Shown: positions 1-64,000 of the stretch, piece by piece
How the letters are laid out: every line of letters begins with the position of its first letter
Numbering within the stretch: position 1 is the stretch's first letter
Assembly: GCA_964016885.1 (NCBI GenBank)
Contig: OZ024746.1
Coordinates: 55,490,001 to 55,554,000 of the forward strand
DNA: 64,000 bases
From: Eledone cirrhosa
Lineage: Eukaryota
Direction: 5' to 3'
Made by a program: the position numbers and the translations under genes
Notes under the pieces: generated by a model
Seen by the model: the letters and a program-made list of their open reading frames with translations, nothing else
Databases searched by the model: none
What the model was told of the DNA's origin: nothing

Positions 1-2577
1 GCTAAATATTATCACAGAGGAATTGAAGCAACGCATTGTAGCAAAGAGTGCAAAAATTAGGCGATACGAGAACAGAGTCAGTCAGTATAGACAGAACCGC
101 ATGTTTGACAATAACCAGAAGATGTTGTTTGGAAAGCTTGAAGGGAAAGAATGAGGCAACGACTTGATCCCTGAGGCGGAACAAACTAAGACATTCTGGA
201 GAGGATTATGGGAGCAGGTTGTTAAACATAAGGACCAGGCAGTATGGATTGAGACAGTACAAAAGGAGATGAGTGAACAGGCACACCAACAAACTGATTT
301 GAGTATCACAGTTGAAACTCTTAAGGGGCAGGCCAAGAAACTAACCAACTGGAAATCACCAGGCCCAGATGGTGTGCAGGGGTATTGGATTAAAAATATA
401 ACATCCCTCCACCCGAAACTGACAACCATGTTCAATGACTGCTTGATGCCAGGTGAGGTACCAGAGTGGTTGACAAATGGTATCACAGTTCTGGTAATGA
501 ATGACTGATTCAAGGGTAATGATGTTACCAAATATAGACCTATCACATGTCTGTCCGTAATGTGGAAACTGTTGACAAGCATTGTGTCTGAGGAAATCTA
601 CCATCACATCCACACAAACAACTTGTTACCGGACGAACAGAAAGGATGCCGAAATAAGTCTCGTGGTACAAAGGACCAGTTACTTATTGATAAGATGATA
701 ATGAGGAATTGCAAGAGGAGACACACTGGTTTGCCATGGGATGGATAGACTACAAAAAGGCATTTGACATAGTGCCTCATTCTTGGATCAACAAAGGCCT
801 AGAGATCTTCAAGGTGGCAGATAACATCAGACAGTTGTTGGGCAAAAGTATGAAGTCCTGGAAAACAGAGTTAACATCAGCTGGAGAATCCTTGGGAGGC
901 GTGAAGATCAAGAGAGGTATCTTCCAGGGAGATAGCCTGACATCTCTGTTGTTTGTCTTTGCCCTGATGCCTCTGACCATTATACTGCGAAAAGTGAGAG
1001 TAGGATACAAGTTGGGAAAGGGAGAGCTTACCATCAATCACCTCCTCTTAATGGACGATCTTAAGCTCTTCGGGAAGAGTGAGAAGGTGTTGGATGTGCT
1101 TGTTGACACTGTCCGTATTTTCAGCAATGGTGTATGTATGCAATTTGGTATTACTAAGTGTGGAGTGCTAGGAATGAAGAGGGGTAAATTGAGCAGAAAC
1201 AACAGAATACAGGTACCAACAGGTGAGATGATAAAGGAAATTGTCAGTGAAGAAGGATACAAGTATTTTTGGTGTTCTGGAGGCTGATGACATCAAGAAC
1301 AAAAAAATGAAGGAATTGATAAATCTGAATACATTCGGAGAATAAGGAGCGTATTAAAGTAACATCTGAACAGTAGGAATGCCATAAGTGCAGTAAATTC
1401 CCGAGCTGTGTCTATTATTAGGTACAGTGCGGGAATTCTGAGATGGAATGCTGCTGAACAAAAAGAAATGGATAGGAAGACTAGGAAGCTATTGACTATC
1501 TACAACATGTTCCACAAGAGGAGTGATATCGATAGACTCTACTTAAGGATATCTGAAGGTTGAAGAGGTCTTATCAACATAGAGGACTGTATTCAGATGG
1601 AGAAAAACAACCTACACAAATACGTGACTGCTAGTAAGGAGCCAATTCTCAGAATTGTACTGAAGGAGAGGACAATAGACCAGAGGATATCCAAGGGGGA
1701 AATAACAACAAGGAGAAAGAGCAGCCTTCATGAAAAATCCCTTCATAGTACCTTCTTTGAGAAAACTGAATTCAGAGATCCACAGACATGGAACTGGTTG
1801 AAAAGAGGATACCTTAAAAGGCTACAGAAGGAATGCTAATGGCTGCGCAAGAGCAGGCCCTCAAAACGAAGGGGTTGAAACACCATTTTTACAAGGAGTA
1901 GGCTAGCCCACTGTGCAGGATCTGTGGAGAGAGAGGGGAGACTGGCTCACATTGAATCCGAGTGTAAACACCTAGCCCAGACACACTATAAAGGCTGGAG
2001 ACATGATGTGATGGGCAGGGTGATCCACTTGCACCTATGCAAATTAAACAATTTACCACATTCTGAGAAGTGGTATGAGCATAAGCCAGAGTCGGTGATA
2101 GAAAACGATCAGGTGAAGGTGCTGTGGGATTTTAGGATACAGACGGACAAGAAACTGGAACACAATAGACTTGACCTGGTGGATTTGGACAAAGAAAAAA
2201 GATGATGCCTGATTGTGGATGTGGCCTACCCATTCGACACGAGAGTGCAAGAGAAGGAGAGGGAGAAAATTAACCGATACCAGGACTTAAAGTGGGAGGT
2301 AAAAAGGATTTGGAACTGCCATGAAGTCAAAGTGGTCCCGATTGTCCATAGGCGCACTAGGTACTACCTGAAAAAGTTTCCAGGGATGGTCAAGGGAAAA
2401 TTGGCCCCGCCCCGCTTTTTGGAACGCTTCGAAAGGCATGCTTGCTGGGAACAGCAAGAACCCTCCGCTACGTCCTGAATATCTGAGGCTGCAGGTAGTG
2501 GCGTGATATTCATTTCAACAAACTTTCCAGTTAACTAACACCAATGACTGAGACTAAAAGAACAATAATAATAATAA
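1..2577 (+). mobile_element. R4/Dong-clade (restriction-like endonuclease) non-LTR retrotransposon, frameshifted and with stops, 5' end outside window, (TAA)n tail
   Basis: Fragmented ORFs give RT motifs [42 protein letters not shown]-terminal CxxC..H..C knuckle follows, then RHD and LWDFRIQTD..DVAYP..EKINRYQDL (RLE). Ends in aataataataataa. Confidence 0.9.
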
Positions 2578-2763
2578 TTGTTTCTGCTTTAGGCACAAGG
2601 CCAGCAATTACTCAGTGCATTACTGGTACTTTATTTTATAGACCCCGTAAGGATGAAAGGCAAAGTAAACCTCGGCGGGATTTGAACTCAGATCGTAAAG
2701 GGACGGAACTATGCTGGAAAGGATGGCGTCCGACACTCTACCGATACTGCCAATCCACCGCCC
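2577..2763 (-). mobile_element. tRNA-derived SINE, family A (~185 bp)
   Basis: On the minus strand: A-box-like TGGCAGTATCGG, B-box GAGTTCAAATCC, conserved ctttcatccttacggggtc.ataaaataaagtaccag core, tail ggccttgtgcc.aaag.agaaacaa(tta)n. Many near-identical copies in the window. Confidence 0.9.
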
Positions 2764-2959
2764 TAACAATAATAATAATAATTATGATGATAATGCTTTC
2801 TTTATTAACCACAAGGGTTTACACAAAGTAGACATTAAGGAGAGTACAGGACAATACTGGACGGTACACAAGGACATTTCTGCATGAAACCCCCCCCCCC
2901 CAAAAAAAAAAAAAAAACAGAGGATGAAATAATAGAACAATGAAAACATTCCCCACGTA

Positions 2960-3600
2960 CTTGGTGAAACTCTAGGTGTCTATGAAAATCAACTAGCCAA
3001 TCTCTTCGGAAGAACTTTCGGGCCGTGGCCTATGGACAACTTCCAGAAATCCCTGGCCTGGCAGTGCTACCGAGGAGCTTTGCCAGTTGGGGATAAACTC
3101 TACAGGCATGGGGGTGCCGTCAGCCGGGCATGTCCGAGATGCGCGCAGGGCGACGAAACCGTCCTACACGCACTCGCCCAGTGTCCGAGCATTGCTGATT
3201 TGTGGATTTATGTCGAACACCTGCGGTCGCGTGTTTGGATGGATCCAGCTATCAGCTGAGTCCATCGTGAGTATTGCCCCGCCCTCTTCCTTTAGCCGGG
3301 AATGGCAGGCAGTTTTTATCTGTCTGGTGGCCATGGCGAAATAGATAGTATGGTGGACACGTTTGAAAGGTCTGAAGACGAGCACTTACCACTTCGGTGA
3401 TGCCCTGATTAACTTTTTCAAATTTCATTTGAGAAGGAAAATCAGAGTAGAGGGGGAAGTGCTCTCTTCACAGCATTTTGTTGAAAGATGAGTGAGAGAG
3501 GCAAGAATGGCCCGAGTGAATGGGCCTACTCTGAGTATGTGTCTGTAAATTAAAGGTGGAAAACTGGGAGAGGGCACTTGCCCTGGTGGTCAGGGTCACT
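2960..3600 (+). mobile_element. 3' fragment of a Tx1/L1-clade LINE
   Basis: MDNFQKSLAWQCYRGALPVGDKL..CPRC..ETVLHALAQC (CCHC knuckle). Clearly homologous to 50790-51382. Confidence 0.85.
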
Positions 3601-4101
3601 GTGGCTTTTTAATGGGCTTTCTCCACGAATAATGATGATGATAATAACAACAATGATAATAAATATGTCCCACATCATTATCATTATCATCATCTGTATA
3701 AACTGTTATCATCGTTGTCAAATGAGTGGTTGGGTGTTGGTTTGGGTGGTGGTGTGGGAGGGCAATGCCCTGTCTCGTGAGATTATAAAATCAATTTAAA
3801 TGTTATTTCAACTATTGGAAACGCAATTATCCTGGTGGAATTCGAAAAATGTGAAGAAATCGTACATTTTCAAATCTACTGACAGGCAGACAGAATGAGA
3901 GAGAAAGAGATAGAGAGAAAAATCAGAGGAAGAGAGAATTAAATAACATTTGAGTGAGAGTGAAAGATATATTAGAGATAGATAGGGTAGGTTATACATA
4001 TGTAGTGGAATATATTATGATATATATATATATATATACACATATACATCTCTCTCTCTCTCTCTCTCTATCTCACTCTCTCTCTCTCTATATATATATA
4101 C

Positions 4102-4186
<85 letters not shown>

Positions 4187-4202
4187 AATATATATATATA
4201 GT

Positions 4203-4328
4203 AAAATGTATGACCCCGACGGCAGAGTTCAAGCCGTTTCGACGGGTATTTCTGGACTTAAAAAAAAAAAAAGGTCCAGAAATAACCGTCGAAACGGCTT
4301 GAGCTCTGCCGTCGGGGTCATACATTTT
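4203..4328. repeat. Palindromic element (55-bp arms, A-rich loop) carrying the 3' half of a hammerhead ribozyme on each strand, in a (TA)n array
   Basis: Arms 4203-4257 and 4274-4328 are near-perfect inverted copies. The right arm reads GAAAC-GGC..GCC-GTC. Homologous to 23075-23245 and 56411-56525. Confidence 0.8.
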
Positions 4329-4370
<42 letters not shown>

Positions 4371-5137
4371 AACATATATATATACATATGTAGATATACA
4401 CACACAATTCATACATACACATATATGTATATACATATACACACACACATACATATATTTATATATATATATAAAAGAAATAGGATTATATGCATAAATA
4501 TATATATATATATACAGTATATATATATATAAGCAAGGGAGAAACATTGAAAGAAATACTAAGAAAGATAGTATCATAGAGAAAGAGAGAGGTGGAGTTG
4601 CTTTCAAATAAATAGAAGGGTTCACATATATATTGATAGATGAAGAGATAAATAGGTGAATACATAGCTAGGTAGAGAGATGCTTAAATGTATAGATAGA
4701 TATTTGGAAAGACATATACAGGAACATAGAGATATTTAGATAAATTACTATAATTAGAATGACAGAATGGGGGATAGTCGATATGAAGTAATAGTGTGTT
4801 GGGAGAATGAGGGGAAATATAGGAACTGAAAGAGAGGAGGTTTGAAGGAAAAGTTTCAGTAAATGAAATGAAGAAATGAGGAAGATTATTATATGAAATA
4901 TATTTTAAAAAATGAAGAATAGATAATTATATGAGAAAGAGGAAAGAGGAAAGCGTAAATAAGAAATATGTTGGTAGCTGCAGAAGAATGAGGGAGGTGA
5001 AAGAGAGGAGAGAAAGAAAAGTGGGAAATATTAGAAGGAAGAGGATGTGGGAATAAATATAATAAAATAGAGAAGTGGTTGAAGGAAAAGAGAATGGGAC
5101 AGGGAAAGAGAGAAAGAAGGTGTATTGGTATTACAGA

Positions 5138-5140
<3 letters not shown>

Positions 5141-5195
<55 letters not shown>

Positions 5196-5470
5196 GTGTG
5201 ATAGAGAGAGAGGGAGAGAATGAGCGAGATGGAGAGAGAGAAAGAGAGTTAGCAAGAGAGAGCCGGGAAACAATAGATATGGATGAAGAAGATGAGAAAG
5301 AGAGTGAGAGAGAAAGTGAGTGAGTGAGTGCCGGGAAACAAAATATATTGATGAAGAAGAATGAGCGAGAGAGAGAGATAGAGATATATAGAGAGGGGGA
5401 GCGAGAGAGAGAGAGGGGGAGAGAGCGAGAGAGAAGGAGCCAGGAAACAAAAGATATCGTAATGGGAAGG

Positions 5471-5567
<97 letters not shown>

Positions 5568-6018
5568 AACAAAAAATATGGATGATAAAGAAAAAAATAG
5601 AGAAGAGTGGAGGGGGAAAACGATGGGGGAGATTGAAGAAGAAAGAGCTGTGAAATAAAAAAAATATATCTATGATGAAGAAGAAAAAATGAGCGACATT
5701 GTGGACTGACAAATAGGGAGATTGAAGTAAGGAGATTCATATAGAGAGAGAGGGAGCTAGAGAGTGAGAGAGAGAGAGAGCGATAGATATATAGATAGGG
5801 AGAGATTGAGAGAGGGAGAGAGAGTGATATTAAGAGGAGAGAGGAAGGGGAGGAAGAGAGAGATAGAGAGCTAAAGAGCTAGAGAGAGAGCTAGATAGCG
5901 AGAGAGAGATAGATATATAGATAGAGAGAGATTGGGGTAGGGAGAGAGAGTGAGAGTAAGAGAGATGGGTGGAAGGAGAGGAAGAGAGAGAGAGAGCTAG
6001 AGATAGAGAGCTAGGTAG

Positions 6019-6049
<31 letters not shown>

Positions 6050-6520
6050 TTGAGAGTGTGAGAGAGAGAGTGAGTGAGAGAGAGGGGTGGAAGGAGAGGA
6101 AGAGAGAGAGCTAGAGATAGAGTGATAGATAGATAGATAGATAGAGAGAGAGTTTGAGAGAGTGAGAGAGAGAGAAAGTGATAGAGAGAGGTGTGGAAGG
6201 AGAGGAAGAGAGAGAGAGATATGTAGATATATAGATAGAGAGATATTGAGAGAGTGAGAGAGTGAGAGTGAGAGTGAGAGAGAGGGGTGGAAGGAAAGGA
6301 AGATAGAGAGCTAGGTAGGTAGATAGATAGAGAGAGAAAGATTGAGAGAGTGAGAGAGAGAGTGAGTGATAGAGAAAGTGGTGGAAAGAGAGGAAGAGAG
6401 AGAAAGCTAGAGAGCGAGCGAGAGAGAGACATAGGTAGATATATAGATAGAGAGAGAGATTGAGTGAGTGAGAGCGTGAGAGTGAGAGTGAGAGTGAGAG
6501 AGAGGGTTGGAAGGAGAGAA
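5141..6520. repeat. (AG)n microsatellites and a degenerate purine-rich minisatellite
   Basis: Pure AG tracts at ~5144-5191 and ~5480-5564. Reiterated gagagctagagatag..ggtggaaggagaggaagag units at 5740-6520. Confidence 0.9.
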
Positions 6521-6927
6521 AGGAAGACAGGAAAGATATAAATGAGGCAGGAGAACGAGAGAGCGTGGGTGGCACAGAAGATATGAATGGGGAAGGAGAG
6601 AGTATGAGGGGAAATTTAGAGATTTATGAAAAAAAATTAAAAGTGGAGAGGCTGAGAGAATCTGAGTGTGAGAGCTCCAAGATGGGTTGGGGAGGTTATT
6701 AATGTTTGTGTGAGAATATGACACTCAGGAAAAGGAAGAGAATCAGACAGAGAAAGAAGTACACACACAAACACATATACACACTCACACACACATGCAT
6801 ATGCACATACGCACAGACATAAAAAAACACATATAAATATATGCATGTGTATTTATATATATATATATATGTTTGTGGGTGTGTATATATATATATATGC
6901 GTATATATATATATATGTGTGTGTGTT

Positions 6928-7018
<91 letters not shown>

Positions 7019-7699
7019 GAGTGTGTGTGTATATATATATATATGTGTCTGTTTGAGTGCATATATGTGTACAGAGAAGAGAAGTCAATACAGCAGAGTG
7101 AGAATAATGTATTATCCTTTACACACACAGCTAGGATGTCAGGAACGTCACTGCGTGCAGATGAACACACACATGCACACTTAAAAAAAAAATGACCACA
7201 TTTTAATTAAGCAGAAAATATAGGAGGAAAAATAAGTGAAAAGCTATTGCTCAATATTGATATATAAATAGTATAATACAAATCAATATATAAAATAACA
7301 TCTTAAAAGCATTGCATTGGAAACAAAAATACAAGTCAAATCTCAGTTCAGAAATAATAAGAATTATAATTATTTCTCTCTTGGTGACTAGGGCCGAAAC
7401 AAATAGGAAAAATACAAAATTAGGGACGGTGGGCATTTACATAAATGAGTTTAAACAGAAGGGAAATAGGTACCAATAGACAATAAAATAGATAAAATCA
7501 GAGTTCTCTAATAAGGAAGAGCATCACTCTGAGATAGTTTAGGAAGTCTACAGATCAAGACCCATGTTAGTCAACAAAGTACCATTGGAAGATACCCCTT
7601 ACTTCTCGAAATCAGCCATCCTAAAGCCAGATGGTTAGAGTGCGCCTATTCAATCAGGCCGTCCCCGTTACATTTACCTATCTTTTAACAAATGTACTG

Positions 7700-8290
7700 C
7701 ATGGCAGATCATTCTTTCACACCCCAAATTCCTTTCCAATTGGAACTTGAAAAAGTTGATGAAGGATTGCCAGAAGAATTAGGTATTCATTTTCTGTAGT
7801 TTCGGCGTGTCCACCACACAACCTCTTTTGCCACCACAGATAGGAAATCTTCCTGCAATTCCCTCTTATAAGTTGGTAATCACTTCGATTTCTAAAATGT
7901 TTGGCACCATCACCGTGGTGCCGTCTGTATTTGCTTACGCTGACTGTCGCCGGTTTGAGCGGAATGCTATTCAACAGATCAAGGAGGTTCTGCAATAGTG
8001 GTTCGAGAGTCAGTAAATATAGACCGAACGCGTGAGTGGAATGGTTCCTATGAGTGGGCGTTGATCTTGAGTACCCAGCAGATGTCGCTATACATAGCAA
8101 CGATCCAGCCTCTGAAGGGAGGGCCGAAGCCGACTGCTTGCGTACATCGTCGTCGGTGATTTGCCTTTCAACATTTTCTATCGATCCAAATTTACCAGAG
8201 TTCCACTGATACCAGGTTTACTCCCTACACTCTCTAAGATGTATCGCATCAAAAAGTTGCCGTTTATGGATCTGGTAATGATTACGCACG
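7700..8290 (-). mobile_element. Highly decayed Tx1/L1-clade RT fragment
   Basis: ORF 7717-8100 contains LYLLTLEPLLQNL, matching LYVLTLEPLLRKL of the 48595-50214 RT. Confidence 0.6.
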
Positions 8291-8822
8291 CTTGCAGACT
8301 GTTCACAACCTCGTTGCACATTGGCTAATATCTTAAATATAGAGGAAATATAAAGCAAAATATACTCTACATACGTACTTCACGTAAAAATCTAGAAATC
8401 TCAGAATTAAATATAGTTTTTTTTCTTCACATGACACGTTTCAATATTAAACTGGTTAATAAAATTGATTGGGGAATAGTTATGCAGCAAAGAGAACCGA
8501 ACCGAACGAGTAGAACTATACGTATGTGTCTCTGGAATAAATAAATGATTATTTTAATGCTGTGAAGAATGCAAGAAAACCATGCTGCTGAGATCTGGGA
8601 TTTACTTTGAATATTTCGATAACATTTTATTAGTCTTTGATTTCGTTGTTTTCTTTAATCCGAAGTTCATACAAAAATGCTGACATTATTTGTTTGAGAA
8701 TTTTTTTTCTTTCAATTTTCATTTTCAGCTGTTATTTCTATTTATCTTTGCTTACTCATTGTCATTTTTGCGGTCGTCATGGCTCTCATTATAATGTCTC
8801 CGCCGCCATTCTACGACATTGA

Positions 8823-8930
8823 TTCTTCTTCTTCTTCTTCTTCTTCTTCTTCTTCTTCTTCTTCTTCTTCTTCTTCTTCTTCTTCTTCTTCTTCTTCTTC
8901 TTCTTCTTCTTCTTCTTCTTCTTCTTCTTT
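8823..8930. repeat. (TTC)n microsatellite
   Basis: Direct inspection. Confidence 0.97.
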
Positions 8931-8944
8931 TAGAATGGCACAAC

Positions 8945-8989
<45 letters not shown>

Positions 8990-9102
8990 TATATATATGT
9001 ACCGTTAAGGGTGAAAGCAGCGATTCTTTGCATAAACTTTAATCTGTTATTTTAATATATATATATATATTACATATATGTGTACATATATATATATATA
9101 TG

Positions 9103-9181
<79 letters not shown>

Positions 9182-9339
9182 CAGTGTTGAACAAACGAGC
9201 AACGATGGTTGCTGAACACTACGGCTTAATACGGGATGATAATAAATGTTCGGTGAATCCATACGTACATATATATATGTGTGCATGTATGTATATATAT
9301 ATACATACTACTGTACGTCTGTATACATATATGTATGTA

Positions 9340-9440
<101 letters not shown>

Positions 9441-9466
9441 TATGTGTGTGTGTGTATATATATATA

Positions 9467-9600
9467 AGTTTATCCCGGGTTCAAAAGTGGGTAACCCTAG
9501 TAAGTAAGGTACTCAATACATAGCAGAGTATAAACATTTAATATAGAAATAGCTTCTATAGGACTAGAACTCTTTCATTCGGGAGAAATCTTCAGGGTAT
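9467..9600 (-). mobile_element. Penelope-type pLTR relic with degenerate HHR (same family as 59551-59690)
   Basis: Minus strand CTGAAGA-TTTC-TCCC-GAAT-GAAA..GTC. Shares gtaacc..agtaagtaag.tactcaata with 59573-59600. Flanked by TA arrays. Confidence 0.55.
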
Positions 9601-9645
9601 ATATATATAAACACGCGTGGGCGTAGATATATATATATATATATA

Positions 9646-10085
9646 TTATACTTTGGGAGAGTCATGTTGCAAATAAATCATACGCACCTAAGTTTTTCAC
9701 TGTGATTTTTTATAAACCTACTGTTGGTTGGTTGGCTGGCTAGATAACTGCATGGTTGTTTATATATTGCGAAAGGTCATCATTTTGTTTTTGAGTGTTC
9801 ACACAAAATCATGATGGTGTAGGACAGAACAAAGGAGAGACTCAAGATAAAAACTGAGAAAGGTCAGAGAATATGTGACGAAAGAGCTTTGACAATATAT
9901 AAAAAAAACATACTGTTATCAAACCAGCCAAACAAGCGGAAATTTATAATAAATTGTGAATAAAATTGAAGACTAGCAGTTGCATTTATTTTTGTATTGG
10001 CAGTATAACTCTCCCAAAGTATAACCATATCTGCTTCAACACATGTTTTCAGATGACAATTCTTGCAAAACAAATACAAAAACGA
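9646..10085. mobile_element. Old, diverged inverted-repeat copy of the 14259-14857 HHR element family
   Basis: Both ends carry tatactttgggag / ctcccaaagtata. Degenerate ctgagaaaggtcagagaatatgtgacgaaagagctttgac aligns to the HHR at 14656-14700. Confidence 0.7.
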
Positions 10086-10089
10086 AGTA

Positions 10090-10126
<37 letters not shown>

Positions 10127-10699
10127 GTAAGTATGTACGAATGTACTTTGCAGAAGATTACTAATCACAATAAATCTAGGTCGGCGAACTGTAGTACAGA
10201 CGTCAGGATACGATCATTCGTTGACTAGGAATCTAATATGTTACTTATATAGTACAACTATGAGTATATATTAAACACATTTTATAGATAAAAGAAGGAA
10301 ATATACATAGAAATACGCATTTTGAAACAGGGAAATTATTTTCTAATCGCCCGTCGCAATTTACATACGGCTTTGATTGGTAAAATACGTCTTCGATTAA
10401 CAATCCAAACGTAGAAGCGTCTGTCGTTTTCTTTGATCTCTTAATTGCGTTTTGCAACATCACAGGTAGTCGACAGTATTTTCTTATGAAATATCGATGT
10501 TTGACATGTTTATGAAGAGAAAACACGACGTAGTATATATATATGCTCGAAGCTATATGTGTATATATATTTATGTATATATATGTATATATATAAATAT
10601 ATATATATGTATTTATTTCTATAAATACATATGTATGTATGTAAGTATGTATACATATATATATATGTATGCATGTATAGATTTAAATATATACATATG

Positions 10700-10813
<114 letters not shown>

Positions 10814-10948
10814 CATATAACGTGATAAATATAACTGTTTGTATGTATGTAATTGCGTGTATATGGTGGAGGAGCAATTCATGATATATTTCAGAGACAT
10901 ATTTTTACAGGAAGAAGACTGTTTCATTCGTATATTCATGTATGTGTC

Positions 10949-10990
<42 letters not shown>

Positions 10991-11110
10991 ACAAAAGTTA
11001 AATGACCACTCAATACGTAATAAATATATGTGTGTCAGCTGAAGATATAAAGCACACAGTGCAAGTACAAGAGAAATTAACTCTCTAAATCTCTCCCCCA
11101 TTCTCTCTCC

Positions 11111-11184
<74 letters not shown>

Positions 11185-11572
11185 AGTTTAAGGAAACGAT
11201 AGACAGACAGAAGTACAAAAAGCCTTATGTATATATATATATCGTTACAATGTTTGGCTGTTATATTTACCCACCAGATGGTTATTTACTTGTCATGTTT
11301 AATTTTCAAATATCTTTCCTCACACATTCATTGGCGTCTCAATTATACATAGCCCTTTGTGACTCTTCTTGGGTCTTTTTCGTTTTACTTCATCTTATTT
11401 TCCTGTGGCGTGTGTAAGATTAACGTATGAATTCGTGTGTTTGTGCCTGAGTTTGCCTGGAGTTTCGCCTGTCTATCGCAGGTACATGTAGACTCTATAA
11501 TAAATAGGCGAAACATCAGAGTAAAGTGACTCGTTATTTAGAGTTAATTAAATGAATATATATGTATATTAT

Positions 11573-11631
<59 letters not shown>

Positions 11632-12843
11632 AAAGTACGTCCATAGAATCATTTGATAAACTATATACAGAATTTCCTCTCCCAATCAGCATAAACAACC
11701 ACACACAAAGAAAAAAAAAACAATTAAACAAGGCTATAAGATTAAAAGGCACCTATGAAGAAATAATAGATAAATAAACGATAGCTATCTTTCCGCCATC
11801 ATCAGCAATATAATATTTACCCAGCATTTCTAATAGCATGTAGAAATCGATTAGATATATCGTCAACCATACACAATTAGGTACAAAATCAAAGTTAGAA
11901 GAAAACATGTGTATAAGCATACCAACATTATATATATATATATATGTGTGTGTGTCTTTGTGTGTGTGTGTGTCTGTGTGTGTAAATATATATATAGACA
12001 CATCAGGTTCCCTCACTATTCACTACATTAACTCAGAGCGTCTTCAACTGAGATGGTGGTGTTCATTACATGCTTTAATAGATGAGACAAACTTCATGTA
12101 TTTCCATTAATCCAAATTCGTAGAGGAAGGTGTAGAGCCCAGGAGTTTCTTAGCTTGCATCATACATAGTTTAAATATATCAGTCTCTCACATACTGAAA
12201 ATAAGGAGCTGATTATATTTAGATTATCATTTTGATATTAAAATTTGAACTGTCTCAGAGCATGTGTTTTTCAAATGAATGCTTGTATCGCCCAGCTGAT
12301 AGTACATTTTCTCACCGAATCTATATATGTGTCTCTAGCATGAGAAATAGGTGCAAGACCGTCAGATATGTACATTGGTGTGGTTACCTAGAGATCAACC
12401 TATCTTGGCGAAAGAGACAATATTTAAATTGAGATTGTACAGATCCAATCAAGTTATAATAAAGCATTATCTAATTCGTTAACAATTCCGTCAATCCACC
12501 GCTACGGGAACAGACAGATTTAAATGAGACTTTGCTCTCGGTGCTATTTGAACTTATGCTACAGAAAACCAAATGGAGAGGTATTTATTCCAATATGCTA
12601 CCGACTATGTGAATTAGCTGTCTTCATGTAAACTATGATAAATAAAGAGTTTCCTGGTTATTTATAAATTACTGACAACGACAGGAATAGTTTGGTGTTG
12701 AAAGGAAATTCGATGAATTCCACCTCAAATTGGGAACTTAGAAACATTATTACATGAACATATTTGGAGCTGACACTGCAATTACAATAAACGCGCATAA
12801 CTTGTGTGTGGTGTATATGTATCAGTGTATATATATATATATC

Positions 12844-12884
<41 letters not shown>

Positions 12885-12890
12885 CAGTGC

Positions 12891-12968
<78 letters not shown>

Positions 12969-12973
12969 AATAT

Positions 12974-13190
<217 letters not shown>

Positions 13191-13195
13191 AATAT

Positions 13196-13227
<32 letters not shown>

Positions 13228-13238
13228 TATATAAATAT

Positions 13239-13270
<32 letters not shown>

Positions 13271-13281
13271 TATATAAATAT

Positions 13282-13328
<47 letters not shown>

Positions 13329-13451
13329 CATATATATAAATATGCATATATATATACATATGTATATATAAGTATGTATATATATATATATATAATTATA
13401 TATATATGTGTGAGTATGTGTGCGTATGTATATATACGTATGAACACACAC

Positions 13452-13580
<129 letters not shown>

Positions 13581-13948
13581 TATGTTTGTATGTATATAGC
13601 TATAGATAAACATTCAACAGCACACAGCTATATACATATATGCACGTGGAAGAGGAAAATATCATTATCGATCTCGTAGTTCAGGTGTTGGCTGTCATAT
13701 TAACGTTATTATTTAGTTTCTTACTATATATGATTATAAAAGAGAGGTGACGTGAAAGGGGTGGCGTGGTGGGCGTGGAGTGATAGTAGCCATATTGGGT
13801 GTATTCCAATAAGAAACTTGTAGATACGCTATGTGTATATTTTATCATGTATATAATGGATTTTTATGTACGGGCGTATGTTCATATATATATATATATT
13901 TATGTGTATTGGTGTTTGTGTGTGTGTGTGTGTGTGTTTGCGCGGGTG

Positions 13949-14073
<125 letters not shown>

Positions 14074-14470
14074 ATATATATGTGTATGTGTGTGCATGTA
14101 TATATATGTATATATATATGTATATATATATATGTATATATAGATACATATATATATATGTATATACACATATATATATATATATATATATACATATATA
14201 AATATATACATATATATATACATATATATATACATATATATACATATATATATATATCGTTTCTGAATTTGTTTAGCAAGATTCTTTATCTGAAATCGTG
14301 TGTTGAAACCGATATTGTTATACTTTGGGAGTGTCATGTTGCCAATAAGAAACACACGCACCAGTTGCTTTCACTTCAATTTAATTTATTATATATTTAT
14401 AAATTTACAAATTTATAAATTTCTGGTTGGTTGGTTGGTTCCACAACCAGATAGTTGTTTATATATATAT

Positions 14471-14515
14471 AGTCATAGTTCTTTCGTCACACACTCTGTG
14501 ACCTCTTCAGTGACT
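14471..14515 (-). ncRNA. Minimal type I hammerhead ribozyme (mirror copy)
   Basis: Exact reverse complement of 14656-14700. Confidence 0.7.
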
Positions 14516-14655
14516 GGGGATTTCTTTCTTCGTTTCTGTGCCTTTTTTTTTTTTTCTTCTATCCTACGCCATTTTTCAGAAAAGAATAGAAGAAAAGAAA
14601 GGCACATAAAAAGATAGAAGAAAAGAAAGGCACAGAAACGAAGAAAGAAATCCCC

Positions 14656-14700
14656 AGTCACTGAAGAGGTCACAGAGTGTGTGACGAAAGAACTATGACT
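14656..14700 (+). ncRNA. Minimal type I hammerhead ribozyme
   Basis: AGTCA-CTGAAGA-G-GTCAC(agagtgt)GTGAC-GAAA-G-AA-CTA-TGACT: 5-bp stem I, 5-bp stem II, vestigial stem III, CUA triplet. Confidence 0.7.
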
Positions 14701-14874
14701 ATATATATATAAACAACTATCTGGTTGTGGAACCAACCAACCAACCAGAAATTTATAAATTTGTAAATTTATAAATATATAATAAATTAAATTGAAGTGA
14801 AACAACTGGTGCATGTGTTTCTTATTGGCAACATGACCCTCCCAAAGTATAACAACATATATATATATATAAAC

Positions 14875-14923
<49 letters not shown>

Positions 14924-14952
14924 CATATGTATGTGTACTCACGCGCGCACAT

Positions 14953-15025
<73 letters not shown>

Positions 15026-15376
15026 TCTGATAAAACTTGTATTTATGCATGTATGAATATGTATGCCTCCGGGAAACAAAGTAACATAGATATAGCGTAG
15101 TACCTGTTAACATCAGTTTAAGCAGGACACAGAATGACGGATTTACAAGGTCAGTGATAATATCTACAAGAAAACTAATCGCATCAAAAACATCTACTAC
15201 AACATATAATATAAACACTAACGTTGATAACGATCCATATAGCATGTATGACCTCCTATTACATTTTTATGGTTAATATATTTTCCTAGATAGCTATCAG
15301 TGCCTATATTAAACCCAAGTCTATTACAAGGCAAGATATAAAAAAAATAATAGGGAAACCACATTAATAATAATAA

Positions 15377-16323
15377 TTGTTTCTACTTTTGGCACAAGGC
15401 TAGCAATTATCTCAGTGCCTTACTGGTACTTTATTTTATCGACTCCGTAAGGATGAAAGCAAAGTTAACCTCGGCGGAATTTGAGCTCAGAATGGCAAGG
15501 GCCGTAACTCTATGCGTCACAGCATGGCGTCCGACCCTCTACCGATACTGCCAAAATTACCGCCCTTAACAAATCCTATAATAATGATTTCTCGTATAGG
15601 CACAAGACCAGCAATTTGGGAGGAGGGGAAAGTCCATTAAATCGATCCGAGTACGTTACTGGTACTTTATTTTACCGACCTCGTAAGGATGAAAGCCAAA
15701 GTTATCCTCGGCGAGATTTGAACTCGTACCATAAAAGGCCGTAACTCAATGCTGCAATATTGGTAATAGTAAATACTGAATACAACAAATTCGATAATAT
15801 TGATCCAAATATTTTGTTGGCATTTTCTTTCTTGACACCGGAATAATGAAATGCGAAGATGACCTCTGCATTTTTAGCCCAGTATGTAAAGGACCTTAAA
15901 CGATTAATTCAAATATTTTGACCGACGATCTACTAACAGTTCTTCCAAACCAACACCTTTCTGGCAACACAAGAAAAATATTTGTTTCTACTTCTGGCAC
16001 AAGGCCAGCAATTACCCAGTGTATTACTGGTAATTTATTTTATCGACCCCATAAGGATGAAAGGCAAAATTAACCCCGGCGGGATTTGAACTCAGATAAT
16101 AAAGGGCTGTAACTCTGTGCTGCATAGCATGGCATCCGACTCTCTACCGATACTATAAAAATAATTGTTTCTACTTTTGGCACAAGGCCAGCAATTACCC
16201 CTCTGTATTACAGGTACTTTATTTTATCGACCCCATATGGGTGAAAGGCAAAGTCAACCTTGGCGGGATTTGAACTCAGAATGACAAAGGCCGTAACTAA
16301 ACGTCAAAGCATGGCCTCCGACA
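15377..16323 (-). mobile_element. Cluster of family A SINEs (15377-15565, ~15587-15760, decayed ~15790-15955, 15982-16154, 16163-16323)
   Basis: Repeated SINE core and tail sequence, as at 2577-2763. Confidence 0.85.
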
Positions 16324-16862
16324 TGATATCTAATTTGTACACAATGCTAGTAATTTCCGGTGAAAGGTATGTCGATTTAATTGATTCCCGTATTCGACCA
16401 GTACATACATCCTTCCATCTTTTCTGGAAGAATAAAAGTCAATATTGTACTCAGAAATCCCCCGCTCCCTAAAAATTGGAACAAAAGAACATGCGAGATA
16501 TTGCCCCACGTTCTACCAATCTAACAGTGAGCTGAATGTAACTATACATATTGAATAAATAACATACACTACTTACTAACATAACACCACACATACTTTT
16601 ATAAGGCGTCACACCCAGCACATATTCTACACCATTACCACATTGGTATGGAGGCCATCAGTGAGACCAGAATCCACGCCATGAGAACTTTCCCACACAA
16701 TATGTTTTTGTCAGTAGATAATGTAGTGTCTTTTTGTTGTTTATTTGTGCGACACTAGGACGATTACCATCTAAGTTCAGTGAGCTTGAGCTGACTGTAA
16801 GACAGCTATTTAGACCCAGCTGCCAGGCAGTTATTTCTTCGCCACAAGTTGTATTATTATTA

Positions 16863-17155
16863 GGATGGTGGATTAGCAGTGTAGGTAGAGAGTCGGACAC
16901 CATTCTTTGAAGCATAGAGTTACGTCCCTTTATGATCTGAGTTCAAATCCCGCCGAGGTAAACTTTGCCTTTCACCCATACGGGGTCGATAAAATAAAGT
17001 ACCTGTAATACAGAGGGGTAATTGCTGGCTGTGTGCCAAAAGTAGAAACAATTATTTTTATAGTATCGGTAGAGAGTCGGACGCCATGCTTTGCAGCAAA
17101 GAGTTACGGCCCTATATTATCTATTACAGGGTCGATAAAATAAAGTACCAGTGAT
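16863..17155 (+). mobile_element. Family A SINE dimer (16863-17055 plus internally deleted 17061-17155)
   Basis: B-box gagttcaaatcc, core and tail all present. Confidence 0.85.
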
Positions 17156-17529
17156 ACTTTTGGCACAAGGCCAGAAATTATCTATGATAATTATTTCTTT
17201 CTGTGCTGCTGCTTATTTCGTTTTTGTATGCTTTTGTCGCCGTTTGAGCTGCCCTCACATGACCTCCCCATAAAAATTCTTATCCAGACGACATTTGATG
17301 TACATGGGGATTATTAACATCTTCCAACTGCTTGATTTAACCGGTTCAACATAAGACTATAGATAGATTGGTGTCGTTAATATGAAGTCTCTTGAGCTGT
17401 TATCAATTCTTGTCCAATTATCTCAACAGAAAGTGGGTGATAATATGTATGGTATAGTTAATGTGATCTTTCTCTTCGCCATTTTTAGAAAATGGTCAAA
17501 AGTTGTAAAATTATGAGTTTGAAAAATTA

Positions 17530-18100
17530 CCGGTTTAACGTTAGATTCTGTTACCAATTAATTTTCTCCTTCTCCATTTCTTTCAGACTTGATTCAAAGG
17601 GGCAAGCTACATGTATAATCAAAGAAGACCTTTTCCCCTGTCAAAATCCACCATGTCACGCCTATAATATTCTAATTCGTTATCTGTTTGTGTCCTGAAA
17701 TCCTAAAGCACATTCAACCGATCGTTTTCTGTCCCCGACACTTTTGCTATGATATTATGCCGCCAATCTTTATAACGAGTCTGGACTGGATGTTTACACT
17801 CGAATACTATGTGAGGCACATATTCATATCTATGTCTCGCAGGGTCCTACAGAGTGAGCAAGCCTTAAGGCTTGTATATAGGATGTTTCATCCACTTTGT
17901 TTTAAGAGCTTGCTCCTGTGCAGACACTAGCATTCACTCTGTAGTTTTCTTTAGGGCCCTTTTCTTTAACCAGTCTCATTCTGTAGATCTCTGGATTCTG
18001 TTTTCTTTTCTAAAGGACTTTTTCATCCAGGTATTTTTCCCTCTTTGTCGTAACTTCTTCCGTCAGATAGATATATATTATAAAGATGATGCAAATCTAT
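17530..18100 (-). mobile_element. Decayed 3' fragment of an R4/Dong-clade element
   Basis: Minus-strand translation gives HIVFECKHPVQTRYKDWRHNII and DFRTQTDNELE..VACPFESSLKEMEKEKIN, matching 1945-2290. Confidence 0.75.
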
Positions 18101-18317
18101 GATCGTTCAATAAATTGAAACTAAAAGACAAATACACCAGAGGGCTTGCACACCGCCAGTATCACAGGAAATCAAATATTAATATTTTGTAGAGAATTAA
18201 TCAGGCTAAAAAGAGGAAGACAAAGTATTATAAGCATTATGCTTACATATACACTACATTTTTACAAGGCCTATTTGTATATATATATATCTATATATCT
18301 CTCTTTATATATACATG

Positions 18318-18370
<53 letters not shown>

Positions 18371-18743
18371 TGTGTGTGTGTGTGTGTGTGTGTATGCGTG
18401 CGTGTGTACATCTTTGTCTCTCTCTCTTTATAGATATATATTTGCACGCATACATTTATATATACACTCACAAACATACATACGCACTAATATACACACA
18501 TACTCTATCCATACGCCACCCATATATATGTATATATACAAGCACGTGTGTGTTGGTGTACCTCTGTCTGTGTTTGTTCTATATGTTTTTGCCAATTTCC
18601 TGTTTCCATTCATTCAATGTTTATATTTAACACTTGTTGAAGAAATATCTATTCTTAAAATAATAGCAGTGATAATGATAATGATGATGATAATGATGAT
18701 AATAATAACACCAACAACAATAACAACAGCAATAATAATAATA

Positions 18744-18791
<48 letters not shown>

Positions 18792-19145
18792 GAACTATTA
18801 TTTTTTCATTTATCTCATATCATTGTTTTTTTACGATTGCATTGTAAATATATATATTTCTTTACCGCCTTTCATAATATGTCTTATCTCATCCCTCTCA
18901 TTGTGTTTCTCTTCTTAGCCTACCATTCCCTCCAACCATTTATACTTACATCCTTTCATTCTACTTTATTTATATTTCCATTCCTTGTTTATTATTTAAT
19001 TCCTTCCTTCAGTCATTCATTCATTCATTCATTCTGACGTTATTTCTGTTCTAGGGTTTTAGTCTTCTTTTTAACGTCAGGTATATTCATCTGAGAATAC
19101 ATATGTATACATATATATTGCGTTTGTTTGTTTATGTGTCTTTTG

Positions 19146-19353
<208 letters not shown>

Positions 19354-19356
19354 ATG

Positions 19357-19393
<37 letters not shown>

Positions 19394-19450
19394 ATGTATA
19401 TATATATATATATGTGTGTGTATGTGTAAGTATACATGTATTTATGTATG

Positions 19451-19507
<57 letters not shown>

Positions 19508-19516
19508 TTATGTATG

Positions 19517-19547
<31 letters not shown>

Positions 19548-19726
19548 ATATATATATATATGTGTATGTATATATATATATATATGTGTGTCTGTATGTG
19601 TAAGTATGTATGTATTTATGTATGCATATGTGTAGGTATTATATATATATTATCTCACATATATGTATGGAGAAATGGTAATTTACAGCTGTACAGGGAT
19701 ATCGTCCGTCACTAATTAAACCACGA

Positions 19727-19809
19727 GTCTAATGAGCTATATATTCCAAAGTCGGGCTCGATCGATACAGATCGAACCTTGAGCAAATCAATCGCGAAAC
19801 GAATGTCAC
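19727..19809 (+). ncRNA. Degenerate HHR with long stem II
   Basis: GT-CTAATGA(G5A)-G..gggctcgatc(gataca)gatcgaacct..C-GAAAC-GAAT-GTC-AC. Confidence 0.45.
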
Positions 19810-19970
19810 AACTGAATACATTTAATGATGATACTTTGACGTCTTTTATCTGCTTGTATCTGCGATATTGCTTCTACAACTTTTATTTATAGCCATTATA
19901 TAATGTATATATATATATACATACACACATTCATACATATATACTTACACATACACACACATATATACAT

Positions 19971-20021
<51 letters not shown>

Positions 20022-20038
20022 AATACATACACACATGC

Positions 20039-20071
<33 letters not shown>

Positions 20072-20176
20072 ATGTAGGAGGTGAGTTTTATTGTAGTACA
20101 ATAAAGCAATGCAGATATCGTTGATTTAAAACTGCACTATCCACAAGTGTTTTTTAGCCTTCATATCATGTTCTCC

Positions 20177-20247
20177 TATTTTATCTGATGAAAACACAAA
20201 TATTATTGCATGATTATGTTTGTTTTTGAAATGCGCATAATAAAATA
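20177..20247 (+). ncRNA. Type I hammerhead ribozyme in a solo ~210-bp unit between TA arrays
   Basis: TATTTTAT-CTGATGA-[~16-bp AU-rich stem II]-GAAA-T-GCGC-ATA-ATAAAATA: perfect 8-bp stem I, palindromic stem III tetraloop, AUA triplet. Confidence 0.75.
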
Positions 20248-20282
20248 CATGGAACTCCTTTAACCATCTTTTGATCTTATAT

Positions 20283-20313
<31 letters not shown>

Positions 20314-20673
20314 ATGTCTCATCGATGGGCCTGAGAGTTTAAATGTTCATTATTTATGACTAAGTGTTGAGTGGTGTTGATCTGTGATTTCACCTACGTA
20401 CTCACAGGATCATGAGAGAAGGTTACATGTTCAATATCAAAACTGTATAAATAACGTAAGTCTCCCGTGTATGAAGAGGTGTGAAGTGAAAGAAAAAATA
20501 TAGTTGCATATCACCTCGTGTCTTCTCATATAATTCCATTTTTCCCCCAAATCTTATCAACTTCCTCCAATTTACGCACACTGACCTAACCACATATTTA
20601 TATCCTATTCATCTTAATATCAAACTTCCTCTTTTGGTAGTTTCCATAATTTCACTACTTTTTCTTCATCATC

Positions 20674-20943
20674 GTCGGACGCCATACTTTCCAGCATAGT
20701 TACGTCCCTTTACGGTCTGAGTTAAAATCCCGCCGAGGTTGAGTTTGTCTTTTATCCTTACGGGGTCAATAAAATAAAGTACCGGTAATACACTGTGTAA
20801 TTGCTGGCCCTGTGCCAAACGTAGAAACAATTATAATCCTGACAAGGTTAACTTTGCCTTTCATCCTTACGAGGTCGATAAAATAAAGTACCAGTAATGT
20901 ACTGGTAATTTGCTGGCCTTATGCCGAAAGTAGAAACAATTAT
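20674..20943 (+). mobile_element. Two 5'-truncated family A SINEs in tandem
   Basis: Core and tail at 20674-20833 and 20845-20943. Confidence 0.85.
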
Positions 20944-21261
20944 AGTCACTATATATACTTTGTTTATTTAATTTTAAGTCTTTTTTTTTCTTTTAATTCG
21001 TCTTAATTCCTTTTTCCTTTTATTCTTTTTTTTTAAGAGCGATTTTCTGTTCTTTCTCATATCTACTCTTACTTCGTCATCTTCATCAAACACTGTCCAA
21101 CATATACACTCTCCTACGTATCGAATATATTTTCATCATCAAATCCCTCATCACCCACTAAAAGAAATATATTGAACTGTTTCATTTGATTTTACTCCAT
21201 CCACTACCACAATATGAAGGCCATTATGGTTCCACATATTCTTTATTAATTTTCCATCAAC

Positions 21262-21275
21262 TTCATCATCAACAA

Positions 21276-21314
<39 letters not shown>

Positions 21315-21372
21315 AATCATCATCACCATCAGCATGATCATCAACATCATCATCTTCACAATCATCATCATG
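21262..21372. repeat. (CAT)n microsatellite
   Basis: Direct inspection. Confidence 0.9.
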
Positions 21373-21453
21373 GTATATACAACACCCACTGGTTTTCTCA
21401 AATAATGCCATTTCCCACAAATATTTTTCAGTAAATTTGTTTGTCACCCATAC

Positions 21454-21491
<38 letters not shown>

Positions 21492-22053
21492 GTAAAAGGA
21501 CGAATTGTTAAACCTTCATTAAGTTTATTGATCTGGCCCGGCTCTGGAATAAAAAGCTCGTCGGACCACTGTTGCGGTAATGAGAAAAAAAAAAATATAT
21601 ATATATATATATCCTCGTTCCCGCCAAATTTCGATTCATCACATTTAATCCTTTATTCATCATCATCATCATAATAATCATCATCATCATCATTGCTTTT
21701 GCAAATCTTACTACTTCCTATCCTCAATATCATCATCATCGCACATACCGTGCCCAATCATTTTTATTCGGTTCCTTTTTCTTCACATTTTCTTTTCACA
21801 AATTCCTCTTTTACCCCCGTACATACCAATTCAAAACCACATTCCTCAAAGCCATAACAAGCGTGCAGTGGATTGGTTGTAAGTTGCATCACATAGTGCA
21901 CACAAACAGTAAGATAGTGAATTTTATTGCACATATATATACATATATATGTGTGTGTGAGTGTGTGTATATACATACACACACACACACAGACACACAC
22001 ACATATATATATATATATGTATATGTGTGTGTGTGTGTGTGTTTGTGTGTGTA

Positions 22054-22320
22054 GGCATGTGGCCTAGTGGTGAAGGAGTTGGACTTACGATCATTATGTC
22101 GTGGGTTCGATTCCTGGGTTGCGTGTTGTGTTCTTGAGCAAAATACTCATTTGCTCCAGTATACTCAGCTGAAAATGAGGACTAGTAATAGCTGGGGGTT
22201 TAACCTTGCGAAGCACTGGGGTCCTGTCCAGGGGGAGTCTTGTACTCTCAGTCGCTTCACGCCATGAAACCGAGATAACCACCGGTTAAATGAGCCTTCT
22301 GGCTAAAGACAGACTTTAGA

Positions 22321-22325
<5 letters not shown>
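22054..22325 (+). mobile_element. tRNA-derived SINE, family B
   Basis: A-box TGGCCTAGTGG, B-box GGTTCGATTCC, gtgttcttgagcaa core. Related copies at 34356-34472 and 37926-38200. Confidence 0.8.
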
Positions 22326-22359
<34 letters not shown>

Positions 22360-23074
22360 TCACTACGTTAAGGTATCATAACATATATCTCATGATTTTT
22401 TCTCAGTAGAAAGGCTCAATGGACGTGTCCCCCAAACATCAATAAATCAAATTAAAATACATATGTATATACATAGAGAGAGAAAGAGACATATATTGTT
22501 TGAGGCGCACATATTATTTTATACATATACATATATATAAAGCACATAATATTCATGAAAATGACATACTTAAAGTATGTGCTGTGTATATATACTACAG
22601 AATACTATGTGTTTCTCAAAAGACATATGACTCTTTCTTTCCCTGTGTATATACATATGTCATTTACTTTGAAATATATATATATAGTAATAATAATAAA
22701 TGCCAAGACTAAATTCAAAGATTAAGGGTGAAAGCAGCGATTCTTTGCTTAAGCTTTAATATGTTATTTTAATAAATATATATATTGAAATTGAACTGTA
22801 TTAACAGCTTTCAGCGTATAATTTGAGTACGGAAAATACTTAGTCTAATATCGGATCGTATGAGCACAAACAACCGAAACAGAAATTGTGTCAACTATTT
22901 CTTATTGTTATGGAACCTTATTAGACAATTATCTGCATACAAAACATTTGGGGAAAGCTGCTAGTTCAATTCAATTTTATTTACATATATAAGCCTATTA
23001 AAGCTAGAGCTTCTAAATTTAATGGAGAAAGATAATTGGCAAGTTTGAGAAAAGAAAAAAAGAATATATATATA

Positions 23075-23245
23075 ACGAAGGAATGTGGTAAGGAACCAGT
23101 TGGACCCTAACGCACCAGAGTACTCGATACTTTGGTAATAGAGTGGGTAATAGGAAAATGTATAACCCCGACGGCAGAGCTCAAGCCGTTTCGACGGCTA
23201 TTTCTAGAAATAGCGTCGAAACGCCGGGGTTATACATTTTCCTAT
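23075..23245. mobile_element. HHR-half palindrome family copy with a complete 3' terminus on the left arm
   Basis: Inverted repeat 23150-23245 centred on ttctagaa. Homologous to 4203-4328. Confidence 0.75.
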
Positions 23246-23293
23246 ATACATATATATATATATAAAACATAATTATAATACACATATATATAT

Positions 23294-23375
<82 letters not shown>

Positions 23376-23879
23376 TATATAGTTGCTTTCCTGTGAAGTT
23401 ACATTATTGTGAATATCAGAATGGATCGAACAATTAACAAATATTTACAGGATTTTGTAAACTCTGTCGCGAATATACGTTGACATTTTCTCCTTAAAAC
23501 AGATTTCACATTTTACTAACAAAATACATTTCACTCCCACGTGGAAATCCATGAATCAATTCGGAACTCAAACAATACGACTATAAATGTTATTATTGAA
23601 TGAAAAAGCAACATTTACCCTTTTCTATCTAAATGCATTTGCTGAATAAAATTTAAAATTTTCCCAGGGTAAAGGAGATAATTTAAGGTGTAATGGGCAC
23701 CTGTATTTAGTACTTAAATGATGGGTTCATTCTAGTGACATAGCTTTAAAAATGAGGCTTGTTTGCATAATTGCAAACGAATTGAATGTTATCATTAATA
23801 TTCGAAAATCTCAGATTACATTTATTGTATTCAGCCATGTAGAGCGAACATTTTTTTTCTTTTTAAATAAATATTTAAT

Positions 23880-24064
23880 AATTGTTTCTACTTTTGGCAC
23901 AAGCCCAGCAATTAACCAGTGTGTTACTGGTACTTTATTTCATCCGTAAGGATGAAAGGGAAAGTTAACCACGGCGGGATTTGAACTCAGATCATAAAGG
24001 GACGTAACTCTATGCGTCAAAGCATGGTGTCCGACCCTCTACCGATACTGCCAATCCACCGCCC
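23880..24064 (-). mobile_element. Family A SINE
   Basis: Full head, core and tail. Confidence 0.9.
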
Positions 24065-24251
24065 TAAACATTTAATAATGGTTAAATGTTAGTTTTGACA
24101 GTAAATACTACACTAAATACAAAATTCACCGTATTATCAATCTCCTTGTGAAAATCAGGTATTATGAAATTATTTTAAACTGTTTAAATTCTACCATTGA
24201 AATACCTATAGATTACAATCAATAAAATATACTTTTCATTATATATCTAAA

Positions 24252-24440
24252 GGCGGTGGATTGGCAGTATCGGTAGAGGGTCGGATGCCATGCTTTCCAG
24301 CATAGTTACGTCCCTTAACGATCGGAGTTCAAATCCCGCCGAGGTTGACTTTGCCTTTCATCCTTACGGGGTCGCTAAAATAAAATACCAGTAATGCACT
24401 GGGTTATTGCTGGCCTTGTGCCAACAAGTAGAAACAATTA
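24252..24440 (+). mobile_element. Family A SINE
   Basis: Full head, core and tail. Confidence 0.9.
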
Positions 24441-25564
24441 TATATAGAGAGTCTGAGGCTGCACACGAATTTCTTATTTGATCATTATTATCAGAAATTC
24501 GGTAAATTTCAAAAACTGTTAAGTGTAAAACAATTTATTAGAGTACAAATGCACTTTTCTCAAAAATAATGACTGCAAAGTGGTTGAACGTACATATTAT
24601 TTGTAGTCCAACATTGGATTATTGAATACATGTTCAATTATATAAACCTATAAAATGGGTGATATGATTGTTTGCATAAATGAAATACTATAATGTGTTT
24701 ATAATGATTATTACTGCATGAAAATGATAAAAGATAAGAATGTGATTTTAATATTCTAATTGTAAGATATGATTAGATATATTTTTAACTTGTACATGAT
24801 AATGAGATACAGTATCTTATATGTGATTATCTACGAAAGAATAACTGTTTAGGGGGTAAAGATCTTGAGATAGCATGTAATAAACATATTGTATCATATA
24901 CACTGGGACAGAACATGCAATATAGATTTATGTGTGCATGTTTCAAAGTAATATATATATATATATAAATGTATATATATATATGTGTGTGTGTTTGTGT
25001 GTGTGTGTGTGTCTTGAATAAATTAGATAGTGACGGTGCTATTGGTGAGGATGAAGCCGATATCTAGAAAATAATTATGTGAAAACTTATTATACAAAAT
25101 TTAGAGGACGGATGATAGGCGAATATTTTCATTTCATTGCCAAAGTTTGGCAGCATGTGCCTGTGCCATGTAACATAATATCGAGTGCTCTGTGAGTTAA
25201 ACTCTCCAAATAGAATCAATTGGGGAACCCGTATAGATGTAAATCAAAGGGACAGTCTTGTTATGTATTGTGTCAGGTTGTATGTCCTTCAGAACTATGT
25301 TAAGGTTTCAATTGTCTTTACAGACGAGTAAATTTCATGAGCGGTCTGTTCGGTTGATCGAATAAATGCGACACTCATCGTCAAAACTCACTGTCCTCCA
25401 TTCCATATTATATATGCAATACCATTTCCTCCTAGAAATTGCCATAAACATAGAATGCACTACCACTGAATGCTTGGAAAATACGTTAGGCAAATTATAT
25501 CCTACATACCTTTTTTTCACTTTTTCTTATTCTCATAATGCTTTAATTTCATCCTGCTGAGAGG

Positions 25565-25654
<90 letters not shown>

Positions 25655-25657
25655 ATT

Positions 25658-25696
<39 letters not shown>

Positions 25697-25697
25697 G

Positions 25698-25753
<56 letters not shown>

Positions 25754-25918
25754 TATCTATATGTGTGTGTATATATACATGTATATATATGTATGTGTGT
25801 GTATAATGCTGTAATGAAATATTGTACATTTTTTTATGAATCCTAGTGTTAACATTTTAATATATGATATAATAAATACGTCGAAATTGCCTGTGTTTAT
25901 GTGTGCGTGATTGCATGA

Positions 25919-25958
<40 letters not shown>

Positions 25959-26072
25959 ACACGCACACACACGCGCACACATACACACACAATGTTATGT
26001 ATTTCTTATATCATATATTCATATTTTTACATAACAAGATGCAAAAAAATTGTCTATTTTTCCCAAGAGGAC

Positions 26073-26128
<56 letters not shown>

Positions 26129-26133
26129 TATAT

Positions 26134-26165
<32 letters not shown>

Positions 26166-26854
26166 AGGATTGAGAGAGAGAGAGAGAGAGACAGAGGGAG
26201 AGATAGATTGAGTAAGAAACGTCTATGAATATATACACACGCACCCACATATATATATATATATGTATATTTTTATATCGTAATTTCTGCCTATATGCTT
26301 CCATATATTTACATCCTTGTGTTGGCTGATTTTTGGTGTTTCTTTTTTCTGTAAAAACCTATGCATCACGTATTGCTACGAGGTTGGTATGACATGTTGT
26401 CTCTGTTACGTACCAAATCATCCCCTCCTTCTTCAAAGTTTTCAGTGCCTATTTTTTTCCTAAATGTATACATTGCGATATTACTGCAATCGTTCGCATA
26501 TTTCTGATATTATATATATACATTTAAACAAATATATATATTTCAAATATAATTTCTCTTTGTACTGAGAAATTGTACCCAAATGGTCGTCTCTCCTTCG
26601 ATTTCAAGATGTGCATTGTATTCCTCGAATATCCGAAACGGGAACAGCTACATTAACGTGTACATGTTTATCCGTGACTTAATACCCCTATCGTATCAGA
26701 GCAATACTCTATGTTACAAGTCTAGATATTTTATTTACAGTTTAATCAATCCGACTAAATTCTATACAGTTTTCGCACCACAATATTTAACTTTTTAATG
26801 TCTTTCCACCACTCCCCTCACACCCCTCAATCTATTTTCCTTCCCACCTCTCTC

Positions 26855-26882
26855 CTGGTGAAGGGCTTATGCCCGAAACGTC
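26855..26882 (+). ncRNA. Degenerate minimal Penelope-type HHR motif
   Basis: CTGGTGA(A6G)-A-GGGC(ttat)GCCC-GAAAC-GTC. Stem I is not supported. Confidence 0.45.
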
Positions 26883-27973
26883 GCCACCCACCCCCACTCT
26901 CAAGTGTGAACCTAATACTACAGTTTGTACTGCACTCTTTGTTAATGTTTTTGTTTTTTTACTTATGTATATATATATATATATATATACATGTAAATGT
27001 AACGAAGATCGCTGATATGTCAACGGTCCCCGGCCAACGTCTAGCTCATTCAATAAATCTGCCGAAATTGCAGTAACGCAGCCAGCTGTTCAGAATGAAC
27101 TCAATTTAGTTAGTAGCAGTTGCGGTGACTGTATTTTGTTTGAGATATAAGCATGTAAATATGTCTTATATACTTGTTTCTCCTTACATTGTGTAAATAC
27201 GTTATATTGCATGTTTACAAAGACAGAATTTGTGTAGATACATACACATTAGTAGTATAATCTGTTAAATCGTTTACTGATTTGAACAGAAAAGAAGTTG
27301 TAGTTTACTCCAGCTGTTTAGAGCACGAATTAATGTATAGTCAACGGAATACACGAGTCCTGTGGGGGACCCTGTGTGCTCTCTCATCATGATAGAAATA
27401 TAAACCATATCTCTATAAAATCACACAAGTTCGTCTTAGAAATTAATAATACATTTGGTTGGCGTTATTCTGGTTGTACTGTGTACTGTGAAGTATGAAC
27501 GGAGTAAAGAGCAATGAAAACTGACTGGATGGTCACGATTGAATCAACTTTATTGTAAGTCTCCTTGATCATTGTTAACCTAGGGCCAACCTAACAACAT
27601 AAAATCAATATATTTATCTGATTAAAAATTATAACAACAATAATAATTAAAACAAACAAACTGAAAAAATACAACTATTGCGAAAACGAAAATGAAAATG
27701 AAAGCTGATTAATTCGTGCTTTGTCGAAAGACAAATATTTAAAATAAAAGTATAGAAAGATTAAAACGATGAAAAGATGAACAGATGAAAAGAAAAAAGA
27801 TATCGAAGAAATTTGGGACTATAAATGATATATAGTAACATCACGGCATATTAACTTCACTGTCAGCACACAGTTTACTCTCCACACCTCTATCTATCTA
27901 TCTCTTTTTCTCTTTTTCTCAATCCCTCTTTCGCTTTCTAGCGCTTGCTCCCATTCACTCTCATTTTCTCTTG

Positions 27974-28040
<67 letters not shown>

Positions 28041-28193
28041 TATGTGACGTTACATACATATACATACATCCAAGCGTACAGACATACCTATATACATCTA
28101 TATACATACTTACGTACATGCATACATACATACATTCATTCATACATACATAGATAGATACATACATATATACATACATACGCACATGCGTAC

Positions 28194-28254
<61 letters not shown>

Positions 28255-29078
28255 TTCATGCGTGCATATAATTTATGTGAATGGGAAAAATGCATATTGC
28301 CAAAGATTATTGCATCTAAAACTGAAATATGCGGCAGTTGACTGCGCACCGAAATAGCAGACTTGTACGTGAGATGTTTCATAACAGCTAAAAGGTTACA
28401 TTACTAAAATAGGGTGTTGTATAAAGGCCTAGCGAAATACATATATAGATAAATAAGTAAGTAAACAAATAAGTACATACGTATATCATCAAAAAGGGAC
28501 AGGAATCAAGGAAATATGTTTTCAAATCACGTAGGACAAATTTATCAAATTTATTTAAAAAAGATACACATTCATATGTATGTGTGGATGTGGATGAAAT
28601 ATATGTGTGCGTGTGGATGTATGTAAAGATATATGCAAACCGATAGTGAACATAAAGACATAGTTTGATGTTCTGTGCCCTGGTCTGTGTGTTCTGTGTC
28701 CTTGTGGATGTTTATAGCTATCTATATGCACCTGATAGGGAAACGAGTAGTCAAAGCTGTCTGTGCATCTGATATAAAGTACCCTGGTATTAGCCACGAC
28801 TCACTGCGCTCTCAGTTCACATCCAGCGAGATGTGTCCCAGTAGTGATGTCGAGTTTTTTCTCTATTTATCTTTACTACTTTAGCTGAAATATAAACTTG
28901 TTGACTAGTTCAGTCTAGTGTAGAAGGTGCTTCGCTGGGATTTATATTCCCAAGTAATGCCGTGTGTCAGAAAATTGCACTTACGGTTCTATGAGGAATT
29001 ACAGGCCTTTTAATTAATACATAAAAAAATGGACACACACGCACACACCTATATATACATACATATGCACAATCATAT

Positions 29079-29267
29079 ATTGTTTCTACTTTAGGCACAA
29101 GGCCAGCAATTACTCCAGTGCATGACTGGTACTTTATTTTATCGACCCCGTAAGGATGAAAATCAAAGTTAACCTCGGCGGGATTTGAACTCAGAACGTA
29201 AAGGAACGTAACTCTATGCTGGAAAGCATGGCGTCCAACCCTCTACTGATACTGCCAATCCACCGCC
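29079..29267 (-). mobile_element. Family A SINE with apparent TSD (cacaatcatatatt)
   Basis: Full copy. cacaatcatatatt occurs at 29068-29081 and 29267-29280. Confidence 0.9.
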
Positions 29268-31277
29268 ACAATCATATATTATCATATATCTATGCACATC
29301 AAAGCCTCAGCCATTCCATATTCGTGTTTTCACTAGAGAGCTCTATCTGATTTCTCTCTTTTGCCGAGTAGGACCAAGTTTGGAACGTATATCGGTAAAT
29401 GGGCGTAAAACGATTAAGATTACAAGAAACAATACCTATCATAGACATTACGACAGTCCTTTGTGGGAATAAAGCCCCATCAATTTAGCCCTATTAAGTT
29501 CGCTCTCTCTCTCTCTCCTTCTCTCTCTATATATCTCTCCTTCTCTCCATCTATCTATATTTCCCTCTTCTATATTCGCTTATTCTCCCTGAGTACCACT
29601 CTAAATATATTTCCAATCAATTTTTGTTAATTTCCCATGTCATATTCCGCTCTTTCCTTCGGGCTCGATACCATCATAGGAGTACTTTATACTCCCCACA
29701 CCGTCCAACATACATTTACTACTCTGCCTCATTCACTTCACTACCATTCACAACATATTGTCCTCAAACTACCCAATATTTTGATTGTCTAATTCATTCT
29801 TGCCTCCTAATATCACTCCTTATTCCCTACCATATCGTCAGCACACCACCCCACATCTCCTTATTCTGTAATAATGAATCATTCCATTTCCCCATAATTT
29901 TTAAGTGTAGGAGTGAACTTATCCTAAACATCATTCAAAGTATAATAACAACGATGTATTATCAGAGAATAATCGAATAAACGTGAGTGGAATTGCAGAA
30001 TACTCACTACCACCGCCACCAAGCCTGTACCACAATACCACCAGCACCAGAACTAGCTACAGCACAAGCAGAAACATAATCAGAACCTAAAACACTACTA
30101 CCACCCTCAACCCCACCACCACATCTGCACGTGATCTAATTATTCATTAGTTTCTTGTCGTCCATTTAACATCCGTTCCTCTCTTCCATGCTAATTAATT
30201 CATATCATTGTCGTTCATCTATCTCAGATTATCTCCTCCTATACATTTGAAGTGTCATCTATTTAACGTGATAACTCTCCCCCGTCACAGTTCCAGCTCC
30301 TATCATATTTACAGTTATCTCTCCTCTCAAATTATTCTGTTATCTATTGTCAACTACCTCACTCATCACCAACTATCCACCATTTATTGCCATCAGGCCC
30401 TCTCTCATCTTTTATCCAAGCTATGTCAGATATCATCAATATCTCACTTATCTGTTATTGCCTGTTATTCATTTTCAACATCAGTCATGTATTAACTATT
30501 ATCTATTGTTACTGTTCATAATATCTTATTATCAACTGCCATCATATACCATACTGTAGCGCTGCGTGTGTCCAGTTAAAAATATCTGAACCGTATTCGT
30601 GCATATCGTAACAGGTGACTACACTGTTTGGCGCCAGGAAGGGCATCAGTTTTTACCAGTTATCTATATTCATCAGCAGTCATCTATTAACACCGATGCA
30701 TTGTTACCGTTTATTGTCGATTATTATCATCTGTCATCCTATACCAAAGCGGCTAATTGGCAGAGATATTAGGATGACGTATATTGCTTTGCGTTTTTCC
30801 TCCCAGTTCTGCACTTAAATATCGCCGAGTTCGACCTCTATATTCATCATCTCACAATCAATAAAACATTACCCGTACTGAGACACATCTTCATCTCTAT
30901 CTCTTTTTAGCTTCTATTTTATCACTGATTTTCAGTGAAGAAATCGGCAACAACCAAACCCTAAGAGAGAGGAAGAGTTAAAGAGCTGATTATATGAGTT
31001 GCAGGTCTGTGGCCTGGCATCCCATACCACAGAGCAACACTATAAGTATATCGTTTACAATATGAACATGGTATTCATGCTTTTGTAATAGAAAGCTAAT
31101 TGATCTGGCGCCGCGTACAGTGTGTGAATCTGATAGTGGAATACGTCTAATAAAGACAGAAGTAACTAATGTCCCACTATTTTCTTTTACTTTTACCCAA
31201 ATCCAGAAAGCTTTCAGCGCCTCACCTCGTATAATAAGAAAATAATGATATACATAAAACTGAATGATTTTTTTCTC

Positions 31278-31314
<37 letters not shown>

Positions 31315-32339
31315 CGTTTATGTACATATGTATATATGTGTGTGCGTGTGTATGTGTGTGTGTAGTCCAACCCCGCATATGCGGATATATGAGACAAAAA
31401 TAGCGCCGGCTGTATTTGAACTTCGAACTAAAGTGCCGTGTAATGACAATAAAACACAATTATAGTATTCGAGGCTCTAGGTTTGAAGCTCTCCCTAACC
31501 CCCCCCCCTCTTTCCAGTAGTTATACTAAAATTGATATTTCCTTCAATTTGTGCATAATAATGGCTATTTCAATGTGACCAGATATATTTAGATTCAGCT
31601 GCGTTTCATTATGTTTACACCAATAGCAAATGTTACGTAGGATTTTTATTTCTTTGCTATAATGGTGGTTTGCTTTCGTTCAGAGGCTAATTAGTATAAA
31701 ATATTAGAGTATAATCTTGTTTAAAACGGATATTAAAACTAATTAATACATGCTAAGACCTCTATGGTCTAGTACACATTCTCTCAATTCTATTTTTGCT
31801 CGTGTTATGCCAGCCAGTGAATTGTGATCATTCACTCACTCACTCAATATGAAAAATGCGACTGCGCAGCTTTTATAACATTCCGCCATTACGTTTGACT
31901 TCAACAGAGCCAATAGCCCAAACTATTAATCAATATCACGTATAATTGTGGAGTTGCTTAACTTGGCAGAAACAGGAGCTAATATCTTATTTTCGATGGT
32001 GTATGTCTAATCCCCTCGTTTATTACTGATTATAATTCAGACAAAGTTGACCGTGCTATAAATAACTGCAAAATCTTCCATATCACATACTGCAGACCTT
32101 ATAAACACATGATATATTAGATAACGCTGGATCAAATGAGATATGGTCGACTGGATGTGTTGGTCTTCTCACAAATGCATGGGATAATAAACCCCTTAGC
32201 GAAAGCCTGGAATATTCTAACATATGGTTGTATATGTATTTTTGTTACATATATGTAAGTGGTGGGCATTGTACATATGAATGCCTCAGAGCAGACGTAA
32301 AGGGGGAAACTGCAATTCTCTTGCACTATTCTTTTCAAT

Positions 32340-32867
32340 TCAGAACAGATGTCACATTCTCCAACGGCTACTGTAAATTACTTTAAAGACAATGACATAA
32401 CAGTAGTTGGGCTCTATAGATCACCCTAAATGCTACTACTATGATTCAAGGGATGCCTCAACAGCATTAACACTTTTTTTTATCAATACCATATCTTGAT
32501 AACATACTAATCAAAGGCGACTTGAACCTCATCTGTATTGTTTTGTCTACAACGAATTTGAAACTAAGTATTTCGACCGCAAACCATTACGAATGCGCAG
32601 CAGAAGAGTCACATTTCGACTACATTGATGAGTGTTTCTCGTCCCAACTTGTGTTCACACCAGCACAAAACACATTTTGCACATCGAGTATAGTAACCAG
32701 TTGAAATGACCCTCATCTCAGACCATTGACATGGTTTTTCTGTAATCTGAGATTCCTCGAGTCAAACATTAAGTAAAATGATCTCTCTCCAGCCTATTCA
32801 TTTGATAACATGGACCTTCATAATGCAAACCTGGATGCAATCATTCACCGTCTTTCATATATCGACA

Positions 32868-32947
<80 letters not shown>

Positions 32948-34150
32948 GCTCTCTCAATCTCTCAATATCTCTATCTCCCTGTCTCGCCCGCACACACACA
33001 CACACACACATACACACACATATACACACACCTCCAGCAACATCAAAGTATCTTGGCAGATATTTGCAGACACCGCTACAAATATATGTGCAATACATAC
33101 CGAACCAAGATCTGTGAACAAAACTAAATGCAGATTTCCCAGAAATAGAACAATCATTTGGAAACTAAAATGAATATACAAAAATATCAACCAAGTAAAA
33201 TACTTCTGGCAGCAATACACCTATTCGAATACTGCGTTGCTTGAATCATAAAGCGAATCACCTCCAAACAGCAAGAATACCCCTCTTGTTTATCTTTGCA
33301 GAAATTCACAGGACCTTGTTTATATCCCTGAAAATGATCTATCCCAGTCTTCAAAAAGGGGGGAATCGTCCTTTGCAGAGAATTCCTATCCAATATCACT
33401 CAACCCATATCATCAAGGTGTTTGAGAGGATGATGTGATCACGAATAACTTTTTTCCTTGAAAGGAACAATCTTCTGGACTCCAACCAGCATAGGCACCA
33501 TGATGGAAGGAACTGCTCGACGCAGCTTCTGCATCATTTTGATTATATACTAAGCGCTTTGGGAAGATGGCAACAATGCAGATGTTAATTACCTAGATTT
33601 CAGCAAGGTCTTTGATAGGGCAGATCAGGACTTCCTTTGAAGAAACTATCCAGCATTGGAATCTGTAGAAAGCTACTGCTCTGGATTAAATGTCTCCTGA
33701 CAAACGAATCCCACCCAGCATGTTGTGGTTGAAGGAATAGTATTCAAACGTGTCTGCTAGCTGTCATCCAATGGACACCAAAATACTACAAGCTACTAAA
33801 CGATGATAAATTTGAATTAAACCACATTGGAAATGAAGCTGCTCTAAAGTTACCACAATATCTCCCTTCGGGTAAAATACTTGTGCCATCAAATAACACC
33901 AGATACCTTGGAGTACTTATTGTCAACAACATAACATGGACAATTCACATAAACACCAACACTGAATTGCTCTACAGGATGAGTTTCGAGTTTCTAAGAA
34001 CTTACCGGTCTAGAGAAATTCATAACATCCTCCTACACTACTCTAATTTCCCAAATCTCAAACTATACTCCCCCGAACGTCGCTGTGAGAGCTTCCACAT
34101 CTGTATGATGTGGAAAATATTCGATCAATATTTCCCAATTGCCAGGGCTT
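32340..34150 (+). mobile_element. Decayed CR1-like LINE interrupted by a (CT)n/(CA)n tract
   Basis: Frameshifted motifs PVFKKG, PISL..HIIKVFERMM, NQH, YLDFSKVFDR.D at 33340-33630. Boundaries are approximate. Confidence 0.65.
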
Positions 34151-34270
34151 CAGCATTAAACTCTTTCCAAGAGTAGACTACGGTTGTGAAACTATAAACT
34201 TAAAGACTTTGCCATGGGATGATATGGCATGGGCGAAAACTCAACGAAATCTATCAAAGTATCAATGTAG

Positions 34271-34350
<80 letters not shown>

Positions 34351-34355
34351 GTGAA

Positions 34356-34472
34356 GGCGTGTGGCTGAGTGGTTAGAGAATTGGATTCGCAATCGTAAGG
34401 TTGTGAGTTCGATTCCTGGACAGGGCGATGCGTTATGACCTTGAGCAAGACACTTTATTTCACGTTGCTCCT
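34356..34472 (+). mobile_element. Family B SINE, 5' part
   Basis: A-box TGGCTGAGTGG, B-box GAGTTCGATTCC, ccttgagcaagacac core. Confidence 0.8.
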
Positions 34473-34623
34473 TCTACCTGGAGTTGCGACCGATAGATAG
34501 TATTAGCAATTGGAAAGACCAACGGAAATATTGTTTCGTCGGTCCGATTTGACGAAAGTCGATCGTTCCTAAAAAATATATATATATGTGAGTGCGTGTG
34601 CGTGTTTCTACATTGATACTATA

Positions 34624-34655
<32 letters not shown>

Positions 34656-34696
34656 CGATATTAAATAAATGGAAACTATATTTATAAAACCATATT

Positions 34697-34762
34697 TATT
34701 TCATTATATATATTTCAGGGATATCATATTAACAATATGCTATGCCTTCCTCAGACAAAATA
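34697..34762 (-). ncRNA. Type I hammerhead ribozyme (mirror copy)
   Basis: Reverse complement of 34901-34966. Confidence 0.72.
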
Positions 34763-34900
34763 CAATATAGACAGTTTTATAGATAAATAGATTTGACATA
34801 CCGTTCAACATCGACTTGTATTTGCCAAATCAACTTTTCAAATACAAGTCGACGTTGAACGGTATGTCAAATCTATTTATCTATAAAACTGTCTATATTG

Positions 34901-34966
34901 TATTTTGTCTGAGGAAGGCATAGCATATTGTTAATATGATATCCCTGAAATATATATAATGAAATA
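34901..34966 (+). ncRNA. Type I hammerhead ribozyme
   Basis: TATTTTGT-CTGAGGA-[aggcatagcatatt/aatatgatatccct stem II]-GAAA-T-ATAT-ATA-ATGAAATA: 8-bp stem I with 2 GU pairs, palindromic stem III loop, AUA triplet. Confidence 0.72.
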
Positions 34967-35113
34967 AATATGGTTTTATAAATATAGTTTCCATTTATTT
35001 AATATCGTAAATATACTCCAAATACTTGTTGAGTGCTTATATATCAGTTATAAATATTTACTAGTTGTAACCCAACAATTTAAATATAACTTTCCATACA
35101 TATATATATATAT

Positions 35114-35247
35114 ATTTATTGTTTCCGAAGAAGACGGTATGATCGAACACATATATTATGTCTGATAGTATACAGCTCTGTAACTGCTATAGATCAGTCA
35201 ATATATCTATATGATCAACCCTCCGAAACGATCGTAAAACAATGAAT
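35114..35247 (+). ncRNA. Type I HHR with ~90-nt stem II domain (core U4C)
   Basis: ATTTATTGTTT-CCGAAGA-[tgatc/gatca, atatatt/aatatat, ctgat/atcag, cag/ctg]-GAAAC-GATC-GTA-AAACAATGAAT: 11-bp stem I, palindromic GATC loop, GUA triplet. Confidence 0.65.
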
Positions 35248-35822
35248 GAGATATGTAAAATAACTTGCCTTTGTTATCATTGTTAAATAAACTAATATAT
35301 AATATATATACAGATGTGTATGGTAAACTGGCATATATACTTACTCGGATTTTTCCGAAGCGAGATGTGTTATTGCTGCTTCGATTGGAACGTGTATCCC
35401 TTACGGATATATATATATATATATACATATGTTTTTGTGTGAGTGTGCCTGTGCGTGTGTGTGTGCGTGTGTTTGTATCTGTGTATATGTGTGTGTGTGT
35501 GAGAGAGAGAGAGTGAGAGAGAGAGTGAGTGTATATTATATATAAAACACATTTCTATAGTAGCATACATACGCACATGAATGCATTTAAAGTTTCACAT
35601 ACATGTTGAACTGATGCATGGAACGAAGAGAGAGTACAGACGGACGGATTAATGGATGATAAATTCATGTATACATATATCGCAACATACACACATGCAT
35701 ACACACACACGCACGCACAAACACAGACACACATATACATATATTATAAAGAATGTATATATACATGTGTATATACACACATATATATATGATACATGTA
35801 TTCATACACACACACTCACACA

Positions 35823-35865
<43 letters not shown>

Positions 35866-36582
35866 TGTTTGCCTGTAAGCCAATATTAAAATATGGCTTG
35901 TCACCTTAGGTTGGGGAAATAAATTGAGAATATTTCAGTCTCTCTGTTGCCCATAACAAATGCAATTTGGCATTTATTTCTAGAAGTTTATAGTTAGAAG
36001 CTGAACTAGGAATATGTTAGCTTAATCAAGAGTATAGGTTTTAGAATATGACAGAAATAAAGCTGTTTTGCGCTGGTAAATCGCCTAGAGTTAGAAGGAA
36101 ATATGGAGATCTGTTCGGAACTATTTAAATTTATAAGCCTAATGTTTTTATATGTGAAATGAAGTGATGCAATGGGTGTTGGTGTTGTGTAGTTGTATAT
36201 GACAGCCTTGTGGTGAATGTAATGATGGTCTTTATGCATGTGCGTATGTGAATAACGTTACCTTTTGTGCATGTGTATAGAACTACACAGATACGCATAC
36301 ACACGCACACACATATATATATACATTTATATATATATGTATATATATAAATATATATATGTATATTCATATATATAAAACCATATACAGGATTATATAT
36401 GAATATATATATATGTATATATATATATGCATATAGACATATATATATACATATATATATAGATCTGTATATATATTTAGGTATATATGCATGTGTAAAT
36501 ATATATATCTATGCATATATATATATATATATATATATATGCATAGAGATATATATATATACACATGCATATATTCCTAAAT

Positions 36583-36622
<40 letters not shown>

Positions 36623-36682
36623 GTGTGTTTGTGTGTGTGTGTGTCTGAGAGTTAAAATTATTGTATTAGTTATTTTCGCTGT

Positions 36683-36816
<134 letters not shown>

Positions 36817-37031
36817 TATCTTTCAGTTTGTTGTTTTAGTTTTAGTGACGATGGCGATGGTTGAAGTTGTGTTGGTTGTGGTGGTAGTGGTGGTGGTAAT
36901 GGTGGCTGTATGGCCTGTATCATCATTGTTCTTGGTATTTCGGTGCTAGCTATAGTTTGTTACTTACAAATAGTTATAAATAGTTTTAATGTAATAGATC
37001 TAGATATACGTGAAATATTGAGTTGAGGCAA

Positions 37032-37089
<58 letters not shown>

Positions 37090-37698
37090 ATGTATGTATA
37101 TATATACTGTCGGTTTTATTTAATAAATTGCTGTGTAGTGTATCTTATTGCTATTACTGCTATATACAGTTATGACATTCCAGATAAACTGAGACCTGTC
37201 TTTAATATATCACATTTCATTTCTGTTCACTGCTTTCATACTATACACCGTGTGCGCTAAAGTATAACGATTCTATTTAAATAATAAGTAGTATACTTTT
37301 TGAATTATTTTCTAATCCTTCTGGTCTCTATAAGAGCGAGGGATTGGCAAAATCGTAAGTACACCTTTACGTTCTGTGTTCGTATCCTGCCTCCAAGAAA
37401 AAATAATTGATGTCTTCTCTGTTTTCACTTAGTAGGCTGGAGCATACACTTCAGGAGATTTAATAGATCATATGGATATCAATTCGTTTTTTCGAGCCTT
37501 AATATTTCTTGTCCAGTTTATGCCAGCGTGTGGTGACCATGTATCACCCATTCTTAAAAATTCTAATAGAAAAATATAATATTTTTTAAAGACACGAATA
37601 CAATCCTAATCCAATGGACTATCATTCAAAATTAACGAATATCAGAATAATGTAATTGTTCTCCATAGAAAAATGTTATTTAAATACGTTTATATTAT

Positions 37699-37870
37699 CA
37701 GTATCGGTAGAGGATCGAATGCTAAGCTTTGCAGCATAGATCGACCACCCTTTACGGTCTGAGTTCAAATCCCACCGAGGTTAAATTTGCCTTTCCTCCC
37801 TACGGGATCGATAAAATAAACCACGAGTAATGTACTGGGTTAATTGCAAAAAGTAGAAACAATTATTATT
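37699..37870 (+). mobile_element. Family A SINE (diverged)
   Basis: B-box, core and tail present. Confidence 0.8.
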
Positions 37871-37925
37871 ATAACGAAAAAATAAATCAGAGAAATAATG
37901 AAGTAGATACAAGATGGGTTTAGAG

Positions 37926-38200
37926 TTGCGCGTCCTAGTGATGAGTGTGTTGCACTTACGATCATAATGTCGTAGGTTCGATTACTGGACTGGGGTGTTT
38001 GTCATGTTCCTGAGGAAAACATATAATTTCACGTTGCACCTGTTTAGGCAACTGCATATAAGTACCAACAATAGCTGGTGGTTTAATCCTTTGATAGACT
38101 TGCACCCTTTGCAGGGGGCGGGTGTCTGTTTGTCGCAGTCATTTAACACTACGGAAAACGGATAAAGCCACAGTTAAGCCTATTGGCTTGAGATTTAGAC
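37926..38200 (+). mobile_element. Family B SINE (diverged)
   Basis: cacttacgatcataatgtcgtaggttcga matches 22082-22110. Confidence 0.7.
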
Positions 38201-39460
38201 AATGGGCAAACGTTTATTTATGCAATAAGTCAATAAAAAGATGGTAAATTCATTGCTGAAGAGAGGAGCCAGCAATATCCACTGTATCAGCCACTAGCTG
38301 GGAGATCAGAGAGTCACTCCAGGTAAAACCGTTACTTCTCCGATTTGAGAGATTAAAACTACGATATTATGGGCACGTGGGTAGAATGTCTAACAAAAGA
38401 ATCGGTGGACAGATTTTATGGGTATGATCAACCAACAGCAGACTTAGAGGTAAACCACGAGCAAGATGCTTGGATAACATCCATGAGCTTGGCTGGTAAC
38501 GCTTGGGTATCAAGCTGGATCAGCCACAGACAGGACCCGCTGGAAGGAGTGTTTGAGGATTCTTCCCACACAGCCCTTCCATGAATAAGTGGGAGAAGAA
38601 GAGGAAAATAATTTTCTAAACGTAAATTATGTTATATATCTGAATCATATTCTCGTATCTACTGGTTTAAGGAAGTTTTATGTGAAATCTACCACTTTTA
38701 ATTCAGCTAACAACATTATGGCCGTAATATTTCAGTTAAAGTTGACCGGGATAAAGTCTAATATATAAAAAAAATGGGTAATTGCCATTAGTTGTATACA
38801 ATAATATAGTTAATATCGTATGGTGAATGAGTTCTTTTCTACGAGATTTACGTACCTTTAGTGAATTCCATTACGTGGCAATGATTTGCATCAAATTATT
38901 TTTCTTATCATCAATCTCCACCAGATTGGTTTATGAATATATATCTGAATTACAAACCTATCCAGGTACACTATTTCTTTCATGCTTTCGGACTCGATAA
39001 ATAAAGAACCTTTCAATGGACGAGGGAATGACAGAATTGCTAAAGATTCGGACGGAATGACTTCCGGTATCTGATTCTGATCTGCATTCTTAGATGAAAT
39101 CTAGTATCCATCTGCGAGTAAATGCAGTCCAAAGATAGTATCAGCAATGGAATGACCAACAGAACTAGAGTTTCCTTCGTCTGATCTGATAATTGTTATG
39201 TTTCCTCTCCCCTTCAGATTAAGCTCTAAAATGAGACACCTCGTAATAATTAGTCGCGTATGTTGTACAAATGCAATGAGATATATATCATAAATATCAC
39301 ATGCGTAAATCGATTTTCCCTGTTGATACCCTTCCACCTAAAAGAGCCTCTGATTACACCGTGTAATATATTTTATGTTCCCGGTACTAAGTGTCATTTC
39401 CTGGTTTGTTATATCCCATTATTATAAAAAAAACACTATTATTTAATCGTAAGTTGCTAT

Positions 39461-39576
39461 TCTGAGTTCAAATCCCACCAAGGTTAACTTTGCCTTTCAT
39501 CCTTACAGGGTCGATAAAATAAAGTACCAGTAATGCATGGGTAATTGCTGGCCTTGTGCCAAAAGTAGAAACAATT
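39461..39576 (+). mobile_element. 5'-truncated family A SINE nested in the DNA transposon
   Basis: TSD attatttaatc[g/a]taagtt at 39438-39455 and 39574-39591. Confidence 0.9.
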
Positions 39577-39777
39577 ATTTAATCATAAGTTCGGGTTTGT
39601 GGTCAGGAGTTTGATATTTCGAAATTTTCATATTTTTCAAGAAAAAAAAACATTTTTTTAAAAATTATCAGTTCATATAATTAAATCAACAGAGTATATA
39701 TTTATTTTATTACCCAAGCTTATCAAAAGCAAACATGTAAAAACAAATAACACTTATTAAGCAACTTATACACGTCA

Positions 39778-40860
39778 GAAATGACTGGATTTCCTGGATT
39801 TGCGGTTGTAGTCCAGGTCGCATTCCCGCACTAGCCACCAGATATATTCTCCCATATTTTTTTCATTGTAGTGGCCCTGGTACCTCCGCTCTATCTCTTT
39901 CACATCTTAGTGGAATCGTTCGCCTTGTTCTTCTGAGTAGGCGCCCATATTGTCCTTGAAATTTTGCAGGTGAGCGTCCTGCATATGGAGTTTGAGCGAC
40001 ATCCTGCATAACATGGCGCCAAAAGCCTTTATTAGATCCTACACCAGTTGCTGGTATTTTTCAGCTCTGTAGTTGCCCAGGAAGCCCTAAACAACTGCCT
40101 TGAAACAGTTTTATGCTGTTCTCTCAATTCTATTGAGCTTATTGGAGAACTCGGTAGACTCAAACACCTTCTTTATCTGAGGTCCAACAAAAATTCCACC
40201 TTTGATTTTGGCCTCAGATAACTTGGGGAAGAATTCAAGAAGGTACTTAAAAGCGACTGATTCTTGGTTGAGAGCCTTCACAAGCTGCTTCATCAACCCC
40301 AACTGAATGTGCAGTGGCGGCATGAGCACAATCCTGGGATCAACCAGTGGCTCTCACATGACGTTCCGTGTCCCAATTACAAATTCTGTTCGCTGCACCC
40401 AGTTCTTTCTTTTGTAGTGGTCAGAGATGGCTCTGCTGTCCCAAAGGCAGAGGAAGCATTGGAATTTGATAAAGTCTCTTTGGAGTCCAAGCAGGAAAGC
40501 CACCATCTTAAAGTCTCCAATGATTTCCTAATTGTACTGGTTGTATTGCAGAGCTTCCAAGAGTAATCTTCCTTCAGGCAGACTGAATGAGCTAGGGGCA
40601 GTGTCGGAAACTTGTTTCCATTGTGGAGGAGGACAGCCTTCAAACTTGTGGTGGAGCTGTCTATAAATAGCCGCCACTCCTTGGGCACAAACAGCACCCC
40701 AATAACGTCAAACAGTCCAAGCCCGTCATGGCAGAAGCAGAAGCCATCATAGGCGTGTAAAAGCCTGAGAAAGGTTCGTGTCGACTTCTCTGACTTGTCA
40801 CCTGCACTTCCTCCTTGACCAAGGTCCACTGCTTTCATCCTGGAGACGAATGCTTAAAAC
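39778..40860 (-). pseudogene. Transposase pseudogene of the Chapaev3-type element
   Basis: WRLFIDSSTTSLKAVLLHNGN, PPLHIQLGLMKQLVKAL, LSEAKIKGGIFVGPQI, with frameshifts and stops. Confidence 0.85.
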
Positions 40861-41320
40861 ACAACTTAATCTTTATTTAGGGTGCGAAAATCCAGTATCA
40901 ATAAATCTCGTTAATCCACTTTTTAACAATTTTATACTTTATTGCACTTTTATAATTTTCTTTAACTATTACTCTTTATTTTATAATTTTAATTTAACCT
41001 GAAACATATATAAAAAAAATCAATTAATATAAGCAAATTAAACTTACATACAACGTAAAATCCAGCATACAAATACTTCTAGTGAATAGCTTAGAATGTT
41101 TACAAACCCAAACTTTTAACTGTTTAATAGCGCATTTTTATTCATTTGTGACCTAAGCAACAAAAAAAAAGTGATTACAAGCCAGGAACAGAGAAAAAAA
41201 CGTGTTACACGGTGTTATACAATTCTGAACAATTTCTGTTAGCATGTTTATATTTATATAAATATATTCCATCATGATTTTATATATGTATCTTTAAATT
41301 CTCCCCAAAAGACCAACTTA

Positions 41321-44300
41321 TCTATCTAAGGCGGGTAAAATTCCCGAGATCCATGGACGAGTTCTCTCCAGCGGTCTCTGTCCCTCATTATCGCTGCCAT
41401 ATCCTGCATCTCCAACAGACCAGTGTCTGTCCTTAGGGCATCAACATATGTTAACCTTGGTCTTCCTCTTCTAGTGTGTCCATGTAGGGGCTCCCAAAGG
41501 AGCACTGAGTGCAATGTCAACTCTGGATGTCGGTGAGCATGTCCAGCCAACCTCAGTCTCCTCTGTGTCACTTTTGAGCTGACTTTTGGGATGCTCCCAT
41601 ACAGCTCTGAGTTTTTCATCCTCAGTGTATACTGATTAATGTTCAGAGCCATCCTCAGCATTCTCGTGTAGCACCCATCCACCATCTGAGTGAGTCTCTT
41701 GGTCAGTGTCCAAGTCTCAGACCCATACAGCAGCACAGACTCCACTACAGCAATGAAGAGGCGGACTTTCAGGTCTCTACGAAGGTCCGACCTCCACACC
41801 GATCTCAAGCTGTGACACGCCGCCCAGGCCTTGCTCTTCCTCCCAACCACATCATCTTCCGTATTCCCAATCTTTGCTCCCAAATACAGGAAGTCCTCAA
41901 CCAATTCCAGCGGCTTCCCGCCTACATTAGTGATCCCCTCTGGCTTCTCAACATTCTCCACCAGATATTTTGTTTTAGTCTCATTCATTCTCAGCCCCAC
42001 ACTCATCGACACAGTCTCAACCTCCCGCATCAAATCCTCTGCCTCCTTCACTGTATTTGTCACCAAAACTATGTCGTCGGCAAATTCAGCATCCGATACC
42101 TTTTTCGCCCCAACTCTCCTGCTCTGAGCCGGTGCTACAGTAAAGCCAGTGTCCTGGTATTTCTCCAGTGCAAGGCGCATACAATAGTCCACTACGATGA
42201 TAAAAAGGTAGGGAGCCAATGTATCTCCCTGGAGCACTCCAGCCAGTATCTCAAAGAACTCTGTCATCCCATCAGGTGTAATGACTTGGGCTTTCGTGTT
42301 GGTGTAGAGCAGTGATATCAGGTCCACTATCCTCTTGGGGATTCCATAAGCCTGTAAGATATTCATCAGGCAGTAACGGTCCACAGAATCAAAGGCCTTC
42401 CTAAAGTCAATGAAAACCATGACCGCAGGAAGGCACTTTGCTCTAGCTCCCTCTAATATCCTCCTCAGCATCAGGATGTGACTGGTGGTTGATCTACCCT
42501 CTCTGAAGCCGTTCTGGTTGTCCCTGAGCTTCTTCTCCATCTCAGGCTGGATCCTGTTAAGAATCATCCTGTTGAGGGTCTTTGCCACAAGTGACGTCAG
42601 TGAGATCCCCCAGTAGTTGTTGGTGTTAGAGAGATCTCCCTTCTTTGGCACTGGGACGATGTTACTGATCCTCCACTGATTCGGGGCAACTCCTTTCTCC
42701 AGTGCCCCGTTACAGAACCCCAGGATGATATCATCAAAATCACACCTCTTCATCACCTCTGATGCCACTCCATCCTCTCCATGAGCCTTGCCCTCCTTGA
42801 TCTTCTTCTTGGCTCTCTGAAGCTCCTCTCTGGTGAAGGGCTCTGTCTCAACATCCAGTTCCTCAAACAGCCGCCTGATCTCCCCACTGCTCTGGGCTAT
42901 GGAGGGTGGCTCTCCTAGTAGGGTCCTAAAATGGTCTAGCCATTTCCTCTTCCTATCCTCGGGCCCCGTTCCCTGGATCTGACTCGAACACCTTTTCTTC
43001 CTCCCTGTGATCTCGTTGATGATCATCCAGCTCTCCTTACATCCAGATCTGTCAACCGCTCTCTCCACACTTCTGATCTTCTCTATCAGTGCCTCCTCTC
43101 TGACCTCAGTGTAAGCGGTACAGAGCTCTTCCCTCATCACCTCCACAGTCTCCATCCTCTCCTCCGTAGGATCAGCATAGAATTGGTCCCTGGCAGCTTT
43201 CAGGTGTTCTCTGGCTGCACACACTTTTGGGTTTGCAGAGCTGACGTGCTTCCCTTTGTTCTCTTTCCTCGGCACCAGGGTTTCACTTGCTTTCGCCACT
43301 GCATTGGTGAAGTGCCCGTACCTCCTCGTCACACTCTCCTCAGTCCATCCAATCTCTCTCTCCTCTGACTCTCCACACAGAGCACTAAACCTGTTTCTCA
43401 CTTCCACTGTGAACCTCTCCTGTAGCTTATCATCTTCCTTGAAAGCTCCCCAGTCATAGATTGTTCTCCGGGGCTGAGCCTTGCTCTTTCTTAAGCTCAC
43501 GCGGACCTCACTCATAACAAGCCGGTGGTCACTACCCAGTGTACTGAAATAGCTGTATGGTTCCGTGTTCAGAACACTATTCCGCCACTTTTTCCTCACC
43601 AGAATGAAATCAATCTGGGACTTGGACAGGTGCATAACTGAGATGTAGGTCCACATCTTCCCCAGATTCTTCCCAAACCTTAGGTTGGTTGCCATCAAGT
43701 TCGCCTCCAGCAGGGTGTCTCTCAGTAGTCTTCCATTTCGGTTGGTGTTGTTATGGAAGTACCAGCAAGGATCTTCACTGCCCTCCTTACTCAGATGTGC
43801 ATTGAAGTCCCCCAAAACAAGCAGGATATTGTGTGCCTGAGTGGTGTTGACAGCCCCACACACCTCCTCATGGAACTCCTCGGCATTCACATCACTGTCC
43901 CCCTCAGTTGGACTATAGGCTGAGATGACTGTCAGTCTTGGGTTTCCATTGAAGGTCACCCTCAACACTCGCGGGGAGATAGGCATTATTTCCCTCACCA
44001 ACAGATTGATTTTTGCACTGAACACAAAACCCACTCCTCCTACTGCAGCATTTGTTGTGTTCTTCACTGCCGATGTAGTGATGAGCTGGCTCTTCCTCCC
44101 GATCATCACACTCCTCACGGGCTCATCGTGTAGAATCCTGTGTTCTTGGATCGCAAGTATCTGTATACCACTCTCCTCGAACAGATGTCCCAACTCCTCT
44201 CTCTTCTCCAGCGTCCGAATAGTCCTCACATTCAAAGTGCCCATTTTGATGGCTCTTCTGCAGGACAAAACTGCATTCTTTATATTTGTCTCAGAGACAG

Positions 44301-44636
44301 CTGATCCATCATCCACTGGCCCTCTCTGTGGCTCTAAGCCAGCAGAGTCATAACGACCAGGCTGCTCCTTGACAGCGTAATTAGGGGCTCTAACCCTAGT
44401 GCTGTTAGATCGACTCTCCATATTTCTTTTCAATGGCTGACAATACCTTACCGGCGCCACTCGAATAAGGTAGTTATTTAACCCATAAATGGAGCCCTAA
44501 CAGGTACTACCACCCCGGGCCAGGGCAGACCTGGGAGTCATGACAACTAAGGGGTAACTCCACATTCCCCACATCTCCTGAACTCCCGAACTGGAGCCTT
44601 GCCACTGGATGTAGTTTAATGTCATACTCAGGACAG
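41321..44636 (-). mobile_element. Full-length RTE-clade LINE with 11-bp TSD and (TAGA)n tail
   Basis: TSD agaccaactta at 41310-41320 and 44637-44647. Single APE-RT ORF with a ~175-nt 5' UTR. Confidence 0.92.
41326..44460 (-). CDS. RTE retrotransposon APE endonuclease-reverse transcriptase polyprotein (1044 aa, uninterrupted)
   Basis: APE motifs TLNVRT, LAIQEH, SAYSPT, LGDFNAH, SQIDFIL, SDH. RT motifs QNGFR, FIDFRKAFDSV, GVLQGDTLAP, FADD, FLYLG. RTE-type C-terminus LLYGSETW, RLRLAGH, GRPR. Confidence 0.95.
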   Translation of the reverse strand: MAPVRYCQPLKRNMESRSNSTRVRAPNYAVKEQPGRYDSAGLEPQRGPVDDGSAVSETNIKNAVLSCRRAIKMGTLNVRTIRTLEKREELGHLFEESGIQILAIQEHRILHDEPVRSVMIGRKSQLITTSAVKNTTNAAVGGVGFVFSAKINLLVREIMPISPRVLRVTFNGNPRLTVISAYSPTEGDSDVNAEEFHEEVCGAVNTTQAHNILLVLGDFNAHLSKEGSEDPCWYFHNNTNRNGRLLRDTLLEANLMATNLRFGKNLGKMWTYISVMHLSKSQIDFILVRKKWRNSVLNTEPYSYFSTLGSDHRLVMSEVRVSLRKSKAQPRRTIYDWGAFKEDDKLQERFTVEVRNRFSALCGESEEREIGWTEESVTRRYGHFTNAVAKASETLVPRKENKGKHVSSANPKVCAAREHLKAARDQFYADPTEERMETVEVMREELCTAYTEVREEALIEKIRSVERAVDRSGCKESWMIINEITGRKKRCSSQIQGTGPEDRKRKWLDHFRTLLGEPPSIAQSSGEIRRLFEELDVETEPFTREELQRAKKKIKEGKAHGEDGVASEVMKRCDFDDIILGFCNGALEKGVAPNQWRISNIVPVPKKGDLSNTNNYWGISLTSLVAKTLNRMILNRIQPEMEKKLRDNQNGFREGRSTTSHILMLRRILEGARAKCLPAVMVFIDFRKAFDSVDRYCLMNILQAYGIPKRIVDLISLLYTNTKAQVITPDGMTEFFEILAGVLQGDTLAPYLFIIVVDYCMRLALEKYQDTGFTVAPAQSRRVGAKKVSDAEFADDIVLVTNTVKEAEDLMREVETVSMSVGLRMNETKTKYLVENVEKPEGITNVGGKPLELVEDFLYLGAKIGNTEDDVVGRKSKAWAACHSLRSVWRSDLRRDLKVRLFIAVVESVLLYGSETWTLTKRLTQMVDGCYTRMLRMALNINQYTLRMKNSELYGSIPKVSSKVTQRRLRLAGHAHRHPELTLHSVLLWEPLHGHTRRGRPRLTYVDALRTDTGLLEMQDMAAIMRDRDRWRELVHGSREFYPP

Positions 44637-44777
44637 AGACCAACTTAATGCTCGAAAAAAATGCTCGAAAAAAATCAAATTTGAGGGATTTAGTGAAAAT
44701 GACTCATTTTTCGAGCATTAAGACCAACTTAATGCTCGAAAAATGAGTCATTTTCACTAAATCCCTCAAATTTGATT
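44637..44777. repeat. Templated duplication and perfect 50-bp inverted repeat at the RTE 5' junction
   Basis: Arms 44673-44722 and 44728-44777, loop ACCAA. Third copy of the TSD at 44721-44731. Confidence 0.9.
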
Positions 44778-45577
44778 AATTTCCACATTAATTGTAAAAT
44801 AGAAGCCGTACCTTTGATTGTAAAATACCGTAACGAAAGTGTGATATTCGTTTAATTGATAAGCAAAGTATCTTCCCTCATTATAAATTAGACTTTCCAG
44901 CTTAAAATGTAACCTTAGGCTTAAAGTGTCACTATTTAATACCACCATCTATCTCAAACATAATGGAGTCTACTCCATTGCAAATATTCTCACCAGGATC
45001 TTATCTGATGCCTGACTATGAATTGTATTATTTTCTGGCCTGCGTTAACCTAAACGTATGTTGGGTTCGTGTGCTGTTAAACAATGTTTAGCGCCTGCTT
45101 CGCTTCTTTATTCCCTAAACCAGCAAAACAAGGAAATAATAATAATAAAACAGCATATTATTGTACGTAGGATAAAATAATGCATAACTAAAGAGATCTT
45201 TGTTAGATTTCAGTAAAGAATTAGATTTTTCCCAAGTGTATTACCACTTAGACAGGAATGGTTCCTAACTGTCTGATTTACATAGGTAAGTGATAATCAA
45301 GTATATTCTTTAATTGGTATGAGTCCCTATAAATAAACACTCACAAACAACAGATACCAAATTGCAACCACTCTAGACAGAAAACAAATGGGGAAAATAT
45401 AAGAAGACAAAATTAAACCATGGAAGACAAAGTTCACTAAATCTACAGAACAGAACTGTCAAAGCCAGAATATCTATAGACATTCTGGTAGATAGAGAGA
45501 GAAAAAATGGTTTTAATTCTAATATATTTTCACCTATATTACTATGGCGGCTATGGATGATCTGGAGGAGGGGTATA

Positions 45578-45687
45578 ACAATGATAATGATGGTTGTCGT
45601 GATGATGATGTTGATGTTGATGATGATGATGTTGATGATGATTGATGATGATGATGACGATGATGATGATAGTGATGAGGATGATGG

Positions 45688-45730
<43 letters not shown>

Positions 45731-45832
45731 AGTGATGCGGATGATGGTGATGATGGTGATTATGAGGATGATGATGATGATGATGATGATGAGGATGGTG
45801 GTGATGATGATGATGATGATAATAATAATAAT
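45578..45832. repeat. (GAT)n microsatellite
   Basis: Direct inspection. Confidence 0.95.
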
Positions 45833-46012
45833 GAGAAAGACCGATAAAAAAGTTGAAAACTATTCATGAAAGCTACCAACATTACACACACAAAAACAAA
45901 CTATATATCATAGAAATTTCTAAATATATGAAATAAAATGAATCTAGGAAAAAAAGTAAGAATTACAACAACAATTACCACAGCAATAACAAAAATATTA
46001 TCAGAAACATCT

Positions 46013-46013
46013 A

Positions 46014-46046
<33 letters not shown>

Positions 46047-46087
46047 GCTGCTACTACTACTACTACTACTACTGCTACTACTACTAT

Positions 46088-46122
<35 letters not shown>

Positions 46123-46170
46123 TAACAACAACCACAGCAACAATAACAACAGTAACAATAACAACAGCAT
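46013..46170. repeat. (TAC)n/(AAC)n microsatellite
   Basis: Direct inspection. Confidence 0.9.
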
Positions 46171-46686
46171 TGAGTAGCAGAAGGAATGATGGCAGATGTG
46201 ATGGGGAAGGATAATGGATTTTTAGATATTTTAAACAATGGCAAGGAACATAATTAAATTATGCTCACAAAGTTATCTTTTAAATGGGTTTTTATTTTTA
46301 CTTTCAGTTTATTTTGAATCAATATTCCTACTATAGTGGCATTTATTGCTCTGTAGAACGTAACAAGGTCTAAAAATATTGAGCCTGATGGAAATAAGAA
46401 GAGTTGGAGTGAGAGAGAATGAACGAGAGATGAATGAGGAAAATCAGACATAGAGATAGATAAAGAGAGAGGGTGAGAGAGAGAGATATAGATGAGGGGG
46501 GGGGGTGTAAGGGAGAGGGGTGAGAACGAGAGGAAGAGTGAAATAGTCAGAGACTTATAAATGAAATAAATGGAGAGAGACAGAAACACTGATATAGTGA
46601 AGGAATGAGGGGGAAATTGAGAAATAGAAAGAAAAGGACTTTATAATTATATAGTAAATACATAATTGTAAAGGGAGTGAAACAAA

Positions 46687-46720
<34 letters not shown>

Positions 46721-47644
46721 TCACGCACACACACGCCCCCCCACCCCCCACCCACACATATATGATCTCTCTCTCTATATATATATATGAAGTATGGCAG
46801 CTGGTGAGCCACAGGTCCATTAGCCAGAGAACAACGTCTGTTCAATCATCATGGACATCTGATCACAATACTTATCTATCTTATCTATTACCTTAATGCA
46901 TTACTTATCTAATACCACTGCTCATCACACTCTCATCTTCTCCCTTCCTCCCTTCAGTTGGTGTATATGTAGCTATTACTAAATCTACCTCTTGGTCACC
47001 TACGTTCCACCGCACTCATTCTATACCTTTCTATGTTGCTTATATTTGCTTTTATGTAAATTATCTGGAGGAATTTCGAAATTTTACATTATTTGAATCC
47101 TCACAAGGATTTACTTAAAGATTTGACATATCCATACCATCCATTCAGTTCCTTTAAATTAACATATTTGTCTTACTTGTCTGAATGTACTACATATGGG
47201 TAGATTTTATATTTTATGCCTTCATTGCACCATTTCCAAATGTCTTTTCACATAACAAATACATATAAATTTTCGCGTTACAGCTCGAAGAAATAAAACA
47301 AAATTATTACTGGTATATTGCTGGCATTTTCCCAATATACGGATGTGAAAAATGCCTCTGTAGAAATGGGTCCAGACATGTTTTAAGAATTGTTGTATTT
47401 CCATGGAATGTTTAATTGGCGACATTCTGTTTTCTATTCATGTTTGTGTCAGGTGTTGGTGTCGTATATATATAGTTAGTAGAGAATTGTAGAGAAGAAC
47501 AAAAGGCATCACATCATTTTAAAGGTTCTCGGCAGTGTAAGTTTAAATGCGGGCATAGCCCTCTTTGCCTATTTTCGTCTTTGGGGTCGTCTAAATATGT
47601 ACAGAAATGCAACACGAACTCCTTAATATTTATTATTATTAAGA

Positions 47645-47840
47645 TGGGGGTGGATTGGCAGTATCGGTAGAGGGTCGGACGCCATGCTTTGAAGCATAGA
47701 CTTACCTCCCTTTATGATCTGAGTTGAAATCCCGCCGAGGTTAACTTTGCCTTTCATCCTTACGGGGTCGATAAAATAAAGTAGCAGTAATGCACTGGGT
47801 AATTGCTGGCCTTGTGCCAAAAGTAGAAACAATTATTATT
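47645..47840 (+). mobile_element. Family A SINE
   Basis: Full head, core and tail. Confidence 0.9.
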
Positions 47841-47931
47841 AAGTACTCATTTAAATTTAGTTTCTCTAAAACTTAACAAAGAAATATTTCATCTTATATC
47901 TCTCAACCTGTCTAACCAACTATCTATCTAT

Positions 47932-50900
47932 GAGTGTTTTCTTCTCCTCTTTTAAATTTTCAGAACCAACATGGCCAGTATAAGAGTTGGGTGCGTGAAT
48001 GTACACGGCCTGTGGATGCCCTGGAAACAGGGCAAACACATAAACGACCTCAGGTCGCACAGTATGGATGTAGTAGCCATTTGCGAGTCCAGGATCCACA
48101 GCGAGCGACAGCTAGCCCCATCTTCGATGACTTTGAGATCTACGCATCTCTCTGTCGGCCGGGAGGTGGGGGCGGTGTTGCTGTTTCGCTGCGAAAACAA
48201 CTGGGAATCGTAACACAGACGGTACATCTGGACCCAGAGGGTCGACTGGTGGTCCTAGACGTTGACGGTAGTGAAGGTGGAGCCTTCAGGCTGGTGGCTA
48301 CATATGCCCAATCCGGCACACCGCGGCCAGACATCTTCAAACGTCTAAAGACTTTTCTGGGAACGTCCCGCTCCGTGCTTTTAGTGGGGAACTGGAATGG
48401 AATCCTAGATGCACGTTGGGACTATGTGGGAGCATGTCCCGATAAAGGGGGGTGTAACAGCTTCAAACAGTTAATCGACTGATTTGACCTGGCCGATATA
48501 TATAGACTAGATTTTCAAACTGTGCCACTGTGGACGTTGACTAATCACAGCGGAACATCTAGATCGTACCTAGATAGGGCTCTAGTTAGAAATAATGATG
48601 TTAAGCTGTCCACAAAGGTTCATGGTTGCCTATTCAGATCACAACCTAGTTACCTGCATGGCCAACCTTGATAGAACCCATAGACAAGGACCCGGCTACT
48701 TAAAGCTGAACTTGGCGTTACCGACATGCAAAGCCTACAGTAGACGGATTTGCACTTTAGTTAAACAGCACTTGACAGGGGCCATTGTCAACAACAGATG
48801 GTGGTACTCTCTCAAGGAGGCAGTTAGATTAGAGTCGTTAGTTTTTAGTAAAGAATTAGCGTTAGATAGAAAAAGAACCGAGAAGGAACTGGTAGATAAA
48901 GTAGAAGAGGCAATTAGAAGTGGCAACGTAGCTAGCGTGCTAGCAACGAGAACGGCCTTGGACCAGTTCTTCGACGCAAAGCATGAGGGCTGCGTTATCA
49001 GAAGCAAAATACGTGCTCTGAGAAACGAGGGAGCCAAAGCTGTTAGCTGGGCCCGTGTGACGGAGGCAAAAAGTGGCAACACGTCCACGATTCGGTCTTT
49101 GAAAGACCAAAACGGACGCCTGATACGTGAGCCGAAGCAGATGTGTTTGGCCTTTCAGCGGCACTTTGCTCAACTGTTCGGACAGGGCGGCGCGCCGGGA
49201 GAGGCTATGGATTTCGGTCCACACCTCGACGGCCTACCGCGACTCTCGGACGGTGAGGCAAAGTTCTGCGAAAAGCCGATTTCAGCCGCTGAGATAGGGG
49301 ACGCGCTGAGCCAATGCGGCAAACGCAAATCTCCAGGTCTCGACGGTCTACCCTACGAATTTTACGTAGCAATGCCGGACTTATTCTCCGGTCTACTGCA
49401 ACTGGCAACAGAACGGGAGAATTCCCAATCTGTGACCGGGGGCGTAGTCACACTACTCAGGAAGGACGAGAATAAGGGGGATGACATAGGCAACTTCCGG
49501 CCCATAACTTTGCTAAACACAGAGTTACAGATGTTGGCCAAGGTGTTGGCAAAGAGGCTGGCGCTTGTCGTCGAGAACCTGGTGGGAGAAGCGCAGACAT
49601 GCGCAATCCCGACCAGGTCCATACACGACAACCTCCACCTCATGCGATACATCATAGAGAGGGTAGGATGTAAACCTGGCTTCGATGGGGCGCGGATCAA
49701 CTTGGATCAGTCTAAGGCTTTCGATAGGGTTGACCATCGTTACCTGGATGCGGCGCTCGAGGCGGCAGGCTTCGGACCCTTGTTCAGCGGCTGGATTGCT
49801 GCAATGCACAACAGCAACATCTACTCAAGCGTTAAGGTGAACGGCTACCTCTCGGAGCCGTTCCATATCACGCGATCCATTCGACAGGGATGCCCTCTCT
49901 CCTCCCTTTTGTACGTACTGACTCTGGAGCCACTACTGCGGAAGTTGGACCTATTGCAGGGCATCCCTCTGGAACGGGAACTGCGGAAAGCGTCGCCAGC
50001 CTACGCCGACGACGTGACAGTAATGGTTTCGAGCGCCTCGCAAATCGAGGAAGTCGGCACCTTACTGAAGGAATACGAAAGGTTCACAGGAGCGAAGCTG
50101 AACCGGGACAAGACCATAGGTTTGCAATTCGGATCGTGGAGAGGCAGACCGATGCCTTCCGATGGCGTCGTCGGACTCTGGACGGAAGGACCAGTAAAGC
50201 TGCTCGGGGTCTGATTTGGTCCGGACCTCCAGGTGGAGAAGAACTGGAACGAGGTGTCGGCCAAGGTGTTTGCACTCACCCAGAAGTGGGCCGAGTGCAA
50301 ACTATCATTGAAAGGTCGAGCGGAGGTGGCGAACACTTTTATAGCGTCCGCCATCTACTACCGCTTGACCGTCGTGCCTTGTCCAGCCAAAACGCTCGCC
50401 AGAATTCAGCGCGCGCTCTTCCATTTCCTTTGGAAGAGGCGGGCTCCTTTGGTGAGAATATCCATCTGCTGCCAACACACTTCCATCGGAGGTCTGGGGA
50501 TGCCGTGGCTGACGATGCGCAAACACGCGCTCAGGCTGCGGCATCTCTACGTATTCCTCACCGGACAACCGGTGTGGGCCCCGTTCGTGAGGTTAGCCTT
50601 CCCACGACTCGTCTCGCTGACCGAGCTGCAGTCCTGGTCAAGCAAAGACCGAGGAAAATGGGCGACTGGCACATCGAATGTGCTCAGGGGCTCACAGCCC
50701 TCTGGCAGGCGGACCCGGCGATCAATGGAGACTCCACTTCGTCATTCTATATAGGGTTGATCCGCAGTAAGTGTCACGACGTGCTCGGTGAAACTCTAGG
50801 CGTAGAGGAAGACGAACTGGCCAGTCTGTTCGGTAGGACCTTCCGCCCGGGACCGATGGACAACATCCAAATGTCCCTGGCCTGGCAGTGCTACCGAGGA

Positions 50901-51620
50901 GCCCTACCAGTTCGAGACAAGCTCTACAGACATGGGCACCCGGGCAAGGACCCTGAAAAAAGATCTGTCCGACGTGCGTGCGAGACGAGGAAACCATAGC
51001 GCTCGCATTCATACACTGCCCGGGCGTCACCGGCCTGAGGGGCTATGTAGAACGACTATTGTCGCGGGTGGGACCAATCCGGTTGGCCACCGAATCCATT
51101 GTCATGATCAAACCGCCACCCTCCTTCAAAAACGAAGGAGAGGCGGTTTTCCTTTGTGTGATAGCTATGGCGAAAGAGGTTGTATGGTGGACAACGTTGA
51201 AAGAGCTGAGGTCAGACACCTTTCTCTCCAGCCAACAACTGATTCTTTTTTTCAAATACCACTTTGGAAGAAAAATCAGGATGGAGAGAAAGGTGTGGTA
51301 CCCCAGCAAGTTTTATGAAAGGTGGGTGAAAGTGGCGAGAATGGCCCGAGTGGATAGGCCTTCTCTCTCTATCAGCCTGTAGGTTGAGGAAAAAGAGGAG
51401 GAGAGGAAAGGAATACAAACTCTTCGTACTCCTGGAGTTGAGGGTTGCACATTTTTTGGGGGGGTATGTGTTACTCATATGTAATGTCTCCCCCTATTGG
51501 GGAACATCGACTAATTTTTAAATTACATTCGTGATAATATTTTACACGTTTTTATTGTATGTAAACTCCCCCCTTTGTATTTGTCCCCTTCCTTTTGCCC
51601 CTGTGGCTAATAAAGAAACA
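47932..51620 (+). mobile_element. Tx1/L1-clade LINE (ORF2 only, frameshifted) with TSD tatctatctat
   Basis: tatctatctat at 47921-47931 and 51621-51631. AATAAA at 51609-51614 just before the 3' end. Confidence 0.88.
47971..51382 (+). pseudogene. Tx1-like ORF2 (APE endonuclease, RT, C-terminal zinc knuckle), disrupted
   Basis: MASIRVGCVNVHGL, VGNWNG, SYLDR, SDH; KSPGLDGLPYEFY, NFRPITLLN, NLDQSKAFDRVDH, IRQGCPLS, AYADD; LSLKGR, GGLGMP. Confidence 0.9.
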
Positions 51621-51654
51621 TATCTATCTATATATATATACATAGAAGCATACC

Positions 51655-51735
<81 letters not shown>

Positions 51736-51859
51736 TAAATTTAATAAATTAAATAAATATATATATATGTACTTACATACATACATGCACCCATACACCC
51801 ACCCCCACCCCACACACATACGCACACACACACACATTGTTGAAATTGTGGGTGAACAT

Positions 51860-52790
51860 CTACGACGAATTGAAGCCCCTACATGTTGACTGAACAACTC
51901 TAATTAACAAAACCACGTTGTCAGAGGGGCAGCAACATAGGAGGAATATGGTTACAGTCTGGGTATACTACAAGAAGGCATTTGATTCTGTTCGCTATTC
52001 GTGTATGTTAGCGGCCTCAGTCTTGCTAAATTCATAACCACTATTATCAGAACCGTAGAGAACATATCTTCTTCTTTGCCTACTATCCTATATTTAAATA
52101 TAAAGAATGAGGACTCTATTTTCACTGATAAAATATAATATCGCAGCGGTATATTTCAAGGTGACTTTCTCCATGTGTTACTATTTATTTTGTCATTAAA
52201 CCCCTTGACCTCTATGTCCAGGAAATGTGAAGGATACATTATTGGCTGACAGAAGAAAATGAATACAAACCTAACGACATAACATCTTTGTGGATGAAAT
52301 GAAACTCTATGCCAAAAATTTAAATGAGATACAGAAAAGCCTTGACTTTGTTACGACATTCTAGAAAGACATAGAAATAAAATTTGGCCAGGATAAATGT
52401 TCATATATTATTGTAAAGCGAGGAAATGTTACAAGCCAATCTAACAACATTTTTTTTATTAATGGCATAACTGTTCCACCGATATATGACGTGGACTGCT
52501 ACAGTTAACTAGGGATAGATGAGAATATATCATATGATGGTATTTGTAATAATGAACACGTAATTACACCCGATTAAATAATATATGGTCATCTGAAATC
52601 TCTGCGCACAATAAAACAATGGCTAACAATGTGTTTGCTGGGACTGACATAACACAAGCATGTGGAATCCTCGATTGGGTGATAGATGTAATCCAAGCTA
52701 TCGATGTTAAAACCTGAAAAATCTTAAACAACACGGATATGTGGGTAAGAAAATAATAGTAGGGCATAACCAGCCGTCAAGAAAACCAGA
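51860..52790 (+). mobile_element. Old R4/Dong-like RT relic
   Basis: Residual YKKAFDSV, GIFQGD, FVDEMKLYA, KFGQDKC motifs. Confidence 0.7.
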
Positions 52791-52992
52791 TGTAAATTAC
52801 AAGTATGGTTGTTGAATGGCATACATAAACTCGGTTGGTCTAATTTGGGGATACAGCTGGATCATTTGGAGCCTGTTGCTGCTGATAGTACACTCAGGAA
52901 CGTGTGTATGATGACTGTGAACCCAGGCCTCTTTCAGGAATAAGTGGGCAAAGAAAAGAAAGAAAAGAAGGTGAAAGTAAAAGAAGAACAAA

Positions 52993-53089
52993 AGAAGAAG
53001 AAGAAGAAGAAGAAGAAGAAGAAGAAGAAGAAGAAGAAGAAGAAGAAGAAGAAGAAGAAGAAGAAGAAGAAGAAGAAGAAGAAGAAGAA
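52993..53089. repeat. (GAA)n microsatellite
   Basis: Direct inspection. Confidence 0.97.
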
Positions 53090-54550
53090 TAGGGGTTGTG
53101 AGGCAGACATTTCAAATAGGCCCATTATTTTCAAGTAACTCCTTTGTTTATGATACTAGGTACATACTGAACATGCTCTTAGTGACCGGCCTACAAGCGA
53201 CATTTTCAAGAATTGCTACTTTGTAGTCACTTCTATTCAATTTCTAATGAACAATTACATGCTAGAAATTTGCCTTTTAAGTTTGAATGTCCCATTTCTC
53301 TCTCTCATACACACGCACACACACAGACATATTTATATATATATATGTATGTGTGTGTGTGTGTGTGTGTGCATGTGTGTGCGTATGTGTGTGTGTGTGT
53401 GTGACACATAACATTAGAATGATATAATATATTTAATATTATATTTATTGACATTTGTTTTTCCTCGAATGCTTCTTAATTTTAGTAAATTGAACCAACG
53501 TAACCATTAAGTCCTAACTTCACTGAACGAAGCGTGCATTTTAAACTAGTTGAACTTGTATAATTTCTACAATAATTTCTGATATATACCAATGCTTGGC
53601 ATTGATCCGAAAATAATTCAGAATTCCTACAAATGTAAGATGATTAGAAAATCACTGTTGGAATTAAAACATCGTCTTCCATTCTCATGGTAATATGCTA
53701 CAATCTCTTTCTTTTTCTACCCTCTTCCTCTTTCTCTCATCATATGAAAAAATAAAACCAGAACTGTTTAGGTTCATTACGTACAACATCGATTTTAGAT
53801 TATAGCATAACATATTGATTTTATTGCAAACACATAAACGCAGCCATTTTCTTTTTCGAGCCGATGTGTATGCCATCGATTGCGATTGCCTTCGTATTTT
53901 GCTGGTAATATATTATAATTTTAAATAATGAATCAGTAGAACCAAGTATAAAATGATTTGCGGCGTTGGATTCGGTTCCCTGTGCTCTGGGTTCAAACTC
54001 CTCTGAGAGGAGCTTTGCTTTTAATAATTTATTGGGGGATAGAGTGTCATTCAACTACTAGGGATGTGCATCATCACTCATTGTTTTCCGTGTTCATATA
54101 TGTTTATTTTTTTCAGTCTCTCTCTCTCTCACTCTCTCTCTCTCACTCTCTCTCTCTCTCCCTCTTTCTCAGTCTGTATCCCTCTTTCTTTTCGATTCCT
54201 TTTTTTTTTTTCTACGAGAGGGTCAACAAGAAATATCAGCCCTGGAAAAGGAAATCAAAGAAAGAAACCAATCAAGAAGATCAAATCTAGGAGACTAAAT
54301 GTTCATTGTTCTTTCCACGGAAAACCAGCCATCAAAAATTAAAACTAAAACCGTTGTAAATATTTGCGTTAATACGGACATATGCTCATGGTTAATCGGC
54401 CGGGCATAACTAGCAGCGAAATATCGTTCCACCCATTTCTTTCCAAATTAAAAAAAAGAGTAAATATACGTATTCAAGAGGCGCAAATAACTGCATCAGA
54501 AATGGAAGCAACAGAGCAAACCTAGTTTTCCTAATCCTACCTGGCAATTA

Positions 54551-54710
54551 AGCGGCGAATTGGCAGTGTCGTTAGAACGTCGGATAGAATGTGTTATAAT
54601 ATTCGCTCCAGTTCTCTGCTCGCTGAGTTCAAATCCCGCCGAGGTCAAATTTGCCTTTCATCCTTTGGAGGTCGAAAAAAAAGTACCAGTCTAGTACTAG
54701 GGTCGATTCT
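54551..54710 (+). mobile_element. Diverged family A-related SINE
   Basis: gagttcaaatcccgccgaggtc..tttgcctttcatcct core. Confidence 0.75.
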
Positions 54711-55618
54711 TCCTCTATATCTCTTTCTCATTACCTCTCTTTAACTTTCCAGCTTTCTTTGGAAGAAATTTGCTGTACTCAGGCCAGGAGAGAGATGGGC
54801 ACCGGCAGAAGTAAAATGCCTAAGAAACGCCGTATGTCAATACGGTGCCCCTACAACTCGATCAGGAGTCACGAGAGCATACATACATATCTGAAAATTG
54901 GTTCCCTTCTTTCTTCTCTATTCTTCTACCTACCAATGCACAATCATTTACTATTAAGTTACTCCTAACGCAAGATTTATAATGTTAGTTATATAACTAG
55001 ATATTTCCAAATTCTTAGAAATTTCGAAAATCATTGGAAATTAATAGGCAGCTCATTAGAAATATCATAATTAATATATGAAAGTGTATATATATACATT
55101 TAAGTACTTTCATAATTTTATATAAACACTGTTATAGTATGCTCCAAACAACAAAATAATTGCGAAAGAAATTGACACTTTCAAAAGTCATTACACATAT
55201 AATGATCGGTGTCTTTCATTATAAACATGGTAAGAAAATGGCTAACCAAACAGCTAACTTGAAAAACGGAACTTGTAATTATTTCACATACTTGTAATTT
55301 TTTGGAACTGAATGGAGATACAGGCGGATTGTATGTTAATGAGATCTTCGATCGCAGTTTTAGTTTAATTGATTCTTGATAACAATGGCAATTGACAATC
55401 TTCAATACTCGATGTAACCCTAAAAGATATAAGGCTGATGAATACAAACCAGATGTACGCACACACATACACTCACAGGCACGCACAAAGACACACACAC
55501 ACACACATACACATACACATATATATATATATATATATGGTTGACAGCTGAGAGAAATGAGTACTCAATACCGCAGTAGAGTTTTAATATCAATTTTATT
55601 AAAGCTAAATAGTCAGTT

Positions 55619-55665
55619 CTGTTACTCCGGAGTTTCGCCTGTTTATCACAGGGTCATCAGAACAG
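55619..55665 (-). ncRNA. HHR in a Penelope pLTR-like unit (starting ~55539), slightly degenerate
   Basis: CTGTT-CTGATGA-C-CCTGT(gataa)ACAGG-C-GAAAC-TCCGGA-GTA-ACAG with palindromic stem III ACTCCGGAGT, followed by AATAAA. Related relic at 11459-11525. Confidence 0.6.
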
Positions 55666-56316
55666 TTGATCAAATGTGATGATACTGTGATAAACTATTT
55701 AGCCTTTATAAAATGAATATATATATAAGTAAGGAGACAGAAAGCTTTGCTTACGGCTAGCGAATTTGAAAATTAGGTAGTAACATGTGCTTATGCCGAA
55801 TTTGACAACATATAATTGGTCTGTTATTCTGGATTTTATAAAACCATCTGAATGGAAAAAGGGATGAGTATCGACGTCATGGGACACGAACTCTCATCTT
55901 TTGTTTGCCGGACCAATGTTTTACCATTACACCAACATGCCACGCATGTGTACGTCCATTCAATTATAAGCTATTCAAACTTAGCAGGTATACATACATA
56001 CATACATACATACATACATACATGGTGGCTGCCAACTCGTTTTCGAGTATGGCCACTACTTTATATCCATGTAGGAGAACCCCTACCGATGCGCTGAATA
56101 GTGTGACTTTTTAATCCAGCCAGCGACTTGAAAACTCTGGTACAAACACTACACCTGTGACAATTATTGACACATAGTGCTGGGCCCATGGTACCATGTG
56201 ACGACAAGTGCAGAGAGATCTCCAGATATAAAGCAATGCCTGTGCCGGGAAGCTTTTATAGTGAGCAAAGGCATACATACATACATACATACATACATAC
56301 ATACATACATGCATAC

Positions 56317-56410
<94 letters not shown>

Positions 56411-56412
<2 letters not shown>

Positions 56413-56521
56413 GAACGAAATGTGGTAAGGAACCAGATGGACCATAACGCACCAAAGTACACCATAGTCCAGAATTAGCCGTCGAAACGGTTTCAGCTCA
56501 GCCGTCTGGGTCCTACTCGTT

Positions 56522-56525
<4 letters not shown>
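56411..56525. mobile_element. Diverged copy of the 4203/23075 HHR-half family
   Basis: tgtggtaaggaaccag terminus plus gtccagaattagccgtcgaaacgg..gccgtc. Confidence 0.7.
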
Positions 56526-56562
<37 letters not shown>

Positions 56563-56567
<5 letters not shown>

Positions 56568-57556
56568 AATACACAGTATGCTTAATTAAAAGCATTTTGG
56601 AGACCTTATGCTATTGTTTTAGAGTAGTGACAGACTCACTTACTTACTTTAATTTCAGCAAACAGGGGGAGATAAAGCTGACCAGGTTTTGTTTCGCATT
56701 TATTGATGCTTATCAACGCCAGCTACTCCTCCTGTCTGCTGAAATCATGGATGTTTGGTTCTTATATAATTCTAGTAAATAATCAGGAACTGATTATACA
56801 GAACCGTTGCCGGTCAAGCAGAAATTGAAAATTAGAATAGGTGCTCTGAAATAGCTATATAAATATGAATGTATATATAGTGTATTTTGCAATACACTGT
56901 ATGTTTCTAAGACCTTATGCTATTGTTTTAGGGTAGTGACATACTCACTTACTTTAATTTCAGCAAACAGGGGGAGATAAAGCTTACAAGGCCTTGTTTC
57001 GCATTTATTGATGCTTATCCAAGCCAACTACTCCTCCTGTCTGCTGAAATCATGGATGTTTGGTTCTTATAGAATTCTAGTAAATAATCAGGAACTGATT
57101 ATACAGAGCGGTTGCCGGTCAAGCAGAAATTGAAAATTAGAATTGGTGCTCTGAAATAGCTATATAAATATGAATGTATATATAGTGTATTTTGCAATAC
57201 ACTGTATGCTTAATTAAAAGCTATTTCAGAGCACCAATTCTAATTTTCAATTTCTGCTTGACCGGCAACCGCTCTGTATAATCAGTTCCTGATTATTTAC
57301 TAGAATTCTATAAGAACCAAACATCCATGGTTTCAGCAGACAGGAGGAGTAGTTGGCTTTGATAAGCATCAATAAATGCGAAACAAGAGCCTGTCAGCTT
57401 TATCTCCCCCTGTTTGCTGAAATTAAAGTAAGTGAGTCTGTCACTACTTTAAAACAATAGCAAAAGGTCTTCGAAATTCTTTTAATTAAGCATACATTGT
57501 ATTGCAAAATACACTATATATACATTCATATATATATAGCTATTTCAGAGCACCAA

Positions 57557-57563
<7 letters not shown>
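56563..57563. mobile_element. Retrozyme/pLTR-like array: two tandem ~310-bp HHR units (minus) plus one inverted unit (plus), within TA arrays
   Basis: gaccttatgctattg recurs at 56602 and 56911. 57219-57563 is the reverse complement. HHRs at 56675-56720(-), 56980-57025(-) and 57355-57400(+). Confidence 0.85.
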
Positions 57564-57653
<90 letters not shown>

Positions 57654-58919
57654 ATAACAGATTAAAGTTTAAGCAAAGATTCAAAGCAGCGATTCTTTGC
57701 TTCTAACTTTAATCTGTTATTCTAATAAATATTTGCTCTACGGTTCTTATATATTTGATATATATTTATCCTTATCGAGACTTCTTTGGATTTTAGTCTA
57801 CACATTTATTATTATTACTACATATATAGATAGATAGGGAGACACAAATCAGGCTTTGTTTATAAAACACTTAGTGCAAACACCGGTCTTACAAATCTAC
57901 CTCACCCTCATATTTCAACATGATCCAGGATGGGAAGACTATTTCCCAACAATTAGTGCCCTCACCCACACCGGCATATAGGCGCCTTGGTACACAAAGT
58001 ACATATGCACACAGAATCATGACACTACACCAGTATATACACCCCTAGTTTCACACAGCAAATGCGCACAGGCAAGCATGAAACTCTCTAAAACCCATCA
58101 ACATATTCAACAATATTCCACCCAGAGACAGTACCCAGATAGAGACCCAGAACAAGTGCATGCACAAGCCGTTGTGCATACGGCATTTCCGTACACACCC
58201 CATTACACGGCTCCATAGAAATATATATGTATTTGCCTGTAGACTCGCAGCCTCGTATATGTCAATCAAACCGAAACTACACTTCCAAGGCTTAAGCTAT
58301 ACATGTTTACTCCAAAATAGGACAACAGCACGACACCTATCTCATATGTTACCAAAAACAATAGCCAGAACTTCCATTACAAAAATCACAATAATCAATC
58401 TACGCGGGCAACACCCATTTTATACTCAACTTACGTTTTATAATTTGTTGTGGAACTTATTAAACTGTCTGGTTTTTTGTTGCTTTAGGATTAACGTGGC
58501 AACATGACCCTGGTCACTTTATTCATTTCGTCAATATTACATAACTTCTTGTGTTCACTCTGAGCAGAAATTTATTAATTACTCTATCATCGAGTGCTTC
58601 GTGAGAGTCTTCGATGAACAAGGCTAATCTTCCACTTGAACCTGCAACTCCGATTATTCACATTACTATTATATATATATATATATATATATGTACTGTA
58701 TATATATGTATGTGTGTGTTTGTGTGTGTGTGTTTCAAATTAAATCCTTCCGAATACTCATGATGACCTGCACGTGAGTGAATAATTATTAATAATTTAT
58801 AAAAAATTGATTCATTGTTTGCGTCTATATGCAAACTTCTCAGCTGTATATTAACTGTTGTAGAGATTACAGATGCATTTTATTTAAAACCTTGTTTTCC
58901 TTCAATTTAAATATTCATA

Positions 58920-59411
58920 TATCTATTTATCTAGGGCGGGTAAATTCCCGAGATCCATCGACGAGTTCTCTCCTGCAGTCTCTGTCATTCATCATCGCCG
59001 CCATGTCCTGCGTCTGCAAGAGACCTGTGTCTGTCTTTAAGGCATCAACATATATCTACCTCGGCCTCCCTCTTCTAGTGTGTCCACGTAGGGGTTCCCA
59101 CAGGAGAACTGATAGCAGAGTCAATTCTGAATGTCAGTGAGCATGTCCAGCTAACCTCACTTTCATCTGTGTTATTTTCGAGCTGACATTTGGGAGGCTC
59201 CCGTACAGCTCTGCGTTCTTCATCCTCAGTGTATAATGATTAAAGTTCAGAGCCATCCTCAGCATTCTCGTGTAGCACCCATCCATCATCTGAGTGTGGT
59301 TCTTGGTCAGTGTCCAAGTCTCAGATCCGTACAGTAGCACACACTCCAATGTAGCAACGAAGAGACGGATCTTCAGGTCTTTACGAGGGTCCGACCTCCA
59401 CACCGATCTCA
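58920..59411 (-). mobile_element. 5'-truncated diverged copy of the RTE LINE
   Basis: LRSVWRSD..LLYGSETW..DGCYTRMLRMALN..RLAGHAH. Same 3' end and TAGA-type tail as 41321. Confidence 0.92.
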
Positions 59412-59550
59412 AACAAATATACACACAAGTATACACAAAATCAACTTACACGCACGCAAACTCAAACACACACATGCAAACAAGCAAATATATATTTTTT
59501 TTTATTAAAGAAATTTAAGCCTGATAGTATATATAAATATATATATATAC

Positions 59551-60105
59551 GTTATTCCGAGTTGAATCGGAGGTAACCACAGTAAGTAAGCTACTCAATA
59601 AATATCAGACTATACAAGTTTTAATATAGATGAGATTTTACGGGACCAGAACTGTTTCACACTTTAGAAATCATCAGGAACCTGGCTATCCAAACATAAA
59701 TGTGGTATTTATAGGTCTTTTCAGGTGGGAGGAGAGGGTGGGGAGTGGGATGGGTAGAGGTCATTGGTTGATAGAAAAGGGAATTCATTAAAGGCTAATT
59801 CTTTAAAGCTATAATTTATATTTAGAGTGACAAAGGCAGAAATAATTCTATAACCAAGTTCAGAATGGGGTGCCACTCCTTATTTTTAAGTTTCTCTTAA
59901 GCTAACAATGCCTATATTTCAGCTGTCTATAAGATCATTGGGAGTCGGTCATGGTTGATGGATTTAAAGAAAAGGGAAATTCTTTAAAAGCTAATTCTTT
60001 AAAGTTCTACTTAGTGTGACAAAGGCCAAGAGAATTCTATAGACCAGTTCAAAATATTGGGTACCTATTATATCACTATCTTCAAGTTTCTCTTAAGCTA
60101 TATTC
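59551..60105 (-). mobile_element. Penelope pLTR-like relic with degenerate HHR and an internal tandem duplication
   Basis: Minus strand CTGATGA..GAAAC-AGTTCTG-GTC at ~59643-59677. Duplicated block ~59760-59905 / 59948-60100. Confidence 0.55.
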
Positions 60106-60163
60106 CAGGTGTCAACAGACACATTCACAAACGCACACACACACACATACACGCACACACCCT

Positions 60164-60222
<59 letters not shown>

Positions 60223-60241
60223 TACCGTAAACTTTTGGTAG

Positions 60242-60270
<29 letters not shown>

Positions 60271-60272
<2 letters not shown>

Positions 60273-60668
60273 CAAAAAACAAACCAAAGAAGCCTTCAAT
60301 ACATCAAAAGTCTTTATTAGCCAACAATGTTTCGTCCTATTAAGGACTCATCGGGGCAAGTAAAGCTACCAGAAGCACTATCGGCCAATACAAGCGAAAA
60401 ACTCAGAAGAATATGGAGTATACATCTATAGTTTTTGGCTTGTATTGGCCGATAGTGCTTCTTGTAGCTTTACTTGCCCTGATGACTCCTTAATAGGACG
60501 ACACATTGATGGCTAATAAAGACTTTTGATGTATTGAAGGCTTCTTTGGTTTATTTTTTATAATTCTTCGGCTCTGTTTAATTACATTGAGCTATATCTT
60601 ATACTGTCATTTCTATAATATGAAGAGGGTGTTTAACTCCAACACACTCTAGTATTTTAATTCTTATA
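60271..60668. mobile_element. Head-to-head inverted duplication (~133-bp arms) of an HHR-bearing unit
   Basis: 60271-60403 versus 60430-60562. HHR at 60320-60357(-) and 60476-60513(+), followed by AATAAA. Confidence 0.85.
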
Positions 60669-60709
60669 TATATACATATATACACAAATATATATATACA
60701 CACATACAT

Positions 60710-60790
<81 letters not shown>

Positions 60791-61352
60791 CAAATTATAA
60801 ACGTAAACGGAGAAATCGAAAAAGATGAGTGTTGCCGTACATGTGAGTCGAACCCACATCTTTGGTTATCCAGACCACTGTGCTACCATTAAACCAATAC
60901 ACATCCCATCTCCTTCCTTGGAATTAGAAGCTATGAACTTAGCAAGTGAATGATAAACAAGCAAATTATAAACGTAAACATGTAAGTATATTTTTGAAAC
61001 GTTGCGTGAGTTTGAAATTAGAATTTAAAAATTATAAGCTTTCACCGTATTTTAGACTAAAGATATTTTTAGCCTCGGAGAAATGGAAAAAGATGAGTGT
61101 TGCCGTACATGGGAGTCGAACCCACATCTTTGGTTATCCAGACCACTGTGCTACCATTACATCAATACACATCCCATCTCCTTCCATTTGAATTAGAAGC
61201 TATGAACTTAGCAAGTTCACTTGTTCATAGCTTCTAATTCGATTGGAAGGAGATGGGATGTGTATTGGTGTAATGGTAGCACAGTGGTGTGGATAACCAA
61301 AGTTGTGGATTCGACTTCCATGTACGGCAACACTCATCTTTTTCCATTTCCA
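60791..61352. mobile_element. Tandem-plus-inverted array of a tRNA-like unit (cloverleafs at 60833-60903(-), 61101-61171(-), 61259-61329(+))
   Basis: D arm GTGT(aatggta)GCAC, T arm GTGGG(ttcgact)CCCAT, downstream TTTTT. Fold-back centre at ~61208-61222. Confidence 0.8.
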
Positions 61353-61373
61353 TCTTTATACATACATACATAT

Positions 61374-61542
<169 letters not shown>

Positions 61543-61659
61543 CGCACACATATACATACTCATACACACATATATTCATACATATATATATTTATATATA
61601 TATATATATATACACACATATATACAAACACATACAGATATATATATATATACTGATTT

Positions 61660-63052
61660 GATTGGTATTTTTATTTTGGATTATTTAAATCTGAAAATTC
61701 CTCAACTTCACGGTTGAATTTATCGTGAAGATGGCCTTTTTACTGTCTTAAACTGCAATTTAGTTAACCTTAATATTATTAAGAACAATATACGTGACAT
61801 ATTTGAGCACCATAACCTTAAAATTGAATTTGATAACAACGTCAAACTAGCTAACCTCTTGGATATATCCCTTAATCTTGACACTGGGTCTATATTACTC
61901 TTACCATAAAAACAATGAGAATCTAAATTATGTTAATTTTAAATCTAACCACCCCACTAACGTTAAAAATGCTATAGTCAGTAATATTGAAAAAAGAATC
62001 TCAAATCTATCCTCTAATAAAGATATATTCTACGCTAATACCAATTACTATAATAATGCGCTTTCCAAAGTGATAAAATTAAATACAGTAAGGAAACCAA
62101 TCATCGGAGGTCTTATAGTAAAATAGTTAATTATGAACATTCCAATAACTTAAATAAAAGACCTAGATACAAAAATATAATTTGGTATAATGCTCCTTTT
62201 TATCTATCTATTAATAATAATATTGCTAAACTATTCTTTAGGGCCTTAGATAAATGCTTCCCTCCCTCACATATCTATAGTAAAATCTTTGACAAACATA
62301 CAATCAAATTTTCTTTTTCCACCACTTCCAGCATTTCTAACATTATCTCTAAACACAACAATAAAATATTAAATAATAAATTACATCCTTCCAACACCGA
62401 GCGTCATAATAATAGCAACAGTAATCTCGACGTCATTGTTAACTCTAGGCTTGATTCTGTAAATTTAAATACGACGTCAAACGTAACTTCGATGAATGTT
62501 CACAATACCAATCTAAATCAGGAAACTATAGTTCCTATCGTAAATAACTTCTCCAATCCAATTCCTTCTATAAATAATACTAGGTCACTTGTTAATAACT
62601 CTGTTAATTTCTCTAATCGTAATTGTAATTGCCCTGTTAGAAATAAATGTCCTCTTAATAACCAATGTCTTGATAAAAACTTAGTGTATGAATGTAAGGT
62701 TATAACTGATACTAATTATTTTACCTATTTCGGTTCCACTTCCACTTCCTGTAAAGCTAGATTTTATAATAAAAAATCGTATTTTAAATACCAACTTAAA
62801 AGAATCAACACGGCACTCTCGGAACTCATATGGTCCTTAAAAGGCAAAAATATTAACTGTAACATCCCTTGGAGGAAGGTTTGCACCGCCTTTCTTTACA
62901 TGAATTCTTCCTTATCCAGAACATGTAATCTCTGTCTAGCCGAGAAATTTACCATTATATCTAATATCAATTATATAAAAAATAGACGCACGGATTTATT
63001 TTCGCTCTGCTTGCATAAATCCCATAGAACATTCCATAAAGTATACAGCTAA
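61660..63052 (+). pseudogene. Penelope-like element RT C-terminus plus GIY-YIG endonuclease (Naiad-like), decayed and 5'-truncated
   Basis: YREDG (RT DD motif), SNHP, IIWYNAPF. ORF 62492-63052 has CNC..CPL..C, VYECKV..YFGST (GIY-YIG), LSELIWSLK, CNLCLAEK, CLH. Confidence 0.85.
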
Positions 63053-63379
63053 TATCTCAATACCTAATTAGTTTAACATCTTTTTTCTCAAAGGCTTTTA
63101 TATTTTTTACAAATATACCCATCTGTCTACCTTATTTCAGTATTATATATTATATAATACAATTTACTCATTCTATGTCGTTATGATCCCCTATCTTTCT
63201 TCTCTTTTCTTTTTATCATTTCCCTTTCTTCCTTTTATCTTTTTTAATTTCTAATCTCTAATCTGTTCTTTTTCTTCCCTATTATTTTTCAAGTCATATT
63301 ATTACTCACTACAGCGTTATCCATTTTTCCATTTTCCTCATATTATTGGCCATTAAAACTATATTTTTTAAATATATTA

Positions 63380-63738
63380 TAATATTAACATTAGAAGATT
63401 TTCGTACACATATATACTTTTTGACGTTAGATATTTTTTCTTCCTTAAATTTTTCTTTTTTCTTCTCTCCTTCCGTGCTCGTTTTAAACCTACTATTTAC
63501 TTTTACTTTTACATATTACAATACATAAAAACAAACTTAAACTCTAACTAATTCCTTTTTTAATAAATTATAATATTGCCATTAGAAAATGTTCGTAAAC
63601 ATATATACTTTTTAACTTTATATATTTTTCCTCCTTAAACTTTCTTTTTTCTTCTATCCTTCCGTGCTCGTTTTAAACCTATTATTTACGTTTACATATT
63701 ACAATACATAAAAACAAACTTAAACCCTAGCTAATTCC
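63380..63738 (+). repeat. ~185-bp tandem duplication in the Penelope 3' region
   Basis: ccttccgtgctcgttttaaaccta..caatacataaaaacaaacttaaac occurs twice. Confidence 0.85.
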
Positions 63739-64000
63739 TCTAAGTTCATAATTCATGTATTCTTCTCCTTTTTCACATTATATCCTTAACATTATTAATA
63801 TTTAAATTTAAATAATAGATATTAATAAACTCTTTTGTCGCATATATTATTAAACCCTTCAATATACAAACCTTAATTTAATACTATTCTTAACTAATTT
63901 TTCTTCATGCATGAACCTCATTAACTTTTAATTTCATAATCTTTTAAATTAGCTATTATCTTCCAACGGTTTTTTAATTTCTCTCTGTGAGACAATGTTT

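What the first reader, a model, noticed from the sequence alone, without database searches (positions are those of the whole stretch)
56563..57563. ~310-bp tandem HHR array whose core is the C3U/G8A covariant (UUGAUAA)
Seen: consensus of three copies is ggct-TTGATAA-GCAT(caataa)ATGC-GAAAC-AAGGCCTT-GT[C/A]-agct. All three have U3 and A8 in place of C3 and G8 (copy 2 also has U4G). Copy 2 has a perfect palindromic stem III (ACAAGGCCTTGT). Established: positions 3 and 8 form a Watson-Crick pair in the active hammerhead, and U3-A8 preserves it. Inference: this is a natural covariant ribozyme family that CUGANGA-based searches would miss, not simple decay.
Basis: partly seen in the sequence, partly recalled or inferred. 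Interest (0 to 1): 0.75.

Follow-up and report, generated by a model that had tools for sequence, protein, structure and literature searches.

The report
Retrozyme family with swapped hammerhead pair
This is one worn copy of a common 320-base, protein-free jumping repeat whose predicted self-cutting RNA carries a known base-pair swap; the swap is inherited across the family, close relatives keep the standard pair, and the repeat is likely copied by Penelope-type jumping genes.

Summary
The three hammerheads are real and all read U3/A8, but the locus is two head-to-tail units on the minus strand plus one inverted unit, between (TA)n tracts. It is one insertion of a dispersed ~320-bp non-coding family. 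U3-A8 is inherited, not decay: 527 exact U3-A8 matches in the genome against 0 with C3-G8 on the same stem II. Four U3-A8 subfamilies differ at 65 of 265 positions, with compensatory changes in all stems and none in the core. Homologous subfamilies (70-88% identical) keep C3-G8; a tree needs one switch (support 85/96). Insertions end at two fixed points, one per arm, the Penelope 'tail' footprint. No ORF; carrier not identified. Cleavage and expression are untested, and the hammerhead fold is not the predicted lowest-energy fold. Natural U3-A8 hammerheads are published (Perreault 2011; Cervera 2014, about 1,300 copies, also noted as missed by descriptors), as are animal retrozymes and their Penelope link. 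The scan has reported U3-A8 retrozymes with this footprint before, here and in other genomes. Verdict: new member of a known kind; its value is a natural C3-G8/U3-A8 pair for testing.

The parts
56524..56562 (.). (TA)n tract, left flank, presumed target
56563..57221 (-). Left arm: about 2.1 head-to-tail units, 3' end pointing left; ends about 30 nt short of the family's usual short end
56651..56746 (-). Hammerhead copy 1 (U3 56716, A8 56711, C17 56680); first stem I pair mismatched, stem III broken
56956..57051 (-). Hammerhead copy 2 (U3 57021, G4 57020, A8 57016, A17 56985); palindromic stem III
57219..57221 (.). Head-to-head junction of the two arms, 3-nt overlap (AGC)
   Evidence: read
57219..57563 (+). 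Right arm: about 1.07 units, inverted relative to the left arm, ending at the family's long end (+168/169 from the cut site)
57329..57424 (+). Hammerhead copy 3 (U3 57359, A8 57364, C17 57395; predicted cut 57395/57396); altered stem III
57539..57563 (+). About 25-nt 'tail' between the family's two fixed 3' ends
   Evidence: tail concept from PMC11167929 and PMC8557442
57564..57614 (.). (TA)n tract, right flank, followed by (GA)n

Best explanation
This locus is one decayed, inverted-plus-tandem insertion of a dispersed ~320-bp non-coding repeat family whose type I hammerhead motif has U3-A8 in place of C3-G8 as an inherited state, likely fixed once and likely still self-cleaving in the master copies, and likely copied by a Penelope-like element. 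Shown: family, copy structure, compensatory stems, unchanged core, C3-G8 sister subfamilies, two fixed 3' ends in (TA)n, no ORF. Inferred: tandem transcripts are cut slowly or as dimers through the palindromic stem III and may close into circles; a Penelope RT/GIY-YIG protein cuts AT-rich DNA and primes on both strands at two internal sites about 145 and 169 nt after the cut site, reading past the cut site on a circle or uncleaved multimer, which yields more-than-unit, tail-out inverted insertions. The swap probably passed through a U3-G8 wobble (both steps are transitions towards A+T) and was kept because the 3-8 pair is needed.
For: Genome counts: 527 exact U3-A8 matches; 0 C3-G8 with the same stem II, loop fixed or free against 798 matches of the relaxed pattern (first 100: 97 U3-A8, 2 C3-A8, 1 U3-G8). 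Core left free: 98 of the first 100 of 310 matches have U3 and A8. Other stem II: 1537 matches; first 100: 90 U3-A8, 8 C3-G8, 1 C3-A8, 1 U3-G8. The C3-G8 copies align over the whole unit at about 74-84%. 104 U3-A8-lineage copies: 95.9% of cells paired, 209 cells with two-sided change against at most 38 in slid controls; two-sided changes in stem I (37, 11 rows), stem II (38, 37), stem III (13), distal stem (35, 35). Four U3-A8 subfamilies vary at 65 of 265 positions, at 0 of 11 core positions; adding the C3-G8 subfamily changes only positions 3 and 8. Tree with 3 and 8 masked: one change, U3-A8 side 85/96, the most divergent copies are C3-G8. Ends: 52 of 69 tail-out inverted pairs have one short and one long end, 4 short-short, 1 long-long, 12 other, as described for Penelope tails. 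73 of 96 loci have an arm over 330 nt; no shared non-unit 5' flank. U3-A8 is reported active in vitro (PMC3088659 citing earlier work).
Against: No cleavage or expression data. The hammerhead fold lies a median 7.0 kcal/mol above the predicted minimum in the window's subfamily, 2.6-4.6 in the other U3-A8 subfamilies, 1.2 in the C3-G8 subfamily; the minimum traps U3-G5 against stem III. An unchanged core has P about 0.045 by chance, which is weak. Covarying cells are a few inherited events counted many times. 5' junctions are not clearly enriched at the cut site (27 against 18 and 4 in controls). A Penelope family here spread with A13C in 29 of 30 near-copies, the anole element does not need its hammerhead in vitro, and 8 of 9 Xenopus retrozyme dimers did not cleave. 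Tree support is not starred. No autonomous partner with matching ends found. End positions near +149 are blurred by BLAST running into TA tracts, and at least two loci were counted twice.
Confidence: 0.8

Rival explanations
1. The element is the same Penelope-borne repeat, but after the swap its hammerhead became nearly or wholly inactive; the hairpin is kept for folding or carrier recognition, and the core survived by chance in a short history.
For: Competing fold 2.6-7.0 kcal/mol below the hammerhead fold in U3-A8 subfamilies; chance of an unchanged core about 0.045; arms commonly read through the cut site; A13C Penelope subfamily in this genome; hammerhead not needed for anole Penelope insertion in vitro.
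Against: Two-sided changes in the short catalytic stems I, II and III, which the competing fold does not need in stems I-proximal and III; the only core changes in five subfamilies are the paired 3 and 8; no subfamily with a mismatched 3-8 state among 161 full-span copies, only single copies.
Confidence: 0.13
2. The unit is the pseudo-LTR of an autonomous Penelope-like element, and the short copies are 5'-truncated ends rather than a separate non-autonomous family.
For: Same tail and inversion footprint; an autonomous element with a U3-A8 minimal hammerhead and the same stem II exists in the genome.
Against: Upstream of a unit lies more unit, period 320 bp; an array of about 28 units over 9 kb on C14; no shared non-unit 5' flank in 96 loci; no similarity to that autonomous element's 3' region beyond TA repeats in the top hits. 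By contrast the autonomous family showed its ORF within 1.5 kb in many of 30 loci.
Confidence: 0.05
3. U3 and A8 are local or A+T-biased decay of a canonical core.
For: C to T and G to A are common transitions; canonical relatives exist; the window copies carry other damage.
Against: 527 against 0; 0 of 798 canonical; single-change states are 2-3 in 100; one change on the tree.
Confidence: 0.02

Closest known systems
Animal non-LTR retrozymes (Cervera and de la Pena 2020, PMC7229834, parts 2-3 of 6 and passages read; Li et al. 2026, bioRxiv 10.64898/2026.07.22.740005, parts 1-3 of 5 read)
   Same: Non-coding repeat of 170-400 nt, low GC (34%), type I hammerhead in each unit, monomers to long arrays, self-paired circle predicted (z -5.0), co-occurs with Penelope-like elements.
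   Different: U3-A8 core (term not found in either main text); tail-out inverted insertions with two fixed ends in (TA)n ('tail' 0 hits in Li et al., 'inverted' 0 in Cervera 2020); no circular RNA or cleavage shown here; no homologous pseudo-LTR found.
U3-A8 minimal hammerheads of Schistosoma mansoni Cercyon Penelope-like elements (Cervera and de la Pena 2014, PMC4209133, parts 1-2 of 4 read)
   Same: Same covariant, family-wide (about 1,300 hits), missed by the canonical descriptor, Penelope context, palindromic stem III.
   Different: Those are minimal motifs in pseudo-LTRs of coding elements; here an extended stem I with an internal loop, a 4-bp stem III and a non-coding 320-bp unit.
Natural U3-A8 hammerheads (Perreault et al. 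2011, PMC3088659, section 8 and passages read; supplements searched, no rate found)
   Same: C3-G8 covaries to U3-A8 in several natural examples; stated to have been shown active in vitro earlier.
   Different: Scattered examples, not a high-copy retroelement family with near relatives of both states.
Poseidon element of Anolis carolinensis (Frangione et al. 2024, PMC11167929, abstract and passages read) and EN+ Penelope insertion structure (Craig et al. 2021, PMC8557442, passages read)
   Same: Two internal start sites of reverse transcription, tail at one end, inverted 5'-truncated arm, AT-rich or (TA)n targets.
   Different: Autonomous and coding; tail 30-40 nt against about 20-25 nt here.

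Membership tests
Type I hammerhead ribozyme | Core boxes (3-9, 12-14, A15.1-U16.1, H17) with a Watson-Crick 3-8 pair | tested here: met
   U3-A8 in 100 of 104 aligned rows, A15.1-U16.1 in 103; window copy 2 fails at U4
Type I hammerhead ribozyme | Three helices, stem I open, G10.1-C11.1 | tested here: met
   95.5-96.5% of cells paired per helix, two-sided changes in each
Type I hammerhead ribozyme | Hammerhead fold is the favoured fold of a monomer | tested here: inconclusive
   2.6-7.0 kcal/mol above the predicted minimum; tertiary contacts and dimers are not modelled
Type I hammerhead ribozyme | Self-cleavage at H17 | not testable with these tools
   Indirect junction test inconclusive
Animal non-LTR retrozyme | 150-450-bp non-coding unit with a type I hammerhead, in tandem and dispersed copies | tested here: met
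   Period 320, array on C14, over 2,000 pattern matches, no shared coding flank
Animal non-LTR retrozyme | Highly self-paired monomer circle | tested here: met
   One natural monomer: -72.9 kcal/mol, 61% paired, z -5.0 against 60 shuffles; prediction only
Animal non-LTR retrozyme | Expressed as linear and circular RNA | not testable with these tools
   No RNA holder listed
Penelope-mobilised element | Two fixed 3' ends with a tail at one end; inverted 5'-truncated arm; microsatellite target | tested here: met
   52 of 69 inverted pairs short+long; (TA)n flanks
Autonomous Penelope-like element | ORF with RT and GIY-YIG domains between pseudo-LTRs | tested here: not met
   No shared non-unit 5' flank in 96 loci; unit follows unit
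Rfam Hammerhead_HH9 (RF02275) | Gathering score 52 bits | tested here: not met
   22.6 and 20.4 bits

The most novel reading that the evidence does not exclude
The C3-G8 to U3-A8 switch was adaptive: it gave a slower, dimer-dependent ribozyme that leaves more circles and multimers intact as templates for Penelope reverse transcriptase, and the U3-A8 lineage then expanded into thousands of copies. The family would be a natural experiment linking ribozyme rate to retroelement success, with both states alive in one genome.
Probability: 0.15. Interest if true: 0.55.

Novelty: new member of a known kind. Interest (0 to 1): 0.3.

Why it matters
The variant and the element class are known, so the finding changes no concept. 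It has two practical uses. First, subfamilies with C3-G8 and with U3-A8 that are 81-88% identical give a natural matched set to measure what the swap costs and whether retrozymes need fast cleavage. Second, the two-ended tail footprint ties a retrozyme to Penelope machinery by insertion anatomy, where the papers read argue from co-occurrence and homology. It also shows that canonical-core searches would miss most pattern-matched copies of these subfamilies.

Tried and rejected
Cut-site footprint: copies whose 5' junction lies exactly after C17 gave 27 matches at 23 loci, 4 of them internal deletions, 6 with both arms starting there; a control 16 nt downstream gave 18 matches, none symmetric; a narrower control in stem III gave 4 matches at 3 loci, 1 symmetric. 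The AGCT palindrome at the cut site can explain the symmetric cases: inconclusive. Idea that U3-A8 itself causes the competing fold: swapping the pair in silico moved the gap down in two U3-A8 subfamilies and up in two: rejected. Idea that the autonomous U3-A8 Penelope family is the parent: only TA-repeat similarity in the top 8 hits: not supported. First subfamily sorting by motifs was faulty and was replaced by clustering. The C17 coordinates printed were wrong and were re-read. Rfam microRNA hits reflect the inverted junction and microsatellites. Przybilski and Hammann 2007, Nelson and Uhlenbeck 2008 and Luense et al. 2017 were not held, so no measured rate for U3-A8 was seen. Searches for a prior description of this family found none; Dfam and Repbase were not available, and bioRxiv supplements of Li et al. 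could not be seen. Sequence look-up in earlier findings was empty.

Full report
Observation. The window comes from a 3.0-Gb assembly rich in (TA)n, evidently an animal (inference). Between two TA tracts, 56563-57563 holds three hammerhead motifs with U3 and A8. Copies 1 and 2 are head-to-tail on the minus strand, 305 bp apart; copy 3 is on the plus strand, so the locus is a 2.1-unit arm and a 1.07-unit arm joined head to head at a 3-nt overlap. The copies are about 90-93% identical. Copy 2 has U4G, A17 and the palindromic stem III; copy 1 has a mismatched first stem I pair and a broken stem III; copy 3 has an altered stem III. Each 96-nt copy folds far better than shuffles. Rfam HH9 gives 22.6 and 20.4 bits, below its gathering score of 52.

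Family. A DNA search gave 1,755 first-look candidates, of which 40 were scored, including an array of about 28 units on C14. The exact U3-A8 26-mer occurs 527 times, the C3-G8 version 0 times. With the seven core bases free, 98 of the first 100 of 310 matches have U3 and A8, one U3-G8, one C3-A8. With loop II free there are 798 matches, none C3-G8; 12 of the first 100 belong to other, minimal-hammerhead families. With the alternative stem II there are 1,537 matches; the first 100 are 90 U3-A8, 8 C3-G8, 1 C3-A8 and 1 U3-G8. These are exact-pattern counts, not copy numbers.

Structure under selection. In 104 copies (of 116 distinct ones extracted; 12 with truncations, chimeric ends or large indels were left out), 95.9% of cells pair, and 209 cells show a two-sided change, against at most 38 when partners are slid. 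Changes fall in stem I, stem II, stem III and the distal stem. They are a handful of events inherited by subfamilies, not 209 events. Among 161 full-span copies (not a random sample) the 3-8 states are 144 U-A, 11 C-G, 4 C-A, 1 U-G, 1 gap. Clustering gives four U3-A8 subfamilies (76, 30, 27, 9 copies) and one C3-G8 subfamily (8), 80-94% identical. The four differ at 65 of 265 positions and at none of 11 core positions (chance about 0.045); adding the fifth changes only positions 3 and 8. Four more divergent copies (70-76% identical to the U3-A8 subfamilies, 79-82% to the C3-G8 one) also carry G8 and, where not gapped, C3. A tree of 45 of the 161 copies (at most 7 per cluster, one deleted copy dropped, positions 3 and 8 masked) needs one change; the U3-A8 side has support 85/96, not starred. 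With the divergent C3-G8 copies as outgroup, U3-A8 is derived. The abundance of the older C3-G8 subfamilies was not counted.

Mobility. 3' ends cluster at about +139-149 and +169-172 after the predicted cut and run into (TA)n; 5' ends are scattered around the unit. Of 69 tail-out inverted pairs, 52 have one short and one long end, 4 two short, 1 two long, 12 have an end elsewhere; about half would be mixed if ends were independent. BLAST runs into TA tracts near +149 (the window's own left end is really about 30 nt shorter), and L054/L158 and L010/L022 are the same or duplicated loci. Frangione et al. (PMC11167929, passages) show that a Penelope protein cuts and extends both strands and starts at two internal RNA sites that define the tail; Craig et al. 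(PMC8557442, passages) describe the inverted arm, one-ended tail and microsatellite bias. 73 of 96 loci have an arm over 330 nt (loci were chosen for holding a hammerhead, which biases this), and no non-unit 5' flank is shared: the template is a circle or multimer of the unit, and the element is non-autonomous. One monomer folds as a self-paired circle (z -5.0). An autonomous element with RT and GIY-YIG domains (RVT_1 below its curated cut-off, GIY-YIG above) carries a U3-A8 minimal hammerhead with the same stem II, but shares no other sequence with the unit in the top hits, so the carrier is unidentified.

Activity. Untested. Against fast monomer cleavage: the hammerhead fold lies a median 7.0 kcal/mol above the predicted minimum in the window's subfamily (60 copies), 4.6, 2.6 and 4.5 in the others, 1.2 in the C3-G8 subfamily (only copies that fit the motif were scored). 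The stem III palindrome does not fold alone but forms a -19.5 kcal/mol duplex, which fits cleavage as a dimer (inference, as in PMC7229834 and PMC4209133). A genomic test for 5' junctions at the cut site was inconclusive. The nearby autonomous family has GCAA for GAAA in 29 of 30 near-copies, and 8 of 9 Xenopus retrozyme dimers did not cleave in vitro, so spread does not prove catalysis. No RNA run was listed.

Comparison with what is known. The C3-G8 pair of the active fold is established (PMC3884650, passages). Natural U3-A8 was reported in 2011 and said to be active in vitro from earlier work (PMC3088659). A family-wide U3-A8 variant of about 1,300 copies in Schistosoma Penelope elements, missed by the standard descriptor, was reported in 2014 (PMC4209133). 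Non-LTR retrozymes, including a 350-390-bp mussel family, were defined in 2020 and linked to Penelope elements there and in 2026. It works like a non-LTR retrozyme and meets the sequence-level features; RNA circles and cleavage could not be tested. Seven paper searches found no description of this family. Earlier notes of this scan report U3-A8 retrozymes with the Penelope footprint in this genome and others; I did not check whether any is the same family.

Verdict. Interest 0.3, owed to the matched C3-G8 and U3-A8 subfamilies and the clear insertion footprint.

Noticed in passing
L071-L100, L180-L188 (own genome): Autonomous Penelope-like family (RT, Cys-rich linker, GIY-YIG) with a U3-A8 minimal hammerhead; 29 of 30 near-copies have GCAA in place of GAAA (A13C), which likely weakens or stops cleavage, yet the subfamily spread.
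   Followed up: partly
L047, L054, L055, L185: A further minimal-hammerhead family with a U3-A8 core, different stems I and II.
   Followed up: no
L077, L136, L137, L017: Older, more divergent C3-G8 subfamilies of the same 320-bp unit, met by chance in flanks; abundance not counted.
   Followed up: partly
window 60256-60570: Inverted pair of an unrelated hammerhead-like repeat with C3/G8 cores, both copies damaged; Rfam HH9 24.2 bits at 60300-60370 minus.
   Followed up: partly
window 14510/14661 and 34754/34909: Two more inverted pairs of C3-G8 minimal hammerheads from other families.
   Followed up: no
window 60835-61326: Three tRNA-like matches (27.7-33.4 bits) in a partly inverted arrangement, probably a tRNA-derived SINE.
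   Followed up: no
window 41329-44496 (-), 48586-50211 (+), 62057-63049 (+): Open frames of 1056, 542 and 331 aa that look by eye like LINE endonuclease/RT proteins and a Penelope C-terminal part; not searched.
   Followed up: no
G000 C14:23499109-23508153 (L030): Array of about 28 head-to-tail units, period 320-321 bp, with an inverted fragment at its 5' end.
   Followed up: partly
L148/L149; L131, L137, L151, L154, L156: Insertions in which both arms start exactly after the predicted cut site; in L148/L149 they are joined by a T/A homopolymer filler.
   Followed up: partly
L016:1881-1978 (-): A 5'-truncated unit joined directly to CCCTAA telomere-like repeats.
   Followed up: no
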